Of a stretch of DNA of 64,000 nucleotides, positions 1 through 64,000 are shown one piece after another. Under the pieces are notes generated by a model. The model made no database searches. It was given only the letters and a program-made list of their open reading frames with translations, and was not told the DNA's origin. The DNA comes from an uncultured Desulfobulbaceae bacterium (GTDB lineage Bacteria > Desulfobacterota > Dissulfuribacteria > Dissulfuribacterales > DYLC01), in contig CAYRSX010000038.1 in NCBI GenBank assembly GCA_964427245.1, positions 2,495-66,494 of the forward strand, in the 5' to 3' direction. Each line of letters begins with the position of its first letter. Within the stretch, counting starts at the first letter, position 1. Both the position numbers and the translations under genes were made by a program.

Positions 1-1
1 G

Positions 2-724
2 GTACCTGCCTGTGAATATAACCCCTTTGAGGCGGTCAAGACCAATATACTTGGGGCTACGAACGTTATAGACGCTGCTTTGACCAACGAGGTTTCGCGC
101 GTGGTGGCCTTGAGTACGGACAAGGCCGTAAATCCGGTAAATCTCTATGGGGCGACCAAGCTCTGCTCCGACAAGCTTTTTATTCACTCCAATGTGTACA
201 GCGGAGACCGTTCAACTCGGTTTGCCTGCGTGCGTTACGGAAATGTCTTGGGTTCACGAGGAAGCGTCATTCCACTCTTTTTAAAACAGAGGGAAAACGG
301 TGTCGTAACCCTGACGGATGAGAGAATGACTCGCTTCTGGATCACCACGGAGGATGCGGTTAAATTAGTGGAATCCGCCTTGTATCTCATGCAGGGTGGA
401 GAGATATTCGTGCCGCACATTCCAAGCATGCGCATTTTGGACCTGGCGGACACCATTGCCCCGGGTTGTGAAAAGAAAGTCATAGGCATTCGGCCCGGTG
501 AAAAGTTGCATGAGGTCCTGATCAACGAAGATGAGGGCCGCTATACCATTCGATATCAGGGTATCTACATCGTTCAGCCGGACGTTTCTGCCTGGAAAAA
601 GGGCAAGTATGCCGCAGGAGAACCTGTGGAGGCACATTTTGCCTATGCCAGTAATACCAACGACTGGTGGTTGACGCCGGAGGAATTAAAGACCATGCTG
701 ATGCGGCAGGGTGTAACTTTATGA
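2..724 (+). CDS. pseB: UDP-N-acetylglucosamine 4,6-dehydratase (inverting), PseB/FlaA1/CapD type; 5' end lies outside the window
   Basis: The frame is open from nt 2. The translation ...LSTDKAVNPVNLYGATKLCSDKLF...VRYGNVLGSRGSVIPLF... shows the SDR YxxxK region and C-terminal half typical of PseB-like dehydratases. The stop overlaps the next start (ATGA at 721-724). Confidence 0.8.
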   Translation, partial: VPACEYNPFEAVKTNILGATNVIDAALTNEVSRVVALSTDKAVNPVNLYGATKLCSDKLFIHSNVYSGDRSTRFACVRYGNVLGSRGSVIPLFLKQRENGVVTLTDERMTRFWITTEDAVKLVESALYLMQGGEIFVPHIPSMRILDLADTIAPGCEKKVIGIRPGEKLHEVLINEDEGRYTIRYQGIYIVQPDVSAWKKGKYAAGEPVEAHFAYASNTNDWWLTPEELKTMLMRQGVTL

Positions 725-1851
725 TTCCATACGGCAGACAATTCATAGATGCAAGGGATATTCAAGCGGTAAACGAGGTGCTTGAGTCCGACTGGATCAC
801 CACCGGACCCAAGGTCAGTGAGTTTGAGGCTGCTGTGGCTTCTTTTGCACAAATGAGTCATGCTGTGGCAGTGAGCAGTGGAACTGCGGCCCTGCATACC
901 GGAATGCACTGTCTGGGCATAAGTCCGCAAGACGAGGTGATAGTGCCGGCCATGACCTTCGTCGCCACAGCGAATGCCGTGGTCTTTTGTGGCGGAAGGC
1001 CTGTCTTTGCAGATGTGAATGCTGATACCTTGCTCATTGATGTGCCAAGTGTCAAGCGTGCTATCACGCCTCGTACACGGGTCATAGTGGCTGTGGACTA
1101 TGCAGGCCAACCATGCAATTATGAAGAATTGCGTGAAATCGCTCAGACGCACGGCCTGTTTCTGGTGGCCGATGCCTGCCACAGCCTGGGTGCGGTCATA
1201 AATGGCAAGATGGCCGCTTCTCTTGCTGATATAACGGTATTTAGTTTTCATCCTGTTAAGCATATCACTACGGGTGAGGGTGGCATGGTGCTGACGAACC
1301 GAAAGGATTGGGCGCAAAAGGCCAGGAGATTTCGCAACCACGGCATAGAAACGGATTCCAGACAGCGCGAGGAACAGGGCACCTGGGCCTATGACATGCT
1401 GGAACTGGGTTATAATTATCGCATTACGGATATGCAATGCGCCTTGGGCATCAGCCAACTTCGAAAACTGCCCCAGTGGCTGCAAGTCCGGCGAAGGCTT
1501 GCCGCCTGTTACAGCGGGCTGCTTGCTGATATCAAGTGGCTCACCCCGTTAAAACAAAAAGAAAGCGGCCATGCCTGGCACCTGTATGTGATAAAATTGA
1601 AGGAAGCCGGTGTGCGCAGGCCATTATTTTCATTTTTGCGACAAAAAGGTATTGGAGTAAACGTACACTATCTGCCTGTGTATTTGCATTCGTTTTATAG
1701 GGATCGTTTTGGAACAGGGCCGGGGCTCTGTCCTGTGGCCGAGAGTGCCTATGAGCATCTTCTGACGCTGCCACTTCATCAGGGCATGACCGAGGCCGAT
1801 GTGAAGTATGTGGTTCAATGTCTGAAGGAGTTTGAATCGCAAGGTCTTTAG
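721..1851 (+). CDS. pseC: DegT/DnrJ/EryC1 family PLP aminotransferase, PseC-like (UDP-4-amino-4,6-dideoxy sugar transaminase)
   Basis: MIPYGRQFIDARDIQAVNEVLESDWITTGPKV... is a typical PseC N-terminus, and FSFHPVKHITTGEGG is the PLP-lysine region. I chose the ATG at 721 (ATGA overlap with pseB) over the ORF-track start at 667. Confidence 0.75.
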   Translation: MIPYGRQFIDARDIQAVNEVLESDWITTGPKVSEFEAAVASFAQMSHAVAVSSGTAALHTGMHCLGISPQDEVIVPAMTFVATANAVVFCGGRPVFADVNADTLLIDVPSVKRAITPRTRVIVAVDYAGQPCNYEELREIAQTHGLFLVADACHSLGAVINGKMAASLADITVFSFHPVKHITTGEGGMVLTNRKDWAQKARRFRNHGIETDSRQREEQGTWAYDMLELGYNYRITDMQCALGISQLRKLPQWLQVRRRLAACYSGLLADIKWLTPLKQKESGHAWHLYVIKLKEAGVRRPLFSFLRQKGIGVNVHYLPVYLHSFYRDRFGTGPGLCPVAESAYEHLLTLPLHQGMTEADVKYVVQCLKEFESQGL

Positions 1852-2981
1852 AAATTGTATGAGAGGGTACCTGTGCACTCCTCCAGAGTAGTAAGTATTT
1901 CTTCATCCGTCACTACGACTATTTCACAGTCTCCTATGCCTTTGTTTAGAACATAGTGAAGCTCGCCATGCTGGACTTTTTTGTCATGCTTCATGATGGC
2001 CAGCAGTTCTTTTGGAGAGAAGCGAGCGGGAATGGCATATGGCAGACCGAAGCGCTCCAGAAGCCGTATAAAACGTGAGAATTCCTCAAAGCGCATGAGT
2101 TCCCTCTTGAAGGACATGCGTGCCGCCACCACCATACCCATGTTCACTGCCTCTCCATGGGAAATGGTGTAATTGGCCGCTGCCTCTATGGCATGTCCTG
2201 CCGTGTGTCCGAAGTTCAGAATACGGCGCAAGTCTGCCTCTTTTTCGTCCTGTTCCACTATCTCTGCCTTTATGGCACAGGAAATGGCTACAATGGCGGT
2301 GATGACCCCTGCATTCAATGAGAGTATCTCATTCCACTTCTGTTCCAGTATATTAAAGAGCTTGGGGCTGCGAATCATGGCGTATTTGATCACCTCCGCC
2401 AGGCCGTTTTTGAGTTCCTGTTCCGGCAGGGTGGAAAGGGTGTTTACGTCTGTCAAGACCAGTTTGGGCTGGTAGAATGTGCCAAGAAGATTCTTGCCTT
2501 CTGGCAGGTCCACGCCGGTCTTGCCGCCTATTGAGCTGTCCACTTGGGCAAGTAATGTGGTGGGAATCTGTACAAAAGGGATGCCTCGCATATAAATGGA
2601 GGCTAAAAAGCCAGTGATATCCTCTGTTACACCCCCTCCCAGGGCCAGAAGCAAAGTCTTGCGATCAGCTTCGAGCCGAAGGAGCTCTTTGGCTAAGTAT
2701 AAGATAGTGCCCATGTTTTTGCTGGCCTCTCCTGCCGGAAACGAGACCAATTCCGCTTTGATTCCAGTCTCTTCCATTTGGTCCTGCAGATTGGAGCCAT
2801 AGAGGCCTTCCACGTTTGTATCCGTGACGATCACATACCGGCTGGCCTTGTAGCCGTTTAGAAGGCTGGTCGTATAGGAAAGGAGGTCAGGGCCTATATA
2901 GATATCGTAGGCGTGTTCCTTAAGGCTTACATGGACGGTCTGGGTTTCTATTGGGAGGTTTGAAGGCATGTCGTTGTTCAT
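1848..2981 (-). CDS. aroB: 3-dehydroquinate synthase
   Basis: GGGVTEDITGFLASIYMRGIPFVQIPTTLLAQVDSSIGGKTGVDL and ...NFGHTAGHAIE are AroB nucleotide- and metal-binding signatures. Confidence 0.9.
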   Translation of the reverse strand: MNNDMPSNLPIETQTVHVSLKEHAYDIYIGPDLLSYTTSLLNGYKASRYVIVTDTNVEGLYGSNLQDQMEETGIKAELVSFPAGEASKNMGTILYLAKELLRLEADRKTLLLALGGGVTEDITGFLASIYMRGIPFVQIPTTLLAQVDSSIGGKTGVDLPEGKNLLGTFYQPKLVLTDVNTLSTLPEQELKNGLAEVIKYAMIRSPKLFNILEQKWNEILSLNAGVITAIVAISCAIKAEIVEQDEKEADLRRILNFGHTAGHAIEAAANYTISHGEAVNMGMVVAARMSFKRELMRFEEFSRFIRLLERFGLPYAIPARFSPKELLAIMKHDKKVQHGELHYVLNKGIGDCEIVVVTDEEILTTLEECTGTLSYNF

Positions 2982-3025
2982 ATAAAAATCGCCCTTGAGT
3001 GCTTTTTGAATCTATGTGGTATAAG

Positions 3026-3123
3026 TGGCGGAAGCGCATGGGAATCGAACCCACCCACGAAGCTCTTCACCTCGTGCACTGGATTTGAAGTCCAGGAGGG
3101 CCACCAGTGCCCTTTCCGCTTCC
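3026..3123 (-). tRNA. selC: tRNA-Sec (anticodon UCA)
   Basis: The reverse complement reads GGAAGCGGAAAGGGCACTGGTGGCCCTCCTGGACTTCAAATCCAGTGCACGAGGTGAAGAGCTTCGTGGGTGGGTTCGATTCCCATGCGCTTCCGCCA. It has the anticodon loop CTTCAAA (UCA), a long variable arm (CACGAGG/CTTCGTG), a TTCGATT T-loop, encoded CCA and a GGAAG... 5' end like E. coli selC. Length is 98 nt. Confidence 0.9.
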
Positions 3124-3492
3124 AGTGATATAGAAAAATAAAGGGTTTCCATTAGTTTGTCAATTGAAGGCCGCTATGATTCAGATTGATGACAAGGGGA
3201 AACATTGATCTTCTATAAAAAGATGCATTATGAATAATTAATAATCTTATTCATTATTACTTGCAATTAGTAGTTATCGATCTTATTCTTTTTACAAATA
3301 AGGGCTGGGTAACCCCGCTCTTATTATTGTATCTCGTTATTATTTTTGGTTAATTTTTTTCGTGATATTTGAGTGCCTTTCTGGTAGGTATGTTTCATGG
3401 TTGTAATCACTGCTGGCTTGGGAATGTTTTTTGTCTATGTGTGTTCTTCTGTTGCCTTCTGGTGTCAGAGCAAAACGAAAGGAGAAATTTTT

Positions 3493-6400
3493 ATGTTCAA
3501 AAAGGTCCGATTGGCTATGTTGATGACCATGGTTGGTATCTCATTGGTTTCTGTGGAAGCTTCCCGGGCAGAGGCAATGGATAGCTCCAAATTGTTTCAA
3601 GAATTGGTCAGGTATCATCAAAAGATACCGATAGAAGACAAGAAGGCTACGGCAATGGCAGATAGAAATAAAGGATTGCTGCCAGGAGCGGTTTCAACAT
3701 ACCTAACATCTTATAAGACGTCCTCTTCATCGGCACCAAACAGTTCTGCGGCTAAAAACATAACCGGTATTCAAGAACTGTCTGTATATTTGGGGGTTGC
3801 CTCCGATACCCGTGCAATGGAGATATATGCCCATAATATGCCCGTGCCGACGGTTCCACACTATTTTGGACCTTATGCCAACTGGGCATTCAGTCCCATG
3901 CCGCGCGGTCCAATCGCCAATATCGATGTGGTGAGTGGAGGTGACGGGTATTTCAATCCGCGAGTGGTGGTCGCTGATGTCTATGGAACTGGAATGGGTG
4001 CTACCGCTGCTGCAACTGTCTCAAACGGGGTCATCACCGATATCACCATCAACCAAGCTGGTTCTGATTACACAGCGCCCATGATAGTGGTGGAGGATGC
4101 CACAGGGACGGGTGCTATGGCAATGGCATCATTGGATGCCTCGAAATTGACCGGTGGTATTAGAAAATTTGTGGATTCTTTGCCGGGTGTAGGAGCATCC
4201 AACGCCAGTACACTAGATGGACACTATATTCCGCTTGCCATTCCTGATACTACCTCGTATCCAGGCAGCGATTACTATGAAATAGAACTGCGTGAGTATG
4301 AACATAGATTTCATTCCGATTTGCCACCTACCAGGCTTCGTGGTTATGTTCAGGTAAAGGACGGTTTAGATGTAACACCTATCAGTTATTTCGGCCCTAT
4401 AATAGTAGCTATAAAAGACAGGCCGGTACGCGTTAAATTCACGAACAAGCTGCCTGTTGGCGCTGGGGGCAAGCTGTTTCTGCCTGTGGATAAAACGGTG
4501 ATGGGGGCTGGCACAGGGCCATTGGCAGGTATGAATATGGGCAGGGATGACTTGACCTGTGATATGTCTCCTTTCGACTGTTATACTGAAAACAGAACCG
4601 CCATTCATCTTCACGGGAATAACTCGGCATGGATCAGTGACGGTACTCCACATCAATGGGTTACGCCTGCCGGAGAACAGACACCATATAAAAAAGGAGT
4701 AAGCGTTTTCAACGTACCTGATATGCCGGATCCAGGCGATGGCTCGTTGACCTTTTATTACACGAACAAACAGAGCGCCAGATTGCTTTGGTATCATGAT
4801 CACACCTACGGTCTGACCAGGCTCAATGTATATGCAGGGGAGGCGGCGGGTTATGCCGTGTTGGATTACGTAGAATACGATATGATAGCAGGGACCAACA
4901 CTACCGGTGTCAACCCAGGCAATTATAAGGTATTGCCCGATTATGGTATGCCGCTTGTATTGCAGGATAAGACATTTGTGGATGCCAGGACCATTGCCTA
5001 TCAGGATCCTACCTGGCGTTGGGGTACCACACCGTCCATGCCAAGGACGGGTGACTTGTGGTTTCCGCATGTTTATATGCCTGTTCAGAACGCCTATGAT
5101 CCATCCGGCATGAATCCGTTTGGTAGATGGCATTATGCCTTGTGGTTTTGGCCGCCTGCGACAGATCACCTTTCGTATCCACCCATTGCCAACCCCTATT
5201 ATGACCCTGTCAATGCGCCATGGGAACCGCCTTTTATGCCTGACTTGCCCAATCCTTCCATGCCTGGTGAGGCGTTTATGGATACTCCGGTTGTAAATGG
5301 TGTAGCCTATCCATATCTGGAAGTAGAGCCCAGGGCATACCGTTTTAGGCTGTTGAATGCCGCAAACGACAGGTATTTTAATCTTCAGTGGTATGTTGGT
5401 GTGGATAAAAATACTATGCAGGAGTGTGCCGCTACAACAAATTGTACGGAAGTTCGTATGGTGCCTGCAGTGGCAACCAATGGCTTCCCGTCTTCTTGGC
5501 CTGCAGATGGTAGAGATGGTGGCATCCCTGATCCATTTACAATAGGTCCTGATTGGATACAGATCGGTACAGAAGGAGGATTTCTGCCAGCACCTGTAGT
5601 TATTCCCAATCAGCCAGTTACTTGGAATATGGATCCAACTACCTTCAATTTCGGGAATGTGGATCTGCATTCTCTGCTTTTGGCGCCTGCTGAACGTGCT
5701 GATGTGATTGTGGATTTTTCGCAATTCGCAGGCAAAACCTTGATACTTTATAATGACGCACCTACTCCATTTCCTGCCCATGATCCGCATCTGGATTATT
5801 TTACCTATAACCCGGATCATACGGATATAGGTGGCGCTCCGCCTGCAAAGCCTGGTTATGGTCCGAATACCAGGACGATCATGCAAGTTCGTGTTAAGGA
5901 TATTCCATCTGCTGATCCGTATAACATTGAAAAATTGAAGTCCGTTTTTGCAAAAACATTCGGGAAAAGAGGCGTTTTTGAGGCAAGCCAAGAACCTATA
6001 ATTATTCCACAACCTTTTTACAACTCGGCTTATGACGCCAAGTTTCCTCAAAAGATCGTAAGACAGTTCGAACAGAGCGTGAGTTTTACTACGCTTGACG
6101 GTAAGAATGTAACCATACCTGTGTCGTCCAAGGCCATTCAGGACGAGATGGGCGAGACCTTCGATCCCATGTTTGGACGCATGAGCAGTATGCTCGGCTT
6201 GGAGCTGCCACCCAGCACTGTTGCAAAGGGTTTTATCGTCTATCCGTTTGCTTCTCCTCCCGTAGATATCATAAAGGGATCGGTGACCGGCACGCCTATC
6301 GGTAGTACGGAGGATGGCACTCAGATCTGGCGCATCACACACAACGGAGTGGATACGCATGCCGTTCATCTGCATCTGGTAAATTTCCAGCTCATTAACC

Positions 6401-7887
6401 GAGTTGCCTGGGATGGTTCGCTGCTGTTACCGGATGAAAACGAGTTGGGCTGGAAGGAGACCTTGCGCGTAAATCCTCTGGAACATACTATCATAGCTTT
6501 TAAGCCCACTATTCCGGATGTACCTTTTGATATCCCTAATAGTATCCACCCGATAGATCCGGCTAAGCCCATTGGGGCTATGCTCATGGGTCCTCCTGGC
6601 GGATTCCAGACCCCTACGGCCTTACCCATTACTATTTTGAATCACAATGTCAATTTCGGGTGGGAATATGTATGGCACTGTCATATGCTGGATCATGAAG
6701 AGATGGACATGATGCATGTGTTGAGTTTGGCGGCAAAGCCTGCCAAACCCCAATTAGAGGCTGCTATTATAGGTGCATCTCCTGCGATAAGTGTGAGACT
6801 GAATTGGTCTAAATCCCTTGGGGCCGACAATTATGTATTACAAAAGAGCAGCGATCCCGACATGCAGCACAATGTTACCAGTATGCCGCTGGGGAATATC
6901 ACGAGTTACTATGATCACGTGGGCGATATATATCAGCCGATCTATTATCGCGTCTATGCTACTACAGTGGTAGGCGACAAGGATACATCAGGTTTTCCTG
7001 TGACGACAGTACAGTCCGACTATTCCGACATCTTCTCCACTGCCACCAGGACATGGATGCCTCTTGCTGTTATGGCAAAGGCTACGCCGGGTGTAGTGTA
7101 TGAAAATGGCCGTATCCAGATGGTTATCTTGGATTTAGATGGGCAGTCAATTTTGATCAATGGTCTTGGCACTGACAATAGCTTCCTGGACACATGGAAG
7201 GTGGTAACCAATGCTAATTTTGGTCCAGCCTTGGCTTATGACAATCTTAACAATAAGCTTTATGTGGGTATTGTTGACAATTATATCATGAAGCTGGGCA
7301 GACTGGATTCAAGCTTTTTCGGTTTCATGTTGAACTGGCTGCCGGTCAGCATAGGTGGATCAGCCACGCCTGCAATCGTCTATAATTCGACTAACAGTAA
7401 GTTGTATATATCTGTCGTCAGTAACACAGCGATTTGGTGGAATACCTTCGATACGGTCTCCAATAGCAGTGCTAACTGGAGTTATTTGGGTATAACTTCA
7501 CCTTCGGCGCCATCCATGGCATATGACTCGGATCTGAACAATGTGTATATTGCTGTTCGTACGTTCAATAATACCATATCTCTGAGTGCGATAGACGGAG
7601 CGAGCGGTGATTTTAGCGGGTGGTTATCCATCGGGGGTATTTCGTCGGAGGCACCGGCTCTCGCCTATCATGCCAAAGACAAAAAACTTTACGTTGCCAT
7701 TCGTGATATGAACGATGAGATCGCTTTGGGGATTTTCAACATCTCCAGCCTTACTTTTGAAGGATGGAAGCCTTTGGGCGGAATAAAGACATACATGGCA
7801 CCATCCATGGTATGGAATGTCGCAACAGGCAAGGTAGATATATTTATCAAAGACGGTTTGGGCAGAGTCTTGAAGCTCTCTTATTGA
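3493..7887 (+). CDS. very large secreted multicopper oxidase-like protein with extra N- and C-terminal domains (Geobacter OmpB/OmpC-like architecture)
   Basis: SD AAAGGAG precedes the ATG at 3493, followed by signal peptide MFKKVRLAMLMTMVGISLVSVEASRAEA. The four MCO copper motifs are present: HLHG (TAIHLHGNN), WYHDH, HAVHLHLVNF and HCHMLDHEEMDMM. The C-terminus carries a W-initiated six-fold repeat. I rejected the ORF-track start at 3397 in favour of the SD plus signal peptide. Confidence 0.8.
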   Translation: MFKKVRLAMLMTMVGISLVSVEASRAEAMDSSKLFQELVRYHQKIPIEDKKATAMADRNKGLLPGAVSTYLTSYKTSSSSAPNSSAAKNITGIQELSVYLGVASDTRAMEIYAHNMPVPTVPHYFGPYANWAFSPMPRGPIANIDVVSGGDGYFNPRVVVADVYGTGMGATAAATVSNGVITDITINQAGSDYTAPMIVVEDATGTGAMAMASLDASKLTGGIRKFVDSLPGVGASNASTLDGHYIPLAIPDTTSYPGSDYYEIELREYEHRFHSDLPPTRLRGYVQVKDGLDVTPISYFGPIIVAIKDRPVRVKFTNKLPVGAGGKLFLPVDKTVMGAGTGPLAGMNMGRDDLTCDMSPFDCYTENRTAIHLHGNNSAWISDGTPHQWVTPAGEQTPYKKGVSVFNVPDMPDPGDGSLTFYYTNKQSARLLWYHDHTYGLTRLNVYAGEAAGYAVLDYVEYDMIAGTNTTGVNPGNYKVLPDYGMPLVLQDKTFVDARTIAYQDPTWRWGTTPSMPRTGDLWFPHVYMPVQNAYDPSGMNPFGRWHYALWFWPPATDHLSYPPIANPYYDPVNAPWEPPFMPDLPNPSMPGEAFMDTPVVNGVAYPYLEVEPRAYRFRLLNAANDRYFNLQWYVGVDKNTMQECAATTNCTEVRMVPAVATNGFPSSWPADGRDGGIPDPFTIGPDWIQIGTEGGFLPAPVVIPNQPVTWNMDPTTFNFGNVDLHSLLLAPAERADVIVDFSQFAGKTLILYNDAPTPFPAHDPHLDYFTYNPDHTDIGGAPPAKPGYGPNTRTIMQVRVKDIPSADPYNIEKLKSVFAKTFGKRGVFEASQEPIIIPQPFYNSAYDAKFPQKIVRQFEQSVSFTTLDGKNVTIPVSSKAIQDEMGETFDPMFGRMSSMLGLELPPSTVAKGFIVYPFASPPVDIIKGSVTGTPIGSTEDGTQIWRITHNGVDTHAVHLHLVNFQLINRVAWDGSLLLPDENELGWKETLRVNPLEHTIIAFKPTIPDVPFDIPNSIHPIDPAKPIGAMLMGPPGGFQTPTALPITILNHNVNFGWEYVWHCHMLDHEEMDMMHVLSLAAKPAKPQLEAAIIGASPAISVRLNWSKSLGADNYVLQKSSDPDMQHNVTSMPLGNITSYYDHVGDIYQPIYYRVYATTVVGDKDTSGFPVTTVQSDYSDIFSTATRTWMPLAVMAKATPGVVYENGRIQMVILDLDGQSILINGLGTDNSFLDTWKVVTNANFGPALAYDNLNNKLYVGIVDNYIMKLGRLDSSFFGFMLNWLPVSIGGSATPAIVYNSTNSKLYISVVSNTAIWWNTFDTVSNSSANWSYLGITSPSAPSMAYDSDLNNVYIAVRTFNNTISLSAIDGASGDFSGWLSIGGISSEAPALAYHAKDKKLYVAIRDMNDEIALGIFNISSLTFEGWKPLGGIKTYMAPSMVWNVATGKVDIFIKDGLGRVLKLSY

Positions 7888-7902
7888 GTCATTTAAATAT
7901 TA

Positions 7903-7941
7903 CCTGTTCCATCGATGGTGTTTTCTTAACGATGGAACAGG
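7903..7941 (+). terminator. hairpin after the multicopper oxidase gene (possible terminator)
   Basis: Perfect 12-bp stem CCTGTTCCATCG / CGATGGAACAGG with a 15-nt loop, 16 nt past the stop. The downstream tail is only weakly T-rich. Confidence 0.5.
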
Positions 7942-8064
7942 TAGGTTATTTGAGTACCATTTTAAGTTAATGGCATTCGTGTAATTTCCTTGTGTTCTTT
8001 GGAATTGGGCTTATAATTTAAAATCATACATAAGTGTAGTCCAATGAAGGATGGAGTGAGTAAT

Positions 8065-8685
8065 ATGCCGATAGTTGGCGTATCATACACACAACCCGTT
8101 ATAGCCCCGTTACAAAACCCTTCGGCTGAAGATTTCACTCAAAATACTTCGGCACCTTTACCAGTAATAAATGCTGCCTCATTCAATCCGCAGGACAGAT
8201 ACAGCCCCTCACAAGGATTCGGTGCAGGTGGCAAATCCGTCTCGCGCGAGGTTTCAAATGGTTCAAAGAACGAGCTTACTTCCCAGGAAGTTGCTGTACT
8301 CCTGGAGCTCAAAAAGACTGATCAACAGGTCAGGCAGCACGAAGCCGCGCACATAGCTGCTGGCGGAAGCTATGTATCCAAGGCCGCCTCATATTCCTAC
8401 AAGATAGGGCCTGACGGTAACAGATATGCAGTGGCAGGCGAGGTGGGTATAGATGTTTCTCCTGAACGGGACCCGCGTGCTACGGTGCAGAAGATGGCTG
8501 TGGTGCAGCGCGCCGCCTTGGCGCCTGCCGACCCATCTCCGCAAGACAGGGCCGTTGCCGTCAAGGCCGCCATGACATCTGCTCGGGCCCAGAGCCAGGT
8601 TCTGAGACTTCAGTATGAAAAGAACAATGGAATGTTTTCGGTGTGGTCTGCATCACCTGGAATGACCATCGACACATACGCATGA
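8065..8685 (+). CDS. SprA-related family protein (putative HExxH metalloprotease, CJM1_0395-like)
   Basis: ELKKTDQQVRQHEAAHIAAGGSYVSKAASYSYKIGPDGNRYAVAGEVGIDVSPERDPRATVQKMAVVQRAALAPADPSPQDRAVA matches my recollection of the SprA-related (PF12118-type) signature and includes HEAAH. I chose the ATG at 8065 because of the GGAGTGAG SD. Confidence 0.6.
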   Translation: MPIVGVSYTQPVIAPLQNPSAEDFTQNTSAPLPVINAASFNPQDRYSPSQGFGAGGKSVSREVSNGSKNELTSQEVAVLLELKKTDQQVRQHEAAHIAAGGSYVSKAASYSYKIGPDGNRYAVAGEVGIDVSPERDPRATVQKMAVVQRAALAPADPSPQDRAVAVKAAMTSARAQSQVLRLQYEKNNGMFSVWSASPGMTIDTYA

Positions 8686-8695
8686 GCCCCTTGTC

Positions 8696-11275
8696 TTGCA
8701 CCACAGCCTCCTCTTCATAACAGCCATTTTCTTCTTCTGCCTCGGCATTGCAGGAGCCTCTTGTAGTTTAGAGCCTGTTAGCCATGCAATGCAAAATGAT
8801 GCAATTCGGCTGGTCATCGGCTGGTCTTGTGTCTTTTTGGGTGGTTGCGGGCTTTTGGGACAGTTGGTTTCGTTTATTCGGCAAAAAAGGCAGGCAAATG
8901 CAGAGACAAGACCTGTCGGCCTTTCAACATACTTGCTGTCCTGCCTTTTTGCGGCCGTTTTGTTTCTGGGACTAGGCGGTGTGCATGTTTGTTTCTATGA
9001 AAAGAGCTATGCTGACAGGGCGGGGCCCCTTTGGGATATAGCGCAAAAAAAAGAGGAAGTGGTGCTTATAGGACAGGTGATTCGTATGCCTGTTTCCACT
9101 GAAAGAGGTGACACTCGTTTGCGTATAGGCCTGTTGGCAAGGGCCGAACCACAAGGCCTGTCACTCATCAAAGGCGATATCTTGCTTCATGTGAAGAGCC
9201 TGGATTATCGGGATGTGCTGCCGGGTGATGTCTTGCGTTTTGCGGTCAGATTACGGGAACCCAAGGGATTTGCTGTGCCCGGGGCCTTTGATCACAGGCT
9301 CTGGCTGGAGATTCAGGGCATTCATGCAACGGCAATTGTGGTCAGTCCTCTGAAGATGGCTGTGACCGGTCATTTTCACTCTTCTCCTGTGCTGCCTTAT
9401 TGGCGGTATGTGTTGGAGACGAAGCGAATGCGACTTGTTGAGGCGTTGTGCGAGGCATTCCCTTCAAATGACACGCGTAGCCTTGCAGTGGGTTTGCTGC
9501 TGGGCGAGCAGGCAGGCATGGACAAAGATGTCCGGGAGCTTGCTCAAGTGACCGGTATAAGCCATCTGCTGGCAGTTTCGGGCACCAATATGACTCTGGT
9601 TGCCCTTATGGCCGGGTTGCTCGTGTATCGTCTCCTCATTCACTGGCAGTTCATTGCACTGAGATTTTCCGTGCGGCGGATAGCGGCAGGCATGGCTGTG
9701 ATGGCCGTTCTTATATATGCTGGAATGGCGGGTTTTTCTGTTTCCGCCATACGGGCTGTACTTATGACCGTCGCCATCTCGGCCGCTTTTGTCCTGAACC
9801 GGCCTCAAAGCCTTTTGAACGCACTGGCCCTGGCTGGTCTGGTCCTGTTGCTCTTTGAGCCGTTACAGCTTTTCAGTCCCTCATTTCAGCTGTCTTTTGC
9901 GGCTGTCTTCTTTTTGTGCGGTCTGGCTGCGCCTTTTTTACAACGATTTGAAAAAACAACCACCCCGCCCTTCGGGCACCCCTCCACAGGAGGGGACACC
10001 ACTTCCGGCATAAATAGGCCGCCATTGATTACATTGAAATACCGCATCATATCCCTGTTTGTAGCGGGTTTTGTGGCCCTTTTGGCCACTGCTCCCTTTA
10101 TCGCATGGCATTTTCAAAGGTTTTCTTTGCTGGCTCTGCCTGTAAATCTCGTAGCGGTGCCCCTGACTGATCTCCTTTTGTTGCCGGGTCTTATGCTCGG
10201 GGCATTGTCGCTGCCTTTTTCTTCTGCAGTGGCCTTTGGTATCTGGCGAGTCATGGATGTAATTCTCGGTCTGTCTTTGAATGGTTTGCAGTGGATAAGC
10301 GGTTGGGAGTATGCTTCGTTTTGGTGCATCAAGCCATGGATGTGGCAGGTGGTCGTCTCATGTATGGTACTTCTGGCCCTAGTGTTGGCTGTTAGGCATA
10401 GGGGTCGGGAGAAGAGATGGCTTTGCATCTCATTGGTTTTGGCGATGACATGTGTGGGAGGGTTTTGGTATCGGACCTGGACGATATCCAACAGCAGTAC
10501 TCTTCGACTTCATGTTTTAGACGTAGGGCAGGGTTTGGCACAGGTAGTGGAAGGCCCTAGGGGTTTTTTGATGGTCATGGATGCAGGAGGTCTTGGCAAT
10601 ACGGATTTCGATACCGGAGAAAGGCTGGTGGCCCCTTTCATAAGACATCTCGGTTATAATACCATCGATCTCCTGGTGATGAGTCATCCTGAACAGGATC
10701 ACATGGGAGGTATTCCATATCTGCTCAGGCATTTTCGAGTCAAACGGTTTTGGAGCAATGGCGCTTCAGGAGAGGGGGAGACATGGAATCTACTTCAGAC
10801 AGCCCTTACGAAGACGGCCTGTACTGTTGAGACGCCTTCTGATGGCGATGTGTTGAATGTACAGGGTCTTTCCGTTCGGCCCCTCATCCTTCATGGATGC
10901 CACGGTCTGGAGACGCGAAACGCCCGTTCACTGGTGTTGCTATTGGAGTATCGAGGTCGCTCGCTCCTTCTTACAGGTGACATGGATGCCCAACGAGCGG
11001 CCTGTATTCTAAAAGAACTTTCTCATACGGATATCCTGGTAGCGCCTCATCATGGCAGCAAGGGCTCCAATTCCCCCGCGTTCGTTCAGGCGGCCAGTCC
11101 GGGCGTGGTGATATTTTCCGCTGGCAGGGACAATCCCTTTCATCTGCCCAACAAGTCGGTGATTCAGCGCTATATGGAGGTAGGCAGCAGGATTTTGACC
11201 ACAGAACGAAATGGAACCATCACGGTTGAGGTGAGTGCATCAAGTGCATTGAGTATAAGAAATAGCTTGCCGTGA
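8696..11275 (+). CDS. comEC: DNA internalization-related competence protein ComEC/Rec2 (polytopic membrane domain plus C-terminal metallo-beta-lactamase domain)
   Basis: Multiple TM segments. The competence-domain motif LAVSGTNMTLV is present, as is the C-terminal MBL motif LVMSHPEQDHMGG ... APHHGS. The start is TTG at 8696 (ORF track) and is uncertain. Confidence 0.8.
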   Translation: MHHSLLFITAIFFFCLGIAGASCSLEPVSHAMQNDAIRLVIGWSCVFLGGCGLLGQLVSFIRQKRQANAETRPVGLSTYLLSCLFAAVLFLGLGGVHVCFYEKSYADRAGPLWDIAQKKEEVVLIGQVIRMPVSTERGDTRLRIGLLARAEPQGLSLIKGDILLHVKSLDYRDVLPGDVLRFAVRLREPKGFAVPGAFDHRLWLEIQGIHATAIVVSPLKMAVTGHFHSSPVLPYWRYVLETKRMRLVEALCEAFPSNDTRSLAVGLLLGEQAGMDKDVRELAQVTGISHLLAVSGTNMTLVALMAGLLVYRLLIHWQFIALRFSVRRIAAGMAVMAVLIYAGMAGFSVSAIRAVLMTVAISAAFVLNRPQSLLNALALAGLVLLLFEPLQLFSPSFQLSFAAVFFLCGLAAPFLQRFEKTTTPPFGHPSTGGDTTSGINRPPLITLKYRIISLFVAGFVALLATAPFIAWHFQRFSLLALPVNLVAVPLTDLLLLPGLMLGALSLPFSSAVAFGIWRVMDVILGLSLNGLQWISGWEYASFWCIKPWMWQVVVSCMVLLALVLAVRHRGREKRWLCISLVLAMTCVGGFWYRTWTISNSSTLRLHVLDVGQGLAQVVEGPRGFLMVMDAGGLGNTDFDTGERLVAPFIRHLGYNTIDLLVMSHPEQDHMGGIPYLLRHFRVKRFWSNGASGEGETWNLLQTALTKTACTVETPSDGDVLNVQGLSVRPLILHGCHGLETRNARSLVLLLEYRGRSLLLTGDMDAQRAACILKELSHTDILVAPHHGSKGSNSPAFVQAASPGVVIFSAGRDNPFHLPNKSVIQRYMEVGSRILTTERNGTITVEVSASSALSIRNSLP
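9956..10005. repeat. copy of the GC-rich double-hairpin repeat module (M5) embedded in-frame in comEC
   Basis: The reverse complement GAAGTGGTGTCCCCTCCTGTGGAGGGGTGCCCGAAGGGCGGGGTGGTTGT matches 37605..37655 apart from one substitution and a 1-nt indel. Confidence 0.85.
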
Positions 11276-11336
11276 TGTAGTTTCAGCCTTTATTATGAGA
11301 AGGGAAAACAAACCCGTAGGTATCTGAAATAATAGG

Positions 11337-11353
11337 ACAGGCGTCTCGCCTGT
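11337..11353. repeat. repeat module M2 hairpin (ACAGGCG-TCT-CGCCTGT)
   Basis: This palindromic 17-mer lies between comEC and gmhA. The same module recurs at about 21220-21235, 37556-37575 and 45156-45173. Confidence 0.7.
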
Positions 11354-11376
11354 TCTACTGGTATGAAAGGGACAAC

Positions 11377-11958
11377 ATGAAAAAACTGATTCAGACCATA
11401 GACAAGCTATTTGACGAGCATTTGAAGGCTGTTTTAGAGGCTCAGCAATTCACTGCTATTCTGGCCCAATTGGTCGTGATGTTAAGCGACGCCCTGCAGC
11501 AAGGCAATAAGATACTGGTCTTCGGAAACGGAGGAAGCGCGGCTGATGCCCAGCACCTGGCCGCTGAACTGGTTGGGCGTTTTAAACTGGAGCGAAGAGG
11601 ACTGCCGGCCATAGCCTTGACCACAGATACCTCCATTTTGACAGCATTGGCCAATGATTACGGTTTTGAGAGAGTCTTTGCCCGCCAGGTGGAGGCCTTG
11701 GCTCAAAAAGGAGATGTGCTTTTGGGTATCACCACCAGCGGCAATTCTTCAAACGTCATTGAAGCCTTTGAGCAGGGCAGGCGTATGGGCACAGTGCTGA
11801 TAGCCTTCACAGGTGAAACAGGCGGCAGGCTTACCTATCAAAGGGATGTGCTTCTGCTGAGGGCGTCTTCCTCTAACACTCCGCGCATTCAGGAGATACA
11901 CGGCCTGTGGATTCATATTCTGTGCGAGCTGTTGGAGAAAACTCTCTTCGAGAAGTGA
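11377..11958 (+). CDS. gmhA: D-sedoheptulose-7-phosphate isomerase (SIS domain, GmhA/DiaA family)
   Basis: ILVFGNGGSAADAQHLAAELVGRF...LTTDTSILTALANDYGFERVFARQVEAL...GITTSGNSSNV are GmhA signatures. Confidence 0.85.
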   Translation: MKKLIQTIDKLFDEHLKAVLEAQQFTAILAQLVVMLSDALQQGNKILVFGNGGSAADAQHLAAELVGRFKLERRGLPAIALTTDTSILTALANDYGFERVFARQVEALAQKGDVLLGITTSGNSSNVIEAFEQGRRMGTVLIAFTGETGGRLTYQRDVLLLRASSSNTPRIQEIHGLWIHILCELLEKTLFEK

Positions 11959-12209
11959 GTGGCAGCGAACATTTACATGAAAGTTATAAGTTCTGGTTTT
12001 TTATTTTTGTGCCAAGGTGGGCCGTTTTTATAGACATGCTATTTTTTTATGCAATTAAAATAATAAGATACTGCTATTTTATAGCGCTTATGCTCATAAA
12101 AATCCTATTTTATGATATAGATAAAGCAAATTGATGTGTAAGTTGGCATTGACAATTCGAATATTGCTTTTTATAGGATTATCATCAAACTTTTATTAAG
12201 GAGGAGTCT

Positions 12210-13541
12210 ATGAAGTTCAAACAGTTGGGGCTGTTGTGTCTGAGCGGGTGTATGCTCGCAACGGTTGCCTACGGTGCCGCCAAGCCGGAAGCGTCCAAGC
12301 AGACCAAGGCCAAGACAATGGCTGAGCTGGCAGCTAGGTACGATTCCAAATCGTGTGAGGAATGTCATCCTGATGTGTATGAACAGTGGCAGAAGTCGAT
12401 TCACTCCCGTTCCCTTTTGGGTACGGGCCGCACTGCGCCTACTATTCTTACGGCCATCGATATGGGAATCAAAAAATTTCCATATTCTGGTGTAAAAGAG
12501 GATAAGGATCTGGAGGTCAGGCATTTCATGCTTTGTGCCAAGTGTCATTTGCCTCAGATCGACGAGGCGAGTGATGAAGTGGTAAGAGAGATCATAGCCA
12601 CTATTCGTGCCTGGCAAAAAGAGGACAACGACGCCAAAAGAGAAGAATTGGAAAAGAAGATCTCCAGCGTCAACATCGGCTGTATGGTTTGCCATAACAA
12701 GAAGGCCATCATTCATAAGTGGGCGGATGGTTATGCACAGCCTGATACCGTCTATGGCTCCAAGGCAGGCAAGCATGAACACCCCAAATTTGACAAAATG
12801 GCCAAGGCTCCGGCTTTGGGTGAGGCCATTTTCTGCGGCCAGTGTCATGGTTTAGGGCCCAATTTCGAGCTGGATGAACCTTCCCAGTGCGCCACTCTTT
12901 ATGGCAGTTATCTCTTCGCCTATGTGCCCGAGGGCGGCCATGAGAGCTGTCAGGAATGTCACATGAAGAAGTCCGGTCTGGGTCACGACATGGAGGCCTA
13001 TCGCAGTGAGGCCATGAGAAAAATGGCCATCAAGGCCGAGGTGGACGGCAGGACCTTGTTCTGGAGAAAAAACAAGAAAGAAGGCGTGGTGCCCATGGGC
13101 ATCATCAATGTGGAGCTTATGAATAAGGCTGGTCATGTCATTCCGGATGGGTGACCTACTCCAAACAGAGTGGTCCTGGAAGTGACCGCCAAAACCAATG
13201 ATGGAAAAGAGATATACAAGGAGCAGAAGATATATATGCCTTTCCCGGGTCGTTTGGGCCGTGGAGAAGAGATGGGCCGTGGTCCATATGAAAAGAGCGG
13301 CTTGCTGAGAGAAACCAGTCTGCCGCCTCTTCGTCCCGTGAAAGAGACCTTTGAGATTCCATTCCCCTATGTGGACACCACTAAGGACGGTAAGCCTTAT
13401 AGAGAGCTGGTCAAGGACGAGATGACTGTGTCCGTCAAACTCTGGTATGTACCGTTTGGTGAGTTTGATGGCAACGAGGTCCTTTTCTTCGGTGAGGAGA
13501 AGAAATTGGAGCTCAAGGGTGAGTGGGTGTGGCATAATTAG
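12210..13541 (+). CDS. periplasmic pentahaem cytochrome c with an in-frame TGA at 13152-13154, read here as a probable selenocysteine codon
   Basis: SD AAGGAGG, then signal peptide MKFKQLGLLCLSGCMLATVAYGAA. Five CxxCH motifs: CEECH, CAKCH, CMVCH, CGQCH, CQECH. ORFs 12210..13154 and 13170..13541 are in the same frame. The sequence across the TGA aligns with the uninterrupted paralogue at 45395..46735. Confidence 0.65.
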
Positions 13542-13572
13542 CTCTCATATTTTATAGAACTTGAAACACTAA

Positions 13573-13606
13573 GCGGAACAGACCGGCCAGTCTGTTCCGC
13601 TTTTTT
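13573..13606 (+). terminator. rho-independent terminator after the cytochrome gene
   Basis: GCGGAACAGAC-cggcca-GTCTGTTCCGC followed by TTTTTT. Confidence 0.85.
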
Positions 13607-13648
13607 GTCCCAAAAATAGACATGGGATGAGAAATCTATATGTTACTG

Positions 13649-13730
13649 GTCATTGCGAAAACTCAAAGAGTTCGTGGCAATCTCATTACAACATATGAGA
13701 TTGCTTCGCTTTGCTTGCAATAACAATCTT
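13649..13730. repeat. two head-to-head copies of repeat module M6 (GTCATTGCGA...GCAATCTC type)
   Basis: GGTCATTGCGAAAACTCAAAGAGTTCGTGGCAATCTCAT-tacaacat-ATGAGATTGCTTCGCTTTGCTTGCAATAA contains a perfect 10-bp inverted repeat, GCAATCTCAT/ATGAGATTGC. A related GAGATTGCTTCG unit occurs at about 45231. Confidence 0.65.
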
Positions 13731-13929
13731 CTATGTCTATTTTTCGGTTTTGTTTTAATGGTTGTTTTTTTCCGGTGACGTGAGTATGTTAAAAAAATTA
13801 ACAAAACTCCCATAAAAGTGTCCTTTTGTCCGTTCTACGCCTTGGTCAATGGACAAAATTACATTTTTTGGCAGTTTTCTTCGTTGTATTTGGTTGTTGA
13901 TTAAATAGTTGCAGAAAAGGAGCTGGCCC

Positions 13930-14280
13930 ATGAAGCAGAAAGGCATCATATGTGTTGTATGTATAGGTTTTGGCTTGCTTGCCTTGCCGGCCCTTGCGGA
14001 AACAGATGTCAAATGTGAACGCATCGGAAACACCACTGTTTGTTCCAATGGGACCACCTACGAACACAAAGGAGACAAGACCATTCGTTCCGATGGCGTG
14101 GTTTACGAACATATAGGCAATACCACCATCAGCTCCACAGGCAGAGTTTATGAACAAAAAGGAGACGAGGTGAGGGTCTTGGACGGTAAGGTCTATAAAA
14201 AGGTGGGAACGGCTATTATAGGTAGCGATGGAACGGTATGCCAGACTCGAAACGGAGTGGTGGTCTGTGAACGGCCATAG
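13930..14280 (+). CDS. small secreted protein made of 15-residue tandem repeats (hypothetical)
   Basis: SD AAGGAG, ATG at 13930, signal peptide MKQKGIICVVCIGFGLLALPALA. The mature part is about 5 repeats of G-x-x-x-[VI]-x-S-x-G-x-x-Y-E-x-K, bracketed by Cys pairs. Confidence 0.6.
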   Translation: MKQKGIICVVCIGFGLLALPALAETDVKCERIGNTTVCSNGTTYEHKGDKTIRSDGVVYEHIGNTTISSTGRVYEQKGDEVRVLDGKVYKKVGTAIIGSDGTVCQTRNGVVVCERP

Positions 14281-14281
14281 G

Positions 14282-14740
14282 TTAATTAAAGGCCACTTCT
14301 ACGGTGAAATCTCCGTTGGGTGTGCTGAAGGGCATGGCCACACATGGGCCTTTACTGATGTGTTTGATGGTATGTCCTTCGCCTGAGATGACGGTCGGTG
14401 TCCCTGCCTGCAGCACGATGCCTGCAGCTTCGAGCCTTCTTCTGGCATCTCCGCATATCATGTTGGTCAGTTCGCCCACAGCGTCTTTCACTTCATCATT
14501 GAGTTCCGTCACTGGTGTTCCAAAGAGATTGGAGACAATGGCGCAGATGCAAGTGGTTGAAAAGGAGATGGACATAGATCCCTGTGCCTCGCCGGTGATA
14601 CCTATGATGCCCGATGCATCGCCATTGGCGGTTTGGTCTTTTTTTAGAAAGGGTTTGCCCGGTGTAACTTCCACCATGGCCATGGTCTTTAGGACGTTTA
14701 CAGCTGCTTCCAAAAAGGGATTTATAATCTTGGCGTCCAT
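14282..14740 (-). CDS. cheX: chemotaxis protein CheX-like phosphatase
   Basis: MDAKIINPFLEAAVNVLKTMAMVEV...ISFST...MICGDA... is CheX-family-like in length and motifs. Confidence 0.7.
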   Translation of the reverse strand: MDAKIINPFLEAAVNVLKTMAMVEVTPGKPFLKKDQTANGDASGIIGITGEAQGSMSISFSTTCICAIVSNLFGTPVTELNDEVKDAVGELTNMICGDARRRLEAAGIVLQAGTPTVISGEGHTIKHISKGPCVAMPFSTPNGDFTVEVAFN

Positions 14741-14826
14741 CTCACTCTCCTGTTTCGTCGATATTTACAATAGATTTTATTAGATAAACAAAAAAGTAAT
14801 AAAAAACAAGTCTGATTATCGTGACT

Positions 14827-15465
14827 TTATAAAAAATGTGTTACAACATTTTCATATAATCTATCTATCTGTTCCATTGAAAGCCCTGCACCCAGGCCAA
14901 CTTTCCTTGCAAAATCCTGAGTCATGAAATCTGATGGTGCATGACCGTCCGAATTTATGACCAGAGACGCCCCATATTTTACTGCCAGTCCGGCTACATG
15001 GCCATTGGTCAGGGAATGTCCTTTTCTGCCTGATAATTCCAAAAACACCCCTTTTTGTGCTGCTGCCTGCACATCCTCCGGCGTGATCATGCCTGGGTGG
15101 GCCAATATGTCAACTCCAGCCTCTATGGCAGCCCTGTTGGTGCCGGGACATACGGGTTCAACTATGGTTTCTCCGTGGCATACTACGATCTTGGCCCCCA
15201 ATCTTCGGGCTTCCTGCACCAGCCGTGGAATCACGGCGGGCTTTACATGTGTGAGTTCAACGCCTGGCAGCAGTTGGGCTGTGCTGTATTTGTTGATATC
15301 GTCCAGTGTTTTCAAGAGGTTGGTTAATATGTGCTCAAGGTTGGATGCATCAGCATGGTCGGTGATGGCAATGGCCTGATAGCCTATTACCTCCACTCGT
15401 CTGACCAGTTCCGAGGGCAACAGTTCGCCGTCGCTGAATATGCTGTGGCAGTGTAGATCGATCAT
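14827..15465 (-). CDS. PHP domain (histidinol-phosphatase-like) metal-dependent phosphoesterase
   Basis: The N-terminal MIDLHCHSIFSDG motif, an internal ITDHAD and HP... histidines are typical of PHP domains. Confidence 0.75.
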   Translation of the reverse strand: MIDLHCHSIFSDGELLPSELVRRVEVIGYQAIAITDHADASNLEHILTNLLKTLDDINKYSTAQLLPGVELTHVKPAVIPRLVQEARRLGAKIVVCHGETIVEPVCPGTNRAAIEAGVDILAHPGMITPEDVQAAAQKGVFLELSGRKGHSLTNGHVAGLAVKYGASLVINSDGHAPSDFMTQDFARKVGLGAGLSMEQIDRLYENVVTHFL

Positions 15466-15471
15466 ATAGCC

Positions 15472-15957
15472 TCACATCTTGTATTTGAAGTGTTCAGGTC
15501 CCAATTCTTCCAATACCTGATCCCAGTTCTGGGGCTGTGACGAGTGGTCCGAAGTGGTTTCCATTTTTATTTTCTGCATGACCCTGTCGTTTACATAGAT
15601 CGGTGCCTTGGTCTTTAGGGCGATAGCCACTGCATCACTGGGCCTGGCATCGATTTTGGAGACTATCCCACCGTTTTTTGCTGTGATAACGGCATAAAAG
15701 GTATCATTTTTCATTTCAGAGATCTCTACCTCCAGAAGCTCTATCCCCATTTCTTTGATGAAAGTAACTAATAAGTCATGTGTCATGGGCCTTGTAAACT
15801 GAAGCCGTTCCAGTTCTGAGGCTATCGCAGTGGCCTCCATGACACCGATCCAGATAGGCAGAGTGCGAGAACCGTTCAGTTCCTGCAGAAGCAGGATCGG
15901 AGAATTGGAATCAGGATCTAGTGTAATGGACTGTACATATACAGGTATTCGATGCAT
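15472..15957 (-). CDS. bifunctional nuclease family protein (DUF151/BFN)
   Basis: PILLLQELNGSRTLPIWIGVMEATAIASELE...RPMTHDLL...ARPSDAVAIAL is the BFN signature. Confidence 0.8.
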   Translation of the reverse strand: MHRIPVYVQSITLDPDSNSPILLLQELNGSRTLPIWIGVMEATAIASELERLQFTRPMTHDLLVTFIKEMGIELLEVEISEMKNDTFYAVITAKNGGIVSKIDARPSDAVAIALKTKAPIYVNDRVMQKIKMETTSDHSSQPQNWDQVLEELGPEHFKYKM

Positions 15958-16055
15958 TGGATTCTCCTGGTGAAACTGCCAAGTTTTTATTGTTGTAACT
16001 TAGTAGATAACCTCGAAAAAATCAAAAACAATGGTTGGGATTGCGGAGCCTGGCC

Positions 16056-17390
16056 CTACAGGCATCCGGTAAATATTGTCTGCAATTCGCCTCGCAATGA
16101 ATGGCAAAATGCCTCTGTAACCGTTATTGGAACGGTTTGTCCCATTAAATTTCCTATGGCCTTGAAGTTTACCACATGATTGTCTCTGGTTCTACCCGCC
16201 ATTTCCGATGTATCTTTTGAACTGACGCCTTCAACCAACACCTCGACTGTCTTGCCCACCAACCGCTGGTGTCTTTTGTGGCTTATCTCGTGTTGAAGTT
16301 CCACTATTTGTGTCAGCCTTTGAGTTTTGAGCTCAAGGGGAAGTTGTTCTGGCAATTGGGCTGCACGAGTGAATGGTCGTGGTGAATAATTGAAGACAAA
16401 AAGCTGTTCGTATTGCACTTCTTGAAGAAGGGACAGCGTCTCCTCAAAATCTTCTTGAGTTTCCCCAGGAAATCCTACTATCACATCTGTAGTGAGAGAG
16501 ATTTCCGGACAAAGTTCGCGTAATCTGTGAATCTTGGCGAGATATTCTTCTCTCGTGTATCTGCGGTTCATGGCCTTTAGAATGCGCGTGGAACCTGATT
16601 GTACCGGAAGATGCAGGTGCTCGCACAGGCAGGGAATTTTCACAAAACATTCCATGAGTTCCTCGGTCAGGTCTTTGGGATGGCTGGTCATGAATCTCAG
16701 CCGTTCTACTTCGCAATCAGCTACCTCTTGAAGCAATTGTGCAAAATTTTCAGAACCGTTTTTTTTGCCATAGGAATTGACATTTTGCCCCAGGAGAGTG
16801 ATCTCCTTTATGCCATGGTTGACCGCCTCTTTTACCTCGGTAAGGATGTCCTGCATGGGCCGGCTGATCTCACGACCTCTCACATACGGCACCACGCAAT
16901 AGGAACAGAAGTTGTCGCAGCCCTGCATGATGGTGATAAACCGTTGAAAGGGATGCGCATTGGGGAGTTGAGTGGTCAGGATTGGAATACGAAAATCCTG
17001 TGCGAGTTCCGTGTGGCATACCCTGTTGCCTTTTTCAGCCGCCTGGAGCAATGAAGGCAGGCTGTAGAGGGTCTGAGGCCCAAAGACTATGTCCACGTAG
17101 GGTAGTTTTTGCAGAAGCCGTTCCCCCTCTTGCTGTGCTACACAGCCTCCTATGCCGAGAATCAGGTCTTTTTTCCGTTTCTTGAGTTTCCGGAATCTGC
17201 CCGCCATGCTATAGACCTTGTTTTCTGCCTTTTCGCGAATAGAGCAGGTGTTGAGCGGGATCAGGTCTGCGTCTGACCGATTGTCCGTGGGTTCATACGC
17301 AGGATATAGCAATTGAAATATGCGCTGCGTATCATGCTCGTTCATCTGGCAGCCAAAGGTTATGATGTGAATGCGCTTAGATGGTGTCAT
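16056..17390 (-). CDS. miaB: tRNA-2-methylthio-N6-dimethylallyladenosine synthase (radical SAM methylthiotransferase)
   Basis: IITFGCQMNEHDT (UPF0004 domain), radical SAM CDNFCSYCVVP, and a C-terminal TRAM domain. Confidence 0.9.
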   Translation of the reverse strand: MTPSKRIHIITFGCQMNEHDTQRIFQLLYPAYEPTDNRSDADLIPLNTCSIREKAENKVYSMAGRFRKLKKRKKDLILGIGGCVAQQEGERLLQKLPYVDIVFGPQTLYSLPSLLQAAEKGNRVCHTELAQDFRIPILTTQLPNAHPFQRFITIMQGCDNFCSYCVVPYVRGREISRPMQDILTEVKEAVNHGIKEITLLGQNVNSYGKKNGSENFAQLLQEVADCEVERLRFMTSHPKDLTEELMECFVKIPCLCEHLHLPVQSGSTRILKAMNRRYTREEYLAKIHRLRELCPEISLTTDVIVGFPGETQEDFEETLSLLQEVQYEQLFVFNYSPRPFTRAAQLPEQLPLELKTQRLTQIVELQHEISHKRHQRLVGKTVEVLVEGVSSKDTSEMAGRTRDNHVVNFKAIGNLMGQTVPITVTEAFCHSLRGELQTIFTGCL

Positions 17391-17614
17391 ATGTTAGTGA
17401 TAATCTGATAGCCTCCTGTGATTTCGGTTAGTTCCGTTAGAATGTCTTGCAGGTCCTTTTCGCCGCCTGCAACATGGCGTATCTCCACAAGGCCGCAATC
17501 CCTGTTTATGGTGGTCATTATATATAAATTGTCGTAGGCCTCAAGGATAAAGCGTAAAAAATAAACGGCCTGCGGCCGAATCCTGAGCCTCAATATATGG
17601 AGATCGTCGCTCAA
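17387..17614 (-). CDS. DUF4911 domain protein
   Basis: YFLRFILEAYDNLYIMTTINRDCGLVEIR, with an ATGA overlap with miaB. As I recall it, this small gene commonly sits upstream of miaB in deltaproteobacteria. Confidence 0.6.
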   Translation of the reverse strand: MSDDLHILRLRIRPQAVYFLRFILEAYDNLYIMTTINRDCGLVEIRHVAGGEKDLQDILTELTEITGGYQIITNI

Positions 17615-17722
17615 TTGAGAATGCCCTGCCTGTGAAATATATGTTGCTTTTTTTGAAGGTTCATATCATAATTATTTATTATTCAACCTATTTTATAAGA
17701 ATCTTCAATAAAAAGGTAGTCT

Positions 17723-18124
17723 ATGTCTGAACGAAGAATCACTCAAAGATATCCCTTACATCTTCGCGTTTATTTCCCTGAGTACAATCTCTGGGGATAC
17801 ACTCGTGATATCTCACGGGACGGCTGTTGCATTTTTTTATCGAAGTCCCTTGTCGAGGGTATTGTCACCGATTTTTTATTGGAATTGCCTATAATCGGTG
17901 CTATACCCCTTCAATGTTATATTCAACACCAGCAGAATGGTGCGGGCGATATGGGAGTGCAGTTCGTGCATGTCCGATTTTCGCAGGAGCAGGCCGCCTA
18001 TTATGAACTCTATCGTGGTTTTTTTGCCCTGATACCAGCTATGGAGCAGATTCGGCACTATTATCTCGATCTGGTTGAAAAAGGCAAGATAAAATATCAC
18101 GAGATTCCAAAAGAGCCTGCCTGA
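17723..18124 (+). CDS. PilZ domain protein
   Basis: RRITQRYPL...GYTRDISRDGCCIF matches the RxxxR ... D/NxSxxG c-di-GMP-binding motifs of PilZ. Confidence 0.75.
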   Translation: MSERRITQRYPLHLRVYFPEYNLWGYTRDISRDGCCIFLSKSLVEGIVTDFLLELPIIGAIPLQCYIQHQQNGAGDMGVQFVHVRFSQEQAAYYELYRGFFALIPAMEQIRHYYLDLVEKGKIKYHEIPKEPA

Positions 18125-18133
18125 CGCTGGCAT

Positions 18134-19675
18134 TCAGGGTTTCAGCCTTATAACCTCAAACCGATATGTCTCGTGGTCTGCGTGAGCATCGAATGGTTCC
18201 GTATTGCATAGTTTCGTATGGCGCTCTTGAAATGTCCTTTTTTTCTTTGAAGCGAGCATAGCTGGTCCTCGCACAAGAATTACAAACTCCTCTTTCAATT
18301 CATGTCGTTTCACCAGTTTCTGCACATAATCAGGCCAATTTTCAGAAAGTTTCTTTAAATAAAATGGAATCACTCCCCATGAAAACAGCAGGTCTTGACA
18401 GACCTTTTTCGAGTCTGCAAAGGCTATCAGCCATACTGGCAGTCTGAGGCGAGAAATGCGCCTTACAGTTGTGCCGCTTTGAGTGGGTATTACTACCATG
18501 GCCACCTGCAGGTGTGAGACTGCATTTTTAATGCTGGTGGAGATGATGTCTTTTACTACCAGTTTTTGTGTCATCGGCCATGCTGCATGCAGCATATTCA
18601 AATGTGCCGTCGTATCGGCATAAAGATTCCCCTTTTCCGTGGCCGTTGCTATGGCAGTCATCATTCTGACCGTCTCTATTGGATATTCACCTATGGCGGT
18701 TTCCTCTGAAAGCATTACGCAGTCAGCCCCATCCAATATGGCATTTGCCACGTCTGTGGCCTCTGCTCGAGTGGGTCTTTTGTTGTGCAGCATAGATTCC
18801 AGCATCTGTGTGGCTAAAATCACGGGTTTTCCTGCCTCGTTTGCCTTTTTTATGAGTTTTTTCTGCAGAATGGCCATTTCTTCTATGGGTGTTTCCACTC
18901 CCAGGTCGCCTCTTGCTACCATGATGCCGTCCGCTTTATCAAGGATGCGGTCTATGTCGGCCACAGCCTGACTGCGTTCTATCTTGGCGATAACCAAGGG
19001 GTTATAGTCGAGATCTTTTAGGATGTTTTGCAGCTCTTGAATATCTGCAGCATTTTGTACGAAAGACAGACTGACGGCTTCGATTGCATGCTTGGCTGCA
19101 AAGATTATGCCTCTATGGTCTGTATCTGTAATGGCGCTGATATTCAGATCCACGCCTGGTAGATTTACTCCCTTGTGAGACATCACTGGGCCGCCAAGCA
19201 GCACTTGACAGCGGATTAGGGACGAGTGCACCTCTTTTACCACCAATTGCACCATACCATCGTTTATGAAGATGATGTTATTGGGTTTTAATGCCTTTAA
19301 AAGCATAATATCGGCATTTTCTGCTTTGTCTCGCATGGTGGCGTTGATTTGAATCGGCAGAATATTTTCAGCTGATTGCTGTCGTGTACTCAGAAAGATT
19401 TCGTCGTGAGTGTGCAGTAAAAACGGCTCGTTGATGAGTTTGCCCAGGCGTATTTTCGGGCCTGGTAGGTCTAGAAGAATAGCCACGGTTCTTTTTAGTT
19501 CTTGAGCAGTCTTTCGTATATTTTTTACAAGATAGGCATGTTCTTTTAGGGAGCCGTGGGCCAGATTCAACCTGGCGATGGTCATTCCTGCTTGTATCAG
19601 CTGTTTAATGGTGTTAAATGAGTTTGAGGCAGGGCCGATAGTGCATACAATCTTTGTCTTTGCATATTCAAACAT
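18134..19675 (-). CDS. pyk: pyruvate kinase
   Basis: KTKIVCTIGPAS, MTIARLNLAHGS, MVARGDLGVE and ATQMLESM motifs are present, plus a C-terminal extension of about 40 aa. Confidence 0.9.
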   Translation of the reverse strand: MFEYAKTKIVCTIGPASNSFNTIKQLIQAGMTIARLNLAHGSLKEHAYLVKNIRKTAQELKRTVAILLDLPGPKIRLGKLINEPFLLHTHDEIFLSTRQQSAENILPIQINATMRDKAENADIMLLKALKPNNIIFINDGMVQLVVKEVHSSLIRCQVLLGGPVMSHKGVNLPGVDLNISAITDTDHRGIIFAAKHAIEAVSLSFVQNAADIQELQNILKDLDYNPLVIAKIERSQAVADIDRILDKADGIMVARGDLGVETPIEEMAILQKKLIKKANEAGKPVILATQMLESMLHNKRPTRAEATDVANAILDGADCVMLSEETAIGEYPIETVRMMTAIATATEKGNLYADTTAHLNMLHAAWPMTQKLVVKDIISTSIKNAVSHLQVAMVVIPTQSGTTVRRISRLRLPVWLIAFADSKKVCQDLLFSWGVIPFYLKKLSENWPDYVQKLVKRHELKEEFVILVRGPAMLASKKKRTFQERHTKLCNTEPFDAHADHETYRFEVIRLKP

Positions 19676-19782
19676 ATATGACCCTCAATTTAGACTTGAC
19701 CTTGGCCTTTGCTTCCAATAAGTTGAACATGAAATGTAGTTTTATACAACAGTAACTTGCAATCGATTAAAAGGAGAAAGAC

Positions 19783-21057
19783 ATGAGCACTATCTCAGAG
19801 ATCAAGGCCATTGAAATCTTGGACTCCAGAGGCAATCCCACTATCAGAACATACGTAACCCTGGAAGACGGTGCTGTGGGCGTGGCATCTGTGCCATCCG
19901 GCGCATCTACAGGGGAAAACGAGGCTGTAGAGCTGCGTGACGGTGATTTCTCCCGCTATGGCGGTAAGGGCGTGCTGAAGGCTGTTTCCAATGTGGAGGA
20001 TGTCATAGCCCCCAGGCTTTTGGGCATGGATGCCACGCTTCAGCAGGAGATCGACATGATCATGATAGACCTGGACGGCACGCCTAACAAGAACAAGCTG
20101 GGCGCAAATGCCATCCTTTCCGTGTCGATGGCGGTGGCAAGGGCAGCGGCCAACAGTGTGGGCCTTCCCCTCTATGCCTATCTGGGTGGGCCGTGTGCCA
20201 ATCGCATACCGGTACCCATGATGAATGTATTGAACGGCGGAAAACACGCCGACTCCAATGTGGATTTTCAGGAATTCATGATCATGCCCATAGGAGCCTC
20301 GAGTTTCGCAGAGGCCTTGAGGTACTGCTCCGAGACCTTTCATGCTTTAAAATCCATTTTAAAATCCAATGGTTATGCTACAGCAGTAGGAGACGAGGGC
20401 GGCTTTGCCCCTAATCTTACCAGCAATGAAGAGCCCTGTGAACTCATCGTTCAGGCCATAGAAAAGGCTGGTTATGTGCCAGGTGACGATATAGCCATTG
20501 CATTGGATCTTGCGGCCAGTTCCTTTTATAGAGACGGTAAATATGTGCTGGAACGTTCTGGCGGCGGTGAAAAGACATCTGAAGAGATGGTGGAGCTGAT
20601 GTCAGAATGGATTCAGAAATATCCCATTATCTCCATCGAGGATGGTCTGGCTGAAAACGACTGGGAGGGTTTTACTCTGATGACAGAACGGCTCGGAGAC
20701 CAGATACAGGTGGTGGGCGACGATATCTTTGTCACCAATACAGAGTTCGTAAGACGCGGCATAATAGAAGGGGCAGCTAACTCTGTGCTCATAAAGCTTA
20801 ATCAGATCGGAACGGTAAGTGAGACGGTCAATACCATTCGTATGTGCAGAACCGCTGGTTGGGACTTCGTGATCTCTCACCGCTCAGGTGAAACAGAGGA
20901 TGATTTTATCGCTGATTTCACTGTTGCAATGGATGGCTGTCAGATCAAGACCGGTTCTGTGTGCAGAAGCGAACGCATAGCCAAGTACAATCGACTTTTG
21001 GAGATTGAAAACGAATTAGGCGTGGCGGCTGTGTTCCAGTCACCATTTGATCTGTAA
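19783..21057 (+). CDS. eno: enolase (phosphopyruvate hydratase)
   Basis: [17 protein letters not shown]...[17 protein letters not shown]...[12 protein letters not shown]...SHRSGETED. Confidence 0.95.
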
Positions 21058-21146
21058 TCGCCGCAGGGGTGGGCGGACGTATAGCCTGTCCACCTCGAGT
21101 TATGTAGAGATGGGTTCAGAACCCGCTCGGACCATTCCAGCGGCAA

Positions 21147-21339
21147 AAGGATTTCTCGGTCGCTGTGCTTCATTCGAAATGACACTTGTTGTTGTGTGAC
21201 AGGCGAGATGTTTGCGACAGGTGAGACGCCTGTCTTACGGGTAGTGTCTTTGTCATTTTCGAGCGAAGTGGTTGTAATTGCTTACGAACTGGCTGTCATT
21301 TCGAGCGAAGCGAGAAATCTTATAAAAGCGAGGAATCTT
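21147..21339. repeat. mosaic repeat cluster (modules M1inv-M2-M2-M1-M1), colinear with 37486..37746
   Basis: AAGGATTTCTCGGTCGCTGTGCTTCATTCGAAATGACA ... GACAGGTGAGACGCCTGTCTTAC ... TGTCATTTTCGAGCGAAGTGGTTGTAATTGC ... TGTCATTTCGAGCGAAGCGAGAAATCTT. By eye it is near-identical, module for module, to the cluster after pyrC. Confidence 0.85.
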
Positions 21340-21341
21340 TT

Positions 21342-21767
21342 ATGACGATGCAGAACGATTGGCAGCGTTGCGTTGCGTTTCATGGCCATGCCTGTCCTGG
21401 TTTGGCCATAGGCTTTCGAGCGTGTGAGGCACTGAAACAGGTCATGGACCTGCATTTTTCCAAGGATGAGGAACTGGTTTGCATAACGGAAAATGATGCC
21501 TGCGGCGTGGATGCGGTACAGGTATTGACCGGCTGCATCTTTGGTAAGGGTAATCTCATTTATCGGGATGTGGGCAAGATGGCATTTACCTTTTTTGAGC
21601 GACATGCAGGTAAGGGTGTGCGAGTGGTGTTCAAGGGAGTCATGCCCCAGGGCATGGATCGCAATAAATGGCAGGAATATATATTGACAGCGCCGGTTTT
21701 CGAGTTGTTTCAAGTAACTGAGCCCAGATGTGAGTTGCCGCCCAAGGCCCGTATGAGGAAGATGTAG
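21342..21767 (+). CDS. FmdE-family domain protein (short form without the C-terminal zinc ribbon)
   Basis: WQRCVAFHGHACPGLAIGFRACEA is the FmdE-family N-terminal motif. The protein ends at 141 aa with no CxxC pairs. Confidence 0.65.
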   Translation: MTMQNDWQRCVAFHGHACPGLAIGFRACEALKQVMDLHFSKDEELVCITENDACGVDAVQVLTGCIFGKGNLIYRDVGKMAFTFFERHAGKGVRVVFKGVMPQGMDRNKWQEYILTAPVFELFQVTEPRCELPPKARMRKM

Positions 21768-21861
21768 ATGCTATGTTTTTAAAGGCATTAAAACCCGAAA
21801 ACATCGTCTTCATAAACGAAGGCAAGGTTGCATGACGGAAAGTCCTATTGTATCGATTGCT

Positions 21862-22254
21862 TTACGAGGCTTTGCGTCTGACGTGAACACGCTCCACGAT
21901 CTTTCGATAATAGACCTGGTTTGTCTCCAGAGAGACCTTGGTGCGGCGCATTAGATTCATTTTTGTTATGAGCAGATTGAGTTTGTTGATCTGCCGGTAG
22001 CGTTCTTCCTCTGTAGTAAGGTGTTTTATCATGTCCATGGTGGTGTGAATCTCTTTGGCTGTCTCCAGCTCAGGAGGTAAATAACCGGCGTTTTTGAGAA
22101 TCTTGTAGGCCATACGCAGGTCAGGCGGCACAAAGGAATCGTCTTCGTATTCAAGGGGACGTCCCTTTCCCTGTAGATTGTCGAAATCTCCGCGTTCCAT
22201 AGCCTCTTGGATGCGTTTCTCCGCAATGTATTCCAAAAAATTCAAGTTACTCAT
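21862..22254 (-). CDS. DUF1992 (DnaJ-C28-like) domain protein
   Basis: IAEKRIQEAMERGDFDNLQGKGRPL..DD matches the DUF1992 signature. I chose the ATG at 22254 (MSNLNFLEY...) to avoid overlapping the upstream kinase gene. Confidence 0.65.
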   Translation of the reverse strand: MSNLNFLEYIAEKRIQEAMERGDFDNLQGKGRPLEYEDDSFVPPDLRMAYKILKNAGYLPPELETAKEIHTTMDMIKHLTTEEERYRQINKLNLLITKMNLMRRTKVSLETNQVYYRKIVERVHVRRKAS

Positions 22255-22286
22255 AAAATGAATTATGAAGTTTGGTTGTGCTGCTG

Positions 22287-23645
22287 TCAAGGCAGCATGC
22301 TGTCTTTTACTTGTCCTTGCGTTTTTTCCTTCCATCTCACAGGGAATGTGCAGATTACGCAGGTGCCTTTGTTTGGTTCACTTTCAATGGAGATATTTCC
22401 CTGATGTTCTTCCAATATCTCTTTGACCAAAAAAAGTCCGAGTCCTGTGCCCCCTGGTTTGGTGGTGATGGGTGTTGTAAAGAGTTTTTCTTTTATTTCC
22501 GGCGGAATGCCCTGGCCTTTGTCACAGATAATGACAGAAGGCCTTCCATCCTGACGCAGTAGTTTGATTTGAATGGTACTGTGTGCAGGTGATGCCTCCA
22601 GCGCATTTCTGAGAATATGAATAAATGCGGTTTTCAGAACGCGTTTGTTGGCCATGATCCCCAGGGGTTCCTGTGAAATATCTATCGCAAGCTTTATATC
22701 TTTTTTGGCCAGTCCGGGTTGCCATGTATTCACAACCTCTGTGATGATGTTTTTGAGGTTCTCTTTTGTAAAAGAACGAATCTCCTTTGCGGTCAACTCC
22801 TCGAAGTTCTTCACGAAATCAGAGAGTTCCTTCATGGCCTTTTGAATTATTGCAAGTTTTTGACGGGTGTTTTCAGTTAATGTGGAGTCCTTTTCCAGGA
22901 TAGTGGAGATGAGCCCGCCTGTCACCATCACAGGGTTTCGAATACGGTCCGCTATGCGTAGCGCCATCTGTATGGTGGTGTGTTCTCTGGCCATCGCCTC
23001 CATGTCCTGACTCAGTTGTAGAAGTTCTAAATTCATTCGGTCCAGCTGGTGGTTTTGCAGACTGGTCTGCTCCAGCAGCCGCAGCACCTCTGCGTGTTTG
23101 AGGCGTAGATTTTCCAGGTAGGATTCTTCTGTGTTTTTAAAGAGTTCATTTCTGAAGGAAGCCTCTTTTTTTTGTATTTCGTCCCACGACTTTTGAATGC
23201 CCCATTTGACCGCACTGATTTCAATAGGGGTGTCAATTGTGCCGCCGGTTATGCTGACCTCGTCCAGTACCTTTTTAAGGCCATGAATTACAGGTGTTTT
23301 GTTTAAGGCTGCCTTGTCGGCAGGACATGTGTCGCCATTCAGATTGGTTGCATCGCAGGGTCTTTTGCTTTGGAAGAGGAGTTCTATGCCGCTCTGTTCG
23401 AGTATTTCCTTCATATTGTTTTTTGGAGCTTTCTTGCAGCAGAGAATGCTCATCGTGACTGTTCCGGTTCTGGCCATGCGCATCATCCAGCGAGTCATCT
23501 CGGATGCAGATACAGCTACCTGCGTGGTGGCTATACGGTTCAACCCGCAGATATGACATAGGAGTTTGCTCTTCATGCGCACCTTAGGGATATCTTCCTG
23601 TCTTTTAATCACCAGGGTCAGAATATGCAGTCGGTTCATGTCCAT
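22287..23645 (-). CDS. histidine-kinase-like protein with an intact HATPase_c domain but Asp at the H-box position
   Basis: N-box HILRNALEA, G1 DKGQGIP and G2 GGTGLGL are all present. The DHp-like helix reads ALRIADRIRNPVMVTGG, so Asp233 sits where HE.RNP kinases have His. The N-terminal region of about 120 aa is Cys-rich. Confidence 0.7.
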   Translation of the reverse strand: MDMNRLHILTLVIKRQEDIPKVRMKSKLLCHICGLNRIATTQVAVSASEMTRWMMRMARTGTVTMSILCCKKAPKNNMKEILEQSGIELLFQSKRPCDATNLNGDTCPADKAALNKTPVIHGLKKVLDEVSITGGTIDTPIEISAVKWGIQKSWDEIQKKEASFRNELFKNTEESYLENLRLKHAEVLRLLEQTSLQNHQLDRMNLELLQLSQDMEAMAREHTTIQMALRIADRIRNPVMVTGGLISTILEKDSTLTENTRQKLAIIQKAMKELSDFVKNFEELTAKEIRSFTKENLKNIITEVVNTWQPGLAKKDIKLAIDISQEPLGIMANKRVLKTAFIHILRNALEASPAHSTIQIKLLRQDGRPSVIICDKGQGIPPEIKEKLFTTPITTKPGGTGLGLFLVKEILEEHQGNISIESEPNKGTCVICTFPVRWKEKTQGQVKDSMLP

Positions 23646-24790
23646 CTCACCACCACCAGTGAGGAGTCGTCCTGAGGCGTATTTTTGGGCTGAAACAGAA
23701 TCTGTGCCCAGATAGCGGCGGATGTGTGGCTTGACAGATAACCCGTCAGGTCCGGTGAGTGAAGTACGCCGTCTGAGTGCATTACGATGAGCAGGTCTTC
23801 TGCAATGTCATTGACGGAAGCCATTTGAATGATATTCTTGCTTGAGTTTGTGTGAATATTGCCTACAAGCCCTGGCCGAGGGCTGATATTGTGGCCCTTA
23901 CCGGCAGAATAGACTGTGCATACTGCGTTTCTCAGGCCTGCAGCTAATATCTTTTTTTTCCTGTAATCTATGAATAGCACCTGCATGGATGCCCCGTTGG
24001 AACCGAACAATGCCCCATTCAGGGCATTGATGACTCGATCTGGTTCGTGACTTACCGGCAGGTCTTCCAATAACTGCACTGCGTCACGGGCTATTATGGC
24101 AGCGGTTTCTCCATGACCCGTGACGTCTATGAGGGCGATGCGGCAGAAAGAGCCGTCGTCTTGAAGAGATACCGCGTCTCCTGATTGCGTCTGACCCGGA
24201 CATGGCCGGATAATGGCCGAGACATGAAGCGGCTGCCTTTCTTTAGGTTTATTAAATATATCGGCAGGTTGTTCCTCGATTGTGGCGGAGACTATCGTGG
24301 CATAATTTTTATAAGTGAGTGGGCGAGGGCATGGAGAAACGCCGAATTGCATGGAACAGATATGAAACCGGCTCGACAGACGTTTCACTGTTCCAAGGCC
24401 TATTCCCAGGCCTCCAGAGGTGCTGAAACCATCTTCCATGGCTTTTTCTACATTGGGGATGCCGGGTCCTTCATCAAGGCTCGCTATGGTTATGACAGGA
24501 ATGCGGTTCAGGGACATGCCGCTTATGCGTATCAGGCCGTTTTGAGTGGCATGCGCCAGGTGGTTCTGGGCCAGTTCGCTGGCTACGAGGACTGCTTCCT
24601 GTCTGCGGGCGGAGGAGACAAAAAGTTGTTCAGCTGCTATGCCTGCTAGCTGTCTGGCGATGGCCACATCCTTGGGTGTGCTTACAGAAAGTTCAGACCA
24701 TACGAAAGGCAGGCCGTTTTTAATCTGCTGCCCTTCGTGATTTTCAAAGGTGTTAGCTGCACTCATTTTGTCTGTTGTGAAGTTTGTCAT
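23636..24790 (-). CDS. fused RsbW-like ATP-binding domain plus PP2C/SpoIIE phosphatase (RsbX/RsbU-like)
   Basis: N-terminal part: LVASELAQN...DEGPGIP...GGLGIGLG (HATPase_c_2). C-terminal part: SGDAV...IDVTGHGETAA...MHSDGV (PP2C). The ATG at 24790 makes an ATGA overlap with the rsbT-like stop. Confidence 0.75.
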   Translation of the reverse strand: MTNFTTDKMSAANTFENHEGQQIKNGLPFVWSELSVSTPKDVAIARQLAGIAAEQLFVSSARRQEAVLVASELAQNHLAHATQNGLIRISGMSLNRIPVITIASLDEGPGIPNVEKAMEDGFSTSGGLGIGLGTVKRLSSRFHICSMQFGVSPCPRPLTYKNYATIVSATIEEQPADIFNKPKERQPLHVSAIIRPCPGQTQSGDAVSLQDDGSFCRIALIDVTGHGETAAIIARDAVQLLEDLPVSHEPDRVINALNGALFGSNGASMQVLFIDYRKKKILAAGLRNAVCTVYSAGKGHNISPRPGLVGNIHTNSSKNIIQMASVNDIAEDLLIVMHSDGVLHSPDLTGYLSSHTSAAIWAQILFQPKNTPQDDSSLVVVRWT

Positions 24791-25215
24791 GGCGATAGCC
24801 ACTTTATGACCTCGACTCGTGTGCCGTGTGGAAGCAGATTGTTAATTTGCACCTGATCCGAGAGATTGGTGATGCCCGAAAGCCCCAGGCCAAGGCCGTT
24901 GTCTTCAGAAAATCCCGGTTGAACGGCCTTTTTGATGTTGTTTATGTCAGGGCCTGAGTCGGTTGCCACTATCCTGAAACCTATCCGTCCTTCCTGTGTC
25001 AGCACCTCCATACAGATTTCGCCTCTGTCGGCGTGTCTCAGAATGTTTTTGCCCAGTTCGTTTATGATGGTCAGCAGTTCAGTTGCCGGCTGTTTTCGAA
25101 TATGAAGGGCGTTAAAAAGGGTCCGGGCCTTTGTCCTGATCTTGCTGAGGCTGTTTGCAGGAGTGACAGCTGCGCATATGTGCTGGTGTGTTGTGGGCCC
25201 TGAAGTGCTGTTCAT
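24787..25215 (-). CDS. rsbT: RsbT-like serine kinase / anti-sigma regulatory factor
   Basis: ELLTIINELGKNILRHADRGEI...ATDSGPDI...GLGLGLSGI is a small HATPase_c_2 protein lying directly after rsbS. Confidence 0.75.
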   Translation of the reverse strand: MNSTSGPTTHQHICAAVTPANSLSKIRTKARTLFNALHIRKQPATELLTIINELGKNILRHADRGEICMEVLTQEGRIGFRIVATDSGPDINNIKKAVQPGFSEDNGLGLGLSGITNLSDQVQINNLLPHGTRVEVIKWLSP

Positions 25216-25565
25216 CGCAATCTCAAAAGCGCCTGCTCCATATCTAGGGCAAACTCTACATTTTTGAGCTGAATGTTGAAGTCTGTCAGAGTGAGGGCGA
25301 CCGGCACCTGAATGCCTGCCACCACGACTCGTGACCTCAGCATGTGCAAAAAAGAGACGAGCCTTTCGATGTGTTCGGCAAGAAAGGTATCCATGGCCTC
25401 CACTTCGTGCATGTCTATAATCACCGCCTTGGCCTTGGTTTTTGAGACTTGCTTGCCAAGGCGCTGAAGAAGGCGTTCTATGCTCGAATCATCGATTTCT
25501 TCTTGAATAGATACCAGCAGAATGTCTTCGAGGGAGAAGATGGAAAATGGCTCCATGTCGTTCAA
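25212..25565 (-). CDS. rsbS: RsbS-like single STAS domain protein
   Basis: A 117-aa STAS fold (ILLVSIQEEIDDSSIERLLQRL...AVIIDMHEVEAMDTFLAEHI...) that is translationally coupled on both sides. Confidence 0.75.
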   Translation of the reverse strand: MNDMEPFSIFSLEDILLVSIQEEIDDSSIERLLQRLGKQVSKTKAKAVIIDMHEVEAMDTFLAEHIERLVSFLHMLRSRVVVAGIQVPVALTLTDFNIQLKNVEFALDMEQALLRLR

Positions 25566-26437
25566 TCCTGCTGAACACCCTCGTTTTTGATTATATTCAT
25601 GGCCGCCTTTCTTTTCTGTATCTCCAGGAGGGCCAGATAGAGGGCATCGCTCATTCGGCTGCGCACGGTGATGGTTGTCATATTTACGCCAAGATGTGCC
25701 ATGGTCAGGGCGATGTGCGGTGAGATGCCTGTGAGAATGGCCTCGCTTCCCATGAGTCTCGTGGCATCAACGGTCTGTAGAAGCCGGCTGGCAACCTCAG
25801 TATCCACTGTGGGAACGCCGGTGATATCGATGATGACGAACGGGGCACGAGTCTTTTCTATGGTTTCCAGCAGGCGTTCCATGGCCATGCGTGCCCTGTG
25901 ACTGTCCAGGGTCCCTATGAGTGGTAGGGCCAGAACGCCTTCCCAGAGCTCTATGACAGGCGTGGAGAGTTCGAGCACCTCGTTTTGCAGATGGCGGATA
26001 TTTTCTTCCTGTTTGCGCAGGAGCTCTTCCTGTTGTCTTTGAATCAGTTGTTCCTGTTCAAGGCGTTTAGAGATGTCAACGAAGTGTTCCACACACCCAA
26101 CGATGCGGCCTTCGTGGTTTTTGAGGGGTCTGGCTGCATATTCTATGGGGATTTCTTTGCCATTATACTTAAGAACCGTCTGTCCATGGCAAACTTCATC
26201 TGTTTCTGTAGCGAGGAGACAGGCACATTTTTCTGTGCCGCACATGCTTGTATTGAAGATCTCACTACATTTTTGGTCAAAGCACTCTCCAGGCGTTTTG
26301 CCGACTATGGAAGAGGCGCCCTTGTTTATGAGCAGGATGTTGTGTTCCTTATCGGTGACAAAGATGCCGGAAGGCACAGCGTTTATGATCTCGAACAGAA
26401 AGCCTTCATTGTTTTTGTAATCACTGATGGTTTCCAT
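25562..26437 (-). CDS. rsbR: RsbR-like stressosome sensor: Cys-rich PAS domain plus C-terminal STAS domain
   Basis: The C-terminus STPVIELWEGVLALPLIGTLDSHRARMAMERLLETI...FVIIDITGVPTVDTEVA...ILTGISPHIA is RsbR-type STAS. The N-terminal PAS domain has Cys at positions 52, 57, 66, 71, 73 and 83. Confidence 0.8.
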   Translation of the reverse strand: METISDYKNNEGFLFEIINAVPSGIFVTDKEHNILLINKGASSIVGKTPGECFDQKCSEIFNTSMCGTEKCACLLATETDEVCHGQTVLKYNGKEIPIEYAARPLKNHEGRIVGCVEHFVDISKRLEQEQLIQRQQEELLRKQEENIRHLQNEVLELSTPVIELWEGVLALPLIGTLDSHRARMAMERLLETIEKTRAPFVIIDITGVPTVDTEVASRLLQTVDATRLMGSEAILTGISPHIALTMAHLGVNMTTITVRSRMSDALYLALLEIQKRKAAMNIIKNEGVQQD

Positions 26438-26518
26438 GGCAGTCTCTCCTTAAGTCGATATATGGTATGCGGCAGCGTGCCTCCACAATGGGTGTAAAGG
26501 AGGGTAGTACAAAATATA

Positions 26519-27202
26519 TTATGCCGGTATTCCAATGGATAATTTTTGAGCATCCATGTGCAATATCCAGCCTGTTTCCACGGTTTTTACTGAAAGATAT
26601 TTCTTCAGAATGGAGGCCGGATAGACGGTTTCAAAGGCCTGTTGAGTTGAATCTGTTTGTTGTTCTTCCGTAAACGGTGAGCCGTTTTGGCTGAATGTTA
26701 TGGAATATGCCGCAGGATTGTCTGTGATCGCACAATTTATTTCAAAATCGCATGGTGTTTTGTGCCGCAGGCCTTCTATGCTCAAGGCTATGCAGCCTCC
26801 GATGATTCCGCGTGCCGTCGCTTCTTGGGCTATGGTAAAGACCTGTTTCTGAAATAGGTTAATCGTTTTGTTGACTTTGTGTTTGAAAAATAGATCCGCA
26901 TTCCAGAAGGCTAGTTCTTGTTCTATCATGTCATTCAGAACTATCGGCTGGACTTGAGTATTATTTGTGTTGGCATGATTTACCATGCATTGTATTTGTT
27001 TTTCAAGTCTTTTTATGTTCGCTTGCAGATTGTCGATTTGCTGCTGGTTGATTGATTTTATTTTATCTATCAATTCCGTCTGCATGGAAATTATCTGCAA
27101 TGGTCCATTCAGATTATGTACAAGACCCTTGAGCAGCATAGCTGTAAGTTGTGCGGGGAGATTGTTGAAAAGATATAGACATTCCTCATTGGTTAGATTC
27201 AT
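26519..27202 (-). CDS. DHp/H-box-containing kinase-like protein lacking recognisable ATP-binding boxes
   Basis: It has the H-box-like KGLVHNLNGPLQIISMQTELI (His29) followed by a coiled coil. The C-terminal half has no clear N, G1 or G2 box. Confidence 0.55.
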   Translation of the reverse strand: MNLTNEECLYLFNNLPAQLTAMLLKGLVHNLNGPLQIISMQTELIDKIKSINQQQIDNLQANIKRLEKQIQCMVNHANTNNTQVQPIVLNDMIEQELAFWNADLFFKHKVNKTINLFQKQVFTIAQEATARGIIGGCIALSIEGLRHKTPCDFEINCAITDNPAAYSITFSQNGSPFTEEQQTDSTQQAFETVYPASILKKYLSVKTVETGWILHMDAQKLSIGIPA

Positions 27203-27219
27203 AACCGGCCTTTACAAGA

Positions 27220-27858
27220 TTATATTTTAGCAAACAGTTTCTGTTTCATGAGATTGAATTCGTCGAGAGATATCAGACCTTTTTCGTAAAGATTACTCAG
27301 TCGTTCCAAGTGTGTCAGGGAATCGTTTCCGCTTTGTGTCTGTGCATAATAGGCCGACGGTGGTATGTCCGTTGGATAGAGGAAGATGGGCTGGCTGAGC
27401 TGGGCCGATCGTTCTGTCTGTCTCAGGTTGTCCAGCTCTTCAAGCCGCTTTAAGAGCGCTCGGTTTTCTTTGAGCAAAAGGATTCTTTCGCAGGCATTTT
27501 GCACACTGATCTCTACTTCATCCAGCCGAAAGGGTTTGCGGATATAATCGTAGGCCCCCTGATGAATGGCCTCTATGGCGGTGTCGAGAGAGGCATAGCC
27601 TGTCATGATGATGATCATGATTTCTGAATAAAGTTCCTTGGCTTTTTTCATTACCTCTGTGCCGCTTGCACCGGGCATAATAAGATCGGTTATGAGTAGG
27701 TCGTATGAGTGTGCCTGAAGCGCGGATATGGCATCAAGTCCATTATATACGACTGTTATTTGCCTTTCGGGCCTGCTAAGGTCGTTAGCGAGCAGATCCC
27801 CGACAGCTTTTTCATCCTCTGCAACAAGAATGCTGATAGAGGGGCGGTCATCTGTCAT
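27220..27858 (-). CDS. response regulator receiver domain with a C-terminal SHOCT-like tail
   Basis: ILVAEDE...LLITDLIMPG...IIIMTGYAS...DYIRKPF is a REC domain. The C-terminal LERLSNLYEKGLISLDEFNLMKQKL resembles SHOCT. Confidence 0.8.
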   Translation of the reverse strand: MTDDRPSISILVAEDEKAVGDLLANDLSRPERQITVVYNGLDAISALQAHSYDLLITDLIMPGASGTEVMKKAKELYSEIMIIIMTGYASLDTAIEAIHQGAYDYIRKPFRLDEVEISVQNACERILLLKENRALLKRLEELDNLRQTERSAQLSQPIFLYPTDIPPSAYYAQTQSGNDSLTHLERLSNLYEKGLISLDEFNLMKQKLFAKI

Positions 27859-27969
27859 GGAGTGAGCCTATTGAACGGAGATTTCGCGGGAGAACACACA
27901 GGTTCACCCTTACAAATATATGACATTTTTTTTGAAGGATGTAAATGGCTGAAATTTATTTCACGCGCA

Positions 27970-27997
27970 GTAGGGGCGCACGGCCGTGCGCCCCTAC
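27970..27997. repeat. perfect 28-nt palindrome (repeat module M3)
   Basis: GTAGGGGCGCACGGCCGTGCGCCCCTAC is its own reverse complement. A degenerate copy lies at about 31902..31929. Confidence 0.9.
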
Positions 27998-28445
27998 AAA
28001 TCAATTCATCCGTTTGTATTTTTGAGCTTGTTTTTTATGATGAATGGTGGTAAAGGGCTTAAAAAACGCAGCTTTCTTCATTTGCCGTGGAGTGAATCAA
28101 TTGTGTTGCTTGCACAGGGCGACCCCAGGAGTAAATGTTCGCGCTGCCGGTTCATGGATTTATGGCCTTTTCATTTCGAGGTATGAACAAAATTAAATGG
28201 AAGACTATCACAGTTTAAGCTCATTTCGTTTGACTCTCAAATTTCGCGCTGCTACGCAACTGAGGCTGCTGCGCATGTGACGGTTTTGCACGCCCTGATT
28301 TACGTGCCTGTTCACTGGCAGCATTCCGGTTTGCGGAGTGTGGAGGTGAACAGTGCAAGGGCAAAATTCGTTCAAAACAGACCCCCTTTTTAAGGAAAAC
28401 AATGCAGGGCTTGGTCAGACAAGGGCTGGTGCAGAGTCCAGGTTC

Positions 28446-31016
28446 ATGGAATTGTGTCTGGCGCCCCTTTCAGATGTACTATCAAGACTTAACACATCGC
28501 TAAACGGTCTGTCATCGGAAGAAGCCGGCCGCAGATTGGCTGAATACGGGCCAAACGAGCCTGCTGAAACCAAAAGACTGAGCCTTTTGCTGGAACTTCT
28601 TTCAAGATTGAAAAACCCATTGAATCTTCAGCTGGTAGTCATAGCCTTTCTGTCTTTTTTGCTCGGAGAGACGCTGGCCTCGGTTATGGTCCTTTCAATG
28701 ATTTTTCTAAGCATAGGGTTGTCCTTCGTGTTGGACAGGCGTTCCACAAAGGCAGTGGAATCACTTGGTAAGCGTGTTCAGTCCAGGACCGTTGTGCTGA
28801 GGGATGGCGTTGAGACGGAGATGCGCATCTCCGAGGTAGTGCCAGGGGATATTGTGGTGCTCAGCGCCGGCTCCATTATCCCAGCGGATGTGCGATTGAT
28901 TACCGCCAAGGATTTTTTTGTCAGCGAGTCGGCCCTGACAGGCGAGTCCATGCCAGTGGAAAAGACCTTCACGCCTTTGCCCGATGGCCAGAGAAACACG
29001 GCTCTTGCCTTGAATAACGCCTGTTTTCTTGGAACATTTGTGGTCAGTGGAGCGGCCAGGGCATTGGTTATCAACACAGGCAAAGACACGATTTTCGGCT
29101 CCATTGCCCAGAGCCTTACAGGGCACCGCCATGAGACGAGTTTCGATAGGGGAATTAAGTTTCTGACCTGGCTACTGATGCGTCTTATGCTGGTGGTCGT
29201 GTCTTTAGTCTTTTTGATTGTAGGCCTGACCAAAGGAAACTGGCTGGAGGCCCTGCTATTTGGTCTTTCTGTAGCCGTAGGCCTTACGCCTGAGATGCTT
29301 CCCATGATTCTCACGGTGAATCTGGCAAAGGGCGCCCTGAGTATGGCGAAAAAGAAGGTCATCGTCAAGCAGCTTCCAGCCATTCAGAACTTCGGCGCTA
29401 TTGATATTCTATGCACAGACAAGACAGGCACTCTTACGCAGGATAGAGTGGTGCTCGAGAAGCATGTGGATATCATAGGTAACGAGAGTGAAGATGTGCT
29501 GAATTATGCCTATCTCAACAGCTATTACCAGACTGGCCTCAGAAGTCTCATAGATCGCGCCGTGCTCGACTATACGAATCTGGATGTGGAACGCAATTGC
29601 AGGCTGGTGGATGAGTTGCCCTTTGATTTTCAGCGCAAACGGATGTCTGTGGTGGTGGACTATGAAGGCGACCATGTGCTCATCTGTAAGGGTGCAGTGG
29701 AGGAGATATACGGCTGTTGCACACATTATCAGATCGGTGACGAGGTATATCCGCTTATAGACCTGCTCAGGGCCGAACTCTTTGAGGATGTGGAGGAGTT
29801 GAGCAGAAACGGTTTTCGTGTGCTGGGAGTTGCCTATCGGGAGTTTTCCAGAGACAAGACCTCATTTACGGTGGCGGATGAAAGTAATCTGATATTGCTT
29901 GGTTATATGGCATTTTACGACCCGCCCAAAGATTCGGCCATGGACGCCGTTCGTCTGCTCAAAAAAGCAGGGGTCAGTGTGAAGGTTTTGACTGGTGACA
30001 ATGCCCTGGTGACTCAGAAGGTTTGTGTAGATGTGGGTTTGCCGGTGAGCCGCGTGGTGACTGGAAGCGAGCTTGCCTCTCTTTCTGCAGAGGATTTTTC
30101 CAAGGCTGTGCGAGAGGCGCAGGCGTTCGTCAAGCTCAGCCCTTCTCAGAAGGAGCAGATAGTCAAGGAGTTTCGTTCTCATGGCCATGTGGTGGGTTTT
30201 ATGGGAGACGGTATCAATGATGTTCCTGCCCTGAAGGTTGCTGATGTGGGTATATCGGTGGATTCGGCTGTGGATGTGGCCAAGGAGGCCGCAGACATAG
30301 TGTTATTGGAGAAGAGCCTTTTGGTGCTGGAAGAGGGCATTTTGGAGGGCAGGCGGGTTTTTATGAACATCATAAAGTATATTCGAATGGGTGCAAGTTC
30401 CAATTTCGGCAATATGTTCAGTGTGATAGGGGCCAGCTATCTGCTGCCGTTTTTGCCCATGCAGCCCATTCAGATACTGACAAACAACCTGCTCTATGAT
30501 TTTTCTCAGACAGGCATTCCAACGGACAACGTGGACGAGGAGTTCATTGCAAAGCCGCTCAAATGGGACATCGAAGGCATCAAGCGTTTTATCTTTTGCA
30601 TAGGTCCCATCAGTTCCGTATTCGACTATGCCACATTTGCCCTGATGTGGTTTTACTATGGGGCGAAGGTGTTCGTGGATGCAACGGCCACCGCGGTTCA
30701 GAAGGATTATGCTGAGCGTCTCTTTCAGACAGGTTGGTTTGTGGAGTCCCTCATAACTCAGATGCTTATTGTGTATATCATCAGAACCAAACGAATACCT
30801 TTTGTGGAGAGTCGGCCGTCTCTGCCCATGCTTTTGGTCACTGTAATGGTCATGGCTTGTTGCGCCTGGCTGCCTTACTCACCCCTTTCCGTATATCTTG
30901 GCATGGTGCCGCTGCCTGCATCCTATTGGTTCTGGATAGTAGGATTCATGTTGTCCTACGGCGTTATAACCCACTGGGTCAAGCTTTGGTTTTATAAAAA
31001 ATATAGAGGTCATTGA
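28446..31016 (+). CDS. mgtA: magnesium-translocating P-type ATPase
   Basis: DKTGTLT phosphorylation site, TGES, MGDGINDVPAL, and an MgtA-like N-terminus (LNTSLNGLSSEEAGRRLAEYGPNE). I preferred the ATG at 28446 to the GTG at 28353. Confidence 0.9.
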   Translation: MELCLAPLSDVLSRLNTSLNGLSSEEAGRRLAEYGPNEPAETKRLSLLLELLSRLKNPLNLQLVVIAFLSFLLGETLASVMVLSMIFLSIGLSFVLDRRSTKAVESLGKRVQSRTVVLRDGVETEMRISEVVPGDIVVLSAGSIIPADVRLITAKDFFVSESALTGESMPVEKTFTPLPDGQRNTALALNNACFLGTFVVSGAARALVINTGKDTIFGSIAQSLTGHRHETSFDRGIKFLTWLLMRLMLVVVSLVFLIVGLTKGNWLEALLFGLSVAVGLTPEMLPMILTVNLAKGALSMAKKKVIVKQLPAIQNFGAIDILCTDKTGTLTQDRVVLEKHVDIIGNESEDVLNYAYLNSYYQTGLRSLIDRAVLDYTNLDVERNCRLVDELPFDFQRKRMSVVVDYEGDHVLICKGAVEEIYGCCTHYQIGDEVYPLIDLLRAELFEDVEELSRNGFRVLGVAYREFSRDKTSFTVADESNLILLGYMAFYDPPKDSAMDAVRLLKKAGVSVKVLTGDNALVTQKVCVDVGLPVSRVVTGSELASLSAEDFSKAVREAQAFVKLSPSQKEQIVKEFRSHGHVVGFMGDGINDVPALKVADVGISVDSAVDVAKEAADIVLLEKSLLVLEEGILEGRRVFMNIIKYIRMGASSNFGNMFSVIGASYLLPFLPMQPIQILTNNLLYDFSQTGIPTDNVDEEFIAKPLKWDIEGIKRFIFCIGPISSVFDYATFALMWFYYGAKVFVDATATAVQKDYAERLFQTGWFVESLITQMLIVYIIRTKRIPFVESRPSLPMLLVTVMVMACCAWLPYSPLSVYLGMVPLPASYWFWIVGFMLSYGVITHWVKLWFYKKYRGH

Positions 31017-31018
31017 AC

Positions 31019-31825
31019 ATGGATACACTTTTAGATGCCCTGCAGGAAGGAAGGTTGTTTGAGCTTCCGGAGAACGACAAGGCGGACGCTATGCAGTTTC
31101 TCGCTCACATCATTGAGGCATTCCCCGACATACCGCCGGGTATTGATATCGTGTCTGATGTCCTGGCCCGAGAAAAGGCCATCAATTCCTCCATAGGTAA
31201 CGGATGGGCATGCCCCCAGGCAAAGGTGCCTTTTGAAGGGGACCTCATGTGTGTTGTTGGGTGGAGTCCCACCGGTATTGATTACGGGGCCAAGGATGGC
31301 CATCCAGTTTCCCTGATGGTCATGCATCTTGTGCCTATAAATCAGCGGAATCATTATCTTCGTGAAATCTCCATACTGGCCAAGGCCATAGAGGCCAGGC
31401 CTGATGTATCGAGACTGGAGCAGTCGGCGGACCTGAACGATGTCAGAAATTATCTCTTGGACCTGATTTCCGAGACCAAGGGGATAGTCGGGCCTGATTC
31501 CCGGGCCCGTATGATCAAACTTCAGGCTAGAATGATGCCCGAGCCTCAGGGCGTATGGGATGTGGCGGGCCTGACGGTGGAGCCGGTTACCCTTATATTC
31601 GGGCCAGGCATGCAGAAGCCGTTGGTGTTGGGGCATAACGCCGGACTGGTGGAATGGTTGGATAGTAGTGCGGGCGTGTTGGAGCGTATTGAAAGTGATG
31701 GCTTTTATCAGAACGGAAACTGGCGTCTCATGCGTTGGCAGAGCACCGCTTTTCAGGGAGGCCGCGTGCTCTACAAGTGCATCGCCATGGCGACCGGTGG
31801 TTTGCCGGTTCGAAAATCCAAATAA
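31019..31825 (+). CDS. PTS EIIA(Ntr)-like domain protein with Gln in place of the phospho-His, plus an uncharacterised C-terminal half
   Basis: LAREKAINSSIGNGWACPQAKV aligns with E. coli PtsN LTREKMGSTGIGNGIAIPHGKL, so His73 corresponds to Gln. VSLMVMHLVP aligns with DLLFALLVP. The start lies 3 nt after the mgtA stop. Confidence 0.65.
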   Translation: MDTLLDALQEGRLFELPENDKADAMQFLAHIIEAFPDIPPGIDIVSDVLAREKAINSSIGNGWACPQAKVPFEGDLMCVVGWSPTGIDYGAKDGHPVSLMVMHLVPINQRNHYLREISILAKAIEARPDVSRLEQSADLNDVRNYLLDLISETKGIVGPDSRARMIKLQARMMPEPQGVWDVAGLTVEPVTLIFGPGMQKPLVLGHNAGLVEWLDSSAGVLERIESDGFYQNGNWRLMRWQSTAFQGGRVLYKCIAMATGGLPVRKSK

Positions 31826-31832
31826 AAGAGTT

Positions 31833-31929
31833 GTGACAGGTGGCCTCTTTTGTCATTTCGGGCAAACCCTCTGTCATTTCGAGCGTAGCGAGAAATCTTA
31901 AGTAGGGGCGCATAGCCGTGCGTCTCTAC
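31833..31929. repeat. mosaic repeat cluster (M1 variants plus a degenerate M3)
   Basis: TGTCATTTCGGGCAAACCCTCTGTCATTTCGAGCGTAGCGAGAAATCTTAAGTAGGGGCGCATAGCCGTGCGTCTCTAC. The first part is colinear with 37697..37746. Confidence 0.85.
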
Positions 31930-32181
31930 TTCTAATGGCGCCCTGATATGGATTTTTTTGCCCCAAAGCCTTGACAAAGCAAAAAACGGCGTGTTAACAA
32001 GAAGACAATCTGTGCAATATCCTCAGTCCTGACGCTGTGTTCGAACGCAGATATTTCCCGTGCCCGGTTGGGCCTGATTTTATTTTATCGTTCATATAGA
32101 ATTATTAGGTAGCATTGAGAAAATCGCTTTATTGAGTGTAGTAGCGGCAATGTATTCAATTTACGAAAAGGAGTCTCAAAC

Positions 32182-32730
32182 ATGAAAGAAGTACGACTTC
32201 ATGGTCGCGGCGGTCAGGGTGGTGTCACCTCCGCGGAGCTGGTGGCCACGGCAGCCATAGCTGAAGGCCGATATGCCCAGGCGTTTCCAAGCTTTGGGCC
32301 GGAGCGCAGGGGCGCGCCTGTCACTGCCTTTGTGCGAGTCAGTGACACACAGATCCGTACAAGGGAAAAGGTCTATCATCCGGATATAGTCTTGGTTTTG
32401 GATGCGTCCTTGCCTGGCATTGTAAAGGTTTCAGAGGGGTTGAAGGATGGCGGAATAGTCATTCTTAATTCCTCTCTGTGTGAAGACGATATTCGCAAAG
32501 AGTTCGGTCTCACGGCCAAGTTGGCTGTGGTGGATGCCAATACCATAGCCAAAGAGGTGCTTGGTATCCCCATAACCAATACCACCATGCTTGGAGCGCT
32601 TCTAAAGGTAACTGGCATAACCGGTTTGGATGCCATCAGCGACGCCCTTGACAAGCGCTTCGGCAAGCTGGCGGAGAAGAATAAGGCGGCTCTGAGAAGG
32701 GCCTATGAAGAGACTAAAATCTACGGTTGA
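32182..32730 (+). CDS. porG: 2-oxoacid (pyruvate):ferredoxin oxidoreductase gamma subunit
   Basis: VRLHGRGGQGGVTSAELVA..., followed by the gamma-delta-alpha-beta gene order. Confidence 0.85.
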   Translation: MKEVRLHGRGGQGGVTSAELVATAAIAEGRYAQAFPSFGPERRGAPVTAFVRVSDTQIRTREKVYHPDIVLVLDASLPGIVKVSEGLKDGGIVILNSSLCEDDIRKEFGLTAKLAVVDANTIAKEVLGIPITNTTMLGALLKVTGITGLDAISDALDKRFGKLAEKNKAALRRAYEETKIYG

Positions 32731-32761
32731 TAGAATTATAATAGCTTTTAAGGAGAATAAT

Positions 32762-33073
32762 ATGGCAATAAGCGACGCCATTATAGGATGGAAGACACTG
32801 CCTTTCGGCGGCCATGTGCTGGAACCGGGCAGTACGGCCAAATTCAAGACAGGAGACTGGAAATCGCAGCATCCTGTCACAGATAATTCTAAATGTATAA
32901 AGTGTGGCATGTGCTGGATATTTTGTCCTGAGGTGGCCTATCAGCAGACCGAAGAGGGCTTTTATGTGGCAAATCTGGATTATTGTAAGGGATGTGGCAT
33001 CTGCGCCCATGAGTGTCCCAAGAATGCCATCACCATGATTGCAGAGGAGGGTGGAAAATGTCAAAGCGTGTAG
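32762..33073 (+). CDS. porD: 2-oxoacid:ferredoxin oxidoreductase delta subunit (2x[4Fe-4S] ferredoxin)
   Basis: CIKCGMCWIFCP and CKGCGICAHECP. SD AAGGAG precedes the ATG at 32762. Confidence 0.85.
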   Translation: MAISDAIIGWKTLPFGGHVLEPGSTAKFKTGDWKSQHPVTDNSKCIKCGMCWIFCPEVAYQQTEEGFYVANLDYCKGCGICAHECPKNAITMIAEEGGKCQSV

Positions 33074-34236
33074 GAGTAGAGGTTTCCATTGCAATGGCGG
33101 ATACCGTGGCCCTTGCCAGGGCCGAGGTGATTTCAGCATATCCCATCACGCCTCAGACTCACATAGTGGAGCATCTGTCCGAGATTGTTGCCAACGGACA
33201 TCTGGACGCCGAATTCATTCCAGTGGAGTCGGAGCATGCTGCCCTGAGTTGTGCATGCGGCTCTTCCGCCGCCGGCGCCAGGACGTTTACAGCCACCAGT
33301 TCCCAAGGCCTGTCCCTGATGAGCGAGATACTCTATCATCCCGGTCCTATGAGGCTGCCCATCGTCATGGTGGTGGCCAATCGAGCCCTGGCCGCTCCCA
33401 TCAGTATCTGGAATGACCATCAGGACATCATGGTGCAGAGGGATATCGGCTGGATACAGACATTTGCGGAAAACGGTCAGGAGGCGGTTGACCTGTTGCT
33501 TCATGCCTTCAGAGTGGCGGAAGACAAACGTGTCGCGTTGCCTTTTATTGTCAACATAGATGGTTTTACGCTTAGCCATGTTATAGAGCCCATCATCATG
33601 CCTGATCAGGAAGAGGTGGACAGATATATCCCTTCATTCAAGCCGCATTACAAGCTGGATCCAAGAAAGCCCATCAGTATGGGGCCTGTAGGGATTCCGG
33701 AGGTATATACTGAAGAAAAAATGGTCCACAATGAGGTGTTAAAGGCCTCCAAGCGTGTCATTTTGCAGGGCTGGAAGGAATTTGCCGAGCAATTTGGCAG
33801 GCAATACAATCCGGTCGAGGTGTATCGTACAGAGGATGCCGAGACTCTGTTAGTTACGATGGGTAGCATCTCCGAGACTGCCATGACCGCAGTGGATGAA
33901 ATGCGTAATGCGGGCAAAAAGGTCGGTCTGGTGCGTATTCGTCTCTGGCGGCCGTTCCCTGGTCCGGAATTCAGAAAGGCCATAGGTAAGGCCAAAGTTC
34001 TGGCTGTGATCGACAGATGCCTGCCTCCAGGTGCGGTGTGTGGTCCTGTGGGTGCTGAGTTGCGTTCTCTGCTCTATCGTGTGCCGGGTGCTCCGAAGAT
34101 ATTTAGCTTTGTGGCGGGTCTGGGCGGTAGGGATGTGACCGTTGACAGATTCAAGGAGATAGTGGACAAGGCAGAGATGTATGCCAAGAAACGTCCTGTA
34201 GAACTTTATGAAGTGATAGGGGTGCGCGAAAAATGA
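33058..34236 (+). CDS. porA: 2-oxoacid:ferredoxin oxidoreductase alpha subunit
   Basis: MSKRVGVEVSIAMADTVALARAEVISAYPITPQTHIVE... is a typical PorA N-terminus. SD GGAGGG precedes the ATG at 33058. Confidence 0.85.
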   Translation: MSKRVGVEVSIAMADTVALARAEVISAYPITPQTHIVEHLSEIVANGHLDAEFIPVESEHAALSCACGSSAAGARTFTATSSQGLSLMSEILYHPGPMRLPIVMVVANRALAAPISIWNDHQDIMVQRDIGWIQTFAENGQEAVDLLLHAFRVAEDKRVALPFIVNIDGFTLSHVIEPIIMPDQEEVDRYIPSFKPHYKLDPRKPISMGPVGIPEVYTEEKMVHNEVLKASKRVILQGWKEFAEQFGRQYNPVEVYRTEDAETLLVTMGSISETAMTAVDEMRNAGKKVGLVRIRLWRPFPGPEFRKAIGKAKVLAVIDRCLPPGAVCGPVGAELRSLLYRVPGAPKIFSFVAGLGGRDVTVDRFKEIVDKAEMYAKKRPVELYEVIGVREK

Positions 34237-35168
34237 TACCTGAACTCGAAAAATTTGTCGGCTTTTCCGCCAAGAATCTTTCCAAGGATGAACCCCTTGC
34301 CTCTGGTCACAGGGCATGTCAGGGTTGTGGAGAGGTTTTGGCCCTGCGTATGGTCATGAAGGCCCTTGGTAGGGATGTAATTGTATGCAATGCCACCGGT
34401 TGTATGGAGATTGTCACGTCTCCATTCCCACAGACTGCATGGAACGTGCCGTGGATACATATCGCCTTTGAGAATGCCGCATCTGTTGCATCCGGCGTAG
34501 AGGCCGCTCGCAAGGTCCTGGCCCGTAAAGGTAAGATTTCCAAGAAGCATGTGGATATTTTGGCCGTTGGTGGCGATGGCGCCACTGGCGATATAGGTCT
34601 TCAGTGGATATCAGGCGCTATGGAGCGTGGCCATGATTTTCTATATGTCTGTCTGGATAACGAGGCCTATATGAATACAGGTGTTCAGCGCTCTGGTTGT
34701 ACTCCATACGGCGCCATGACCACCACAAGCCCTCCGGGTTCACAGAGCTTTGGCCAGGTAACCTGGAAGAAGAATGTTCCGGCCATTATGGCGGCGCATG
34801 GCATCAAATATGTGGCCACTGCATCGCCTGCCTACTACCTGGATCTCATGAACAAGGTCAAAAAGGCGGCTATGGTCAAGGGGCCAGCCTATGTGCATAT
34901 ATATTCTCCATGTCCAACAGGTTGGGGATCGGCTGGTGAACGTTCCATAGAGATCGCTCGCCTTGTGGTGGAGACCAAGGTATTTCCTCTTTATGAAATA
35001 ATAGACGGCAAATACATCATGAGCCGCAAGATTACCAAGCCCAAGCCGGTTACCGAGTATCTAAAGACACAGCGTCGCTTCAGGCATCTGAAAGAGGAAC
35101 AGATCAACTATATTCAGAGCCGTGTGGATGCAGAGTATGAAAAGCTTCTGAAGTTATCGGAGATGTAA
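34233..35168 (+). CDS. porB: 2-oxoacid:ferredoxin oxidoreductase beta subunit (TPP-binding)
   Basis: GHRACQGCGE, GGDGATGDIG and NEAYMNTGVQ are TPP and FeS motifs. ATGA overlap with porA. Confidence 0.85.
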   Translation: MIPELEKFVGFSAKNLSKDEPLASGHRACQGCGEVLALRMVMKALGRDVIVCNATGCMEIVTSPFPQTAWNVPWIHIAFENAASVASGVEAARKVLARKGKISKKHVDILAVGGDGATGDIGLQWISGAMERGHDFLYVCLDNEAYMNTGVQRSGCTPYGAMTTTSPPGSQSFGQVTWKKNVPAIMAAHGIKYVATASPAYYLDLMNKVKKAAMVKGPAYVHIYSPCPTGWGSAGERSIEIARLVVETKVFPLYEIIDGKYIMSRKITKPKPVTEYLKTQRRFRHLKEEQINYIQSRVDAEYEKLLKLSEM

Positions 35169-35195
35169 AATGTTTTTTTAGCCATGTAATTTTTT

Positions 35196-35227
35196 GCCTC
35201 CTTTTGTAAAAAAGGAGGCTTTTTTTT
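35196..35227 (+). terminator. strong intrinsic terminator after porB; its 3' arm contains the pyrB Shine-Dalgarno
   Basis: GCCTCCTTTT-gtaa-AAAAGGAGGC followed by TTTTTTTT. The pyrB ATG follows at 35231. Confidence 0.8.
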
Positions 35228-35230
35228 GCC

Positions 35231-36160
35231 ATGAATAGATTGAGCGTAAAACATATATTGGGTATTGAGCAGCTCACTATCGATGACATTCGTCTGATCC
35301 TCGATACAGCGGAGGCCTTAAAGGGGATTTTGAACCGTCCTATCAAAAAGGTGCCTCCCTTGCGAGGCGCCACGGTGGTGAATCTCTTTTTTGAACCCAG
35401 TACGCGCACTCGGCTCTCCTTTGAGCTGGCCGCAAAACGTCTGAGTGCAGATACCGTATCCGTGTCCGCTGCTACGAGCAGTGTGCTCAAGGGTGAGACT
35501 CTGTTGGACACTGCCCGCAATGTGGAGGCCATGCGGTCCGATATACTGGTCCTGCGTCATTTCTATTCGGGCGCCCCATATTTTCTGGCCCAACGTCTTA
35601 AGGGCTGCTCTGTAATAAATGCCGGAGACGGTATAAACCAGCATCCCACTCAGGCCCTTTTGGACCTTTTTACTGTAAGGGAGCGGCTGGGGCGAGTAAA
35701 AGGCCTCAAGATAACTATTTTAGGCGATATTATGCACAGCCGTGTGGCCCATTCCGACATTCGACTCTTTCATGCCATGGGAGCACATGTCGTTGTGTCA
35801 GGGCCAGCCAATCTTCTGCCTTTGACTCTCAAAGCACTTGGTGCTGAGGTTACTTACAGTGTGGACGAGGCCCTCGATGGTGCGGATGTGGTGATGCTCC
35901 TGAGGCTTCAGTTGGAGAGACAGGGTGCAGGCTTGATTCCTTCAGGCTGTGAATATGCTAACTTTTTTGGTCTGGTTCATAAAAAATGTCTGAATTTGGC
36001 CCCTAACGCCATAATTATGCATCCAGGTCCCATAAATCGTGGCGTGGAGCTGTCATCGGAATTGGCGGACTCAGCACAATCGGTAATTTTGGATCAGGTG
36101 ACCAATGGTGTGGCGGTTAGAATGGCTATCCTGTCGCTTTTATGGGCTGATAGGAGTTGA
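35231..36160 (+). CDS. pyrB: aspartate carbamoyltransferase catalytic subunit
   Basis: FFEPSTRTRLSFE, HPTQALLD and HPGPINRGVE motifs. Confidence 0.9.
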   Translation: MNRLSVKHILGIEQLTIDDIRLILDTAEALKGILNRPIKKVPPLRGATVVNLFFEPSTRTRLSFELAAKRLSADTVSVSAATSSVLKGETLLDTARNVEAMRSDILVLRHFYSGAPYFLAQRLKGCSVINAGDGINQHPTQALLDLFTVRERLGRVKGLKITILGDIMHSRVAHSDIRLFHAMGAHVVVSGPANLLPLTLKALGAEVTYSVDEALDGADVVMLLRLQLERQGAGLIPSGCEYANFFGLVHKKCLNLAPNAIIMHPGPINRGVELSSELADSAQSVILDQVTNGVAVRMAILSLLWADRS

Positions 36161-36175
36161 ATCTGGAGTATAAAA

Positions 36176-37471
36176 ATGGACTTGCTTCTTGAGAATGCTT
36201 TGCTTTTGGATCCTGCTTCCGGTCTGAATGAGATGGGCGCTGTTTGGGTTCGAAGTGGCCGTATAGAGGGCATATTTTTGGCCAGAGATGGATCACCATT
36301 GCATTTGCCTGTACAGCGCATGGATTTGAAGGGCTGTTGGCTGGTTCCCGGTTTGATAGATATGCATGTTCATTTGAGAGAGCCGGGAGAGGAATACAAG
36401 GAGACCATTGCCACCGGCACAAGGGCTGCGGCAGCAGGTGGTTTTACGGCAGTTGCAAGTATGCCCAATACAAGACCTGTGAATGATGATGTGACCGTCA
36501 CTGCATTTATAAAACATAAGGCGGAGTTGGAGGGCAGCGCTCGTGTATATCCTGTGGCCTGTATTACGAGAGGCCAGCAGGGCAAGGAGTTGACGGAGAT
36601 GGGTTTGTTATTGGAGGCCGGGGCCGTGGCCTTTTCAGATGATGGAAGGCCTGTAACCGACGCCGCCATTATGCGTGCGGCCATGGAGTATGTGCGTGGT
36701 TTTGACGCCCTTATCATCTCTCATGCCGAGGAGTTGAATCTTGTGGGAAATGGTGTCATGAATGAAGGCCTGATTTCGCAGGTCTTGGGGCTTAGGGGTA
36801 TACCTTGTGTGGCCGAGGAGATAGCTGTTTTTCGCGATATAGCCCTTGCAAAATATACCGGAGCGAGGTTGCACATAGCGCATGTTAGCACAAAAGGCGC
36901 TGTGGAGTTGATTCGTAGGGCCAAAAACGAAGGGGTGCGTGTTACAGCGGAAACTGCCCCGCATTATTTTACACTTACCGAGGAGGCTGTACTGGGCTAC
37001 AATACTAATGCAAAGATGAACCCACCTCTTCGAATAGAAGAAGACAGACAGGCTGTTATAGATGGATTGAAAGATGGTACGCTGAATGTAATAGCGACAG
37101 ATCATGCGCCTCATAGTGTATTGGAAAAGGAGATCGAGTTTGACAGGGCGGCCAATGGCATCATTGGATTGGAGACAGCTGTTCCTCTTGCATTGGAATT
37201 GGTGCGGCAGCAGCATCTAACGCCTCTTCAGATGGTTGCAAGCCTTTCATTGAATCCAGCCTGTATCTTGGGTGTGCCTGGAGGAAGGCTGAAAGTGAGT
37301 GAACCTGCCGATCTATGTATCATAGATCCAAATATGCCATTTGAAATCACGCGAGATAATCTGTTTTCCAAAAGTTGGAATACGCCGTTTTTGGGTCAAC
37401 GTCTTATGGGCAGGGTTGTTTTGACTATGAAGTCAGGTCAAGTGATACATAATCTTGTAGGGGCGGAGTAG
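36176..37471 (+). CDS. pyrC: dihydroorotase (multifunctional-complex type)
   Basis: LIDMHVHLREPG, ...IATDHAPH..., about 430 aa, directly after pyrB. Confidence 0.9.
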   Translation: MDLLLENALLLDPASGLNEMGAVWVRSGRIEGIFLARDGSPLHLPVQRMDLKGCWLVPGLIDMHVHLREPGEEYKETIATGTRAAAAGGFTAVASMPNTRPVNDDVTVTAFIKHKAELEGSARVYPVACITRGQQGKELTEMGLLLEAGAVAFSDDGRPVTDAAIMRAAMEYVRGFDALIISHAEELNLVGNGVMNEGLISQVLGLRGIPCVAEEIAVFRDIALAKYTGARLHIAHVSTKGAVELIRRAKNEGVRVTAETAPHYFTLTEEAVLGYNTNAKMNPPLRIEEDRQAVIDGLKDGTLNVIATDHAPHSVLEKEIEFDRAANGIIGLETAVPLALELVRQQHLTPLQMVASLSLNPACILGVPGGRLKVSEPADLCIIDPNMPFEITRDNLFSKSWNTPFLGQRLMGRVVLTMKSGQVIHNLVGAE

Positions 37472-37485
37472 CACTTACTCCTATC

Positions 37486-37746
37486 AAGGATTTCTCAGTC
37501 GCTGTGCTTCATTCGAAATGACACTGGTTGTTGTGTGCTACAGGCGAGACGGTTGTGACAGGCGTCTCGCCTGTCTTACGAGTGGTGCCTTTGTCATTTC
37601 GAGCGAAGTGGTGTCCCCTCCTGTGGGGAGGGTGCCCGAAGGGCGGGGTGGTTGTAATTGCTCACGAACTGGCTGTCATTTCGAGTGAAGCGGTTGTGAT
37701 TTCGAGCAAACCCTCTGTCATCCCGAGCGTAGCGAGGAATCTTAAG
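37486..37746. repeat. largest mosaic repeat cluster (M1inv-M2-M2-M1[M5 nested]-M1-M1-M1)
   Basis: Colinear with 21147..21339 but with an extra 40-nt module (37612..37651) and additional M1 variants (GTGATTTCGAGCAAACCCTC, TGTCATCCCGAGCGTAGCGAGGAATCTTAAGG). Confidence 0.9.
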
Positions 37747-37782
37747 GCGCTACAGATGAATTACGACAGGGTATGAAACACT

Positions 37783-39279
37783 ATGGCAGTTATATTATTA
37801 GTGGATGATGATCGAAGTTTAAGGGAGTTTCTGGAGATCTTTCTTGTGAAAGAGGGGCATATCGTTCTGCCTGCTGCTAATGCCGCCGAGGCCTTGAAGC
37901 TCCTTGACGATCGTTTGGATATACAGGTGGTGATAAGCGATATCCGTATGCCCGACATGAGCGGCATAGAGCTTCTGAAGCGAATAAAGGCTCAAAGGCA
38001 AGAGTTGCCCGTGGTGCTTATAACGGCCTTCGCCTCAATGGATACGGCCATATCCGCTATGCGAGAAGGGGCATGGGATTATCTGGCCAAGCCGTTTCGT
38101 CTGGATGAGGTGCGCCGAGTGCTGCAAAACGTCTTAGGGTCGCATAATATGCCTTTTACATTGGAGCAGGCAGCAGCATCCTCTGTTATTCAGGAGAAAT
38201 TATCTCAGAAGGTGACCGTTAGTAACAGTAACGAACTCCAGTATCCGCACAAGGGTCTTCATATACATCGTATGGATCGCATGGTGTCATGCAGTCCAGT
38301 CATGCTCAAGATATTTCAGCTTGTTCAAAAGATCGCATCGAGCCTATCCAGCGTATTGATAACAGGCGAAAGTGGTACTGGTAAGGAGCTGGTGGCGCGT
38401 GCCATTCACAATCTCGGCAATCGAGCGAAGAATCCTTTTGTAGTGGTGAATTGTGGTGGAATACCGGAAAATTTATTGGAGACAGAGCTTTTCGGCCATG
38501 TAAAAGGGGCTTTCACCGGAGCTGACAGAGAAAAGACCGGCCTGTTCTCTTTGGCTGATAAAGGCACCATCTTTCTGGATGAAATCGGCGAGTTACCCCT
38601 TACTCTTCAGGTCAAGTTGTTGCGAGTGGTGCAGGAGAAGACCTTCATGCCAGTGGGTGGAACTGGCGAGCAGCAAGTCGATGTGCGTATTATAGCTGCG
38701 ACCAATCGAGATATGGAAAAAGAGGTTATTGCCGGTAGATTCCGTGAGGATCTCTTTTACCGTCTGAACGTCATTCACATACACGTTCCGCCTCTTCGGG
38801 AACGGCCTGAGGATATACCGGTTTTGGTTCAGTATTTTCTGGATAAATTTGCAAAAGAGCAGGGGAAGTCCCTACAGGGGATCTCCAGCTTTGCCATGAA
38901 AATACTCCAGGGATATACCTTTCCGGGGAATATTCGAGAACTGGAAAATATAGTTGAAAGAAGTGTAACTTTGGAGACTTCCAGTATTCTTTTGCCGGAA
39001 AGCCTGTCTATTTCCCGCTTCAAAGAGACTGTTGAAGGCACTGCTGAATATTCGTCTAGTTCGAACGAATTAAAACCATTGCATCTTCTTAGTTGTCTTG
39101 AGTCACTGGAGATACCCAATGAGGGTATTGAACTGGATGAATTCCTTGCAAATATCGAAAAGGCTCTGATCTTGAAGGCATTGAGGATTACTAACGGTTC
39201 AAAAATGAATGCCGCTCGATTGCTGCGTATGAATTTTCGCTCCTTTCGTTACCGGTTGGATAAGTACGGCATAGAATAA
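37783..39279 (+). CDS. sigma-54-dependent two-component response regulator (REC, AAA+, Fis-type HTH), NtrC family
   Basis: ILLVDDD...VISDIRMPDMSG (REC), GESGTGKE Walker A, GAFTGA loop, and a C-terminal HTH (NAARLLRMNFRSFRYRLDKYGI). Confidence 0.9.
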   Translation: MAVILLVDDDRSLREFLEIFLVKEGHIVLPAANAAEALKLLDDRLDIQVVISDIRMPDMSGIELLKRIKAQRQELPVVLITAFASMDTAISAMREGAWDYLAKPFRLDEVRRVLQNVLGSHNMPFTLEQAAASSVIQEKLSQKVTVSNSNELQYPHKGLHIHRMDRMVSCSPVMLKIFQLVQKIASSLSSVLITGESGTGKELVARAIHNLGNRAKNPFVVVNCGGIPENLLETELFGHVKGAFTGADREKTGLFSLADKGTIFLDEIGELPLTLQVKLLRVVQEKTFMPVGGTGEQQVDVRIIAATNRDMEKEVIAGRFREDLFYRLNVIHIHVPPLRERPEDIPVLVQYFLDKFAKEQGKSLQGISSFAMKILQGYTFPGNIRELENIVERSVTLETSSILLPESLSISRFKETVEGTAEYSSSSNELKPLHLLSCLESLEIPNEGIELDEFLANIEKALILKALRITNGSKMNAARLLRMNFRSFRYRLDKYGIE

Positions 39280-39282
39280 AAC

Positions 39283-41025
39283 ATGCTTTCTTGGCTGCGC
39301 AGTACCTTTCATGTGAATGGCACCGTGAATGAAAAAGACTCCATCTTTTCCTTTGGGTGGGAACCATTTTCTCCCGAACCCTTAGACTACCGACAGTTTC
39401 AATGGCTCACATGGGGCAGACTTGCCTTAGTGCTTTTATTGTTTACAGCCATCTTTTTGTTTTCCAATTATTTGGGTCCGATCGTTCAGCTGCCTGATGC
39501 TTTGTTGAAGGTGGCCTATCTTTCTTTGGCTGCCCTGGCCGTAACTTATGGCTATATTCAGTGGTATAAAACAGGAAAGCGCTTGAGGCAGTTGTCCCTG
39601 CTGCAGATTACTTTGGACATATTGTTTGCAGCAGCGGTGGTCTATGTAACAGGCATGGCATTGAGCCCCTTTTTGTTTCTTTTCCCTGTCATCGTTTTGG
39701 CTGCCTGTCTGTTGCAGGGCAGACAGGGCGGTCAGTTTGCAGCGGTGTTTTTTACTCTGCTGTACGCACTTATAGTCTGGCTGGACAAGTCCTTTTCTCT
39801 GCGTGACGCCTCCAATCTGATTGTTTTTTTTGTCAATATAGTGGTAGTGAATCTTACTGCCCTGCTGGCTGGTGCTCTGGCGGAGCGGTTAAAGCGTGCG
39901 GAACGCCGTCTCTCTCTCGCAGTAGTGGACCTTAAGCGAGTGCAGGAGATGCAGAGGCATCTGGCCGATAATCTGGCGTCAGGTCTGGTGATGTTGAATA
40001 CGGAGGGGCGAATTCTGACATTGAACCGTAGCGCTGAGACTATGTTGAGTATTAGAGCCTCGGACTATATAGGCAGCACGATCTATGACCTCTGGCCTGA
40101 TATAGGTGTTGATTTTTGTAATTTTATAGCAGAGTTTCAAGAAGGAGATCGAAGACGCAGGGAGATTTTCTACGATGGCTCTGTAGGCAGAATTATTTTA
40201 GGACTTTCAGTATTTAGTATGCAGGATGGAAAGGGAGGTCTTCTTGGTTATGGCATCATCTTTCAGGACCTGACGGAGATAAGGCGTCAGGAGGAGAGGT
40301 TACGTAGAGTGGAGAGACTTGCCTCTCTGGGTGAGATGGCCGCAGGCATGGCCCATGAGATTCGAAATCCCCTGGCTTCCATATCCGGAGTAGTGGAATT
40401 TCTGCAGGAAGGGGGTATGGTCAATGCCGATGGCGGCAGGTTGCTGGAGATACTTCAGAGAGAGATTCAGCGTCTGACCGAGCTTACAGAGTCCTTTTTG
40501 TTGTATGCCAGGCCTGAAAAGGGCGGAGAACAGCCTGTAAACGTGCTGAATGCCGTAAACGAGACCATAGGGCTTTTGAGCAGTCGCAAGCTTGCTAAAT
40601 TGAATGTGCAGGTACAGGTGCCGAGCGATGTGTTTGTACGAGTCAATCCTGCTCAGTTTCGTCAGGTGCTGCTGAATCTGGTTTTAAATGCAGTGCAGGC
40701 CATGAGCCCCAAGATGGAAAGGGGTGAGAAAGGTGAGTTGTTTGTGGGGGTTGAACTCGAGAGTCGCAGGGGCAACAGGCCGGTCGCACCTACTGATAGA
40801 ATCGTCCTTGTTGTGCGGGACAATGGAGCCGGTATGCCGGAGGATGTGATGGCACACATATTTGACCCATTCTTTACCACTCGTGCCGATGGTACCGGCC
40901 TGGGGCTCTCTATTGTGCAAAGGCTGGTGGATGCATGGGGTGGCGAGGTGGAGTGCTCTTCCGAGGTGAACGAGGGCACTGAGTTCAAAATCCTGTTGCC
41001 TGTTTCAGATTTTCCAAAAACCTGA
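39283..41025 (+). CDS. membrane sensor histidine kinase (multi-TM, PAS, HisKA, HATPase_c), partner of the preceding regulator
   Basis: H-box MAHEIRNPLASI, N-box LNLVLNAVQA, G1 DNGAGMP, G2 GTGLGLSIV. The N-terminal hydrophobic segments resemble PilS- or NtrY-type sensors. Confidence 0.85.
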   Translation: MLSWLRSTFHVNGTVNEKDSIFSFGWEPFSPEPLDYRQFQWLTWGRLALVLLLFTAIFLFSNYLGPIVQLPDALLKVAYLSLAALAVTYGYIQWYKTGKRLRQLSLLQITLDILFAAAVVYVTGMALSPFLFLFPVIVLAACLLQGRQGGQFAAVFFTLLYALIVWLDKSFSLRDASNLIVFFVNIVVVNLTALLAGALAERLKRAERRLSLAVVDLKRVQEMQRHLADNLASGLVMLNTEGRILTLNRSAETMLSIRASDYIGSTIYDLWPDIGVDFCNFIAEFQEGDRRRREIFYDGSVGRIILGLSVFSMQDGKGGLLGYGIIFQDLTEIRRQEERLRRVERLASLGEMAAGMAHEIRNPLASISGVVEFLQEGGMVNADGGRLLEILQREIQRLTELTESFLLYARPEKGGEQPVNVLNAVNETIGLLSSRKLAKLNVQVQVPSDVFVRVNPAQFRQVLLNLVLNAVQAMSPKMERGEKGELFVGVELESRRGNRPVAPTDRIVLVVRDNGAGMPEDVMAHIFDPFFTTRADGTGLGLSIVQRLVDAWGGEVECSSEVNEGTEFKILLPVSDFPKT

Positions 41026-41692
41026 CCAAAAGCCGCTCCAAGGCGAGAAAATCCTGTTTTTTTGAAAAAATGGCCGTTTTATTCTGTATATAGGGCCCTT
41101 TTTCGTTTATCGAGGTTGCGTCGTTGGCAATCATGTCCTGGGCGCTGGGCCATGTGGTTTCCAGGTGAAATTGTAGGCCCACAGCCTTGTTGTCTAAAGT
41201 AGCAAATGCCTGATTGCGGCAGGCATCGGAACTGGCAAGGAGTTGCGCAGATGAAGGGACGCCGAAGGTGTCTCCGTGCCAGTGAAATGCGTGGAATGTG
41301 GCTGGGAATCCTTGGAAAAACAGTGAGTTCAAGCCGTCTGGTGTGAGCGTGACAGGAAACCAGCCTATTTCTTTGAATGCGTTTTTTTTGACTGATGCGC
41401 CTAACACATTTGCTAATATCTGTGCTCCCAGACAGATACCCAACACGGTCTTGTCGTTTTTGAGCACTGTCTCTATGAATGCCTTTTCAGTTTTCAGCCA
41501 AGGGAATCTGTCATCTTCATATGCACCCATGGAACCACCCATGACCACAAGCCAGTCAAATGAGTCAGGAGCGGGAAAACTATCGCCACGGTGAATGTGC
41601 GTGAAGCCGGTTGAAGCGCCTTGCAATACGGCCCAATCCAGTATGCCAGCAGGTCCTTCCAGTGGTTCATGTTGAATGAAGTGGATGCGCAT
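40985..41692 (-). CDS. class I glutamine amidotransferase-like protein (GMP synthase GATase-domain family)
   Basis: MRIHFIQHEPLEGPAGI...VLGICLGAQILANVLGA...FHWHGDTF (Cys-His catalytic region). Its 3' end overlaps the convergent kinase gene by 41 nt. Confidence 0.75.
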   Translation of the reverse strand: MRIHFIQHEPLEGPAGILDWAVLQGASTGFTHIHRGDSFPAPDSFDWLVVMGGSMGAYEDDRFPWLKTEKAFIETVLKNDKTVLGICLGAQILANVLGASVKKNAFKEIGWFPVTLTPDGLNSLFFQGFPATFHAFHWHGDTFGVPSSAQLLASSDACRNQAFATLDNKAVGLQFHLETTWPSAQDMIANDATSINEKGPYIQNKTAIFSKKQDFLALERLLVRFLENLKQATGF

Positions 41693-41725
41693 TGTAGGTG
41701 TCTCCTTAAGTAATTCTGATATGGT

Positions 41726-41792
41726 GGGGGCATGTCCCCCGTGGCCGCCTGAAACAGGGCAGGGGCAGGTACGGGCACGGCATGCCGTGCCC
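41726..41792. repeat. GC-rich hairpin/palindrome modules (M4 type)
   Basis: GGGGGCATGTCCCCC and the perfect 20-nt palindrome GGGCACGGCATGCCGTGCCC (41773..41792). They are related to 43037..43064. Confidence 0.8.
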
Positions 41793-41824
41793 CAACAACC
41801 CTGATTTTTAAAGTTTTCACACTA

Positions 41825-42958
41825 TTATTTGAGAATGAGGTTTTTCATGGCCTCACGGGAGGCCAGTTCTCTGCGTTCTTCATATGCCCTGCGAGCGATT
41901 CTTACATCCTCTATAAAGTATTCCAGCTCTCGCATGGTCAGGGCCTGCGGGCCGTCACATAGGGCCATTTCAGGTCTTGGATGGCATTCCACCAGCACCA
42001 TGTTGGCTCCCGCTATGACACCCTGAGCGCAGGCCTGAAACATGTCGAATATGCCGTCGCCGCCCCTGTCCTTTGTGCCCACTGCATGAGTCGGGTCAAC
42101 GCAGACAGGTAGCCTTGTTAGGCGCTTTACAACCGGTACATGAATGAAGTCCACCAGATTGCGGTGTGGGTCGCCCAGACGGGTTTTTACTCCACGAAGA
42201 CATACGATGATCTTGCGGTTTCCTTCGCTGGCAATGTATTCGCAGGCATTTAGGGCTTCTTCCAGCGGCAGACCCATGCCTCTTTTGTAGAGAACGGGGT
42301 ATTCCTGCTGTGCCCCTACTGCTTTTAGCAGTTCGAAGTTCTGTGCATTGCGAGTGCCGATCTGTAGCATAACACCCGTGGGTTTTCCCGCCTTTTCCAG
42401 GGCATTTTGTATCTCTTCTATATGAATCTCCTTTAATACCTCCATGGCTACGACTCGAATGCCGTATTTGCCTGCGAGCTCAAAGAGCCAGGGCAAACAG
42501 GAGGCCCCGTGGCCTTGAAAGTCATAGGGGCTGGTGCGTGGTTTGTATGCGCCCATGCGAGCGGTCTGTATGCCGAGGCGTTGCAGATTCTTGAATACGA
42601 TCTCCACATGCTCTTGCGTATCCACTGCGCACAACCCCAGGAATATGTGAAAGCTGTCCTGATTGAAGACAATACCATTATATTCGAAACCAAGTTGGTC
42701 CAGTTGGCCTCCATGCCTGCCTATCTGCCTGTATTTGCTGGAGACCCGTACTACGCGTTCCACGCCGGGCATGCGCTCAATGTGTTCTCCTGGAATGTCA
42801 TGCGTGGGCCCGATGAGATATATCTCCGTCACCACACGGCTTGTGCCTCGCACACCCGAAACAGATGTTTTCAGGCCAGGGAAAAGGCTGAGGTACTCTA
42901 GCAGATTGGACATTTCCGGGCCGTTGGGGTCTATGTCCGGTTTCATTATGATAATCAT
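41825..42958 (-). CDS. 3-deoxy-7-phosphoheptulonate (DAHP) synthase, type I-beta with an N-terminal regulatory domain
   Basis: The KDO8P/DAHP synthase I-beta core (...RMGAYKPRTSPYDFQGHG..., VCVDPTHAVG) is preceded by a ferredoxin-like domain of about 80 aa, as in Thermotoga-type enzymes. Confidence 0.8.
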   Translation of the reverse strand: MIIIMKPDIDPNGPEMSNLLEYLSLFPGLKTSVSGVRGTSRVVTEIYLIGPTHDIPGEHIERMPGVERVVRVSSKYRQIGRHGGQLDQLGFEYNGIVFNQDSFHIFLGLCAVDTQEHVEIVFKNLQRLGIQTARMGAYKPRTSPYDFQGHGASCLPWLFELAGKYGIRVVAMEVLKEIHIEEIQNALEKAGKPTGVMLQIGTRNAQNFELLKAVGAQQEYPVLYKRGMGLPLEEALNACEYIASEGNRKIIVCLRGVKTRLGDPHRNLVDFIHVPVVKRLTRLPVCVDPTHAVGTKDRGGDGIFDMFQACAQGVIAGANMVLVECHPRPEMALCDGPQALTMRELEYFIEDVRIARRAYEERRELASREAMKNLILK

Positions 42959-43036
42959 ATATTTTCCTTGAATTACGATGGATTATTATTAAACTAAATC
43001 AAAATATGTTAAACGAGCGATGGTGTCAATATGAAA

Positions 43037-43145
43037 TTAAGGACACGGCATGCCGTGTCCTTAACCTGTTATTTCGAGCGAAGCGAGAAATCTTTACAAA
43101 GTAGCACAGTCCTGTCTGTGTTTTTTTTACAGCCTCGAAATGACA
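43037..43145. repeat. mosaic repeat cluster (28-nt perfect palindrome M4, M1, inverted M1 fragment)
   Basis: TTAAGGACACGGCATGCCGTGTCCTTAA (43037..43064, perfect palindrome), then TGTTATTTCGAGCGAAGCGAGAAATCTTT ... CCTCGAAATGACA. Confidence 0.85.
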
Positions 43146-43179
43146 GAAATAAAAAATTAGGAACAGTTCTTATTTTTAT

Positions 43180-43208
43180 CTTGACAAGTCAATAATATCT
43201 TGTTAAGA
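43180..43208 (+). promoter_or_regulatory. candidate sigma-70 promoter for the Fur/PerR-family gene
   Basis: TTGACA (43180-43185), 17-nt spacer, TAAGAA(T) (43203-43208). The AT-rich stretch TCAATAATATCTTGTTAAGAATAATTA overlapping it is Fur/PerR-box-like. Confidence 0.45.
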
Positions 43209-43237
43209 ATAATTACCCTTTTTAATGGAGGTATATT

Positions 43238-43648
43238 TTGGAATCAAATACAGTGAAATTGCGTAATACAGCCCAGCGTTCCCTTATTTTGAGCGTTTTG
43301 AAGGGCATGAAAACTCATCCGACTGCAGATGAGTTGTATGAAAAGGTTCGAAGTGAGATGCCTCGCATAAGCCTTGGAACAGTTTATCGCAATCTCATGA
43401 TGCTCGTTGATCTGGGGATGGTCAGAAAATTGAAGACTGCCGGCAAGCAGATGCGTTTTGACGGTGATCTCTCTCATCATGTTCATATTCGCTGCAGCCA
43501 CTGTGGCCGCGTGGATGATGTTTGGGCCGATCCAATATCCATTCCTGAGCATATGAAGACTATTGATTTTCGAGGATATCAAGTGACAGGATATTCCCTG
43601 GAATATGAAGGAGTGTGTCCTGATTGCGCTAAAAAGAATATAGGTTAA
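43238..43648 (+). CDS. perR: Fur family transcriptional regulator, probably PerR-like
   Basis: TAQRSLILSVL...HPTADELYEKVRSEMPRISLGTVYRNL...HHVHIRCSHCGRVDDV...CPDC shows a winged helix plus two CxxC pairs. TTG start at 43238 with a GGAGG SD. The genomic context is peroxide and oxygen defence genes. Confidence 0.7.
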   Translation: MESNTVKLRNTAQRSLILSVLKGMKTHPTADELYEKVRSEMPRISLGTVYRNLMMLVDLGMVRKLKTAGKQMRFDGDLSHHVHIRCSHCGRVDDVWADPISIPEHMKTIDFRGYQVTGYSLEYEGVCPDCAKKNIG

Positions 43649-43765
43649 CTCATGTTTTTTATTTGACAGCACATTTTGCGCATTTTGTCACTTACATGTA
43701 GTAGAAAGTGTATTGCGTGCTTATAATTTTTGCTATCAATTGCTTAAAAAATCAAAGGAGAATGT

Positions 43766-44341
43766 ATGAAAAAACTAAGGGGAACTCAGACGGAAAGAAA
43801 CATCTTGACTGCCTTTGCGGGTGAGTCACAGGCCCGTAACCGCTATACCTTTTTTGCCAGCCAGGCAAAGAAAGACGGTTATGTGCAGATAGCCGATATC
43901 TTTGAAGAGACGGCTAATCAAGAAAAGGAACATGCCAAGAGGCTTTTTAAGTTGCTCGAGGGAGGCGAGGTGGAGATACGAGCCAGCTTTCCGGCAGGTG
44001 TTATATCCACTACGTATGACAATTTAATAGAGGCCGCCAATGGTGAAAACTATGAGCAGACCATCATGTATCCTGGTTTTGCTAAAATCGCCATTGAAGA
44101 AGGTTTTCAGGAGCTGTCTTGTATCTTCGAGGCCATAGCAGTGGCCGAAAGGCAGCACGAGAAGCGTTATCGTGAGTTGGCCGCAAATATTGTGGCGGAT
44201 CGTGTCTTCAAACGGGACACTGAGGTAGTCTGGCGGTGCCGCAACTGTGGTTATCTACATCAAGGTACGGCAGCGCCGGAAAAGTGTCCTGCATGTGCGC
44301 ACACAAAGGCGCATTTCGAGCTCTTGGCCGAGAACTGGTAA
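43766..44341 (+). CDS. rbr: rubrerythrin
   Basis: Ferritin-like diiron domain ([16 protein letters not shown]...EKEHAKR...ERQHEKR) plus a C-terminal rubredoxin-like WRCRNCGY...CPACAH. Confidence 0.9.
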
Positions 44342-44350
44342 TATTTTTAG

Positions 44351-44368
44351 TACAATTATTTAATTGTA
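44351..44368. promoter_or_regulatory. AT-rich palindrome between rbr and prx (candidate Fur/PerR-family operator)
   Basis: TACAATTA-TT-TAATTGTA has perfect 8-bp arms and lies about 40 nt upstream of the prx start. Confidence 0.35.
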
Positions 44369-44409
44369 ATTGCATGTCATATAAAACTATCAAAAAGGAG
44401 GTAATTCCC

Positions 44410-45048
44410 ATGTGTGAATTCGTTACAAAAGAGGCTCCCAATTTCAAGGCGATTGCTGTGATGCCCGACAACTCTTTTAAGGAGATTAGTCTTTCGGATT
44501 ACAGGGGAAAGTATGTGGTATTGTTTTTCTATCCTTTGGACTTCACCTTTGTGTGCCCCTCGGAGATACTGGCATTTGATAAGGCCGTAGATGAGTTTAA
44601 AAAGAGGGACTGTGAGGTGATAGGTGTGTCGGTGGACTCCCATTTCACACACTTGGCCTGGAAGGATACGCCGGTTGAAAAGGGCGGTATAGGTTGTGTC
44701 AGGTTCCCGTTGGTTGCGGACCTTTCCAAGGCCATTTCTCGGGATTATGGCGTGTTGCTGGAAAGTGGCATAGCTTTGCGCGGTCTGTTCCTCATCGACA
44801 AGGAAGGTATTGTGCGTCATATGCTTGTCAATGACCTGCCTTTGGGAAGAAGTGTGGATGAGGCTATTCGTGTGCTGGATGCCCTTCAGTTTGTGGAGAA
44901 ACACGGCGAGGTCTGTCCTGCTAACTGGAAGCCTGGTGAAGAGGCCATGAAACCCACCAAAGAAGGAGTGGCGGAGTATCTGGCTAAACATGCAAAGACA
45001 GGGGCATCCTGTTGTTCCACTTCCAGTGGTTCCTGCTGCTGTTCCTAA
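44410..45048 (+). CDS. typical 2-Cys peroxiredoxin (AhpC/Tsa family) with a poly-Cys C-terminal tail
   Basis: [15 protein letters not shown] (peroxidatic Cys), GEVCPANW (resolving Cys), tail [24 protein letters not shown] precedes the ATG at 44410. Confidence 0.85.
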
Positions 45049-45054
45049 TAGGCA

Positions 45055-45318
45055 TTATTTTGAGCGCAGCGAGAAATTGGGTGACAGGCGAGGCACTTGT
45101 CCTACTGTTAGAATGATAGAGGGTTTGCTCGGAATGACAACCGCACCACCGGTATGACAGGTGTCTCGCCTGTTATACAATGACAACAAGTGTCATTTCG
45201 AAGGAGCGCAGCGACTGAGAAATCTTGTTTTGAGATTGCTTCGTCTTCGGCTCGCGATGACAGTTGCGGAGCGAGCCCTCTTTACCTGTCATTCCGAGCG
45301 AAGCGAGGAATCTTAACA
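45055..45318. repeat. mosaic repeat cluster (M1, M2, inverted M1 variants, M6 fragment)
   Basis: ...TTTTGAGCGCAGCGAGAAATT..GACAGGCGAGGCACTTGTCC..AGAGGGTTTGCTCGGAATGACA..GACAGGTGTCTCGCCTGT..TGTCATTTCGAAGGAGCGCAGCGACTGAGAAATCTT..GAGATTGCTTCG..TGTCATTCCGAGCGAAGCGAGGAATCTTAA. Confidence 0.85.
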
Positions 45319-45394
45319 GTCTAAATGACAAAACATAAAACCAAAAGCAATGGTTGCCCTTTTTAGGGCCAGAAACTCTACAAGGAGAGAGATT

Positions 45395-46735
45395 ATGAAG
45401 AGACTTTTATCCGTTATAGCTGTGACTGCTGTGATGTCTGCACCATTGGTTGCGGGCGCGGCAGAGATGGGTAAGTTCAAATATGATGACTTTCAAAAAC
45501 CCAGTGAATGCGGTATGTGCCACACCGAGATACATCAGGAGTGGCAGCAGGCTATGATGTCTCAGTCCTTTACACATGAGTGGGACGAGGTGGAGTATTT
45601 CAAGCTCGCTCTGCCTCATGCGCAAAAGCTGGAGAAGGTCTCTGGAGTGAAGGCAGGTTGTATTGCTTGTCACGCGCCGTTGGCCTTTTTGTCCGGAGAC
45701 ATTCCACCCAAGCCAGTAAAGGCCGGCACACGCGCCAATGAGGGGGTATCCTGTGAGATATGCCATAACATCACCGGTTCCACCGAGCAGACTCCGTTCA
45801 ATTTCAGCTTCAACATTCAGCCTGGTGATGTTAAACAAGGGCCTCGCAAAGATGTGAAATCTCCTGGCCATGGCGTGAATTACTCTGAATTCACTCGTAG
45901 CCCGGAGCTCTGCGCCACATGCCACGATGAACAAAGTCCGTATGGCGCCTGGGTAAAGGAGACCTACAGGGAATGGAAGGCAGGGCCTTATGCCAAGGAA
46001 GGCGTGCGCTGTCAGGATTGTCACATGTATCATGCCCCTGGTGTGCCTGGGATGGGAGGTCAGGAACGTGCTGATATGGCGCATCATACCTTTCATGGCA
46101 GCCATTTTCCCAGCAAGCTGGCGGGTGCCATAGACCTGGCCATGTATGCCGAGCAGGAGTCTGTGTCTTCCGGCTCTGATCTGACTGTAAGAGCTGAGCT
46201 TTTTAATGGTAAGGTCGGCCACTATGTGCCGTCTGGTTCCACTGAAGAGCGTATGCTCTGGTTAGAGGTTTGGCTGACCGATGCCAAGGGGAAGAAATAT
46301 GCACTTAAAGTGCAGCCTAAGGGTTTTAAGGGCGAGGAATACACCGTAGCCGATTCAAAGGCCATGGCTTACCAGGATATTGGTGAGATAATGGAGCTGA
46401 CCAATTTCAAAGGGTTGAAGCGTGATGGTAATGTGCCGGATGGTGCTCGTATCTTCAGACGCCCGTTCTTCAACCCCAAAGGCGAGATGACAGTGGCGCA
46501 GTGGTACACGGCCAAAAATGATCTGGTGGACTATCGTGTTGGTCCTCGAGAGACCAAGATCGAGCACTTCAGACTTTCTTTGCCCAAGGAGATGGCCAAG
46601 GGGAAGGCGGTCGTAATTGCAAGACTGCTTTACGGCCAGATCCCAAGCTCGGTGGGTGAGTTCTTCAAGCTCTCCAAGGAGGAATATGCCCCTATTCTGG
46701 TCAATGAAGCCAGAGTGACGGTGGATGTAAAATAG
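45395..46735 (+). CDS. periplasmic pentahaem cytochrome c (uninterrupted paralogue of 12210..13541)
   Basis: SD AAGGAG, signal peptide MKRLLSVIAVTAVMSAPLVAGAA. Five CxxCH motifs: CGMCH, CIACH, CEICH, CATCH, CQDCH. It contains GHYVPSGSTEERMLWLEV and a C-terminal non-haem domain. Confidence 0.8.
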   Translation: MKRLLSVIAVTAVMSAPLVAGAAEMGKFKYDDFQKPSECGMCHTEIHQEWQQAMMSQSFTHEWDEVEYFKLALPHAQKLEKVSGVKAGCIACHAPLAFLSGDIPPKPVKAGTRANEGVSCEICHNITGSTEQTPFNFSFNIQPGDVKQGPRKDVKSPGHGVNYSEFTRSPELCATCHDEQSPYGAWVKETYREWKAGPYAKEGVRCQDCHMYHAPGVPGMGGQERADMAHHTFHGSHFPSKLAGAIDLAMYAEQESVSSGSDLTVRAELFNGKVGHYVPSGSTEERMLWLEVWLTDAKGKKYALKVQPKGFKGEEYTVADSKAMAYQDIGEIMELTNFKGLKRDGNVPDGARIFRRPFFNPKGEMTVAQWYTAKNDLVDYRVGPRETKIEHFRLSLPKEMAKGKAVVIARLLYGQIPSSVGEFFKLSKEEYAPILVNEARVTVDVK

Positions 46736-46841
46736 TTGAACAAAAGGCTCTTTGGTTTATTTAGATTAGGCTGAAGTAAGGGCAATTCTGTGTGATTGCC
46801 CCACTAAAATTAGTAGTTGATACTTGAAAGGAGGTATTACA

Positions 46842-47216
46842 ATGACCGAAAGACTACAGGTTTATAAGTGTGAGATCTGTGGAAACATGGTGGAAATGGT
46901 GCATACAGGTGTGGGCCAGTTGGTATGCTGTGGTCAGCCCATGAAGCTGATGTCCGAAAATACCGTGGATGCATCCAAGGAAAAGCATGTGCCAGTCATC
47001 GAAAAGGTGAATGGTGGTTACAAGGTTAAGGTGGGTTCCGTCCCTCATCCCATGGAGGAAAAGCACTATATCGAGTGGATCGAACTCATAGTCGATGGCA
47101 AGGCATATCGGGAGTTCCTTGCCCCTGGCCAGGCGCCGGAGGCCTTCTTCTGTATTCAGGCCGATAGTGTCACTGCAAGAGAGTATTGCAATTTGCACGG
47201 CCTCTGGAAGGCGTAA
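46842..47216 (+). CDS. dfx: desulfoferrodoxin (class I superoxide reductase)
   Basis: N-terminal desulforedoxin motif [24 protein letters not shown], then an SOR domain (EKHVPVIE...[14 protein letters not shown]...CNLHGLW). Confidence 0.9.
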
Positions 47217-47239
47217 TCGTTAAGAGAATTATTCTTTCA

Positions 47240-47271
47240 GGGACAGGTCGGAATGGAACCGCTCCTGTCCC
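47240..47271 (+). terminator. hairpin after dfx (possible terminator or attenuator)
   Basis: GGGACAGG-16 nt-CCTGTCCC followed by GTTTCT. The U-tract is weak. Confidence 0.4.
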
Positions 47272-47308
47272 GTTTCTAACTGTTCTCTACCTTAAAAAGG
47301 AGCAAAAA

Positions 47309-47836
47309 ATGTTGAACTCAAGACTCGAGGCAGCACTTAATCAGCAGATCAATGCCGAGCTCTATTCGGCATATCTATATTTTTCCATGGCATCATATCT
47401 TGCCTCCATAGACCTGGCTGGATGTGCCCATTACATGCATGCCCAGACACAGGAGGAGCTTTTGCATGCATCCAAAATGTATGAATACGTTAATGAAAGA
47501 GGCGGTAGAGTTATTATGGATGCTATAAAGGCCCCAAAGACTCAGTGGAGCTCGCCCCTCGAGGCATTTGGGGACGCTTACAAACATGAACAACATGTGA
47601 CGAGCCTGATAAACAATCTCATGGAGTTGGCTATTGCTGAGAAAGACCATGCCACACAGATCTTTTTGCAGTGGTTTATATCGGAGCAGGTGGAGGAAGA
47701 GGCCTTTGCCAATGCAGTGGTGCAGCGCATGAATCTGGCCAACAATGCACAGGGCGGGCTTTTTATGATTGACAAGGAACTGGCGGCCCGTCCTCTGACC
47801 TTTGTGCTTGCAGCCAATAAAACCCAAGGAGAATAA
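47309..47836 (+). CDS. ftn: non-haem ferritin
   Basis: LNQQINAELYSAYLYFSMASY...EELLHASKMYEYVNERGG...QHVT...FLQWFISEQVEEE are Ftn ferroxidase-centre motifs. SD AAGGAG precedes the ATG at 47309. Confidence 0.85.
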   Translation: MLNSRLEAALNQQINAELYSAYLYFSMASYLASIDLAGCAHYMHAQTQEELLHASKMYEYVNERGGRVIMDAIKAPKTQWSSPLEAFGDAYKHEQHVTSLINNLMELAIAEKDHATQIFLQWFISEQVEEEAFANAVVQRMNLANNAQGGLFMIDKELAARPLTFVLAANKTQGE

Positions 47837-47839
47837 TGT

Positions 47840-48247
47840 ATGAGCAGACCTGAAGATATGTGGCAGTGCCAGACCATCAATTGCGGTTATATCTATGATC
47901 CGGATCGGGGTGATAGAAAGGGTAAAATTCCTAAAGGAACTAAATTTGAGGACCTGCTCGATGACTGGAAATGTCCAGTCTGTGGTGCGGGTAAGTCTAT
48001 GTTCAGGCCTCTGGCAGGTCCTGGTTCTGTAATGGCACAGGATGTAAAAAAGACCGCTGATGCAGTTTCTGCAGCTAATGTAGATGTAGGATCAAAATAT
48101 AGATGCAATGTATGCGGCTACATTTATGATCCAGCGGTAGGGGATAGTTCACAAGGGATTGCAACTGGTACGTCTTTTGATGCCTTGCCAGACAACTGGA
48201 AGTGCCCTGTGTGTGGGGCCAGCAAAGAGGAATTTGAGGAGATCTGA
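47840..48247 (+). CDS. tandem rubredoxin (a CX4C-type Rd-like domain fused to a canonical CX2C rubredoxin)
   Basis: Domain 1 is [14 protein letters not shown]...[10 protein letters not shown]. Domain 2 is [12 protein letters not shown]...[10 protein letters not shown]. Confidence 0.85.
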
Positions 48248-48248
48248 T

Positions 48249-48599
48249 ATGGCCAAAAAAATGGCTATATTCGCCTTTAGAGGCGATTCAATGTGTTTCG
48301 TCCATGTCCTCTTAAATGCCCTTGACTTGTATGCCAGGGGCATGGGAGGCGATATCGTTGTGGAAGGTGAGGCAACGAAGCTTCTTCCAATCCTTGAAGA
48401 TTCCACTCATTTTTTGCACGGCCTATATAAACAGGTAAAAGAAAAAGGCCTGATTGTTGCTGTTTGTAAGGCATGTTCCAGCAAAATGGGTGTGTTTGAG
48501 CAGATAAAGTCCATGGGACTGCCCTTGAGCGATGAGATGTCGGGGCACCCAAGTATGGGCCGTTTTTTGGAACAAGGCTTTGAGATTATCGTAATGTAA
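48249..48599 (+). CDS. small DsrE/DsrF-like fold protein (tentative)
   Basis: 116 aa, MAKKMAIFAFRGDSMCFVHVLLNALDL...LIVAVCKACS... The DsrE-like resemblance is weak and comes from memory only. Confidence 0.4.
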   Translation: MAKKMAIFAFRGDSMCFVHVLLNALDLYARGMGGDIVVEGEATKLLPILEDSTHFLHGLYKQVKEKGLIVAVCKACSSKMGVFEQIKSMGLPLSDEMSGHPSMGRFLEQGFEIIVM

Positions 48600-48609
48600 A
48601 GGAGAAAAT

Positions 48610-49806
48610 ATGATTACTGAAATCAAAAAGGATATCTATTGGGTGGGTGCCATTGACTGGACCATTCGAGACTTTCACGGCTATTCCACCTATGAGGGCA
48701 CCACATATAACGCATATCTGTTGAAGGACGAAAAGACTGTGCTCTTCGACACGGTCAAGAAGTCCAAGATGAGCGATCTGGTACACCATGTTCGCTCTCT
48801 TACAGACCCTCAGAGAATCGATTACATCGTGGTCAATCATGTGGAGATGGATCATTCTGGTTCCCTTCCTGAGATGATCGACCTCATCAAGCCGGAAAAG
48901 GTTATCTGTTCCACTATGGGGAAAAAGGCCCTTTTGGACCATTTTCATCGAGAAGATTGGCCGTATGAGGTGGTTGCACCAGGCCAGGTGATCAGCGTTG
49001 GCAAGCGCTCCATTCAGTTCATCGAGACGCGCATGCTGCACTGGCCAGACAGCATGTTTTCATATATCCCTGAAGAGAAGCTGCTCATCTCCAGCGATGC
49101 ATTTGGCGAACACTGGGCCACCAGTGAGCGTTTCGATGATGAAGTAGATTTCACCACCCTCATGCGACACAACGCCAAATATTATGCAAACATATTGCTT
49201 TTATATTCTCCTTTGGTGGGGAAACTTATAGAGAATGTCAAAAAGCTCGGGCTTCAAATCGACATGATCGCCCCTGATCATGGCCTCATTAAGCGGAAAT
49301 ACGTAGCCGATATGTTGCAGGCATACGCTGACTGGGCTGCACACAAGGCCAAGAAGAAGGCGGTAGTGGTCTATGACACCATGTGGCACAGCACAGAGAT
49401 GATGGCCAAGGCAGTGGCGGACGGTATCATGCGCGAGGGCGTGAGCGTAAAGCTCATGGATTTGCAGGTCTGCCACAGAAGCGATGTCATGACCGAGGTC
49501 TTGGATGCCAAGGCAGTGGTATTGGGCTGCCCCACGTTGAATAACGGCTTGCTGCCACGCATGGCGGGTTTTCTCATGTATATGCGGGGGCTCAAGCCGA
49601 GCGGCAAGATCGGTGTTGCTTTTGGTTCTTATGGCTGGAGCGGCGAGGCTGTTAAGCTCATGAATCAGGCTATGGAAGAGATGAAATTTGAGGTGGTTCA
49701 TGATGGTATTCGTGTAAAGTATGTGCCTGTTCATGAAAACCTCAAGGAGTGTGTTGAATTAGGCAAAAAAGTAGGGCAGGCTATTAATGCCGCCTTGAAT
49801 GATTGA
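48610..49806 (+). CDS. flavodiiron protein (rubredoxin:oxygen/NO oxidoreductase, FprA/ROO type)
   Basis: Metallo-beta-lactamase-like diiron motif VNHVEMDHSGSLPE plus a C-terminal flavodoxin domain (KKAVVVYDTMWHSTE...GCPTLNNG). Confidence 0.9.
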   Translation: MITEIKKDIYWVGAIDWTIRDFHGYSTYEGTTYNAYLLKDEKTVLFDTVKKSKMSDLVHHVRSLTDPQRIDYIVVNHVEMDHSGSLPEMIDLIKPEKVICSTMGKKALLDHFHREDWPYEVVAPGQVISVGKRSIQFIETRMLHWPDSMFSYIPEEKLLISSDAFGEHWATSERFDDEVDFTTLMRHNAKYYANILLLYSPLVGKLIENVKKLGLQIDMIAPDHGLIKRKYVADMLQAYADWAAHKAKKKAVVVYDTMWHSTEMMAKAVADGIMREGVSVKLMDLQVCHRSDVMTEVLDAKAVVLGCPTLNNGLLPRMAGFLMYMRGLKPSGKIGVAFGSYGWSGEAVKLMNQAMEEMKFEVVHDGIRVKYVPVHENLKECVELGKKVGQAINAALND

Positions 49807-49813
49807 GGTGCCT

Positions 49814-50143
49814 ATGCGTATAAATGTGGATAAAAATGTCGTGGAATTTGTGCCAGAAAATGCCCAGGAGACCGCATCTATGGAGGTTTTGTGGCGTATG
49901 GTATTGGATTGTGCCGGCGGCAACAACAAAAGCTTGTCTCCTATCGGTGAATATGTGCCGCAAAAGGAGAACCTGGCGCGTTTTGTGATCGAGGGCATGT
50001 CCGGTGGGAAGATCGTCTTCTCCGAGGTGGTTTCAGAGGTGGAGTGCACATATCTGTGTACAATTTGTAACAAGTATATCAGCGTCCATGCCGGTCAAGC
50101 CGTTCCTTATTGTTGCGGCCGTCTCATGGAGGCGGTGGATTGA
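49814..50143 (+). CDS. uncharacterised protein with a C-terminal desulforedoxin-like Cys4 motif
   Basis: The C-terminus YLCTICNKYISVHAGQAVPYCCGRLM parallels the Dfx N-terminus [27 protein letters not shown] (CxxC...CC). I do not recognise the N-terminal ~75 aa. SD GAGGTG precedes the ATG at 49814. Confidence 0.6.
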   Translation: MRINVDKNVVEFVPENAQETASMEVLWRMVLDCAGGNNKSLSPIGEYVPQKENLARFVIEGMSGGKIVFSEVVSEVECTYLCTICNKYISVHAGQAVPYCCGRLMEAVD

Positions 50144-50148
50144 TAATT

Positions 50149-50237
50149 AGATTTCTCGCTTTGCTCGAAATGACAGCCATTGCTACATTGAGCCATTTTG
50201 TTGTTATTTCGAGCCTGTGAAACAGGCGAGAAATCTT
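50149..50237. repeat. mosaic repeat cluster (inverted M1, M1/M2 hybrid)
   Basis: AGATTTCTCGCTTTGCTCGAAATGACA ... TGTTATTTCGAGCCTGTGAAACAGGCGAGAAATCTT. Confidence 0.8.
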
Positions 50238-50274
50238 GTTCCATATTCGCTGCCCTCTCTATCCTTCTTGCGAT

Positions 50275-50841
50275 ATGCCATTTTCCCATTATACCGAACA
50301 CAGAAGTATTAAAAAGGCCTTTTTGACGGAGGGTGTCAATGAACTTCTTGCGAGGTTGTCCCATCTGCCTGTCACTATAGCGCTGCATTCCACCCTTTCG
50401 GCAGTCTATTCCATAGATGCCCCTGTGCGTTCAAAGGCCGTTCAAATCTTTGGCATTCTCATGTCTCGGTTGGCCGATCAGTCCATGGAATCAGCCAGAC
50501 AGGTGATGCGCAGGCTTATCTGGAGCTTGAATGACGAATCAGGAGGTATAGGCTGGGGTGCACCTGAGGCCATGGCCGAGGCAATGGCCTTGCACGAAGG
50601 TCTGGCTCAAGAATATGCACACATGCTTCTTTCCTACGTGTGGGAGGAGGGGAATTATCTGGAATATCTGCCTTTGCGTCAAGGGGCATTGAAGGGTATT
50701 GCAAGACTGGCCTGCGCTCGACCTGCCTTGATGAAGTCGCTTGGCGCCGAGGAGAGACTGCATGAATATGTGGCCGATGAGGATAATGAGTCCAGACAGG
50801 CAGCTCTGACTGCTCTGTCCTGTTTGAAGGATGGCCCATGA
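50275..50841 (+). CDS. HEAT-repeat-like protein (resembles the DVU0298 family as I recall it)
   Basis: RLIWSLNDESGGIGWGAPEAMAEAMALHEGLAQEYAHMLLSYVWEEGNYLEYLPLRQGALKGIARLA. The start is uncertain; I chose the ATG at 50275, downstream of the repeat cluster. ATGA overlap with the next gene. Confidence 0.5.
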   Translation: MPFSHYTEHRSIKKAFLTEGVNELLARLSHLPVTIALHSTLSAVYSIDAPVRSKAVQIFGILMSRLADQSMESARQVMRRLIWSLNDESGGIGWGAPEAMAEAMALHEGLAQEYAHMLLSYVWEEGNYLEYLPLRQGALKGIARLACARPALMKSLGAEERLHEYVADEDNESRQAALTALSCLKDGP

Positions 50842-52655
50842 ATTCCATTCTCTTTTTTTCATCAGACATGCTGTGCGCTGCCCTGGCCGCTGCTATAGCC
50901 CACACAAGGGGTTTTTCAGATGTGAAGGTCGTGGCTGGATGTGTGGGAAATCCCGTGTTGAGTCCGGATATCTTGCGCCGTATCAGGCAGCAAGGGCTTC
51001 AGCTTCCACAGGACATTTTAAGTCAGAACGAGGTGGAGGCACGAGTTTTTGATATAGTTATTTATATCGGCAGGACTACTCCATCTCCTCAAATTTCAGG
51101 TAATCCCATAACAGTTCAGTGGGATTTGCCAGGGCAATCTCATGAAATTGGGGATTGTTGTAGCACCATTTTCCCTCTTTTAAAGGAGTTTGTCGCTCAC
51201 TTATTTGATCAAGGTTATTTTGCGGCCCTGCTTCAAGCGCGCAGAAACCTCTTCTTGATTCTGGATAATCTTCGAGAAGGGATAATGGCCCATGACCTGA
51301 ATAGGCGTATTTTTTATTTTAATAAGGCAGCGGAAGAGATAACGGGATATAAAAGAGAGGAGGTCTTGAGTAGGGATTGTCATGAGGTGTTTCCCAATAA
51401 GTTTTGTGGTAAAAATTGCGGGTTTTGTTCTGGTGTGACGACTATCCCCATGGCCCCTTACTCCTATGACATCTCTGCGCAGGGTCGAGATGGTACTCAA
51501 AAGCGTCTTAGCATGTCTGTGGTGCCCATCTTTGCCTTTGATAAGGAAGGCACGAATACAAATAAATCAGTTTTGGGAGTGTTGGCCACCTTTGTGGACA
51601 ATACTCGAGAGTTTGAATTGTCTTCTCGTCTTGGAGAATTGAAACAGTTTTCTGGTATAGTTGGTAATTCTCCTGCAATGCTTGAACTTTACGAAACCAT
51701 TCAGGATGTGGCAAACAGTGATATCCCTGTGTTGATTCAAGGGGAATCCGGCACAGGCAAGGAACTGGTAGCTGCCGCTATTCATAACGAGAGCCACAGA
51801 AGTGAGCGGTTGTTCGTGCCTATAAATTGCGCGGCCTTGCCTGACAGCCTCCTGGAGAGCGAGCTCTTCGGTCATGTAAGAGGTGCATTTACAGGCGCCA
51901 TTCGTGACAAGAAAGGGCGATTCGAGTTGGCTGATGGCGGCACTTTGTTTCTGGACGAGATAGGTGATATCAGCCCTGCCATGCAGGTAAAACTTTTGCG
52001 GGTCTTGCAGGACGGGGTGTTCGAGCGTGTGGGAGGTGAAAAAAGTATGCGCGTCAACGTGCGCATCATCTCTGCGACCAACAAGGACCTGCGAAGAGAG
52101 GTGGAGGCGGGTCGATTTAGAGAGGATCTGTTTTATCGCATCTGTGTCATGCCTATCTGGCTTCCACCCTTGCGGGAACGGACTGCAGATATTCCGCTTT
52201 TGGTGGAACACATGCTCAAACGCATTCAAGAGACCGGCTCTCTACCGTACGAGCCGTTTATCACAAATGAAGTAATGGATATAATTTTGCAGTACCATTG
52301 GCCTGGGAATGTGCGCGAACTCATGAACTGTCTGCAATATGCCGTTGTGCGTGCGCGAGGCAAGAACATCGAGCCGCAGCATCTTCCAAGAGCCGTATTA
52401 TCGGCTGTAGCAAGTCCTTTTTCAATGGATGTGCAGGCGAGGCCCATTTCCGGTCTGGCTGATAAGTCCTTGCAGGAACCATCTGATCAGGGGGATTTTC
52501 TGCTTCTGCGCCCTCGTACCGCCACTTTTACACCTCAAATCATCAGCGATGCCTTGAAAAAGGCTGGCGGCAACAGGACACTGGCTGCTAAGGCCCTTGG
52601 TGTCAGCCGCGCGACTTTTTATCGTCTGTTAAGCAGATATATGGGGCAATCTTAA
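50838..52655 (+). CDS. sigma-54-dependent transcriptional activator: degenerate LMW-PTP/ArsC-like N-domain, 4-Cys PAS, AAA+, HTH
   Basis: GESGTGKE Walker A, GAFTGA, and the C-terminal [19 protein letters not shown]. The PAS domain carries C181-X8-C190-X3-C194-X2-C197. The N-terminal [18 protein letters not shown] resembles a CX5R-less phosphatase fold. Confidence 0.85.
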
Positions 52656-52900
52656 CAGTCTTTTGAAGAATGCCCTTAAGAATACCGAGGCTTGAGAGCA
52701 TGTGGAGTGAGAGCCCCAAAGGGTGAGTTGATTTTCCTTGTTGAAAATAGTCGCACAGGTTATGTGAAGATTTGCTTCAAATAACTTTGTTGAAGAATGT
52801 GCTTTTTGGCACATATTATCTAACATTCTATTATTTAAATTGATTCTTTTTTCACAAGAGTCTGTTTGCTTGTATCGATGAATGACAATTCATTTTTTTC

Positions 52901-52929
52901 TTGACATTCCTGCAATCACCATATTAAAT
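52901..52929 (+). promoter_or_regulatory. candidate sigma-70 promoter of the nuo operon
   Basis: TTGACA (52901-52906), 17-nt spacer, TTAAAT (52924-52929). It is preceded by the inverted repeat ATGAAT-gaca-ATTCAT (52878..52893). Confidence 0.45.
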
Positions 52930-53028
52930 GTCCCATAATTTTGAGAGAGGCCGTATTGCTGCTCATGTTTGTTGTTTGAATCGTTGAGTGCTGTTCCCAC
53001 ATTAAGTCGTCATGAGGAGGGTCTGAAG

Positions 53029-53391
53029 ATGAGTGGGTTCGAATCCATTGTCTTGTACCTTGGGATGTCCATTATCGCCATTCTGGCGATGCTTGGCATA
53101 TCGGCATTGTTGGGGCCGTTTCGTCCCAAGTCCCATAAGGCTACCACATATGAATGCGGCGTGCCCCTTTTTGAGGCTGGAATCAAACGCTATGATGTCA
53201 AATATTATTTGGTGGCCGTTCTCTTTCTGGTTTTCGACCTGGAAACCGTTCTGATTTATCCCATAGCTGTGCAATTCAAGTCCCTGGTTCAGCAGGGTTG
53301 GGGTGTCTTTTTTGAGATTTTTGTATTCGTTGCCGTGCTTTTGGCAGGACTGCTCTATGCACTTAAAAAACGGGCTGTAGAGTGGGACTAA
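53029..53391 (+). CDS. nuoA: NADH-quinone oxidoreductase subunit A
   Basis: SD GAGGAGG, three TM helices, YECGV and LFLVFDLE motifs. Confidence 0.9.
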   Translation: MSGFESIVLYLGMSIIAILAMLGISALLGPFRPKSHKATTYECGVPLFEAGIKRYDVKYYLVAVLFLVFDLETVLIYPIAVQFKSLVQQGWGVFFEIFVFVAVLLAGLLYALKKRAVEWD

Positions 53392-53403
53392 GGGGGTATC
53401 GAG

Positions 53404-53925
53404 ATGGGTCTTAAGGCTTATACTGGTGAGGGTTGGTTGCTGACCAAGATGGAGGAGCTGATCAACTGGGGCAGAAAGCGTTCTCCGTGGCCGCTTCCTT
53501 ATGGCACTGCCTGTTGCGGTATAGAGATGATGTGTGCATTGGCCGCCAGTTACGATATGGCGCGTTTTGGGGCTGAGCGTCCCAGCTTTTCTCCTCGTCA
53601 GGCCGATGTGCTCATAGAGGCAGGTACTATTACCAAAAAGATGGCGCCTATTTTGCGGCGCATATATGACCAGATGGCAGAGCCAAAGTGGGTGATCGCC
53701 ATGGGCGCATGTGCCTGCACGGGCGGTGTATTTCGCACCTATTCCACGCTTCAAGGTATAAACAATGTTATTCCTGTGGATGTATATGTTCCCGGTTGCC
53801 CACCTCGTCCGGAGTCTTTGTTGTATGCCCTTATGAAGGTTATGGAAAAGATAGAAAAAGACCATCCGCTTCGCGCCCTATTTGACCGTGAGATCGGACA
53901 GGTCGATTTGAGGAGTTGTCCATGA
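53404..53925 (+). CDS. nuoB: NADH-quinone oxidoreductase subunit B
   Basis: TACCGIEMM ... GACACTGG ... VPGCPPRPE (N2 cluster ligands). Confidence 0.95.
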   Translation: MGLKAYTGEGWLLTKMEELINWGRKRSPWPLPYGTACCGIEMMCALAASYDMARFGAERPSFSPRQADVLIEAGTITKKMAPILRRIYDQMAEPKWVIAMGACACTGGVFRTYSTLQGINNVIPVDVYVPGCPPRPESLLYALMKVMEKIEKDHPLRALFDREIGQVDLRSCP

Positions 53926-54479
53926 GCCTGAAAGATGAAGTGCAGAACTGTTTGGGGCCATTGGTGGTAGCCGTTTCGGAGTGTCAGGGTGATTTGAGCG
54001 TAGAGATATCCCGTGAGAATGTCAGGGCTGCTTTGTCTAAGTTAAAGGAGGCTCCGAATCTTTCTTTTGATTTTCTCAGTGACCTCTTGGGAGTGGATAA
54101 TTCAGAATTATATAAAAAGGCTGCTGTAAAGCCCGTGAAAAAGGCTGAGACAGAGGCTGCTCCGGCAGAGCCCTCCAAGCCTCAGGAATTTCCTCCCAGA
54201 TTTGAGATCATTTATCTGCTGCTGTCCCTCAAGACCAACAGGCGGTTACAGGTCAAGGTGCGCGTGTCTGAAGAGAATCCTGTTGTGGACAGTGTGGTGT
54301 CCCTCTTCAAGGCCGCTACATGGCCTGAACGCGAGGTGTATGACATGTATGGCATTCGTTTCAACGGCCATCCGGATCTCAGGAGATTGCTCATGTGGGA
54401 GGGTTTTCCTGCATATCCTTTGCGCAAGGATTATCCCTTGGATGGCAGAGGGGAAGAGAGGCATCTGATCTATGATTAA
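53922..54479 (+). CDS. nuoC: NADH-quinone oxidoreductase subunit C (with a Lys/Ala/Pro-rich insertion)
   Basis: WPEREVYDMYGIRFNGHPDLRRLL. ATGA overlap with nuoB at 53922. Confidence 0.9.
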   Translation: MSLKDEVQNCLGPLVVAVSECQGDLSVEISRENVRAALSKLKEAPNLSFDFLSDLLGVDNSELYKKAAVKPVKKAETEAAPAEPSKPQEFPPRFEIIYLLLSLKTNRRLQVKVRVSEENPVVDSVVSLFKAATWPEREVYDMYGIRFNGHPDLRRLLMWEGFPAYPLRKDYPLDGRGEERHLIYD

Positions 54480-55584
54480 TTATGATGATTATGTCAAGAT
54501 AAATATCGGTCCTTCTCATCCGGCAATGCACGGCACACTGCGTGTCGTGGCCTATACGGATGGTGAAACTGTTGTCAGCGCTGATCCCGAAATCGGTTAT
54601 CTGCATCGCGGAGTCGAGAAGTTGGGAGAGCATCTGAGTTACCACCAGTTCATTCCCATAACCGACCGCCTCAATTACTGTTCGGCCATCTGCAACAATG
54701 TCTCCTATGAGATGGCGGTGGAGAAGCTGTTGGGTGTGTCCGTGCCAGAAAAGGCTCAGCTTGTTCGTGTGATTATGATGGAACTGGCGAGAATAGCTGA
54801 CCATCAGGTGTGTGTGGGTATTCTTGGTGTGGACCTGGGTGCATTCACTCCGTTTTTTTATCTGATCATACAGCGTGAAGAGATATATGAGATATTTGAA
54901 CACTATAACGGAGCAAGGCTCACCAACACCTTTGGTAGAATCGGTGGAGTTGAGGCGGATCTGCCCGCGGATTTTGAGCAACGTTGGAAAAAGTTGAAAG
55001 AAGGCATAGCTCGTGCAAACGATGAGACCGATAAGTTGCTTACGCATAACCGTATCTGGATGGATCGCACCATCGGCGTTACGGCATTTTCAGCGGAGGA
55101 TGCCTTGGCATGGGGTTTTACAGGCCCTTGTCTTAGGGCCTGCGGCGTCAAGCGGGACCTGCGCAAGGATGAGCCCTACAGCATGTATGACAGGTTTGAT
55201 TTCGAGGTGCCGGTGGGTACAAACGGTGACGTGTTCGATAGATATATGGTGAGAATGCGTGAGATGGAGCAGTCTGTCAAGATAATCGATCAGGCACTGA
55301 AACTCTATAAAAAGATGCCTGCAGATGCCTCTCTTATGGCAAAGGTGCCCAAGACCATCAAACCTGCACCTGGAGAGGTCTATTCCGCGATAGAGTCTCC
55401 CAACGGCGAACTGGGTTTCTTTATCAAGAGCGATGGGTCTGACAAACCTTATCGTATCAAGATACGGCCGCCGTGTTACATGGTTTATCAGGCATTCCCT
55501 GAAATGGTCAAGGGCGAGATGATAGCGGATCTTATTGCTTGTCTAAGCAGTCTGAATGTCATAGCCGGCGAACTGGATCGATAG
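54472..55584 (+). CDS. nuoD: NADH-quinone oxidoreductase subunit D
   Basis: NIGPSHPAMHGTLR, GYLHRGVEK, and a 49-kDa-subunit-like C-terminus. Confidence 0.95.
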   Translation: MINYDDYVKINIGPSHPAMHGTLRVVAYTDGETVVSADPEIGYLHRGVEKLGEHLSYHQFIPITDRLNYCSAICNNVSYEMAVEKLLGVSVPEKAQLVRVIMMELARIADHQVCVGILGVDLGAFTPFFYLIIQREEIYEIFEHYNGARLTNTFGRIGGVEADLPADFEQRWKKLKEGIARANDETDKLLTHNRIWMDRTIGVTAFSAEDALAWGFTGPCLRACGVKRDLRKDEPYSMYDRFDFEVPVGTNGDVFDRYMVRMREMEQSVKIIDQALKLYKKMPADASLMAKVPKTIKPAPGEVYSAIESPNGELGFFIKSDGSDKPYRIKIRPPCYMVYQAFPEMVKGEMIADLIACLSSLNVIAGELDR

Positions 55585-55599
55585 GAAAGGTATGGGCTT

Positions 55600-56640
55600 A
55601 TGAATGATCTGATCATTGCTATAATAAAGGTTGTTTTTATCTGGGTCTGGGTGTTGCTCATCGCAGTAATCATGACATGGGTGGAGCGTAGAGGTGCCGC
55701 CATGATACAGGACAGACCCGGCCCTAATCGTGCCGGGCCATTTGGATTGTTTCAGCCCCTTGCAGACGGCATCAAGCTCTTTACAAAAGAGGATATCATT
55801 CCTGCAAAGGCAAAAAAAATTCTGTTTGTTCTGGGGCCTATTTTGTTTTCTCTGCCGGCCTTTTCCGCCTATGCCGTAGTGCCTTTCGGTGACAAGATTG
55901 TATTGGGTGGAAAGGAGATAATCCTTCAGGTGGCGGATGTGAGTGTGGGTTTTCTTTACATAGTCGCACTTGGTTCCATGGCTGTTTACGGCATAGTGGT
56001 TGGCGGCTGGGCTTCCAATAATAAGTACTCGATTCTTGGTGGGTTACGTGCCACAGCCCAGCTCATTTCATACGAGGTGCCATGGGGTCTGGCCCTTCTG
56101 GCTATAGTAATGGTTTACAGTACCTTCAGCCTTCGAGAGATATCCTTGGCACAGCAAGGCACTTTTCTTGGAATATTGCCCAATTGGGGTGTTTTCAAAC
56201 AGCCTCTTGGTTTTATTCTCTTTATGGTAGCAGCTTATGCCGAGGCCAATCGCGTGCCTTTTGATTTGCCTGAGGCGGAAAGTGAGATAGTTGCTGGTTA
56301 TCATACAGAGTACGGTTCTATGAGACTTGGTGTCTATCTTTTCGGAGAATATGTAAATCTCTGTACACTTTCGGCGCTTATGGTTACATTTTTCTTTGGG
56401 GCATGGCATCTGCCTTACATCGATATGGCTTCGTTTTTGGGGCCCGTTTCCTATGGAATAGCCTCTTTTCTTGTCTTTTTCCTGAAAGTATCCTTTTTTT
56501 TATGGCTTTTTGTTTGGGTCAGATGGACAGTGCCGCGCTTCAGATACGATCAGGTCATGGGGCTTGGCTGGAAGGCGCTTATTCCGTTGGGATTGTTAAA
56601 TCTCTTTTTTACAGCCCTCGCCATTCAATTGACTGCTTAA
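55600..56640 (+). CDS. nuoH: NADH-quinone oxidoreductase subunit H
   Basis: WVERRGAAMIQDRPGPNRAGPFGLFQPLADGIKLF and EAESEIVAGYHTEY. It starts 15 nt after nuoD, leaving no room for nuoEFG. Confidence 0.95.
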   Translation: MNDLIIAIIKVVFIWVWVLLIAVIMTWVERRGAAMIQDRPGPNRAGPFGLFQPLADGIKLFTKEDIIPAKAKKILFVLGPILFSLPAFSAYAVVPFGDKIVLGGKEIILQVADVSVGFLYIVALGSMAVYGIVVGGWASNNKYSILGGLRATAQLISYEVPWGLALLAIVMVYSTFSLREISLAQQGTFLGILPNWGVFKQPLGFILFMVAAYAEANRVPFDLPEAESEIVAGYHTEYGSMRLGVYLFGEYVNLCTLSALMVTFFFGAWHLPYIDMASFLGPVSYGIASFLVFFLKVSFFLWLFVWVRWTVPRFRYDQVMGLGWKALIPLGLLNLFFTALAIQLTA

Positions 56641-56656
56641 GGTAGGAGCAAACACC

Positions 56657-57334
56657 ATGACAAAGCCAGTTATAGAGAAAAAATATAAGTTCTCGGAACA
56701 GATTTATCTCTGGGAACTCATCAAGGGTATGGGGCTCACATGGAAGCATTTTATCTTCAATGTGAGGGCATCCTTTCGGCCCGAACCTCACACAATTCCA
56801 ACCTGCTGGCAGTACCCGGAGGACAGGCGTCCCATTGCCCCTAACTTCAGGGGCGCTCATATGCTGATGTTGGATGAGGAAGGCAGAGAGAAGTGTGTAG
56901 GTTGTGGTATGTGCGCTAAGATATGTCCTGCCAACTGCATAACGGTAGAGAATGCCAAGGTGCCTGAGGGAGAAGAGGCCAAGTATGCAGGCAAGACCTA
57001 TTCCAAGACCTTTACCATCGATTGGCTGCGCTGCATCTTCTGTGGTTTTTGTGAGGAAATCTGTCCCAAAGGTGCCATGATGCTGGGCCCTGAATATGAA
57101 CTTGCCCGTTATACTCCCGAGGAATGCCTGGCGAATAAATCCATGCTCTTGGCCAATTTTCACAAGGCCAAACAGGAAGGCAAGTTGAGACCGCCCAGAG
57201 AGCCTGTGCCTGTGGTTGGAGCTGCGGCAAAGTCTGCTGAAGAGAAGCCAGCTACGTCATCGGAAAAGAAAGGTGATGTGTCTGCAGCAAGGCCCAAAAT
57301 AGCCGAAAAGGCAAAGCCGAAGGCAGCGGAGTAG
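56657..57334 (+). CDS. nuoI: NADH-quinone oxidoreductase subunit I (with a ~50-aa Lys/Ala/Glu/Pro-rich C-terminal tail)
   Basis: CVGCGMCAKICP and CIFCGFCEEICP (two 4Fe-4S motifs). Confidence 0.9.
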   Translation: MTKPVIEKKYKFSEQIYLWELIKGMGLTWKHFIFNVRASFRPEPHTIPTCWQYPEDRRPIAPNFRGAHMLMLDEEGREKCVGCGMCAKICPANCITVENAKVPEGEEAKYAGKTYSKTFTIDWLRCIFCGFCEEICPKGAMMLGPEYELARYTPEECLANKSMLLANFHKAKQEGKLRPPREPVPVVGAAAKSAEEKPATSSEKKGDVSAARPKIAEKAKPKAAE

Positions 57335-57416
57335 ATGGTTGTGAATCTGGCAAAAATAGCCGGTAGAATAGGCATCTCGCCTGTAGCTATGTGAATCTTT
57401 TAGATGGAGTGAGTCT

Positions 57417-57914
57417 ATGGACATATATTTTTGGTTTTTCGCTCTGGTAGCCGTTGCCTCTGGTATATTTATGGTAACGGCCAAGGATCCATTGCCTGGT
57501 GCGTTAGGTCTGCTGACGACCTTTATCTCATTGGCCTCTTTGTACCTGCACCTAAATGCGCCTCTGGTGGCCATTTTCCAGATTACCATATATACAGGCG
57601 CTATTTTGGTTCTGGTGGTCTTCGTTGTCATGCTCCTCATGACTCCGGATGAGGAATTGAGCGTGCAACAATACAATCTGTCCTATAAATTCATGGGGGC
57701 GATAGCAGGCGTGGCAATGACCGCTCTGTTGCTTGTGGGAGTGAGAGGGATCGCGTGTATTGTGGGTGAAAAGGCCCTGCCCAGTGATTTTGGACAGCCA
57801 GGTCTCATAGGCAAACTGCTTTATTCAGATTTTTTGGTGCATTTCGAGGTCGTATCGGTGCTGTTGCTGGTGGCATTGGTGGGCGCCATCTATATATCGA
57901 AGCGTAATCTATAG
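57417..57914 (+). CDS. nuoJ: NADH-quinone oxidoreductase subunit J
   Basis: Position in the operon, five TM segments, IYTGAILVLVVFVVML motif. Confidence 0.85.
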   Translation: MDIYFWFFALVAVASGIFMVTAKDPLPGALGLLTTFISLASLYLHLNAPLVAIFQITIYTGAILVLVVFVVMLLMTPDEELSVQQYNLSYKFMGAIAGVAMTALLLVGVRGIACIVGEKALPSDFGQPGLIGKLLYSDFLVHFEVVSVLLLVALVGAIYISKRNL

Positions 57915-57926
57915 GGAGGCTGGTCA

Positions 57927-58235
57927 ATGGGAGCCGTCACACTCAATCATTACATACTGCTCGCTTCCGTGCTGTTCGGTATCGGAGCCATCGGATTTGT
58001 GACCAGACGAAACGCCATCATACTTTTTATGTCTGTGGAGTTGATGCTGAACGCAGTCAATCTGATGCTGGTTGCCTTTTCACGTTTCAAAGCGGATATG
58101 GCTGGTCAGGTCATGGTGCTTTTCATATATGCTGTGGCTGCGGCTGAGGTGGCTGTGGGCCTTGCGATCCTGATATCCCTCTTTCGACATATGCGTGGAG
58201 TGGATATCAATCGTTTCAATCTGTTGAAGCATTGA
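57927..58235 (+). CDS. nuoK: NADH-quinone oxidoreductase subunit K
   Basis: 102 aa, three TM segments, [11 protein letters not shown]...[12 protein letters not shown]. Confidence 0.9.
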
Positions 58236-58261
58236 AAAGGGGTTAATTTAGGGGGAGTTGC

Positions 58262-60247
58262 ATGGATAACTTTATCTTCTTGATACCACTTATGCCGCTT
58301 TTGGGTTTTATTCTGAACGGCCTCTTCGGTAAGCGTCTGGGCAAGACCTTTGTTTCGTATGTGGGATGCGCCAGTGTAGGCATAGCCTTTGCTATAGCGG
58401 CGTGGATGGCCCTGGAGCTTTTTCATCGGCCCGCTGAGGCAAGGCACATCAGTCAGGTGCTCTGGACATGGATGGCTGTGGGGGATTTCAATGTAAATCT
58501 GGCCCTGATGATAGATCAGCTCTCCTGTGTCATGATTCTGGTGGTGACAGGAGTAGGGTTTCTGATTCATATCTACAGCATCGGTTACATGCACGAAGAC
58601 GAGTCCTACTGGCGCTATTTCGCCTATCTCAACATGTTCGTATTTTTTATGATCATGCTGGTGCTGGGCGCCAACTATGTGGTGATGTTCGTAGGCTGGG
58701 AAGGTGTGGGGCTGGCGTCGTATCTGCTCATAGGTTTCTGGTATAAAGGCAATGCCAATGCCGATGCAGGCAAAAAGGCGTTTGTCGTCAACCGAATCGG
58801 GGATTTTGGATTTATTCTGGGTATGTTCCTGATGTTCTGGACCTTCGGCTCCCTTTCCTATGATGAGGTCTTTCAGTCAGCTTATAAGCTTTATTCCCTG
58901 GGCGAGATACACATAAACGACCCCATTCTCGTGGCTATATGTATTCTGTTTTTCATAGGTGCTACAGGTAAATCAGCACAGATTCCTCTTTATGTGTGGT
59001 TGCCGGACGCAATGGCTGGTCCTACTCCTGTTTCGGCGCTCATTCATGCAGCTACCATGGTGACGGCTGGTGTGTATATGGTCGCGCGGTCCAACATCCT
59101 CTATACACTTTCTCCTACGGCGCTGTTGGTAGTGGGAACTGTGGCGGCGTTTACGGCCTTGATGGCGGCCACAATGGGTATTTTGCAAAATGACATCAAA
59201 CGCGTGTTGGCCTATTCCACAGTGAGCCAGTTGGGTTACATGTTCATCGGCGTGGGTGTCACCGCTTACTGGGCCGGCATATTCCATCTGATGACTCATG
59301 CCTTCTTCAAAGCCTGTCTGTTCCTGTGTTCCGGTTCCGTCATACATGCCATGGGTGGCGAACAGGATATGCGCAAAATGGGTGGTTTGGCTTCAAAAAT
59401 GCCTATCACCTATGCCACAATGCTCATAGCCACCATAGCCATTGCCGGTATTCCTCCTTTTGCTGGTTTTTTCAGCAAGGATGAGATACTTTGGAAGGCC
59501 TTCACATTTCCTTATTATCCTGTAATGGGCAAGGTGATCTGGTTCATGGGCGCCCTTGGTGCGGGCATCACCGCCTTTTATATGTTCAGGCTCATCTTCA
59601 TGACCTTTCATGGCAAGTTTCGCGGTACTCACGAACAGGAGCATCATCTACACGAATCACCTTTGTCCATGACAGGTCCGCTTATGATATTGGCTTTTCT
59701 TTCTCTCACAGGCGGCTGGCTGGGAATACCTCATCTGATCGGAGAGCAGTTGGGCGGCCATTTCCCCAATATGCTGGAGCATTTTCTGGAGCCTGTTTTT
59801 GCCAATTCCCAGCATGTGCTGGAAACGGTGGCTCCAGCAGCCCATTATGCCCATGCGGCCGAGTGGAGTCTGATGGCCCTGTCTGTGGCCATAGCAGGTT
59901 GTGGCATATTTGGGGCATTTTATGTGTATTCTATGCGTTTTCCGGAGCTGCCCGCCCGTTTGGCCGAGGTATATGCCCTGCACTATCGTGTGGTCTATAA
60001 CAAATATTATGTGGATGAGATCTATCACATACTTGTGGTTATGCCCATCTACTATTTCTCCATATTCCTTTGGAAGGTGGTGGATGCCTTTGCAATAGAC
60101 GGAGTTGGCATCAATGGTCAGGCATGGCTGGTGCAGCGTTTTGCCAGGGCCGGAAGTTTTGTGCATAACGGTTATCTGCAGACCTATGCCGCCTTCATGA
60201 TGGTGGGACTGGTGTGTATTCTGTACTATTTCCTGCAGTTGAGATGA
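58262..60247 (+). CDS. nuoL: NADH-quinone oxidoreductase subunit L
   Basis: Antiporter-like, 661 aa, with WEGVGLASYLLIGFW and LPDAMAGPTPVSALIHAATMVTAGVY. Confidence 0.95.
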   Translation: MDNFIFLIPLMPLLGFILNGLFGKRLGKTFVSYVGCASVGIAFAIAAWMALELFHRPAEARHISQVLWTWMAVGDFNVNLALMIDQLSCVMILVVTGVGFLIHIYSIGYMHEDESYWRYFAYLNMFVFFMIMLVLGANYVVMFVGWEGVGLASYLLIGFWYKGNANADAGKKAFVVNRIGDFGFILGMFLMFWTFGSLSYDEVFQSAYKLYSLGEIHINDPILVAICILFFIGATGKSAQIPLYVWLPDAMAGPTPVSALIHAATMVTAGVYMVARSNILYTLSPTALLVVGTVAAFTALMAATMGILQNDIKRVLAYSTVSQLGYMFIGVGVTAYWAGIFHLMTHAFFKACLFLCSGSVIHAMGGEQDMRKMGGLASKMPITYATMLIATIAIAGIPPFAGFFSKDEILWKAFTFPYYPVMGKVIWFMGALGAGITAFYMFRLIFMTFHGKFRGTHEQEHHLHESPLSMTGPLMILAFLSLTGGWLGIPHLIGEQLGGHFPNMLEHFLEPVFANSQHVLETVAPAAHYAHAAEWSLMALSVAIAGCGIFGAFYVYSMRFPELPARLAEVYALHYRVVYNKYYVDEIYHILVVMPIYYFSIFLWKVVDAFAIDGVGINGQAWLVQRFARAGSFVHNGYLQTYAAFMMVGLVCILYYFLQLR

Positions 60248-60296
60248 GAAGGGTTGATTTACTAACGTATTAAATAAGAACAAAGAGGGCTCGGAC

Positions 60297-61871
60297 ATGA
60301 ATGGATTGCAACTCACATACGTCACCTTTATGCCCCTTTTAGGGGTGATTCCCATCCTTTTTATTTCGCAGAAGGGTGAGGCTGGCAAGGCATTGATCAA
60401 ATGGGTCTCCTTTGTCACATCGTTATTGGTCTTTGCCGCTTCCTTGCGGCTCTATGCAGGGTTTGACCCATCCAATCCCGATTTTCAGTTCGTGGAACTG
60501 GCGTCTTGGATACCTGCCTATGGCATCAGTTATCATATGGGTATGGACGGTCTCGTCTTCTGGCTAGTTATGCTGACCACATTTCTGACGCCCATTACAA
60601 TACTTTCCACATGGAAGGCCATAGAGAAACGGGTCAAGGAGTTTCATGTAGCGATGCTGTTTCTGGAGACGGCAATGCTCGGTACCTTTCTGGCCATTGA
60701 TGTCTTCCTATTTTACATATTTTGGGAGTTGCTTCTCATTCCAATGTACCTCATTATCGGTGTTTGGGGTGGAGAGAGAAGGATATATGCGGCAATAAAA
60801 TTTTTCCTGTTCACTGCCGTGGGTTCTCTGCTGATGCTGGTTTGTATCATCGGACTGGTGTATTTTCACAAGGAGACTACAGGGGTCCTCACATTCAATC
60901 TTCTGGAGCTCTACGATACAAAACTTCCTCATATCTATGAATTGTTGTTTTTTGCAGCCTTTGCCCTAGCTTTTGCCATCAAGGTCCCAATGTTTCCACT
61001 GCACACATGGTTGCCGGATGCACACGTGGAGGCCCCTACTGCAGGTTCCGTGATATTGGCCGGTATTCTTTTGAAGATGGGCACTTATGGTTTTATGCGC
61101 TTTGCAATGCCCCTTTTCCCTGCCGGCTCGGAATATTTTACACCGCTCATTATTACACTTTCAGTGATAGGTATCATATACGGTGCATTGGTGGCCATGG
61201 TTCAGCCTGACATCAAGAAGCTGGTGGCCTATTCCTCTGTGTCTCACCTGGGTTATTGTATGCTTGGTCTCTATGCCCTGACTTCACAGGCTGTAGAGGG
61301 TTCGATTTTGCAGATGATCAATCATGGTATTTCCACCAGCGCCTTGTTCCTTCTGGTGGGTGTGGTATATGAGCGCCGTCATACTCGTCTTATCTCGGAA
61401 TATGGCGGCATCGCCCGTATCATGCCGGTTTATGCCACCATCTTTCTTATAATTACGCTTTCTTCCATAGGTCTGCCCAGCACTAACGGGTTTATCGGCG
61501 AATTCTTGATACTCCTGGGGACATTCAAGGTCTATAAGGCCGCGGCGGTTCTGGCGGCATCAGGCGTGATATTGGGCGCTGTATATATGCTCTGGATGGT
61601 GCAGCGAGTCTTTTATGGCGAGGTGACCAATGTTAAGAATCTCACGCTGAAGGATATGACCTGCCGCGAGGTGCTCTATATGCTGCCCCTTCTGGTGATG
61701 GTCTTCTGGATAGGTCTGCATCCAAACTTCTTTTTGAACAAGATGCATGTATCAGTGAATAAGTTTATAGTCCAGACTAAGGTGGAACGATACAAAGGGC
61801 CTCATTGTCCTGTGCAACATGCCAGTCTGGAATCAAGTCAGGCGGCTCATGGCCAGGTTGCAGGGCAGTGA
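60297..61871 (+). CDS. nuoM: NADH-quinone oxidoreductase subunit M
   Basis: Antiporter-like, with [21 protein letters not shown] and [21 protein letters not shown]. Confidence 0.95.
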
Positions 61872-61909
61872 TGGTGTATGCCAATTTCAAGTGAATAAGG
61901 AGAGAAGAT

Positions 61910-63436
61910 ATGTTCAGCTTAAGTGAGCTCTGGAGAATAACCGGTGGACAGCTCATCCTTTTATTTTTCGCCTTTGTGCTTATGTTTGCCGACCTGTATT
62001 GCTTTCAAAAAAATACACCTGAAAAACGCATGAATAAAATGGGTTGGCTGGCGGTCATCGGTATTCTGGTGGCCCTGGGTCATGTGGTTTACCGCGAATG
62101 GGATTTGACTCAAGTGGTCTTTATGGGTGTGTTTTCCATGGAGAAGTACACGGCCTTTCTGGTGGTGACAACGCTTGTGGCAGGTCTTATTGCAACCCTG
62201 ATCGGTATCGGATATGCACAAAACAATCAGATCGTTCGAACCGAGTATTTTACACTCTCTCTCTTTGGGCTTTATGGAGCGGTGGCAATGCTGCAGTCTA
62301 TTGACCTGCTCATGATGTTCATCGCCCTTGAGATCATGTCTATTGCAGTCTATGTGTTGGCTGGTTTTCTAAAAAAGGACCAGAGGTCTCAGGAAGGGGC
62401 CCTCAAGTACTTCCTGCTCGGCAGCTTCGGTTCCGCATTTTTTCTTTTTGGCGTCGTGCTGTTGTATGGAATTTCTGGAAGTGTCAATCTGTCTCATATA
62501 GCCAAGGTGATCGCTGCAGAGCCTCTGAACAGACCGGAGATACTGGTGGCAATGGCAATGATTATGGCAGGGTTGTTTTTCAAGATGGCTCTGGTGCCTT
62601 TTCATATGTGGACGCCCGATGTGTATGAAGGCAGCCCTTCTGCTATCACTGGTTATATGGCTACGGTAGTGAAGGTGGTGGCATTCGGGGCCTTTGTGAA
62701 GGTGTTTTTTGTGGTCTTTACCCCTCTGCTTGCTGAAAGCGGAGAGCCGATTTTTCAGGGAGTCAGCCGTCTTTCCGCATTGTCGGTCTATTGGAAGCCT
62801 GTTGTGTGGTGGATAGCGCTTCTTACAATGTTTTTCGGTAATCTCATCGCTGTCTCTCAACAGAATGTTAAGCGTATGCTGGCGTATTCTTCTGTTGCCC
62901 ATGCCGGTTATATGGCCCTGGGTATTCTGGCCGATAACGGTGAGGGCCGCATGGCCATCCTTTTCTATCTTCTGGCCTATACATTTATGAATTTTGGCGC
63001 CTTCGGTGTCTTGTATGTCATAGATGGTAAGGAGCGTCATGCCCAGGAGTTGGAAGATTATCGCGGGTTGGCTTATGTCAGGCCTGGTCTGGCGTTTTTG
63101 ATGTCGTTGTTCCTGGTATCCATGGCAGGGTTGCCGCCCACTGTGGGTTTCATTGCTAAATTCTATCTTTTTGCAGCTATAATTAAAGAAGGCTATTTTC
63201 TGCTGGCCACCCTGGGCATTCTGACAAGTGCTATCGGTGCCTATTACTATCTGAGAGTGATTTATATGCTTTATATGAAAGATCCTGTCCGTGAGGTAGT
63301 ACCAGGAAATGTAAATCTTGCTACATATCTGGCCCTTATTATAGCTGCTATCAGCGTATTATATTTGGGGATATTGCCGTCCAATGTGGCAAAAATGGCG
63401 GATGTAGCGCAGCATACGTTGTCGTTTGTCTTCTGA
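61910..63436 (+). CDS. nuoN: NADH-quinone oxidoreductase subunit N
   Basis: Antiporter-like, with LEIMSIAVYVLAGF and PFHMWTPDVYEGSPSAITGYM. Confidence 0.95.
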   Translation: MFSLSELWRITGGQLILLFFAFVLMFADLYCFQKNTPEKRMNKMGWLAVIGILVALGHVVYREWDLTQVVFMGVFSMEKYTAFLVVTTLVAGLIATLIGIGYAQNNQIVRTEYFTLSLFGLYGAVAMLQSIDLLMMFIALEIMSIAVYVLAGFLKKDQRSQEGALKYFLLGSFGSAFFLFGVVLLYGISGSVNLSHIAKVIAAEPLNRPEILVAMAMIMAGLFFKMALVPFHMWTPDVYEGSPSAITGYMATVVKVVAFGAFVKVFFVVFTPLLAESGEPIFQGVSRLSALSVYWKPVVWWIALLTMFFGNLIAVSQQNVKRMLAYSSVAHAGYMALGILADNGEGRMAILFYLLAYTFMNFGAFGVLYVIDGKERHAQELEDYRGLAYVRPGLAFLMSLFLVSMAGLPPTVGFIAKFYLFAAIIKEGYFLLATLGILTSAIGAYYYLRVIYMLYMKDPVREVVPGNVNLATYLALIIAAISVLYLGILPSNVAKMADVAQHTLSFVF

Positions 63437-63458
63437 CAGTTTTGTTTGTTAAGCAGGA

Positions 63459-63486
63459 ATGTCGAGGGAGTTCTCGGCATTTTTTT
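63459..63486 (+). terminator. rho-independent terminator after nuoN
   Basis: ATGTCGAG-ggagtt-CTCGGCAT (8 bp including one G-U pair) followed by TTTTTT. Confidence 0.7.
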
Positions 63487-63600
63487 GTAAAAAAACAGAT
63501 TGTGCAGAAAATTGTTTGAACTGTATGGAGTTATAGGCTATTAATGAAAAATTAAAGATTTATAGAATGGATTCGGTATCTTGAATTTTTGGAGGACGCA

Positions 63601-64000
63601 ATGAGAATAGCAGAAATAGAGGCATTGGAAAAACTCAAGAAGGAAGGGGCTGATGACCTTCCGTCACTTGAAAGGCGCAAGTTTTTACAGATCGGTCTGG
63701 CTGTTACAGGTGTCTTCGCCGGTGGCACCATCCTTTCTTTGACTGCCGCCAAGGAAAGCCTTGCAGCCCTGGACGGTATAGAGCAGAGAAAATTCCCATA
63801 TAAACCCCATTATGCCATGGTCATGAGACAGGACAAGTGTGTGGATTGCCAGCTTTGTATGGATGCCTGTGTAAAGACCAACAATGTGCCGGATTATGGT
63901 TATCGCACTACAATTTTGGAGAGGGAGGTTGAGCTCGCTCCGGACAAAAAATTTCGAGAATTTATACCGGTATTGTGTAATCAGTGTAATAAGCCGCCCT
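63601..64000 (+). CDS. 4Fe-4S dicluster subunit with a Tat-like signal (molybdopterin-oxidoreductase or membrane redox-complex FeS subunit); 3' end outside the window
   Basis: SD GGAGG, then ATG at 63601. My own translation is MRIAEIEALEKLKKEGADDLPSLERRKFLQIGLAVTGVFAGG...MRQDKCVDCQLCMDACVKTNNVP...VLCNQCNKPP. It shows an RRxFL twin-arginine motif and CxxCxxCxxxC / CxxC ferredoxin motifs. It is absent from the ORF track because no stop codon falls within the window. Confidence 0.7.
   Translation, partial: MRIAEIEALEKLKKEGADDLPSLERRKFLQIGLAVTGVFAGGTILSLTAAKESLAALDGIEQRKFPYKPHYAMVMRQDKCVDCQLCMDACVKTNNVPDYGYRTTILEREVELAPDKKFREFIPVLCNQCNKPP

What the first reader, a model, noticed from the sequence alone, without database searches (positions are those of the whole stretch)
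21147..21339. A mosaic family of short hairpin/palindrome modules fills at least ten intergenic regions of this window
The same small set of modules recurs in both orientations and in different combinations.

Modules:
- M1: TGTCATTTCGAGCGAAGCGAGAAATCTT and variants (TCATTCCGAGCG..GAGGAATCTTAA, ..GAGCAAACCCTC)
- M2: GACAGGCGAGACGCCTGTCTTAC hairpin
- M3: GTAGGGGCGCACGGCCGTGCGCCCCTAC
- M4: GGACACGGCATGCCGTGTCC
- M5: TGTCCCCTCCTGTGGGGAGGGTGCCCGAAGGGCGGGGTGG
- M6: GTCATTGCGA...GCAATCTC

Locations: 11337-11353, 13649-13730, 21147-21339, 27970-27997, 31833-31929, 37486-37746, 41726-41792, 43037-43145, 45055-45318 and 50149-50237. There is a fragment near 57370 and one coding copy at 9956-10005.

Clusters 21147..21339 and 37486..37746 are colinear and by eye near-identical over more than 150 nt. 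The clusters occur after co-directional genes and between divergent genes, and no transposase is nearby. The organisation recalls BIME/REP-type mosaic elements, but the modules are different. Their density here, several percent of the window, suggests an active or recently active non-autonomous element system or a structured-RNA/insulator role.
Basis: seen in the sequence. Interest (0 to 1): 0.65.

Follow-up and report, generated by a model that had tools for sequence, protein, structure and literature searches.

The report
Mosaic clusters of REP-type hairpin repeats
Ten gaps between genes in this window hold small DNA hairpin repeats of the known REP class, and the commonest one belongs to the TGTC/CGTC-tagged hairpins that partner a small single-strand DNA nuclease (Ssn), so this is a real, recently mobile repeat system but not a new kind.

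Summary
All six modules sit at the stated coordinates, and the three largest clusters are colinear.

- **M1** (TGTCATTYCGAGCGNAGCGAGRAATCT) is not specific to this genome. The exact 26-mer occurs in more than 118 loci from about 19 phyla. Its stem covaries strongly. It keeps the GTC before the palindrome and the C after it, the determinants that SsnA needs on the Neisseria NTS/dRS3 repeat.
- **Link to a nuclease.** In 80 metagenome loci chosen only by a small GIY-YIG nuclease gene, 60 carry such hairpins within 250 nt of the gene, and 42 carry them on both sides. M1 is therefore a TGTC-tagged REP, or Ssn-related hairpin. It is a subtype that the published SRM search string misses.
- **M2 to M4** are REP-like palindromes, partly GTAG-tagged.
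- **Recent mobility.** Three related genomes lack these insertions: a 146-nt element in a terminator T-tract, the 21147 cluster, M2 after comEC, and a 39-nt in-frame M5 insertion in comEC.
- **Missing partner.** No nuclease or transposase gene lies in the window, so the partner enzyme in this organism is inferred, not shown.
- **Density.** The clusters cover 1.9% of the window, not several percent.

Verdict: a new member of a known kind, of moderate interest.

The parts
9962..10000 (-). M5 double-hairpin module, a 39-nt in-frame insertion (13 aa, TTPPFGHPSTGGD) in comEC
   Evidence: It is absent from five ComEC relatives of 70-84% identity. The DNA empty site is AAAACAACC|GATTCCGG in L134 and L135. 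It is 93-100% complementary to the intergenic copy at 37605-37655 (I5 and I9).
11333..11358 (-). M2 hairpin. On the - strand it reads GTAGAACAGGCGAGACGCCTGTCCTA, so it is GTAG-tagged.
   Evidence: (D3). It is absent from the comEC-SIS spacer of L134, L135 and L136.
13601..13746 (.). Cluster B, a 146-nt palindromic element inserted in the T-tract of an intrinsic terminator. Its core is a head-to-head dimer of M1-family arms (13648-13685 +, 13696-13725 -). Its outer inverted ends are AAAAATAGACAT..ATGTCTATTTTT, and TTTTGT is a candidate target duplication.
   Evidence: It is absent in L134, L135 and L136 (alignment A2). It folds as a long hairpin with z = -4.4. The arms were found.
21147..21339 (.). 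Cluster C, made of: a reversed long M1 arm (21147-21184, -); M2 (21215-21239, tag on -); a truncated M1 5' half (21251-21271, +); a full M1 (21294-21322, +); and an M1 3' fragment (21327-21339) that supplies GAGGA 8 nt before the fmdE ATG.
   Evidence: The whole cluster folds as one long hairpin with z = -3.2. The enolase-fmdE spacer is 284 nt here, against 104 nt in L135 and 60 nt in L136, which lack the modules.
27969..27997 (.). M3, the perfect palindrome GTAGGGGCGCAC GGCC GTGCGCCCCTAC, lying between divergent genes
   Evidence: D8, I10. DNA fold -15.8 kcal/mol, z = -5.7.
31833..31929 (+). Cluster E, made of: a partial M2; an M1 half-copy plus the linker AAACCCTC (31852-31871); a full M1 (31872-31900); and M3 (31902-31929).
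   Evidence: (D1, D8).
37486..37746 (.). Cluster F, colinear with cluster C. It is made of: a reversed long M1 arm (37486-37523, -); M2 (37555-37579); a truncated M1 (37592-37609); the M5 insertion (37610-37649); a truncated M1 (37674-37692); a half-copy plus linker (37694-37715); and a full M1 with an ATCCC/GGAAT stem (37716-37744).
   Evidence: Fold z = -4.4. A spurious 73-aa ORF is called across it in public assemblies.
41726..41795 (.). Cluster G, made of a GGGGGCATGTCCCCC hairpin and the M4 variant GTACGGGCACGGCATGCCGTGCCC, between two - strand genes
   Evidence: (I20). A public short-read contig ends at window position 41794.
43037..43145 (.). Cluster H, made of M4 (43037-43064), a full M1 (43067-43095, +) and an inverted M1 5' half (43133-43145, -), between divergent genes (DAHP synthase and Fur)
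45055..45318 (.). Cluster I, an inverted copy of the C/F composite plus extra arms. It is made of: an M1 3' part (about 45059-45077); a half-copy plus linker (45112-45140, -); M2 (45153-45178); a long M1 arm (45191-45227, +); an M1-family arm with an ATCGC/GCAAT stem (45232-45263, -); and a full M1 (45287-45315, +).
   Evidence: (I2, I8, I13). A public contig starts at window position 45287.
50147..50238 (.). Cluster J, a tail-to-tail dimer: M1 (50147-50175, -) and an M1-frame arm whose core is replaced by CCTGT GAAA CAGG (50202-50238, +)
   Evidence: (I4, I6, I7).

Best explanation
The intergenic clusters are mosaics of REP-class hairpin repeats, comparable to BIMEs of enterobacteria and NIMEs of Neisseria.

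**What the modules are.**
- M1 is the dominant module. It is a TGTC-tagged hairpin of the CGTC-tagged REP superfamily. Its layout is a (T/C)GTC tag, a 5-bp stem that starts A-T then T-A, a tandem G.A pair, a 2-bp G-C clamp, a GNA loop, and then an invariant C.
- This is the same frame as the Neisseria NTS/dRS3 repeat, which forms a hairpin in single-stranded DNA. There it is bound by the 94-aa GIY-YIG nuclease SsnA and cut a few bases upstream.
- M2 to M4 are G+C-rich REP-like palindromes, partly GTAG-tagged.
- M5 is a 40-nt double hairpin.

**How they behave.** The modules do not encode anything. They insert next to and into one another, and composites (M1 arm, M2, M1 arm) are then copied as units.

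**Shown here.**
- The hairpin is under selection.
- The tag and the 3' C are conserved.
- M1-type hairpins flank Ssn-like GIY-YIG genes in many phyla.
- Four insertions in the window are absent from related genomes.

**Inferred.**
- This organism encodes a cognate Ssn-type nuclease outside the window.
- That nuclease acts on M1 in ssDNA, at replication forks or on incoming transforming DNA.
- It is involved in, or tolerated by, the spread of the repeats.

The copying mechanism itself is unknown, for this family as well as for this window.
For: **Identity of M1.**
These include isolates of Hymenobacter and Luteimonas.
- In 63 copies not selected by the search pattern, 90.9% of stem cells pair, against 16.6-54.2% (32-42% at slides of 1-2 columns) when the 3' partner is slid. 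Six of 7 pairs show changes on both sides. There are 87 doubly changed cells against 26.8 +/- 7.1 in shuffles.
- The base after the palindrome is C in 48 of 48 fully paired copies. The base before GTC is T in 37 and C in 7 of those 48.
- PMC11893778 reports that the three bases upstream of the palindrome govern cleavage and that the C after it governs binding.
- PMC3733652 describes CGTC/TGTC tags, stems that begin with A-T pairs, head-to-head dimers, the lack of a dedicated transposase, and intragenic copies.

**Link to the nuclease, from the repeat side.**
- Small GIY-YIG ORFs (PF01541, 96-112 aa) lie next to M1 in 4 of 118 repeat-selected loci.
- L091 has the hairpin-gene-hairpin layout.

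**Link to the nuclease, from the protein side.**
- Of 80 metagenome loci chosen only by the GIY-YIG protein, 60 have tagged hairpins within 250 nt of the gene, and 42 have them on both sides.
- Density is 4.27 per kb near the gene against 0.56 per kb farther away. Shuffled sequence gives about 0.18 per kb.
- Core types include the M1 type, the long M1 type and the exact NTS type (L193).

**Mobility.**
- Searches show the empty sites in relatives.
- One search shows M5 present in cluster F and absent at the same site in cluster C.
- None of the modules occurs in 60 kb of the relatives' syntenic DNA.
Against: - No GIY-YIG gene lies in the 64-kb window or in 8 kb beyond its right end, so the partner in this genome is unverified.
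- M1 does not match the published SRM search string. Only 6 of 241 hairpins in the GIY-YIG loci match it.
- Membership of my GIY-YIG proteins in cd10448 could not be tested directly. No PDB or NCBIfam match was found.
- In the window most arm pairs are tail-to-tail with long spacers. The family's usual arrangement is the head-to-head dimer.
- Cluster B has terminal inverted ends and a possible 6-bp target duplication, which would fit a DDE-type MITE better.
- M2 to M5 were not found outside this window in 1.2 Mb of other loci, so their genome-wide status is not shown.
- SsnA is a nuclease. No one has shown that it copies repeats.
Confidence: 0.7

Rival explanations
1. All modules are REPINs. 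On this view the hairpin doublets are mobilised by one or more RAYT (Y1 HUH) transposases encoded elsewhere in the genome, as in Pseudomonas and E. coli.
For: - M3 (2 of 2 copies) and one M2 copy carry a 5' GTAG tag. Stems are 7-12 bp with 3-4 nt loops.
- The clusters fold as long hairpins.
- The layout resembles BIMEs (PMC3333891, seen).
Against: - M1 carries TGTC, not GTAG.
- PMC3733652 found no RAYT flanked by CGTC-type repeats.
- In my loci M1 flanks GIY-YIG genes, not Y1 genes.
- M2 tags are mostly GTAA or GTAT, and M4 tags are GTAC or TTAA.
- No Y1 gene lies in the window.
Confidence: 0.1
2. The clusters are kept mainly for an RNA-level role. They would act as 3' hairpins that terminate or stabilise the upstream transcript, or as a small RNA, and their spread would be secondary.
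For: - Eight of 10 clusters lie between co-directional genes. Several start 3-15 nt after a stop codon.
- PMC3733652 argues that many REPs are transcribed.
- One M1 fragment supplies the ribosome-binding site of fmdE.
Against: - There is no Rfam match.
- G-T and A-C mismatches are equally common in stems, 9 against 10, so there is no sign of a G-U-tolerant RNA strand.
- The arms occur on both strands, about 8 on + and 4 on -.
- No T-run follows M1 or M3.
- SsnA does not bind RNA.
- The upstream gene of cluster B already has its own intrinsic terminator.
Confidence: 0.1
3. The elements are conventional MITEs, deletion derivatives of an insertion sequence, moved by a DDE transposase that recognises terminal inverted repeats and makes target duplications.
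For: - Cluster B has 12-nt inverted ends, and TTTTGT is repeated at both junctions.
- Elsewhere M1 pairs look like inverted termini around short spacers.
Against: - The candidate duplication lies in a T-tract, where a repeat arises easily by chance.
- The M5 insertion has no duplication.
- No transposase lies between M1 pairs in any locus. L035 was checked.
- No transposase family recurs near M1.
- Stem covariation with a fixed tag and loop points to recognition of a hairpin, not of a duplex terminus.
- There is no second copy of the outer ends of cluster B.
Confidence: 0.05

Closest known systems
NTS/dRS3 repeats and the SsnA nuclease of Neisseria; Ssn-related motifs (SRM) in other bacteria (Chenal et al. 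2025, PMC11893778)
   Same: - The frame is the same: (C/T)GTC, then ATTCC..GGAAT, then C.
- GTC lies before the palindrome and C after it.
- The hairpin is oriented.
- Copies flank small single-domain GIY-YIG genes on both sides with the tags outward.
- There are many copies clustered between genes.
   Different: - The inner stem is a tandem G.A pair plus a G-C clamp with a GNA loop, not CCGCG..CGCGG.
- The published SRM string does not match.
- No ssnA gene is seen in the window.
- Cleavage and any effect on transformation are untested here.
CGTC-tagged REP superfamily (Di Nocera et al. 2013, PMC3733652)
   Same: - The tag is TGTC or CGTC.
- The stems start A-T, T-A.
- Head-to-head dimers are common in other phyla, at about 46% of copies.
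- There is no dedicated transposase.
- Copies lie mostly after co-directional genes.
- Intragenic copies occur.
   Different: - The tail is C-T-N rather than CCA.
- I could not see the figure with the four family consensus sequences, so I cannot assign M1 to one of those families.
- The host range seen here, about 19 phyla, is far wider than the 5 phyla reported.
Neisseria intergenic mosaic elements (NIMEs): repeat units flanked by inverted dRS3 copies (from my own knowledge of the N. meningitidis genome papers)
   Same: The composite in clusters C, F and I is an inner unit (M2) flanked by inverted M1-family arms, and it is repeated as a block.
   Different: The inner units are themselves REP-like hairpins of another type. 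The arms are tail-to-tail. The host lineage is different.
REP/BIME elements and REPINs with RAYT transposases (PMC3333891, PMC3116915)
   Same: - They are short tagged palindromes.
- They form inverted doublets and mosaic clusters.
- They are non-autonomous.
- M3 and one M2 copy carry GTAG.
   Different: - M1 has a different tag and a different associated protein family.
- No RAYT is seen.
- REP sequences are usually species-specific, whereas M1 is near-identical across phyla.
Rickettsia palindromic elements, of which RPE-4 and RPE-6 are CGTC-type (PMC3733652)
   Same: A short palindromic module is inserted in frame in a protein-coding gene. Here it is M5 in comEC, adding 13 residues in a region of variable length.
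   Different: M5 is a double hairpin, not an M1 copy. Only one coding insertion is seen.
Small dispersed repeats (SDR) of Nostoc (Elhai et al. 2008, from my own knowledge)
   Same: The units are 21-40 nt hairpins with compensatory changes, and insertions nest into one another.
   Different: The sequences are unrelated. SDRs are confined to a group of cyanobacteria. An RNA intermediate was proposed there.

Membership tests
CGTC/TGTC-tagged REP superfamily (PMC3733652) | An unpaired CGTC tag (often TGTC or CCTC) at one end of the hairpin | tested here: met
   All full M1 arms in the window start with TGTC, or with TGTT or GGTC in 4 arms. In 48 copies from other genomes that were not selected by the search pattern, the base before GTC is T in 37 and C in 7.
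CGTC/TGTC-tagged REP superfamily (PMC3733652) | The stem begins with complementary A-T residues in its first and second positions | tested here: met
   The first pair is A-T in 52 of 63 copies. The second is T-A in 47 of 63, with 6 C-G.
CGTC/TGTC-tagged REP superfamily (PMC3733652) | A stem of 8-9 bp with a loop of 4-5 nt | tested here: inconclusive
   M1 has 5 bp, then a tandem G.A pair, then 2 bp and a 3-nt loop. Counted as 8 stem positions with a 5-nt loop (CGAAG) it fits. Counted strictly it does not.
CGTC/TGTC-tagged REP superfamily (PMC3733652) | A short unpaired tail, consensus CCA | tested here: inconclusive
   The tail is C (48 of 48), then T (40 of 48), then any base. The first C agrees and the rest does not.
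CGTC/TGTC-tagged REP superfamily (PMC3733652) | Head-to-head dimers predominate, and there is no dedicated transposase | tested here: met
   - About 46% of 136 copies in other genomes have an inverted partner within 120 nt, with spacers peaking at 15-35 nt.
- No transposase family recurs nearby.
- The window has 1 head-to-head pair (cluster B) and several tail-to-tail pairs.
Ssn-related motif / NTS (PMC11893778) | A match to the published degenerate string HGTCWYN(0-2)YYVSBRHN(0-5)WNVSBRGN(0-2)RNCYNB | tested here: not met
   NTS matches. M1, long M1 and M6 do not. The window has 0 matches. Only 6 of 241 hairpins in the GIY-YIG loci match.
Ssn-related motif / NTS (PMC11893778) | GTC directly upstream of the palindrome (needed for cleavage) and C directly after it (needed for binding) | tested here: met
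   All 12 full arms in the window are followed by C.
Ssn-related motif / NTS (PMC11893778) | The hairpins flank a small single-domain GIY-YIG gene (motif-gene-motif) | tested here: met
   This is met in other genomes: L091, L102, L075 and L115. It also holds in 60 of 80 protein-selected loci, 42 of them on both sides. It is not met in the window itself, where no such gene occurs.
Ssn-related motif / NTS (PMC11893778) | The cognate protein belongs to cd10448 and cuts the motif as ssDNA only | not testable with these tools
   CDD is not available. Pfam gives PF01541 only. There is no PDB or NCBIfam match. Protein lengths of about 94-100 aa agree with SsnA.
GTAG-tagged REP / REPIN with RAYT | A GTAG or GTGG tag 0-2 nt 5' of a hairpin with at least 7 paired bases and a 2-5 nt loop (PMC6006769) | tested here: inconclusive
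   - M3 has GTAG in 2 of 2 copies, but the tag is itself paired because the palindrome is perfect.
- M2 has GTAG in 1 of 4 copies; the others have GTAA (2) and GTAT (1).
- M4 has it in 0 of 2 copies, with GTAC and TTAA instead.
- Stems and loops fit.
GTAG-tagged REP / REPIN with RAYT | A RAYT gene in the genome flanked by the same repeat | not testable with these tools
   No Y1 gene lies in the window. The rest of the genome is not available.
MITE derived from an insertion sequence | Terminal inverted repeats, a target-site duplication, and a parent IS with the same ends | tested here: inconclusive
   - Cluster B has 12-nt inverted ends and a possible TTTTGT duplication in a T-tract.
- M5 has none.
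- No parent IS was found.
Known non-coding RNA family (Rfam 15) | A match at or above the gathering score | tested here: not met
   Only tRNA-Sec at 3030-3123 passes. The clusters give only chance-level matches.

The most novel reading that the evidence does not exclude
The M1-type hairpin, with its tandem G.A pair and GNA loop, would be the main cognate site of a very large, horizontally spreading branch of Ssn-type GIY-YIG nucleases. It would be near-identical over about 19 phyla and missed by the published motif. In this genome it would co-mobilise unrelated GTAG-like REPs as hybrid units (M1 arm, M2, M1 arm). That would mean one ssDNA hairpin and nuclease system builds mosaic elements out of two REP superfamilies and can write short peptides into genes such as comEC.
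Probability: 0.15. Interest if true: 0.6.

Novelty: new member of a known kind. Interest (0 to 1): 0.35.

Why it matters
- **Scope of the Ssn-associated repeats.** The finding extends these hairpin repeats to an unnamed lineage near Thermodesulfobacteriota, known only from raw-read assemblies. The commonest environmental form of the hairpin lies outside the published search motif, so surveys based on that motif undercount the family.
- **Material for studying spread.** The window offers clean filled and empty sites. One is in a terminator T-tract, one is a nested insertion, and one is an in-frame insertion in comEC. These could help work out how the repeats spread, which is still unknown.
- **Practical consequences.** The repeats break short-read assemblies and give rise to spurious ORF calls.

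Tried and rejected
- **Autonomous element between two M1 copies.** L035 is a 3.3-kb contig bounded by inverted M1 copies, but it holds ordinary genes and no transposase.
- **All-against-all clustering of ORFs in 118 M1 loci.** No transposase family recurred. Only the small GIY-YIG cluster was informative.
- **BLAST of M1 against plasmid and phage collections.** No match. There were only 13 exact hits in 2.9 million viral contigs, so plasmids and phages are not obvious carriers.
- **Rfam.** Searches at gathering and at permissive thresholds gave nothing real.
- **Literature search by sequence string.** Only an unrelated paper came up.
- **The spurious 73-aa ORF over cluster F as a probe for other copies.** It found only itself.
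- **Extending beyond the window.** The 8 kb to the right carries no modules. The left-end look-up failed, as did the exact look-up of ComEC.
- **A second copy of the outer ends of cluster B.** None in the window or in viral contigs.
- **M2 to M5 in 1.2 Mb of loci from other organisms.** Only one M2-like hit, in L084.
- **Solved structures and NCBIfam for the GIY-YIG proteins.** No specific match.
- **Nearest-neighbour DNA energy for M1 alone.** It is not better than shuffles (z = 0.3-0.4). The parameters do not credit tandem G.A pairs or GNA triloops, so I relied on covariation instead.
Full report

Yes.
- An unbiased repeat search recovers them as families D1-D3, D6-D8 and as inverted pairs I2, I4-I10, I13, I16, I17, I20 and I23.
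- The M1 pattern GTCATTYCGAGCGWAGCGAGRAATCT has six matches with at most one mismatch. None is expected in 100 shuffles.
- Clusters C (21147-21339) and F (37486-37746) are colinear over about 190 nt. Cluster I (45055-45318) is an inverted third copy of the same composite.
- Eight clusters lie between co-directional genes and two between divergent genes.
- The clusters sum to about 1.2 kb. That is 1.9% of the window and roughly a fifth of its non-coding DNA, so 'several percent' is too high.

**2. M1 is not specific to this genome.**

- The record titles name about 19 phyla. Examples are Acidobacteriota, Chloroflexota, Planctomycetota, Bacteroidota, Nitrospirota, Bacillota, several classes of Pseudomonadota, a Roizmanbacteria genome and one Nanoarchaeota bin that may be contamination.
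- Cultured Hymenobacter and Luteimonas strains are also among them.
- M1 is absent from the plasmid and phage collections and rare in viral contigs, with 13 hits.

**3. The hairpin is under selection.**

I anchored only on GTC and the core GAnCGnAGnGA at fixed spacing, and I removed every copy that matched the search pattern.
- The 63 distinct remaining copies pair at 90.9% of stem cells, against 32-42% when the 3' partner is slid by one or two columns and 16.6-54.2% over all slides of up to three columns.
- Six of seven pairs carry changes on both sides. There are 87 doubly changed cells against 26.8 +/- 7.1 in shuffles.
- Stems seen include ATTCC/GGAAT, ATTTC/GAAAT, ATTCT/AGAAT, ATCCT/AGGAT, ATCCC/GGGAT, ACCCT/AGGGT, ATGCC/GGCAT and ATCTC/GAGAT.
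- The inner G-C pair switches to A-T in the GAACGAAGTGA form.
- Constant features are the (T/C)GTC tag, a tandem G.A pair, a C-G pair closing a GNA loop, and a C right after the palindrome. That C is present in 48 of 48 fully paired copies and was not imposed by my anchor.
- G-T and A-C mismatches are equally frequent, 9 against 10. This gives no sign of an RNA-only constraint.
- The GCGAAGC core is, from my own knowledge, a very stable DNA mini-hairpin. The energy model does not credit this.

**4. What the literature says.**

- Di Nocera et al. (PMC3733652) sorted REPs into GTAG-tagged and CGTC-tagged superfamilies. In the CGTC group the tag is often TGTC, stems begin with A-T pairs, head-to-head dimers prevail and no transposase is associated. 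Members include Neisseria dRS3 and Rickettsia RPE-4 and RPE-6, and copies inside genes occur.
- Chenal et al. (PMC11893778) showed that the Neisseria repeat NTS (CGTCATTCCCGCGMAVGCGGGAATCYRG) is bound and cut, as single-stranded DNA only, by the 94-aa GIY-YIG protein SsnA.
- In that work, the three bases before the palindrome control cleavage and the C after it controls binding.
- Homologous genes in many phyla are flanked by related hairpins.
- M1 has the same frame and the same two determinants.

**5. I tested the link to the nuclease in both directions.**

- From the repeat side, four of the 118 loci hold a small GIY-YIG ORF (PF01541, 96-112 aa) next to M1-family hairpins. In L091 one hairpin lies just upstream and an inverted one just downstream. 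These four proteins, from three distant groups, are 43-52% identical.
- From the protein side, I fetched 80 metagenome loci using only that protein family.
  - Sixty have a GTC-tagged hairpin followed by C within 250 nt of the gene, and 42 have one on both sides.
  - The typical layout is upstream on the gene strand and downstream inverted.
  - Density is 4.27 per kb near the gene and 0.56 per kb elsewhere, against about 0.18 per kb in shuffled sequence.
  - The cores include the M1 type, the long M1 type seen in clusters C, F and I, and the exact NTS type (L193).
- The protein family is very large, with typical lengths of 94-100 aa, and it includes Thermodesulfobacteriota.
- The published SRM string does not match M1. 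It matches only 6 of 241 hairpins in these loci, whereas 119 have the tandem G.A frame. M1 is therefore a subtype that the published motif misses. This is why I file it under the family by architecture and not by the string.

**6. The other modules.**

- On the - strand, M2 reads GTA(G/A/T)(A/G)ACAGGCG..CGCCTGTC.
- M3 is a perfect palindrome that starts with GTAG.
- M4 starts with GTAC or TTAA.
- They look like GTAG-type REPs, but only M3 and one M2 copy carry the canonical tag. No RAYT gene is available to test.
- None of M2 to M5 turned up in 1.2 Mb of loci from other organisms, apart from one M2-like hit.

**7. The elements were mobile recently.**

Its ComEC has relatives of 84, 78, 77 and 70% identity in raw-read assemblies. 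The nearest named hits, at about 40% identity, are Deltaproteobacteria, Thermodesulfobacteriaceae and Dissulfurirhabdus. Syntenic loci of three relatives (L134, L135, L136) give four filled-versus-empty comparisons.
- (a) M5 is a 39-nt in-frame insertion in comEC that adds 13 residues in a stretch of variable length. It is absent from five relatives.
- (b) The same module sits in cluster F at GAAGT^GGTTGT, where cluster C has the empty site. The comEC target is GAATC^GGTTGT, and the two bases left of the insertion changed to GT. This hints at copying with a little flanking sequence rather than cut-and-paste with a target duplication.
- (c) Cluster B is a 146-nt insertion in the T-tract of an intrinsic terminator. 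It is absent in all three relatives and folds as a long hairpin.
- (d) The enolase-fmdE spacer is 284 nt here, against 104 and 60 nt in two relatives that lack the modules. M2 after comEC is also absent in the relatives.

None of the modules is found in 60 kb of the relatives' DNA.

**8. What is not shown.**

- The window has no GIY-YIG, Y1 or other transposase gene. The 8 kb beyond its right end has no modules.
- Whether this organism has a cognate nuclease is inferred from the family-level association, not observed. So are the genome-wide number of module copies and the way they are copied.
- Public short-read contigs end at window positions 21294, 41794 and 45287, each at the edge of a module. 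The repeats within the window would suffice to cause these breaks.

**9. Verdict.**

This is a real, dense and recently active set of REP-class repeats. Its main module belongs to a described family with a described partner enzyme. It is a new member of a known kind, with some useful details: a subtype outside the published motif, hybrid composites, and an in-frame insertion in comEC.

Noticed in passing
window 3030-3123 (-): A selenocysteine tRNA gene, with a 74.1-bit match to RF01852. It is the only Rfam match in the window.
   Followed up: no
window 21758-21828 versus 19251-19321: A stretch of about 70 nt just after the fmdE stop is 84% identical to the sense strand of an internal part of the pyruvate kinase gene 2.4 kb away (I1, 82). 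It looks like a short ectopic copy of a gene fragment. The fmdE ORF here is 141 aa, against 172-173 aa called in relatives.
   Followed up: partly
window 21327-21344: A 3' fragment of M1 (AGCGAGGAATCTT) places GAGGA 8 nt before the fmdE ATG. The relatives have their own GGAGG there. A repeat fragment seems to have replaced the ribosome-binding site.
   Followed up: partly
window 31852-31900, 37694-37744, 45112-45140; L075, L117, L073, L016 and others: M1 is often preceded, 18-26 nt upstream, by a direct half-copy (GTCATTYCGAGC) and a pyrimidine-rich linker of 7-10 nt. This occurs in 14 of 136 copies from other phyla and three times in the window. The origin of this arrangement is unexplained. 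Possibilities are slippage, insertion into the loop, or an alternative hairpin.
   Followed up: partly
L136 about 22290-22325 and L135 about 22000-22025: The relatives carry other small palindromes in the enolase-fmdE spacer. One of them, in L136, is GTAG-tagged (GTAGAGGTATGTGCAGACATGCCTCTAC). Each lineage seems to have its own REP-like set.
   Followed up: no
window 21294, 41794 and 45287: Public short-read contigs of the same organism end exactly at module edges. The repeats break assemblies. A 73-aa ORF is called across cluster F.
   Followed up: partly
window 8696-11275 (+): The gene that carries the M5 insertion is comEC, the channel for uptake of transforming DNA (Pfam DUF4131, Competence, Lactamase_B). 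In Neisseria the related repeat and nuclease pair modulates transformation (PMC11893778). The coincidence may mean nothing.
   Followed up: no
L004 (Nanoarchaeota bin), 2729-2754: One exact M1 copy lies on a 3.8-kb contig of an archaeal metagenome bin. This could be contamination of the bin or real transfer.
   Followed up: no

Follow-up and report, generated by a model that had tools for sequence, protein, structure and literature searches.

In the stressosome systems of Bacillus subtilis and Listeria monocytogenes, RsbR, RsbS and RsbT, together with RsbX, signal through RsbU, RsbV and RsbW to sigma-B. In RSTX modules that lack sigma-B, such as rsbRSTX-D1-D2 of Vibrio vulnificus, RST and a PP2C phosphatase are encoded beside two-component-type proteins (Heinz et al. 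2022, PMC9237108; Pane-Farre 2005 cited there). The Vibrio module combines a globin RsbR and a single-domain PP2C RsbX with a PAS hybrid kinase, D1, and a c-di-GMP-related D2, and RsbU_N is missing from most downstream proteins of the sigma-B-less modules (PMC9237108). Other non-sigma outputs encoded in stressosome operons (Quin 2012 and Heinz 2022, cited in PMC12143880) are the GGDEF output of Moorella thermoacetica and RsbU_N-headed histidine kinases; these outputs receive RsbT via an RsbU_N four-helix head. Histidine kinase (HK) cores have themselves been repurposed as non-phosphorylating proteins, as in DivL of Caulobacter, with Tyr for His, and RetS of Pseudomonas, and action of such a core through binding of a receiver or of another kinase has a precedent (PMC4211667). 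The phosphotransferases ChpT, Spo0B and PhyT (PMC3433190, PMC5898713, PMC5964349) have the shape of a dimeric HK in which the His is conserved and the CA-like domain has no ATP boxes. In HisKA proteins, kinase activity needs an acidic residue at position +1 from the phospho-acceptor and phosphatase activity a Thr or Asn at +4 (Willett and Kirby, PMC3510030).

Here, we describe a gene cluster in a 64,000-nt stretch of DNA (the window) that is a real stressosome gene set without the sigma-factor cascade. All eight minus-strand open reading frames of the preliminary description are present at the coordinates given there (Table 1), and its domain calls, checked for STAS, HATPase_c_2, SpoIIE, HisKA and SHOCT, all hold on a Pfam search, with SHOCT just below the cut-off.

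Table 1. Genes of the cluster, in the order of transcription, with positions in the window
Gene	Position	Strand	Domains and features
g1 REC-SHOCT	27220..27858	-	REC, helical linker, SHOCT tail
g2 H-box protein	26519..27202	-	DHp with invariant His29; CA-like domain without ATP-binding boxes
RsbR	25562..26437	-	PAS with six conserved cysteines; STAS
RsbS	25212..25565	-	single STAS scaffold; phosphorylatable Thr60 at Ser59-equivalent position
RsbT	24787..25215	-	GHKL Ser/Thr switch kinase; G90D in G1 box
g6	23636..24790	-	RsbT-type kinase head fused to RsbX-type PP2C
g7	22287..23645	-	degenerate RsbT-like head, coiled coil, HisKA-like DHp with Asp233, intact-looking CA ATPase
g8 DUF1992 (DJC28_CD)	21862..22254	-	Pfam DJC28_CD

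The stressosome-type RsbR-RsbS-RsbT module, accompanied by an RsbX-type phosphatase, is supported by both Pfam domains and the best PDB relatives. RsbR matches PAS_4 (1e-15) and STAS (5e-13), and its closest solved structures are RsbR of the Listeria, Bacillus and Vibrio stressosomes (E about 1e-25); RsbS matches STAS (1.8e-11), with RsbS chains 6jhk, 6qcm and 7o0i as the best PDB matches. The six cysteines of RsbR (C52, C57, C66, C71, C73 and C115) are kept in 56-57 of the 57 orthologues, and the positions equivalent to T171 and T205 are both Thr. The latter trait covaries with gene content: Thr occupies both sites in all 23 loci with a separate RsbT, whereas loci without RsbT mostly have Ala or Ser, and Val or Ile, in these places. 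The phospho-site of RsbS is Ser or Thr in 59/59 orthologues, even at loci that consist of RsbR, RsbS and g7 without RsbT and g6. RsbT itself (HATPase_c_2, 2.4e-9) has conserved N and G2 boxes, but its G1 box reads DSGPD in the window, whereas 24 of 25 orthologues have DxGxG; this G90D change is fixed across four metagenome runs and may weaken the protein, which counts against the scheme that we favour below.

The protein g6 combines HATPase_c_2 (4e-6) with the sole SpoIIE match of the genome (3.5e-7). Its head, labelled RsbW-like in the preliminary description, is instead an RsbT paralogue (hhalign against the RsbT family: 99.2% probability, E 6e-20), and it looks active, judging from the N, G1 and G2 boxes, which are kept along with the four Asp motifs of the PP2C domain in 50-54 of 54 orthologues. 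The reported absence of a sigma-B cascade extends from the cluster to the whole genome (99.5% complete), which encodes only two STAS proteins, a single PP2C and, as the only sigma-70 family members, RpoD-like, FliA and RpoH; neither an RsbV/RsbW pair nor a SigB-type sigma factor was found anywhere in it, and Pfam detected no RsbU_N domain in the proteins of the cluster.

The eight genes were originally presented as one operon. All are real, but only five of them are a unit conserved beyond the genus: the RsbR-RsbS-(RsbT)-g6-g7 block recurs as a cluster in about 36 of 69 genomes of Dissulfuribacterales and also in Desulfobulbia, whereas g1, g2 and g8 adjoin it in the genus of the window only. 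Within the core, RsbR/RsbS, RsbS/RsbT and RsbT/g6 overlap by 4 nt (TTGA or ATGA, the latter at both ends of RsbT), and g6 and g7 by 10 nt. RsbT is optional, minimal loci comprise RsbR-RsbS-g7 alone, and g7 adjoins RsbR-RsbS in all but one of 55 full-length loci. The sister genus G401, furthermore, has the RsbR-type Cys-PAS fused directly, in one polypeptide, to a coiled coil, DHp (ADLFKNP) and CA of the g7 type. The minimal loci and this natural fusion suggest that g7 is the output of the system.

For g7, the designation as a kinase-like protein with HATPase_c is correct (Pfam 2.4e-22, plus a weak HisKA match) but overlooked the head, about residues 1-150, which aligns with RsbT in hhalign (97% probability, E 1e-10, 126 columns) and carries Arg52 in place of the N-box Asn. 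In both sequence and fold (AF2 model, pLDDT 76.8), the protein matches HK cores, with DivL and RetS among the fold matches. Its phospho-acceptor His is invariably replaced by Asp (Asp233) in the motif A-D-[RKQ]-[IV]-R-N-P, of which Asp233, the basic residue at +1 and Asn at +4 are invariant. Because both the His and the +1 acidic residue are replaced, classical autophosphorylation by g7 is impossible; given that the +4 Asn, the HisKA phosphatase residue, is kept, binding or dephosphorylation is the most likely activity. Thus, we propose, with a probability of roughly 0.45, a stressosome without the sigma branch, in which g7 is the output and acts by binding or dephosphorylating a receiver, the likeliest target here being the REC-SHOCT/g2 pair. 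The proposal starts from what was observed, namely the identity of the domains, conservation, the covariation of RsbT with the RsbR sites and the G401 fusion. The minimal g7 orthologues, in which the Asp motif is kept although the ATP boxes are lost, likewise favour a phosphatase or binder over a kinase. Counting against the proposal, no receiver gene was found consistently linked to g7 across lineages among the loci compared, and most g7 orthologues retain all ATP-binding boxes, which a pure phosphatase or binder does not obviously need. Nucleotide-stimulated phosphatase activity is, however, known among HisKA kinases, as in EnvZ.

The same boxes (N, G1 and G2), the invariant Asp233 and the persistence of the RsbS phospho-site where RsbT and g6 are absent could alternatively point to a GHKL protein kinase that targets residues other than His, such as Ser/Thr in RsbS/RsbR or elsewhere (cf. 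the mitochondrial PDK-type), or that forms an acyl-phosphate on Asp233 for onward transfer. Yet it is precisely the minimal g7 orthologues that have lost the ATP boxes while keeping the Asp motif as ADRI[RL]NP, so that g7 is not the STAS kinase at those loci, and the literature searched gave no example of a DHp phosphorylated on Asp; we regard this explanation as very improbable. That the minimal orthologues are complete pseudokinases would fit a RetS-like modulator devoid of chemistry of its own, the Asp-type DHp of which heterodimerises with a His-bearing DHp, of a canonical kinase or g2, and switches its partner. Candidate partners are encoded nearby: in Desulfobulbaceae, the last bases of g7 are shared with the gene for a canonical histidine kinase with a Cys-PAS, many Dissulfuribacterales have a PilS/PilR-like pair upstream of RsbR, and g2 lies upstream in the genus of the window; the fold matches to RetS and DivL point the same way. 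However, the His-bearing neighbour varies by lineage and is absent at some loci, and the kept +4 Asn and RNP motif suggest that the partner contacted is a receiver, not a second DHp, making such a modulator unlikely.

The genes g1 and g2 are a separate relay module that spans the order and lies next to the core in this genus only. Pfam identifies Response_reg (3.4e-23) and SHOCT (2.2e-5) in g1, with the phospho-acceptor Asp in the context ITDLIMPG. The description of g2 as an H-box protein without ATP-binding boxes is in line with a weak HisKA hit (1.6e-4) as its sole Pfam match, none being obtained for HATPase; the family invariably has His29 and an FW..DLFFKH motif. Foldseek searches with the AF2 model (pLDDT 83.8, pTM 0.80) recovered whole HK cores and ChpT (4qpk), and we read g2 as a putative histidine phosphotransferase of the ChpT/PhyT/Spo0B kind.

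The preliminary description spoke of a split kinase. On this reading, the CA of g7 would phosphorylate His29 of g2 in a hetero-complex and g2-P would pass the phosphoryl group to REC-SHOCT. The defects of the two proteins are indeed complementary, g7 having ATP boxes without the His and g2 the His without ATP boxes, both have HK-core folds, and in this genus they share an operon. The phyletic pattern and the catalytic residues nevertheless disfavour this reading and render it decidedly unlikely: of 69 genomes of the order, 64 have one copy of the g2 family, among them at least 25 without g7; outside the genus, g2 resides at another locus, between or beside REC proteins, and g7 is next to it in none of at least 50 loci; the residue following His29 is an invariant Asn, where ATP-dependent phosphorylation calls for an acidic one (PMC3510030); and in minimal g7 orthologues the Asp motif outlives the ATP boxes.

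Since g1-g2 are universal in the order with or without g7, their adjacency to the core may even be incidental. The five-gene core would then act on an unlinked target, with REC-SHOCT and g2, as well as DUF1992, being functionally unrelated units juxtaposed by rearrangement in a small, compact genome. This possibility, which we consider doubtful though worth serious attention, accords with the restriction of all three neighbours to one genus, with G401, where g1-g2 stand alone, and with the flanking mgtA, enolase and pyruvate kinase genes, the synteny of which is conserved within the genus to an equal degree. In its favour, too, g8 (DJC28_CD, 2.7e-27), which follows g7 in this genus only, after one of the two larger gaps noted earlier and confirmed here (32 nt), has a strong promoter-like site immediately upstream (TTGACA-17-CATAAT, 22290-22262, 11/12 matches); g8 is probably a neighbour outside the system. 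Against it, all the genes are on one strand, the gap between g1 and g2 being 17 nt and that between g2 and RsbR, the other larger one, 81 nt (28 and 49 nt in the relatives L001 and L002); no terminator-like site was found on the minus strand within the cluster ahead of g8, and synteny with the core is kept in L001, L002 and L084. These gaps, the absence of a terminator-like site and the synteny argue for operon linkage of g1-g2 in the genus. Moreover, other genera have a three-gene module of, in this order, REC-SHOCT, REC-GAF-HD-GYP and a g2-like protein, the HD-GYP member of which was lost in the family and is absent from this genus, leaving the relay without its usual output.

Under the proposal of g7 as a receiver-directed output, RsbR and RsbS would form a STAS scaffold, with the Cys-rich PAS of RsbR possibly responding to a signal of the redox, metal or Fe-S type. 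This scaffold would be contested by three heads of the RsbT type: RsbT, which co-occurs with the pair of Thr phospho-sites in RsbR; that of g6, which looks active and brings the fused reset PP2C phosphatase; and the catalytically dead head of g7. Beyond the scaffold, the scheme infers that the g7 head docks, that its module acts as a phosphatase or binder, and what it acts on. Judging solely by its homology to RsbT, the g7 head would dock on or leave the STAS core depending on the signal and the phosphorylation state, and its docking state would be conveyed through the coiled coil to the conformation of the dimeric DHp-CA module, which most likely binds or dephosphorylates a receiver domain rather than phosphorylating one. 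REC-SHOCT and the ChpT/PhyT-like phosphotransferase, apparently recruited to the transcription unit of the core in this genus, would be the likeliest target, this being the weakest link of the scheme.

Compared with known systems, g2 resembles ChpT, Spo0B and PhyT in architecture and in its place beside a single-domain REC, with a further REC-output protein alongside in other genera; it differs in falling outside their sequence families (only the weak HisKA match in Pfam), in its own FW..DLFFKH motif, in the SHOCT tail of its REC partner and in a terminal regulator, REC-GAF-HD-GYP, that is missing in this genus. Like DivL and RetS, g7 has an HK-core fold in which the phospho-acceptor position is non-canonical, but it has Asp with a basic +1 residue, would take its input through an RsbT-like head and occurs in another context. 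With the B. subtilis and L. monocytogenes stressosomes, the locus shares RsbR, RsbS, RsbT, a PP2C reset phosphatase, the gene order and all three phospho-sites, and the proteins of those systems are its best solved relatives; here, however, RsbU_N, the RsbV/RsbW pair and a SigB-type sigma factor are lacking genome-wide, the sensor is a Cys-rich PAS, the phosphatase has its own RsbT-type kinase head and the proposed output resembles a kinase but has an RsbT-like head and lacks the His. With Moorella and the RsbU_N-headed kinases (PMC12143880), the locus has in common that the stressosome operon itself encodes a non-sigma output; unlike in those systems, the output here has no detectable RsbU_N, its head being itself RsbT-like. 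Finally, the locus resembles the Vibrio module and other sigma-B-less RSTX modules in placing RST and a PP2C directly beside two-component-type proteins and in the missing RsbU_N, which most downstream proteins of those modules lack as well, and it departs from Vibrio in that PP2C and output each carry an RsbT paralogue and that Asp replaces His in the output.

The eight minus-strand open reading frames of the cluster (see the table) were all recovered, and every domain named for them in the preliminary description was found again with Pfam and NCBIfam, DUF1992 under the name DJC28_CD. Our analysis places RsbR (PAS_4, 1e-15; STAS, 5e-13; Pfam) and RsbS (STAS, 1.8e-11; Pfam) closest, among solved structures, to stressosome chains of Listeria, Bacillus, and Vibrio, and the matching to the PDB is reciprocal: RsbR is closer to RsbR chains (E ~1e-25) than to RsbS chains (6e-13), and RsbS, whose best PDB matches are RsbS chains, is closer to RsbS than to RsbR. 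The phospho-acceptor positions are in place, with T213 and T245 of RsbR equivalent to T171 and T205, and Thr60 of RsbS equivalent to Ser59 of B. subtilis, a position where all 59 orthologues have Ser or Thr. RsbT (HATPase_c_2, 2.4e-9; Pfam) matches the PDB only weakly, through SpoIIAB (E ~0.007); its gene directly follows that of RsbS, with an ATGA overlap at both ends. The G1 box of RsbT reads DSGPD in the window (G90D) and DxGxG in 24 of 25 orthologues, same-genus relatives included; the substitution, seen in none of the other 24, is identical in contigs from four metagenome runs, and RsbT of this population may bind ATP less tightly as a result. DNA of the window occurs in hot-spring and microbial-mat metagenomes; the runs containing it are all DNA runs, and no RNA run turned up. 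The PAS domain of RsbR keeps six cysteines in 56-57 of 57 orthologues, indicative of an input of the redox, metal, or Fe-S type. Since these are thermophilic anaerobes that disproportionate sulfur, the Cys-rich domain may report on redox, metal, or sulfur status. Together, RsbR, RsbS, RsbT, the phospho-sites, and the PP2C domain of the sixth gene product (g6) bear out the proposed RsbR-RsbS-RsbT stressosome, as recognized from genes alone.

The absence of anti-sigma, anti-anti-sigma, and sigma-B genes, originally claimed for the operon, extends to the entire assembly (2.02 Mb, 99.5% complete). Genome-wide, RsbR and RsbS are the two STAS proteins, the STAS search revealing no RsbV-type single-STAS anti-anti-sigma factor; g6 is the one SpoIIE-type PP2C; and, of the three Sigma70_r2 genes, two encode FliA and RpoH (NCBIfam), the third, outside the NCBIfam scan, being RpoD-like by its sequence alone, so that no SigB/SigF/SigG-type factor was found among them. 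Since RsbV, a second phosphatase substrate, and a SigB-type factor are all missing, RsbR and RsbS are the only proteins on which the kinase and phosphatase encoded here can be acting. None of the eight proteins matches RsbU_N, the known receiver of RsbT, at an E-value of 0.01 or below (Pfam).

The gene junctions are tight, with 4-nt overlaps, read from the sequence as TTGA or ATGA, at RsbR/RsbS, RsbS/RsbT, and RsbT/g6, a 10-nt overlap between g6 and the transmitter gene g7, and gaps of 17 nt between the REC-SHOCT gene (g1) and the H-box gene (g2), 81 nt between g2 and RsbR, and 32 nt between g7 and the DUF1992 gene (g8). A consensus scan of the minus strand revealed no terminator-like site within the cluster but a near-consensus promoter-like site (TTGACA-17-CATAAT) over the g7 stop codon, directly 5′ of g8, from which the DUF1992 gene may be transcribed separately. 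Between the divergent REC-SHOCT and mgtA genes lies a perfect 28-nt GC-rich palindrome. The eight-gene cluster of the preliminary description is real in its coordinates, junctions, and domains, and its interpretation as a stressosome without a sigma-B cascade holds; its reading of the eight genes as a unit does not, and that of two of them as a split kinase is disfavoured.

Coordinates of genes, sites, and relatives' loci (locus handles precede the positions in fetched loci; other positions refer to the window)
Feature	Position	Strand
REC-SHOCT response regulator (g1)	27220-27858	minus
H-box protein (g2)	26519-27202	minus
RsbR	25562-26437	minus
RsbS	25212-25565	minus
RsbT	24787-25215	minus
RsbT-type head/PP2C fusion (g6)	23636-24790	minus
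His-less transmitter (g7)	22287-23645	minus
DUF1992 protein (g8)	21862-22254	minus
RsbT codon 90 (G90D)	24946-24948	minus
Promoter-like site	22290-22262	minus
Palindrome	27970-27997	
PilS-like kinase and sigma-54 activator	L067:13446-16662	
PilS-like kinase and sigma-54 activator	L069:2571-5610	
Kinase overlapping g7 end, Desulfobulbaceae	L114:8277-9368	
PAS-transmitter fusion, G401	L142:2313-3509	
Relay module 3′ of flaG, G383	L044:6600-9609	
Divided REC-SHOCT orthologue, G106	L140:10397-11160	

Within the genus of the window, the whole cluster is syntenic together with its flanks (mgtA, an FmdE-like gene, enolase, and pyruvate kinase). Farther afield, full-length g7 orthologues are present in about 36 of the 69 genomes of the order, at 39-60% identity, and in Desulfobulbia, at 32-36%, and RsbR-RsbS lies upstream of full-length g7 in all fetched loci but one (L099). 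What is conserved across the order and Desulfobulbia is the block RsbR-RsbS-(RsbT)-g6-g7, which comes in three grades: with a separate RsbT (23 loci), without RsbT and with g6 directly after RsbS (31 loci), and in a minimal form consisting of RsbR-RsbS-g7 and nothing else. REC-SHOCT, g2, and DUF1992 adjoin this block only in the genus of the window, which speaks against the eight genes being one conserved unit, and the DUF1992 gene, a genus-specific neighbour with a promoter-like site of its own, was rejected as a member of the system. Where a separate RsbT is present, RsbR carries Thr at both the T171- and T205-equivalents in 23 of 23 loci and the RsbS site is Thr in 22 of 23; where it is missing, the RsbR sites are mostly Ala/Ser and Val/Ile and the RsbS site is mostly Ser. 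This suggestive covariation of phospho-sites with kinase content, seen in phylogenetically clustered loci, falls short of statistical proof. Just 5′ of RsbR, and on its strand, many Dissulfuribacterales encode a sigma-54 activator response regulator together with a PilS-like kinase of the architecture 6TM_PilS-PAS-HisKA (two examples in the table). Cultured bacteria with the conserved core include Dissulfurimicrobium hydrothermale and Dissulfurirhabdus thermomarina.

Both genes that follow RsbT encode proteins with RsbT-related heads. In g6, the head matches the RsbT family in profile-profile comparison (99.2% probability, E 6e-20) and precedes a PP2C domain (SpoIIE, 3.5e-7; Pfam). The N, G1, and G2 boxes of the head and the four metal-binding Asp motifs of the PP2C are kept in 50-54 of 54 orthologues, D205, D222, D340, and D374/375 being conserved in 52-54 of them. 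In g7, a search with the whole structural model was dominated by the histidine kinase core, and the head was therefore compared profile to profile: residues 11-149 match RsbT over its whole length (97% probability, E 1e-10). With an invariant Arg at the N-box Asn position and no DxGxG, this head is a pseudokinase.

In its C-terminal half, g7 has a standard DHp-CA core (HATPase_c, 2.4e-22, with a weak HisKA match, Pfam; N, G1, and G2 boxes present), with profile matches to ThkA, ZraS, and KinB and, for the predicted fold, Foldseek matches to histidine kinase cores. Its H-box reads A-D-R-I-R-N-P, with neither the phospho-accepting His nor the acidic +1 residue of a classical HisKA kinase. All orthologues have this Asp and a basic or Gln residue after it: 19 sequences with identities as low as 32% share Asp233, followed by R, K, or Q. 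The nearest paralogue encoded by this genome has the H-box A-H-E-I-R-N-P. Willett and Kirby (PMC3510030) showed that HisKA proteins depend on the acidic +1 residue to act as kinases and on a Thr or Asn at +4 to act as phosphatases; g7 has lost the former determinant and kept the latter (Asn237). A rival explanation, that g7 is a kinase acting through a residue other than His, would account for the intact ATP boxes of the window's protein. In the minimal RsbR-RsbS-g7 loci, the CA ATP boxes are gone and A-D-R-I-[RL]-N-P is kept, and the conserved function of g7 therefore lies in the DHp helix rather than in ATP chemistry.

We infer that g7 is the output of the stressosome, from the minimal loci, the covariation of the phospho-sites, the constant adjacency to RsbR-RsbS, and a gene fusion in G401, a genome of the sister genus. 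This fusion of ~393 residues joins an RsbR-type Cys-PAS (CFDRKC...C.T..C.C) to the coiled coil, Asp-type DHp (ADLFKNP), and CA of g7 and has no STAS, RsbS, RsbT, or PP2C, the scaffold being absent from G401; it appears to tie the sensor directly to the output, as a natural bypass of the stressosome scaffold. Across 55 loci, no conserved receiver partner of g7 is encoded within 7 kb. A second rival explanation is that g7, like RetS, acts by heterodimerisation; the retained +4 Asn suggests that it touches a receiver instead of another DHp. The end of g7 is overlapped in Desulfobulbaceae (L114, L116, L118, L121, L124, L132, L133) by the gene of a canonical histidine kinase (LTHDLKAP), whose PAS domain has a cluster of cysteines (SSLCGEHCPLRES...C) that recalls the one in the PAS domain of RsbR.

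The phyletic pattern and the catalytic residues argue against the proposal that g2 and g7 form a split kinase. Among the 69 genomes of the order, 64 have a single member of the g2 family, which is marked by an FW..DLFFKH motif and an invariant His29, and these 64 include at least 25 without g7; g2 is without kinase or phosphatase determinants, the residues at +1 and +4 from His29 being Asn and Gly/Ser, respectively; and the minimal g7 has no ATP boxes. Predicted with AF2 (pLDDT 83.8, pTM 0.80), g2 has a complete histidine kinase-core shape with a CA-like domain devoid of ATP boxes; Foldseek matches include HK853, DivL, and RetS, with ChpT (4qpk) at rank 50, and Pfam and NCBIfam give weak HisKA or AtoS-type DHp matches and no HATPase match. 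In its predicted dimeric histidine kinase-like fold, conserved His, and CA-like domain without ATP motifs, g2 resembles the ChpT, Spo0B, and PhyT phosphotransferases; unlike these, it belongs by sequence to none of the described families, and we suggest that it works like them, not that it is a member. ChpT, Spo0B, and PhyT shuttle phosphate between receivers, the partner of PhyT being a single-domain regulator (PMC3433190, PMC5898713). Outside the family of the window, g2 homologues form a three-gene unit, REC-SHOCT / REC-GAF-HD-GYP / g2, a context that supports putative reversible phosphotransfer by g2 between the two receivers.

The HD-GYP gene between g1 and g2 was lost in the family of the window, whose genome encodes only distant HD-GYP paralogues (best E 9e-42, versus 8e-168 for true orthologues). 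In genome G383, the module lies directly 3′ of flaG, which hints at a role of the relay in motility or c-di-GMP signalling. The REC-SHOCT orthologue of Dissulfurimicrobium hydrothermale (G106) is apparently divided between overlapping ORFs, one of 100 and one of 165 aa, perhaps through a frameshift or an error in sequencing. The g1-g2 pair is directly 5′ of RsbR in the genus of the window and stands alone in G401. This distribution is what one would expect if g1, g2, and g8 were merely adjacent to the core, as a third rival explanation holds; the 17-nt gap within the pair and the lack of terminator-like sites are consistent with transcription of g1 and g2 together with the core.

In the mechanism that we favour, the identities and conservation of the components are observed, and docking, phosphatase or binding action, and target are the conjectural steps. 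RsbR and RsbS would form the scaffold, to be phosphorylated by RsbT and the g6 head and reset by the g6 PP2C. The dead RsbT head of g7 would dock on the same STAS surface, and its capture and release, transmitted through the coiled coil, would switch the g7 DHp between states that bind or dephosphorylate a receiver. In the genus of the window, the likely target would be the REC-SHOCT/phosphotransferase pair, which is predicted to be co-transcribed.

A wider class of proteins shares the Asp-type H-box. A g7 profile was searched against a library of 1.84 billion representative proteins, and among the 150 best matches listed, about 20-25 clusters are full-length g7 and about 75 have the Asp-type H-box A-D-x-[IV]-R-[NT]-P. 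The listed Asp-type proteins carry this transmitter behind REC, PAS, and other inputs, some in tandem with a canonical His core, and a few listed RsbT-headed proteins retain a true His. Nitrospirota (L136-L138) encode REC-DHp(D)-CA proteins beside large canonical kinases, and P0048, P0049, P0051, and P0054, among the listed clusters P0045-P0172, are tandem His-core and Asp-core proteins. Taken as a whole, we give roughly a three in ten chance to the joint reading that RsbT-derived heads are an adaptor holding the reset phosphatase and the output enzyme on the STAS core of sigma-B-less stressosomes, and that A-D-[RKQ]-[IV]-R-N-P transmitters make up an effector class of their own, widespread in two-component signalling, their DHp binding or dephosphorylating receivers rather than phosphorylating them, behind RsbT-like, REC, PAS, and canonical kinase inputs. 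If true, both would be general, so far undescribed rules of bacterial signalling. The locus brings to light a sizeable class of histidine kinase look-alikes in which Asp invariably takes the phospho-acceptor position.

The signalling of stressosomes in bacteria without sigma-B, of which there are many, is a recognised open question. The locus and its relatives offer a concrete, testable answer, namely, that an RsbT paralogue is built into the output, which may itself sit on the STAS scaffold, and they provide natural experiments in the loci with and without RsbT and with matching changes of the RsbR phospho-sites, in the three-gene minimal loci, and in the scaffold-bypassing fusion of the sister genus.

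Non-sigma outputs have been described in outline for other stressosome modules, and the coupling device described for them, where given, is RsbU_N (PMC9237108, PMC12143880). In sigma-B-less stressosomes, most downstream proteins are without RsbU_N, and an interaction between RsbT and D1 was undetected (Heinz et al. 2022, PMC9237108). A literature search of limited scope, which is no proof of absence, turned up neither RsbT-headed outputs, nor an RsbX in which kinase and PP2C are fused, nor an Asp-for-His HisKA class. Compared with RsbX, which is unfused, g6 carries a kinase head on its PP2C. Pfam finds no GGDEF, EAL, or HD-GYP domain in the operon of the window. The Vibrio rsbRSTX-D1-D2 locus combines a globin-coupled RsbR, a single-domain RsbX, the PAS hybrid kinase D1, and the c-di-GMP regulator D2, whereas the present locus, which is not of the Vibrio type, has a PAS sensor, a fused PP2C, and a His-less output.

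What the first reader, a model, noticed from the sequence alone, without database searches (positions are those of the whole stretch)
22287..27202. Complementary defects suggest a split histidine kinase: ATP-binding domain without the His, and His-bearing DHp without ATP-binding boxes
Protein 22287..23645 has textbook N, G1 and G2 boxes (HILRNALEA, DKGQGIP, GGTGLGL). Where HisKA proteins read H-E-x-R-N-P-L, however, it reads A-D-R-I-R-N-P-V (Asp233, codon at 22947-22949).

Protein 26519..27202 has the reverse pattern. It carries an H-box-like LVHNLNGPLQ (His29, codon 27116-27118) followed by a coiled coil, but no recognisable N, G1 or G2 box.

Both are encoded in the same operon as a REC protein. 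One hypothesis is trans-phosphorylation, with the CA domain of one protein phosphorylating the His of the other, gated by the stressosome. Alternatively the Asp variant is a locked pseudo-kinase or phosphatase.
Basis: inference. Interest (0 to 1): 0.6.

Follow-up and report, generated by a model that had tools for sequence, protein, structure and literature searches.

The report
Histidine-less kinase beside degenerate phosphotransfer protein
The two complementary defects are real, but the proteins belong to two separate signalling modules that sit side by side only in this small clade: a stress-complex output "kinase" that always has aspartate where the phosphorylated histidine should be, and a kinase-derived protein that kept its histidine but lost ATP binding.

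Summary
In the 452-aa protein, Asp233 sits exactly at the phospho-acceptor His of the H-box, and its N, G1 and G2 boxes are intact. The Asp is invariant in 28 distinct orthologues (32-85% identity). The 227-aa protein keeps an invariant His29. It has a predicted DHp plus CA-like fold, but it has lost the N-box Asn, the G1 Asp, and the F and G2 boxes.

An obligatory split kinase is not supported.
- The Asp protein ("D-HK") is a stressosome output. Its N-terminal domain is RsbT-like, and it follows rsbR-rsbS in nearly every locus examined.
- The 227-aa protein ("P227") belongs to a different, widespread cassette: REC-SHOCT, then REC-GAF-HD-GYP, then a small kinase. Outgroup members of that cassette have an intact CA.
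- The two genes are adjacent only in the window's own clade.
- Degenerate P227 occurs in near-complete genomes that lack D-HK.
- Two distant D-HK orthologues have lost their ATP boxes yet keep the Asp.

Best reading: D-HK is a stressosome-controlled histidine pseudokinase, possibly a response-regulator phosphatase (D233-x3-N237). P227 is a Spo0B/ChpT/PhyT-like phosphotransfer protein. Trans-phosphorylation restricted to this clade remains possible but is untested.

The parts
27220..27858 (-). Response regulator: REC domain plus C-terminal SHOCT (212 aa). The acidic pair E14/D15, phospho-acceptor D58, T86 and K108 are all present.
   Evidence: Pfam Response_reg 3.4e-23; SHOCT 24.5 bits, below the 27-bit cut-off here but 32.9 bits in the orthologue in L012. 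Motif positions. Orthologues (E about 1e-45) head the REC-SHOCT / REC-GAF-HD-GYP / P227 cassette in about 35 loci.
26519..27202 (-). P227: DHp hairpin with invariant His29 (H-box VHNLNGPLQ), followed by a CA-like domain that has lost the N-box Asn, the G1 Asp, and the F and G2 boxes.
   Evidence: A2 invariants are G26, H29, N30, Q36, F99, D103 and K107. AF2 pLDDT 86. Foldseek matches HK853 at 1e-10 and ChpT (4fmt, 4fpp) at 4e-8. Box-by-box comparison with intact-CA relatives.
27116..27118 (-). Codon CAT for His29 of P227.
25562..26437 (-). RsbR-like stressosome sensor: PAS plus STAS (291 aa).
   Evidence: Pfam PAS_4 1.1e-15 and STAS 5e-13. Conserved upstream of D-HK in nearly all loci.
25212..25565 (-). 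RsbS-like single STAS protein (117 aa).
   Evidence: Pfam STAS 1.8e-11.
24787..25215 (-). RsbT-like GHKL serine kinase (142 aa).
   Evidence: Pfam HATPase_c_2 2.4e-09.
23636..24802 (-). RsbT-like domain fused to a PP2C (SpoIIE) phosphatase (388 aa). Probably the RsbX-type feedback phosphatase.
   Evidence: Pfam SpoIIE 3.5e-07 and HATPase_c_2 4.1e-06. hhalign of RsbT against its N-terminal part gives 99%.
22287..23645 (-). D-HK (452 aa; public records start it at Met3, giving 450 aa): RsbT-like pseudo-GHKL domain, coiled coil (S-helix), DHp with Asp233 in place of His, and an intact CA domain.
23151..23645 (-). D-HK residues 1-165: RsbT-like domain without the N-box Asn or the G1 box.
   Evidence: hhalign against RsbT gives probability 87%, E 4e-6, over 128 columns; unrelated control domains give below 0.5%. 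The AF2 order of strands and helices fits a GHKL fold. No Pfam or PDB sequence match.
22776..22982 (-). D-HK DHp, residues 222-290. The H-box is I-A-D233-R-I-R-N237-P.
   Evidence: Helix 172-252 and helix 258-289 in the model. Alignment to ThkA, KinB and ZraS.
22947..22949 (-). Codon GAC for Asp233, at the phospho-acceptor position.
22290..22775 (-). D-HK CA domain with N (343-351), G1 (375-381) and G2 (398-404) boxes.
   Evidence: Pfam HATPase_c 2.4e-22. Box positions.
21862..22335 (-). DJC28_CD-family protein at the tail of the gene row. It is kept next to D-HK only in the window's clade (L007).
   Evidence: Pfam PF09350 2.7e-27. Context.

Best explanation
Two separate modules lie in one gene row.

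(1) D-HK is the output protein of a stressosome, the RsbR-RsbS-RsbT stress-sensing complex. Its N-terminal RsbT-like pseudo-kinase domain most likely docks it to the RsbR/RsbS complex, or lets it compete with RsbT. A coiled coil links this domain to a kinase-type DHp-CA core. That core cannot autophosphorylate on His, because the acceptor is an invariant Asp and the neighbouring catalytic Glu is Arg, Lys or Gln.

I infer that D-HK works as a histidine pseudokinase. When the stressosome switches, its DHp binds a partner receiver domain or a related kinase and lowers that partner's phosphorylation. The most probable activity is a dedicated phosphatase using Asp233 and Asn237, which lie one helical turn apart. 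This is the spacing of the CheZ D-x3-Q and NarX D-x3-Q phosphatase motifs. ATP or ADP bound to the intact CA would act as a conformational cofactor.

(2) P227 descends from a small soluble kinase that sits in a REC-SHOCT / REC-GAF-HD-GYP cassette. Within the window's order its CA has lost ATP binding while His29 is kept. It therefore most likely shuttles or removes phosphoryl groups between receiver domains, as Spo0B, ChpT and PhyT do. Here it would work with the REC-SHOCT protein encoded 17 nt upstream.

In the window's clade this cassette lost its HD-GYP regulator and moved next to rsbR, so the two modules are now probably co-transcribed.

What is shown: the residues, the predicted folds, the conservation and the gene neighbourhoods. 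What is inferred: docking to the stressosome, phosphatase activity, phosphotransfer by P227 and co-transcription.
For: Residues and conservation of D-HK: D233 lies on the phospho-His column and R234 on the Glu column. The Asp is invariant in 24 of 24 and in 28 distinct orthologues, and N237 and P238 are also invariant.

Stressosome link: the N-terminal domain is specifically RsbT-like, at 87% against below 0.5% for control domains. D-HK follows rsbR-rsbS(-rsbT-PP2C) in L001, L004, L005, L007, L009, L096-L098 and L100-L102.

Informative variants: in L002/L003 the row is only rsbR-rsbS-D-HK, and that D-HK has degenerate ATP boxes but keeps the Asp. In L094 an RsbR-type PAS domain is fused directly to the same Asp-bearing DHp-CA.

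P227: it has the kinase fold (HK853 1e-10) and also matches ChpT (4e-8). The same H-box occurs with intact N, G1, F and G2 boxes in outgroup cassette members, and these boxes are lost in the window's order. The cassette neighbours are REC-SHOCT and REC-GAF-HD-GYP.

Precedents: degenerate kinases that act as phosphotransferases are PhyT, Spo0B and ChpT (PMC5898713). Histidine pseudokinases are DivL (PMC4211667) and PsmA (PMC12963549).

Operon: no terminator-like site on the coding strand in the 81-nt gap between P227 and rsbR.
Against: No biochemistry exists. The partner of D-HK is unknown.

The canonical HisKA phosphatase motif is E/D at +1 with T/N at +4 (PMC12963549 cites it). Here +1 is Arg, so phosphatase chemistry would need the Asp at position 0 to substitute.

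Intact ATP boxes in about 26 of 28 orthologues could mean real phosphotransfer rather than a cofactor role.

The RsbT-like assignment rests on one profile-profile match plus the order of secondary-structure elements. There is no Pfam or PDB sequence hit.

Both the D-HK family and the degenerate state of P227 are innovations of the same order. This leaves room for a functional link.

No RNA data show co-transcription.
Confidence: 0.6

Rival explanations
1. Split kinase, the first reader's idea, restricted to this clade. After the cassette moved next to the stressosome operon, the intact CA of D-HK phosphorylates His29 of P227 in a hetero-complex. P227 then passes the phosphate to REC-SHOCT.
For: The defects are exactly complementary. 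In the window's clade the only P227 copy is the one beside the stressosome genes, and the HD-GYP regulator is gone. CA loss in P227 and the origin of D-HK both map to the same order. Isolated CA and DHp domains of EnvZ complement in vitro (my own knowledge: Park, Saha and Inouye 1998).
Against: The genes are adjacent only in L007, L008, L009 and the window. In other genomes they are far apart. Degenerate P227 exists without D-HK in G099 and G341. D-HK orthologues with dead ATP boxes keep the Asp. The two DHp families are very different, and P227 carries its own pseudo-CA where a foreign CA would have to dock.
Confidence: 0.12
2. D-HK forms mixed dimers with its closest His-bearing paralogue. 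This is a roughly 380-aa membrane kinase whose H-box reads LAHEIRNPVMVIGG. D-HK would switch that kinase under stressosome control, acting as a regulatory or 'poison' subunit.
For: The paralogue has a nearly identical DHp helix 1. It is present in the window's own genome (C2:34637-35767) and in essentially every D-HK genome examined. The usual specificity positions match: V/G/T against V/G/S.
Against: The paralogue is never adjacent to D-HK. It also occurs widely without D-HK, in families f17, f80 and f102. There is no test of dimerisation.
Confidence: 0.12
3. D-HK is a protein Ser/Thr kinase that uses its intact GHKL domain on another protein, such as a STAS protein, the PP2C protein or a receiver. 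RsbT, mitochondrial PDK/BCK and plant phytochromes work this way.
For: ATP boxes are conserved in most orthologues. The protein sits in a Ser/Thr partner-switching context. In Moorella, RsbT phosphorylates the downstream output protein, as cited in PMC4976288.
Against: This does not explain why Asp233 and Asn237 are invariant. It also does not explain why the Asp survives in orthologues whose ATP boxes have decayed.
Confidence: 0.1
4. Asp233 is itself phosphorylated by the CA to give an acyl phosphate. This would make D-HK an 'aspartate autokinase' or an ATPase cycle.
For: The Asp is invariant at the exact acceptor site and sits beside an intact CA.
Against: There is no precedent. An Asp side chain is shorter than His. 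There is no receiver-like metal pocket. The Asp is kept where the ATP boxes are lost.
Confidence: 0.03

Closest known systems
DivL of Caulobacter (histidine pseudokinase; PDB 4q20; PMC4211667)
   Same: A DHp-CA kinase fold in which the phospho-acceptor His is replaced. It is used to sense or bind a receiver protein rather than to autophosphorylate. 4q20 is among the top sequence and fold matches.
   Different: DivL has Tyr, not Asp. It has PAS inputs and no stressosome link. It belongs to an unrelated lineage.
PsmA of Streptomyces (histidine pseudokinase; PMC12963549)
   Same: A kinase-like protein that lacks the H-box His. The S. coelicolor orthologue even has Asp there.
   Different: In PsmA the residue varies (E, D, Q, V, Y), the phosphatase motif is absent and ATP-binding residues are missing. 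In D-HK the Asp and Asn237 are invariant and the ATP boxes are mostly intact.
Spo0B, ChpT and PhyT (dimeric histidine phosphotransferases derived from kinases; PMC5898713, PMC3433190)
   Same: P227 has a DHp with a conserved His plus a CA-like domain that cannot bind ATP. It is encoded with receiver proteins. The fold matches ChpT.
   Different: There is no detectable sequence relationship. P227 has its own H-box (VHNxNGPLQ) and a conserved FWxxDLFFKH motif. Its intact-CA relatives still exist in the same cassette, so the decay is recent and traceable.
Stressosomes with non-sigma outputs (Vibrio vulnificus VvD1/VvD2, Moorella MtG; PMC9237108, PMC4976288)
   Same: An rsbR-rsbS-rsbT-rsbX row followed by two-component-type proteins instead of RsbU/RsbV/RsbW/SigB.
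   Different: I found no description of an output that fuses an RsbT-like pseudo-domain to a DHp-CA with Asp for His. The papers I read do not describe such a protein, and I did not examine the Vibrio sequences myself.
CheZ, CheX and NarX-type phosphatase motifs (D-x3-Q, E-x2-N; my own knowledge)
   Same: An acidic residue and an amide residue one helical turn apart on a helix that faces the receiver active site. In D-HK these are D233 and N237.
   Different: The motif in D-HK starts at the former His position, not at +1. No activity has been shown.

Membership tests
HisKA-type sensor histidine kinase (D-HK) | Phospho-acceptor His in the H-box of DHp helix 1 | tested here: not met
   Asp233 aligns with the His of ThkA, KinB and ZraS. 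The Asp is invariant in 28 orthologues.
HisKA-type sensor histidine kinase (D-HK) | Pfam HisKA above the gathering score | tested here: not met
   19.6 bits against a cut-off of 26.9.
HisKA-type sensor histidine kinase (D-HK) | HATPase_c domain with N, G1 and G2 boxes | tested here: met
   HATPase_c 2.4e-22. Boxes at 343-351, 375-381 and 398-404.
Histidine pseudokinase (DivL/PsmA kind) (D-HK) | Kinase DHp-CA fold without the acceptor His, conserved as such | tested here: met
Histidine pseudokinase (DivL/PsmA kind) (D-HK) | No autophosphorylation; acts by binding partners | not testable with these tools
   Needs a gamma-32P ATP assay and interaction tests.
Stressosome module (RsbR-RsbS-RsbT) | RsbR-type (sensor plus STAS), RsbS-type STAS and an RsbT-type GHKL kinase encoded together | tested here: met
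   Pfam. The same row recurs in relatives.
Stressosome module (RsbR-RsbS-RsbT) | D-HK N-terminal domain is RsbT-like and docks to the complex | tested here: inconclusive
   hhalign 87%, E 4e-6, with clean negative controls, but no Pfam or PDB sequence hit. Docking itself is untested.
Spo0B/ChpT/PhyT-type histidine phosphotransferase (P227) | DHp with a conserved His | tested here: met
   H29 is invariant in 29 sequences and 72 loci. Helical hairpin 24-47 and 53-77.
Spo0B/ChpT/PhyT-type histidine phosphotransferase (P227) | CA-like domain that lacks ATP-binding residues | tested here: met
   CA fold. N-box Asn, G1 Asp, and F and G2 boxes are absent, while intact in outgroup relatives.
Spo0B/ChpT/PhyT-type histidine phosphotransferase (P227) | Transfers phosphate between two receiver domains | not testable with these tools
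   Only context is available: two REC proteins in the usual cassette and one REC protein here.
Split (two-polypeptide) histidine kinase D-HK + P227 | The two parts co-occur and are co-encoded wherever either is found | tested here: not met
   They are adjacent only in the window's clade. P227 occurs without D-HK in G099 and G341. The genes are far apart in G001 and G002.
Split (two-polypeptide) histidine kinase D-HK + P227 | The CA of one part phosphorylates the His of the other | not testable with these tools
   No multimer prediction or biochemistry is available here.

The most novel reading that the evidence does not exclude
The intact CA of D-HK still moves phosphate, but not to a His of its own. 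In this clade it would load His29 of P227, making a natural two-polypeptide histidine kinase gated by a stressosome. More broadly, the invariant A-D-[RKQ]-[IV]-R-N-P box would define a transmitter class with its own chemistry, either a DHp-based D-x3-N receiver phosphatase or an Asp acceptor.
Probability: 0.15. Interest if true: 0.85.

Novelty: new variant of a known kind. Interest (0 to 1): 0.5.

Why it matters
How stressosomes signal outside Bacillus and Listeria is largely open. This work points to a conserved output type in one order of sulfur bacteria. The output fuses an RsbT-like docking domain to a kinase core whose His is always Asp. That strict conservation, with Asn237 and mostly intact ATP boxes, sets it apart from decayed pseudokinases and makes a defined chemistry testable with a few point mutants.

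Separately, the P227 family shows a kinase turning into a probable phosphotransfer protein. Intact and decayed forms sit in the same cassette next to a c-di-GMP phosphodiesterase regulator. This is a clean system for studying how phosphorelays arise.

Tried and rejected
1. H184 is invariant, but it lies about 49 residues up the coiled coil, outside the four-helix bundle.

2. P227 as a truncated remnant of the PilS-like kinase found beside the stressosome in relatives is rejected. BLASTP similarity is only 22% over the DHp. The PilR/PilS-like pair is itself still in the window, at about 37777-41022.

3. Genome-level co-occurrence as support for pairing is uninformative. P227 is in 14 of 14 sampled genomes of the order, so D-HK always co-occurs with it trivially.

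4. Pfam and PDB sequence searches with the D-HK N-terminal domain found nothing.

5. phmmer of P227 against PDB sequences found nothing. Only the fold search did.

6. Expression evidence is unavailable. Only DNA metagenomes hold the locus, and there are no RNA runs.

7. A multimer prediction of the pair could not be run with the tools at hand.

8. No paper combining 'stressosome' and 'pseudokinase' in a relevant way was found.

Full report
THE LOCUS. Eight genes lie on the minus strand with overlaps or short gaps:
- REC-SHOCT regulator (27858..27220)
- the 227-aa protein, P227 (27202..26519)
- RsbR-like PAS-STAS (26437..25562)
- RsbS (25565..25212)
- RsbT (25215..24787)
- an RsbT-like domain fused to a PP2C phosphatase (24802..23636)
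- the 452-aa protein, D-HK (23645..22287)
- a DJC28_CD-family protein (22335..21862)

Pfam and NCBIfam confirm these assignments. The only gap of any size is 81 nt between P227 and rsbR. It has no terminator-like site on the coding strand. Co-transcription is likely but not shown, because only DNA metagenomes hold this sequence.

D-HK has a strong HATPase_c domain (2.4e-22). Its N, G1 and G2 boxes lie at residues 343-351, 375-381 and 398-404. Its HisKA match is below threshold. phmmer against PDB chains aligns RIADRIRNP with RVAHEIRNP of ThkA and with the H-boxes of KinB and ZraS. Asp233 (GAC, 22947-22949) therefore stands on the phospho-acceptor His, and Arg234 on the catalytic Glu.

- In 22 aligned orthologues at 32-85% identity, A232, D233, N237 and P238 are invariant.
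- All 24 orthologues returned by the search carry Asp. Of 96 other kinase hits, 82 align a His there, and the other 14 are unreliable alignments.
- Across all loci, 28 distinct orthologues read xAD[RKQ][IV][RL]NP.
- The upstream 'REH' is not conserved.

P227 has only a weak HisKA hit, which places His29 on the acceptor column. H29 is invariant in its family. The model has pLDDT 86. It matches full kinase cores (HK853, 1e-10) and also the phosphotransferase ChpT (4e-8). A box-by-box alignment with relatives shows that the N-box Asn, the G1 Asp, and the F and G2 boxes are gone.

WHAT D-HK IS. Its first 165 residues match a profile of the local RsbT proteins over the whole domain: hhalign probability 87%, E 4e-6, 128 columns. 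They also match the RsbT-like part of the PP2C protein (81%). Profiles of STAS, REC, PAS, PP2C and its own CA score below 0.5%. The N-box Asn and the G1 box are missing, so this is a pseudo-RsbT domain. The order of secondary-structure elements in the model fits a GHKL fold. Neither Pfam nor PDB sequences recognise it, so I rate this assignment as moderate. A long helix (172-252) runs from a conserved linker through an S-helix-like stretch into DHp helix 1, which carries D233. Helix 2 (258-289) and the CA domain follow.

Gene context of D-HK. It follows rsbR-rsbS, usually with rsbT and the RsbT-PP2C gene in between, in Dissulfurimicrobium (L001), Dissulfurirhabdus (L004) and many metagenome genomes (L005, L007, L009, L096-L098, L100-L102). 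Three variants are informative:
- In L002/L003 the row is just rsbR-rsbS-D-HK. That D-HK has decayed ATP boxes but still has the Asp.
- In L094 an RsbR-type PAS domain is fused directly to the same Asp-bearing DHp-CA, with no stressosome genes nearby.
- In L099 D-HK stands without stressosome genes nearby.

In a sample of 401 genomes of the phylum, full-length D-HK occurs only in the window's order, in 10 of 14 genomes plus the PAS variant. Its nearest His-bearing relatives are membrane kinases of about 380 aa that read AHEIRNP or AHGIRNP. One of them is in the window's own genome, outside the window.

WHAT P227 IS. An exhaustive profile search found about 280 relatives, mostly 230-290 aa. In 80 genome loci the commonest neighbourhood is REC-SHOCT, then a REC-GAF-HD-GYP regulator, then the P227-like gene. 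A sigma-54 activator often follows. Members outside the window's order have the same VHNxNGPLQ H-box and the same neighbours, but intact N, G1, F and G2 boxes. P227 is therefore a decayed descendant of a small soluble kinase. This is the path proposed for PhyT, Spo0B and ChpT (PMC5898713). A histidine phosphotransfer or phosphatase role between receiver domains is the best inference.

In the window's clade (L007, L008, L009 and the window) the HD-GYP gene is absent. The pair REC-SHOCT and P227 sits directly upstream of rsbR, and it is the only P227 copy in those genomes.

THE SPLIT-KINASE IDEA. Evidence against it as the design of either family:
- The genes are adjacent only in that one clade. 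In Dissulfurimicrobium and Dissulfurirhabdus they lie far apart.
- P227-like genes are in 14 of 14 sampled genomes of the order. These include G099 and G341, which are at least 99% complete, lack D-HK and still have the degenerate form in the full cassette.
- The Asp survives where the CA of D-HK has decayed.
- P227 has its own pseudo-CA packed where a foreign CA would need to reach.
- The DHp positions that usually set partner choice differ: V241/G244/T248 against I37/M40/L44. Which positions matter is my own knowledge from HK853 and EnvZ work.

Points in its favour: the defects are exactly complementary. CA decay in P227 and the birth of D-HK both map to the same order. The relocation in this clade puts both genes under one control. 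I put this reading at about 0.12.

MECHANISM I COMMIT TO. D-HK is a stressosome-controlled histidine pseudokinase. Its invariant D233 and N237 lie one helical turn apart, as do the catalytic pairs of CheZ and NarX (my own knowledge). I therefore favour a receiver phosphatase or a tight receiver-binding role, with nucleotide as a cofactor. This is inference. The canonical HisKA phosphatase motif needs an acid at +1 (cited in PMC12963549), and here that residue is Arg. The candidate partners are REC-SHOCT, the PilR-like regulator that flanks the stressosome in six relatives, and the membrane paralogue. They cannot be told apart here.

COMPARISON WITH KNOWN SYSTEMS. Histidine pseudokinases are known: DivL (PMC4211667) and PsmA (PMC12963549). 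Stressosomes wired to two-component proteins are also known (PMC9237108, PMC4976288). I found no description of an RsbT-like domain fused to an Asp-for-His kinase core.

Two earlier notes of this scan saw the same protein type in other genomes, and one follow-up reached a similar reading. These are not independent evidence, but I re-derived the main points here.

VERDICT. This is a new variant of known kinds and of moderate interest.

Noticed in passing
window about 37777-39276 (+) and 39280-41022 (+) (stop-to-stop ORF limits): A sigma-54 response regulator (PilR/NtrC-like) and a 6TM PilS-like kinase. In six relatives (L001, L004, L005, L096, L097, L102) this pair lies directly upstream of rsbR. 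In the window it sits about 10 kb away on the other strand, and REC-SHOCT plus P227 occupy its place.
   Followed up: partly
L094:5057-6256 (+) (genome G228, same order): A D-HK variant in which an RsbR-type PAS domain (1e-43 to the window's RsbR PAS) is fused straight to the coiled coil and the Asp-bearing DHp-CA (EIADRFRNP). There are no stressosome genes beside it.
   Followed up: partly
L002 and L003, 6723-9314 (+): A minimal row of rsbR-rsbS-D-HK without rsbT or PP2C. This D-HK (P0022) has lost the N, G1 and G2 boxes but keeps IADRIRNP.
   Followed up: partly
L092:2204-3337 (-) (genome G212, another family of the phylum): A membrane paralogue of the D-HK core reads GVADGIRNP, while its close relatives read AHEIRNP or AHGIRNP. 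This may be a second, independent His-to-Asp change.
   Followed up: no
L012, L014, L019, L029, L035-L037, L043, L044, L047-L050, L103-L109 and others: A widespread cassette in this phylum: REC-SHOCT, then REC-GAF-HD-GYP, then a small sensor-less kinase with H-box VHNxNGPLQ and motif FWxxDLFFKH. A sigma-54 activator often follows. The CA is intact in some lineages and decayed in others.
   Followed up: partly
window 22287-22335: The DJC28_CD ORF as listed overlaps the end of D-HK by 49 nt, so its true start is probably further downstream. Public records also start D-HK at Met3 (450 aa; P0001).
   Followed up: no
D-HK residues 165-192 (window about 23070-23153): A very conserved linker, LFxDTEESYLENLRAKHEEVLRLL, lies between the RsbT-like domain and the coiled coil. 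It holds invariant F169, S175, N179, L180, K183, H184 and E186. Its function is unknown.
   Followed up: no
own genome, contig C34:28864-30426 (-) and C39:12467-13981 (+), outside the window: The genome has no REC-GAF-HD-GYP protein of the cassette type. The nearest relatives are a PAS-GAF-HD-GYP protein and a REC-HD-GYP protein.
   Followed up: partly
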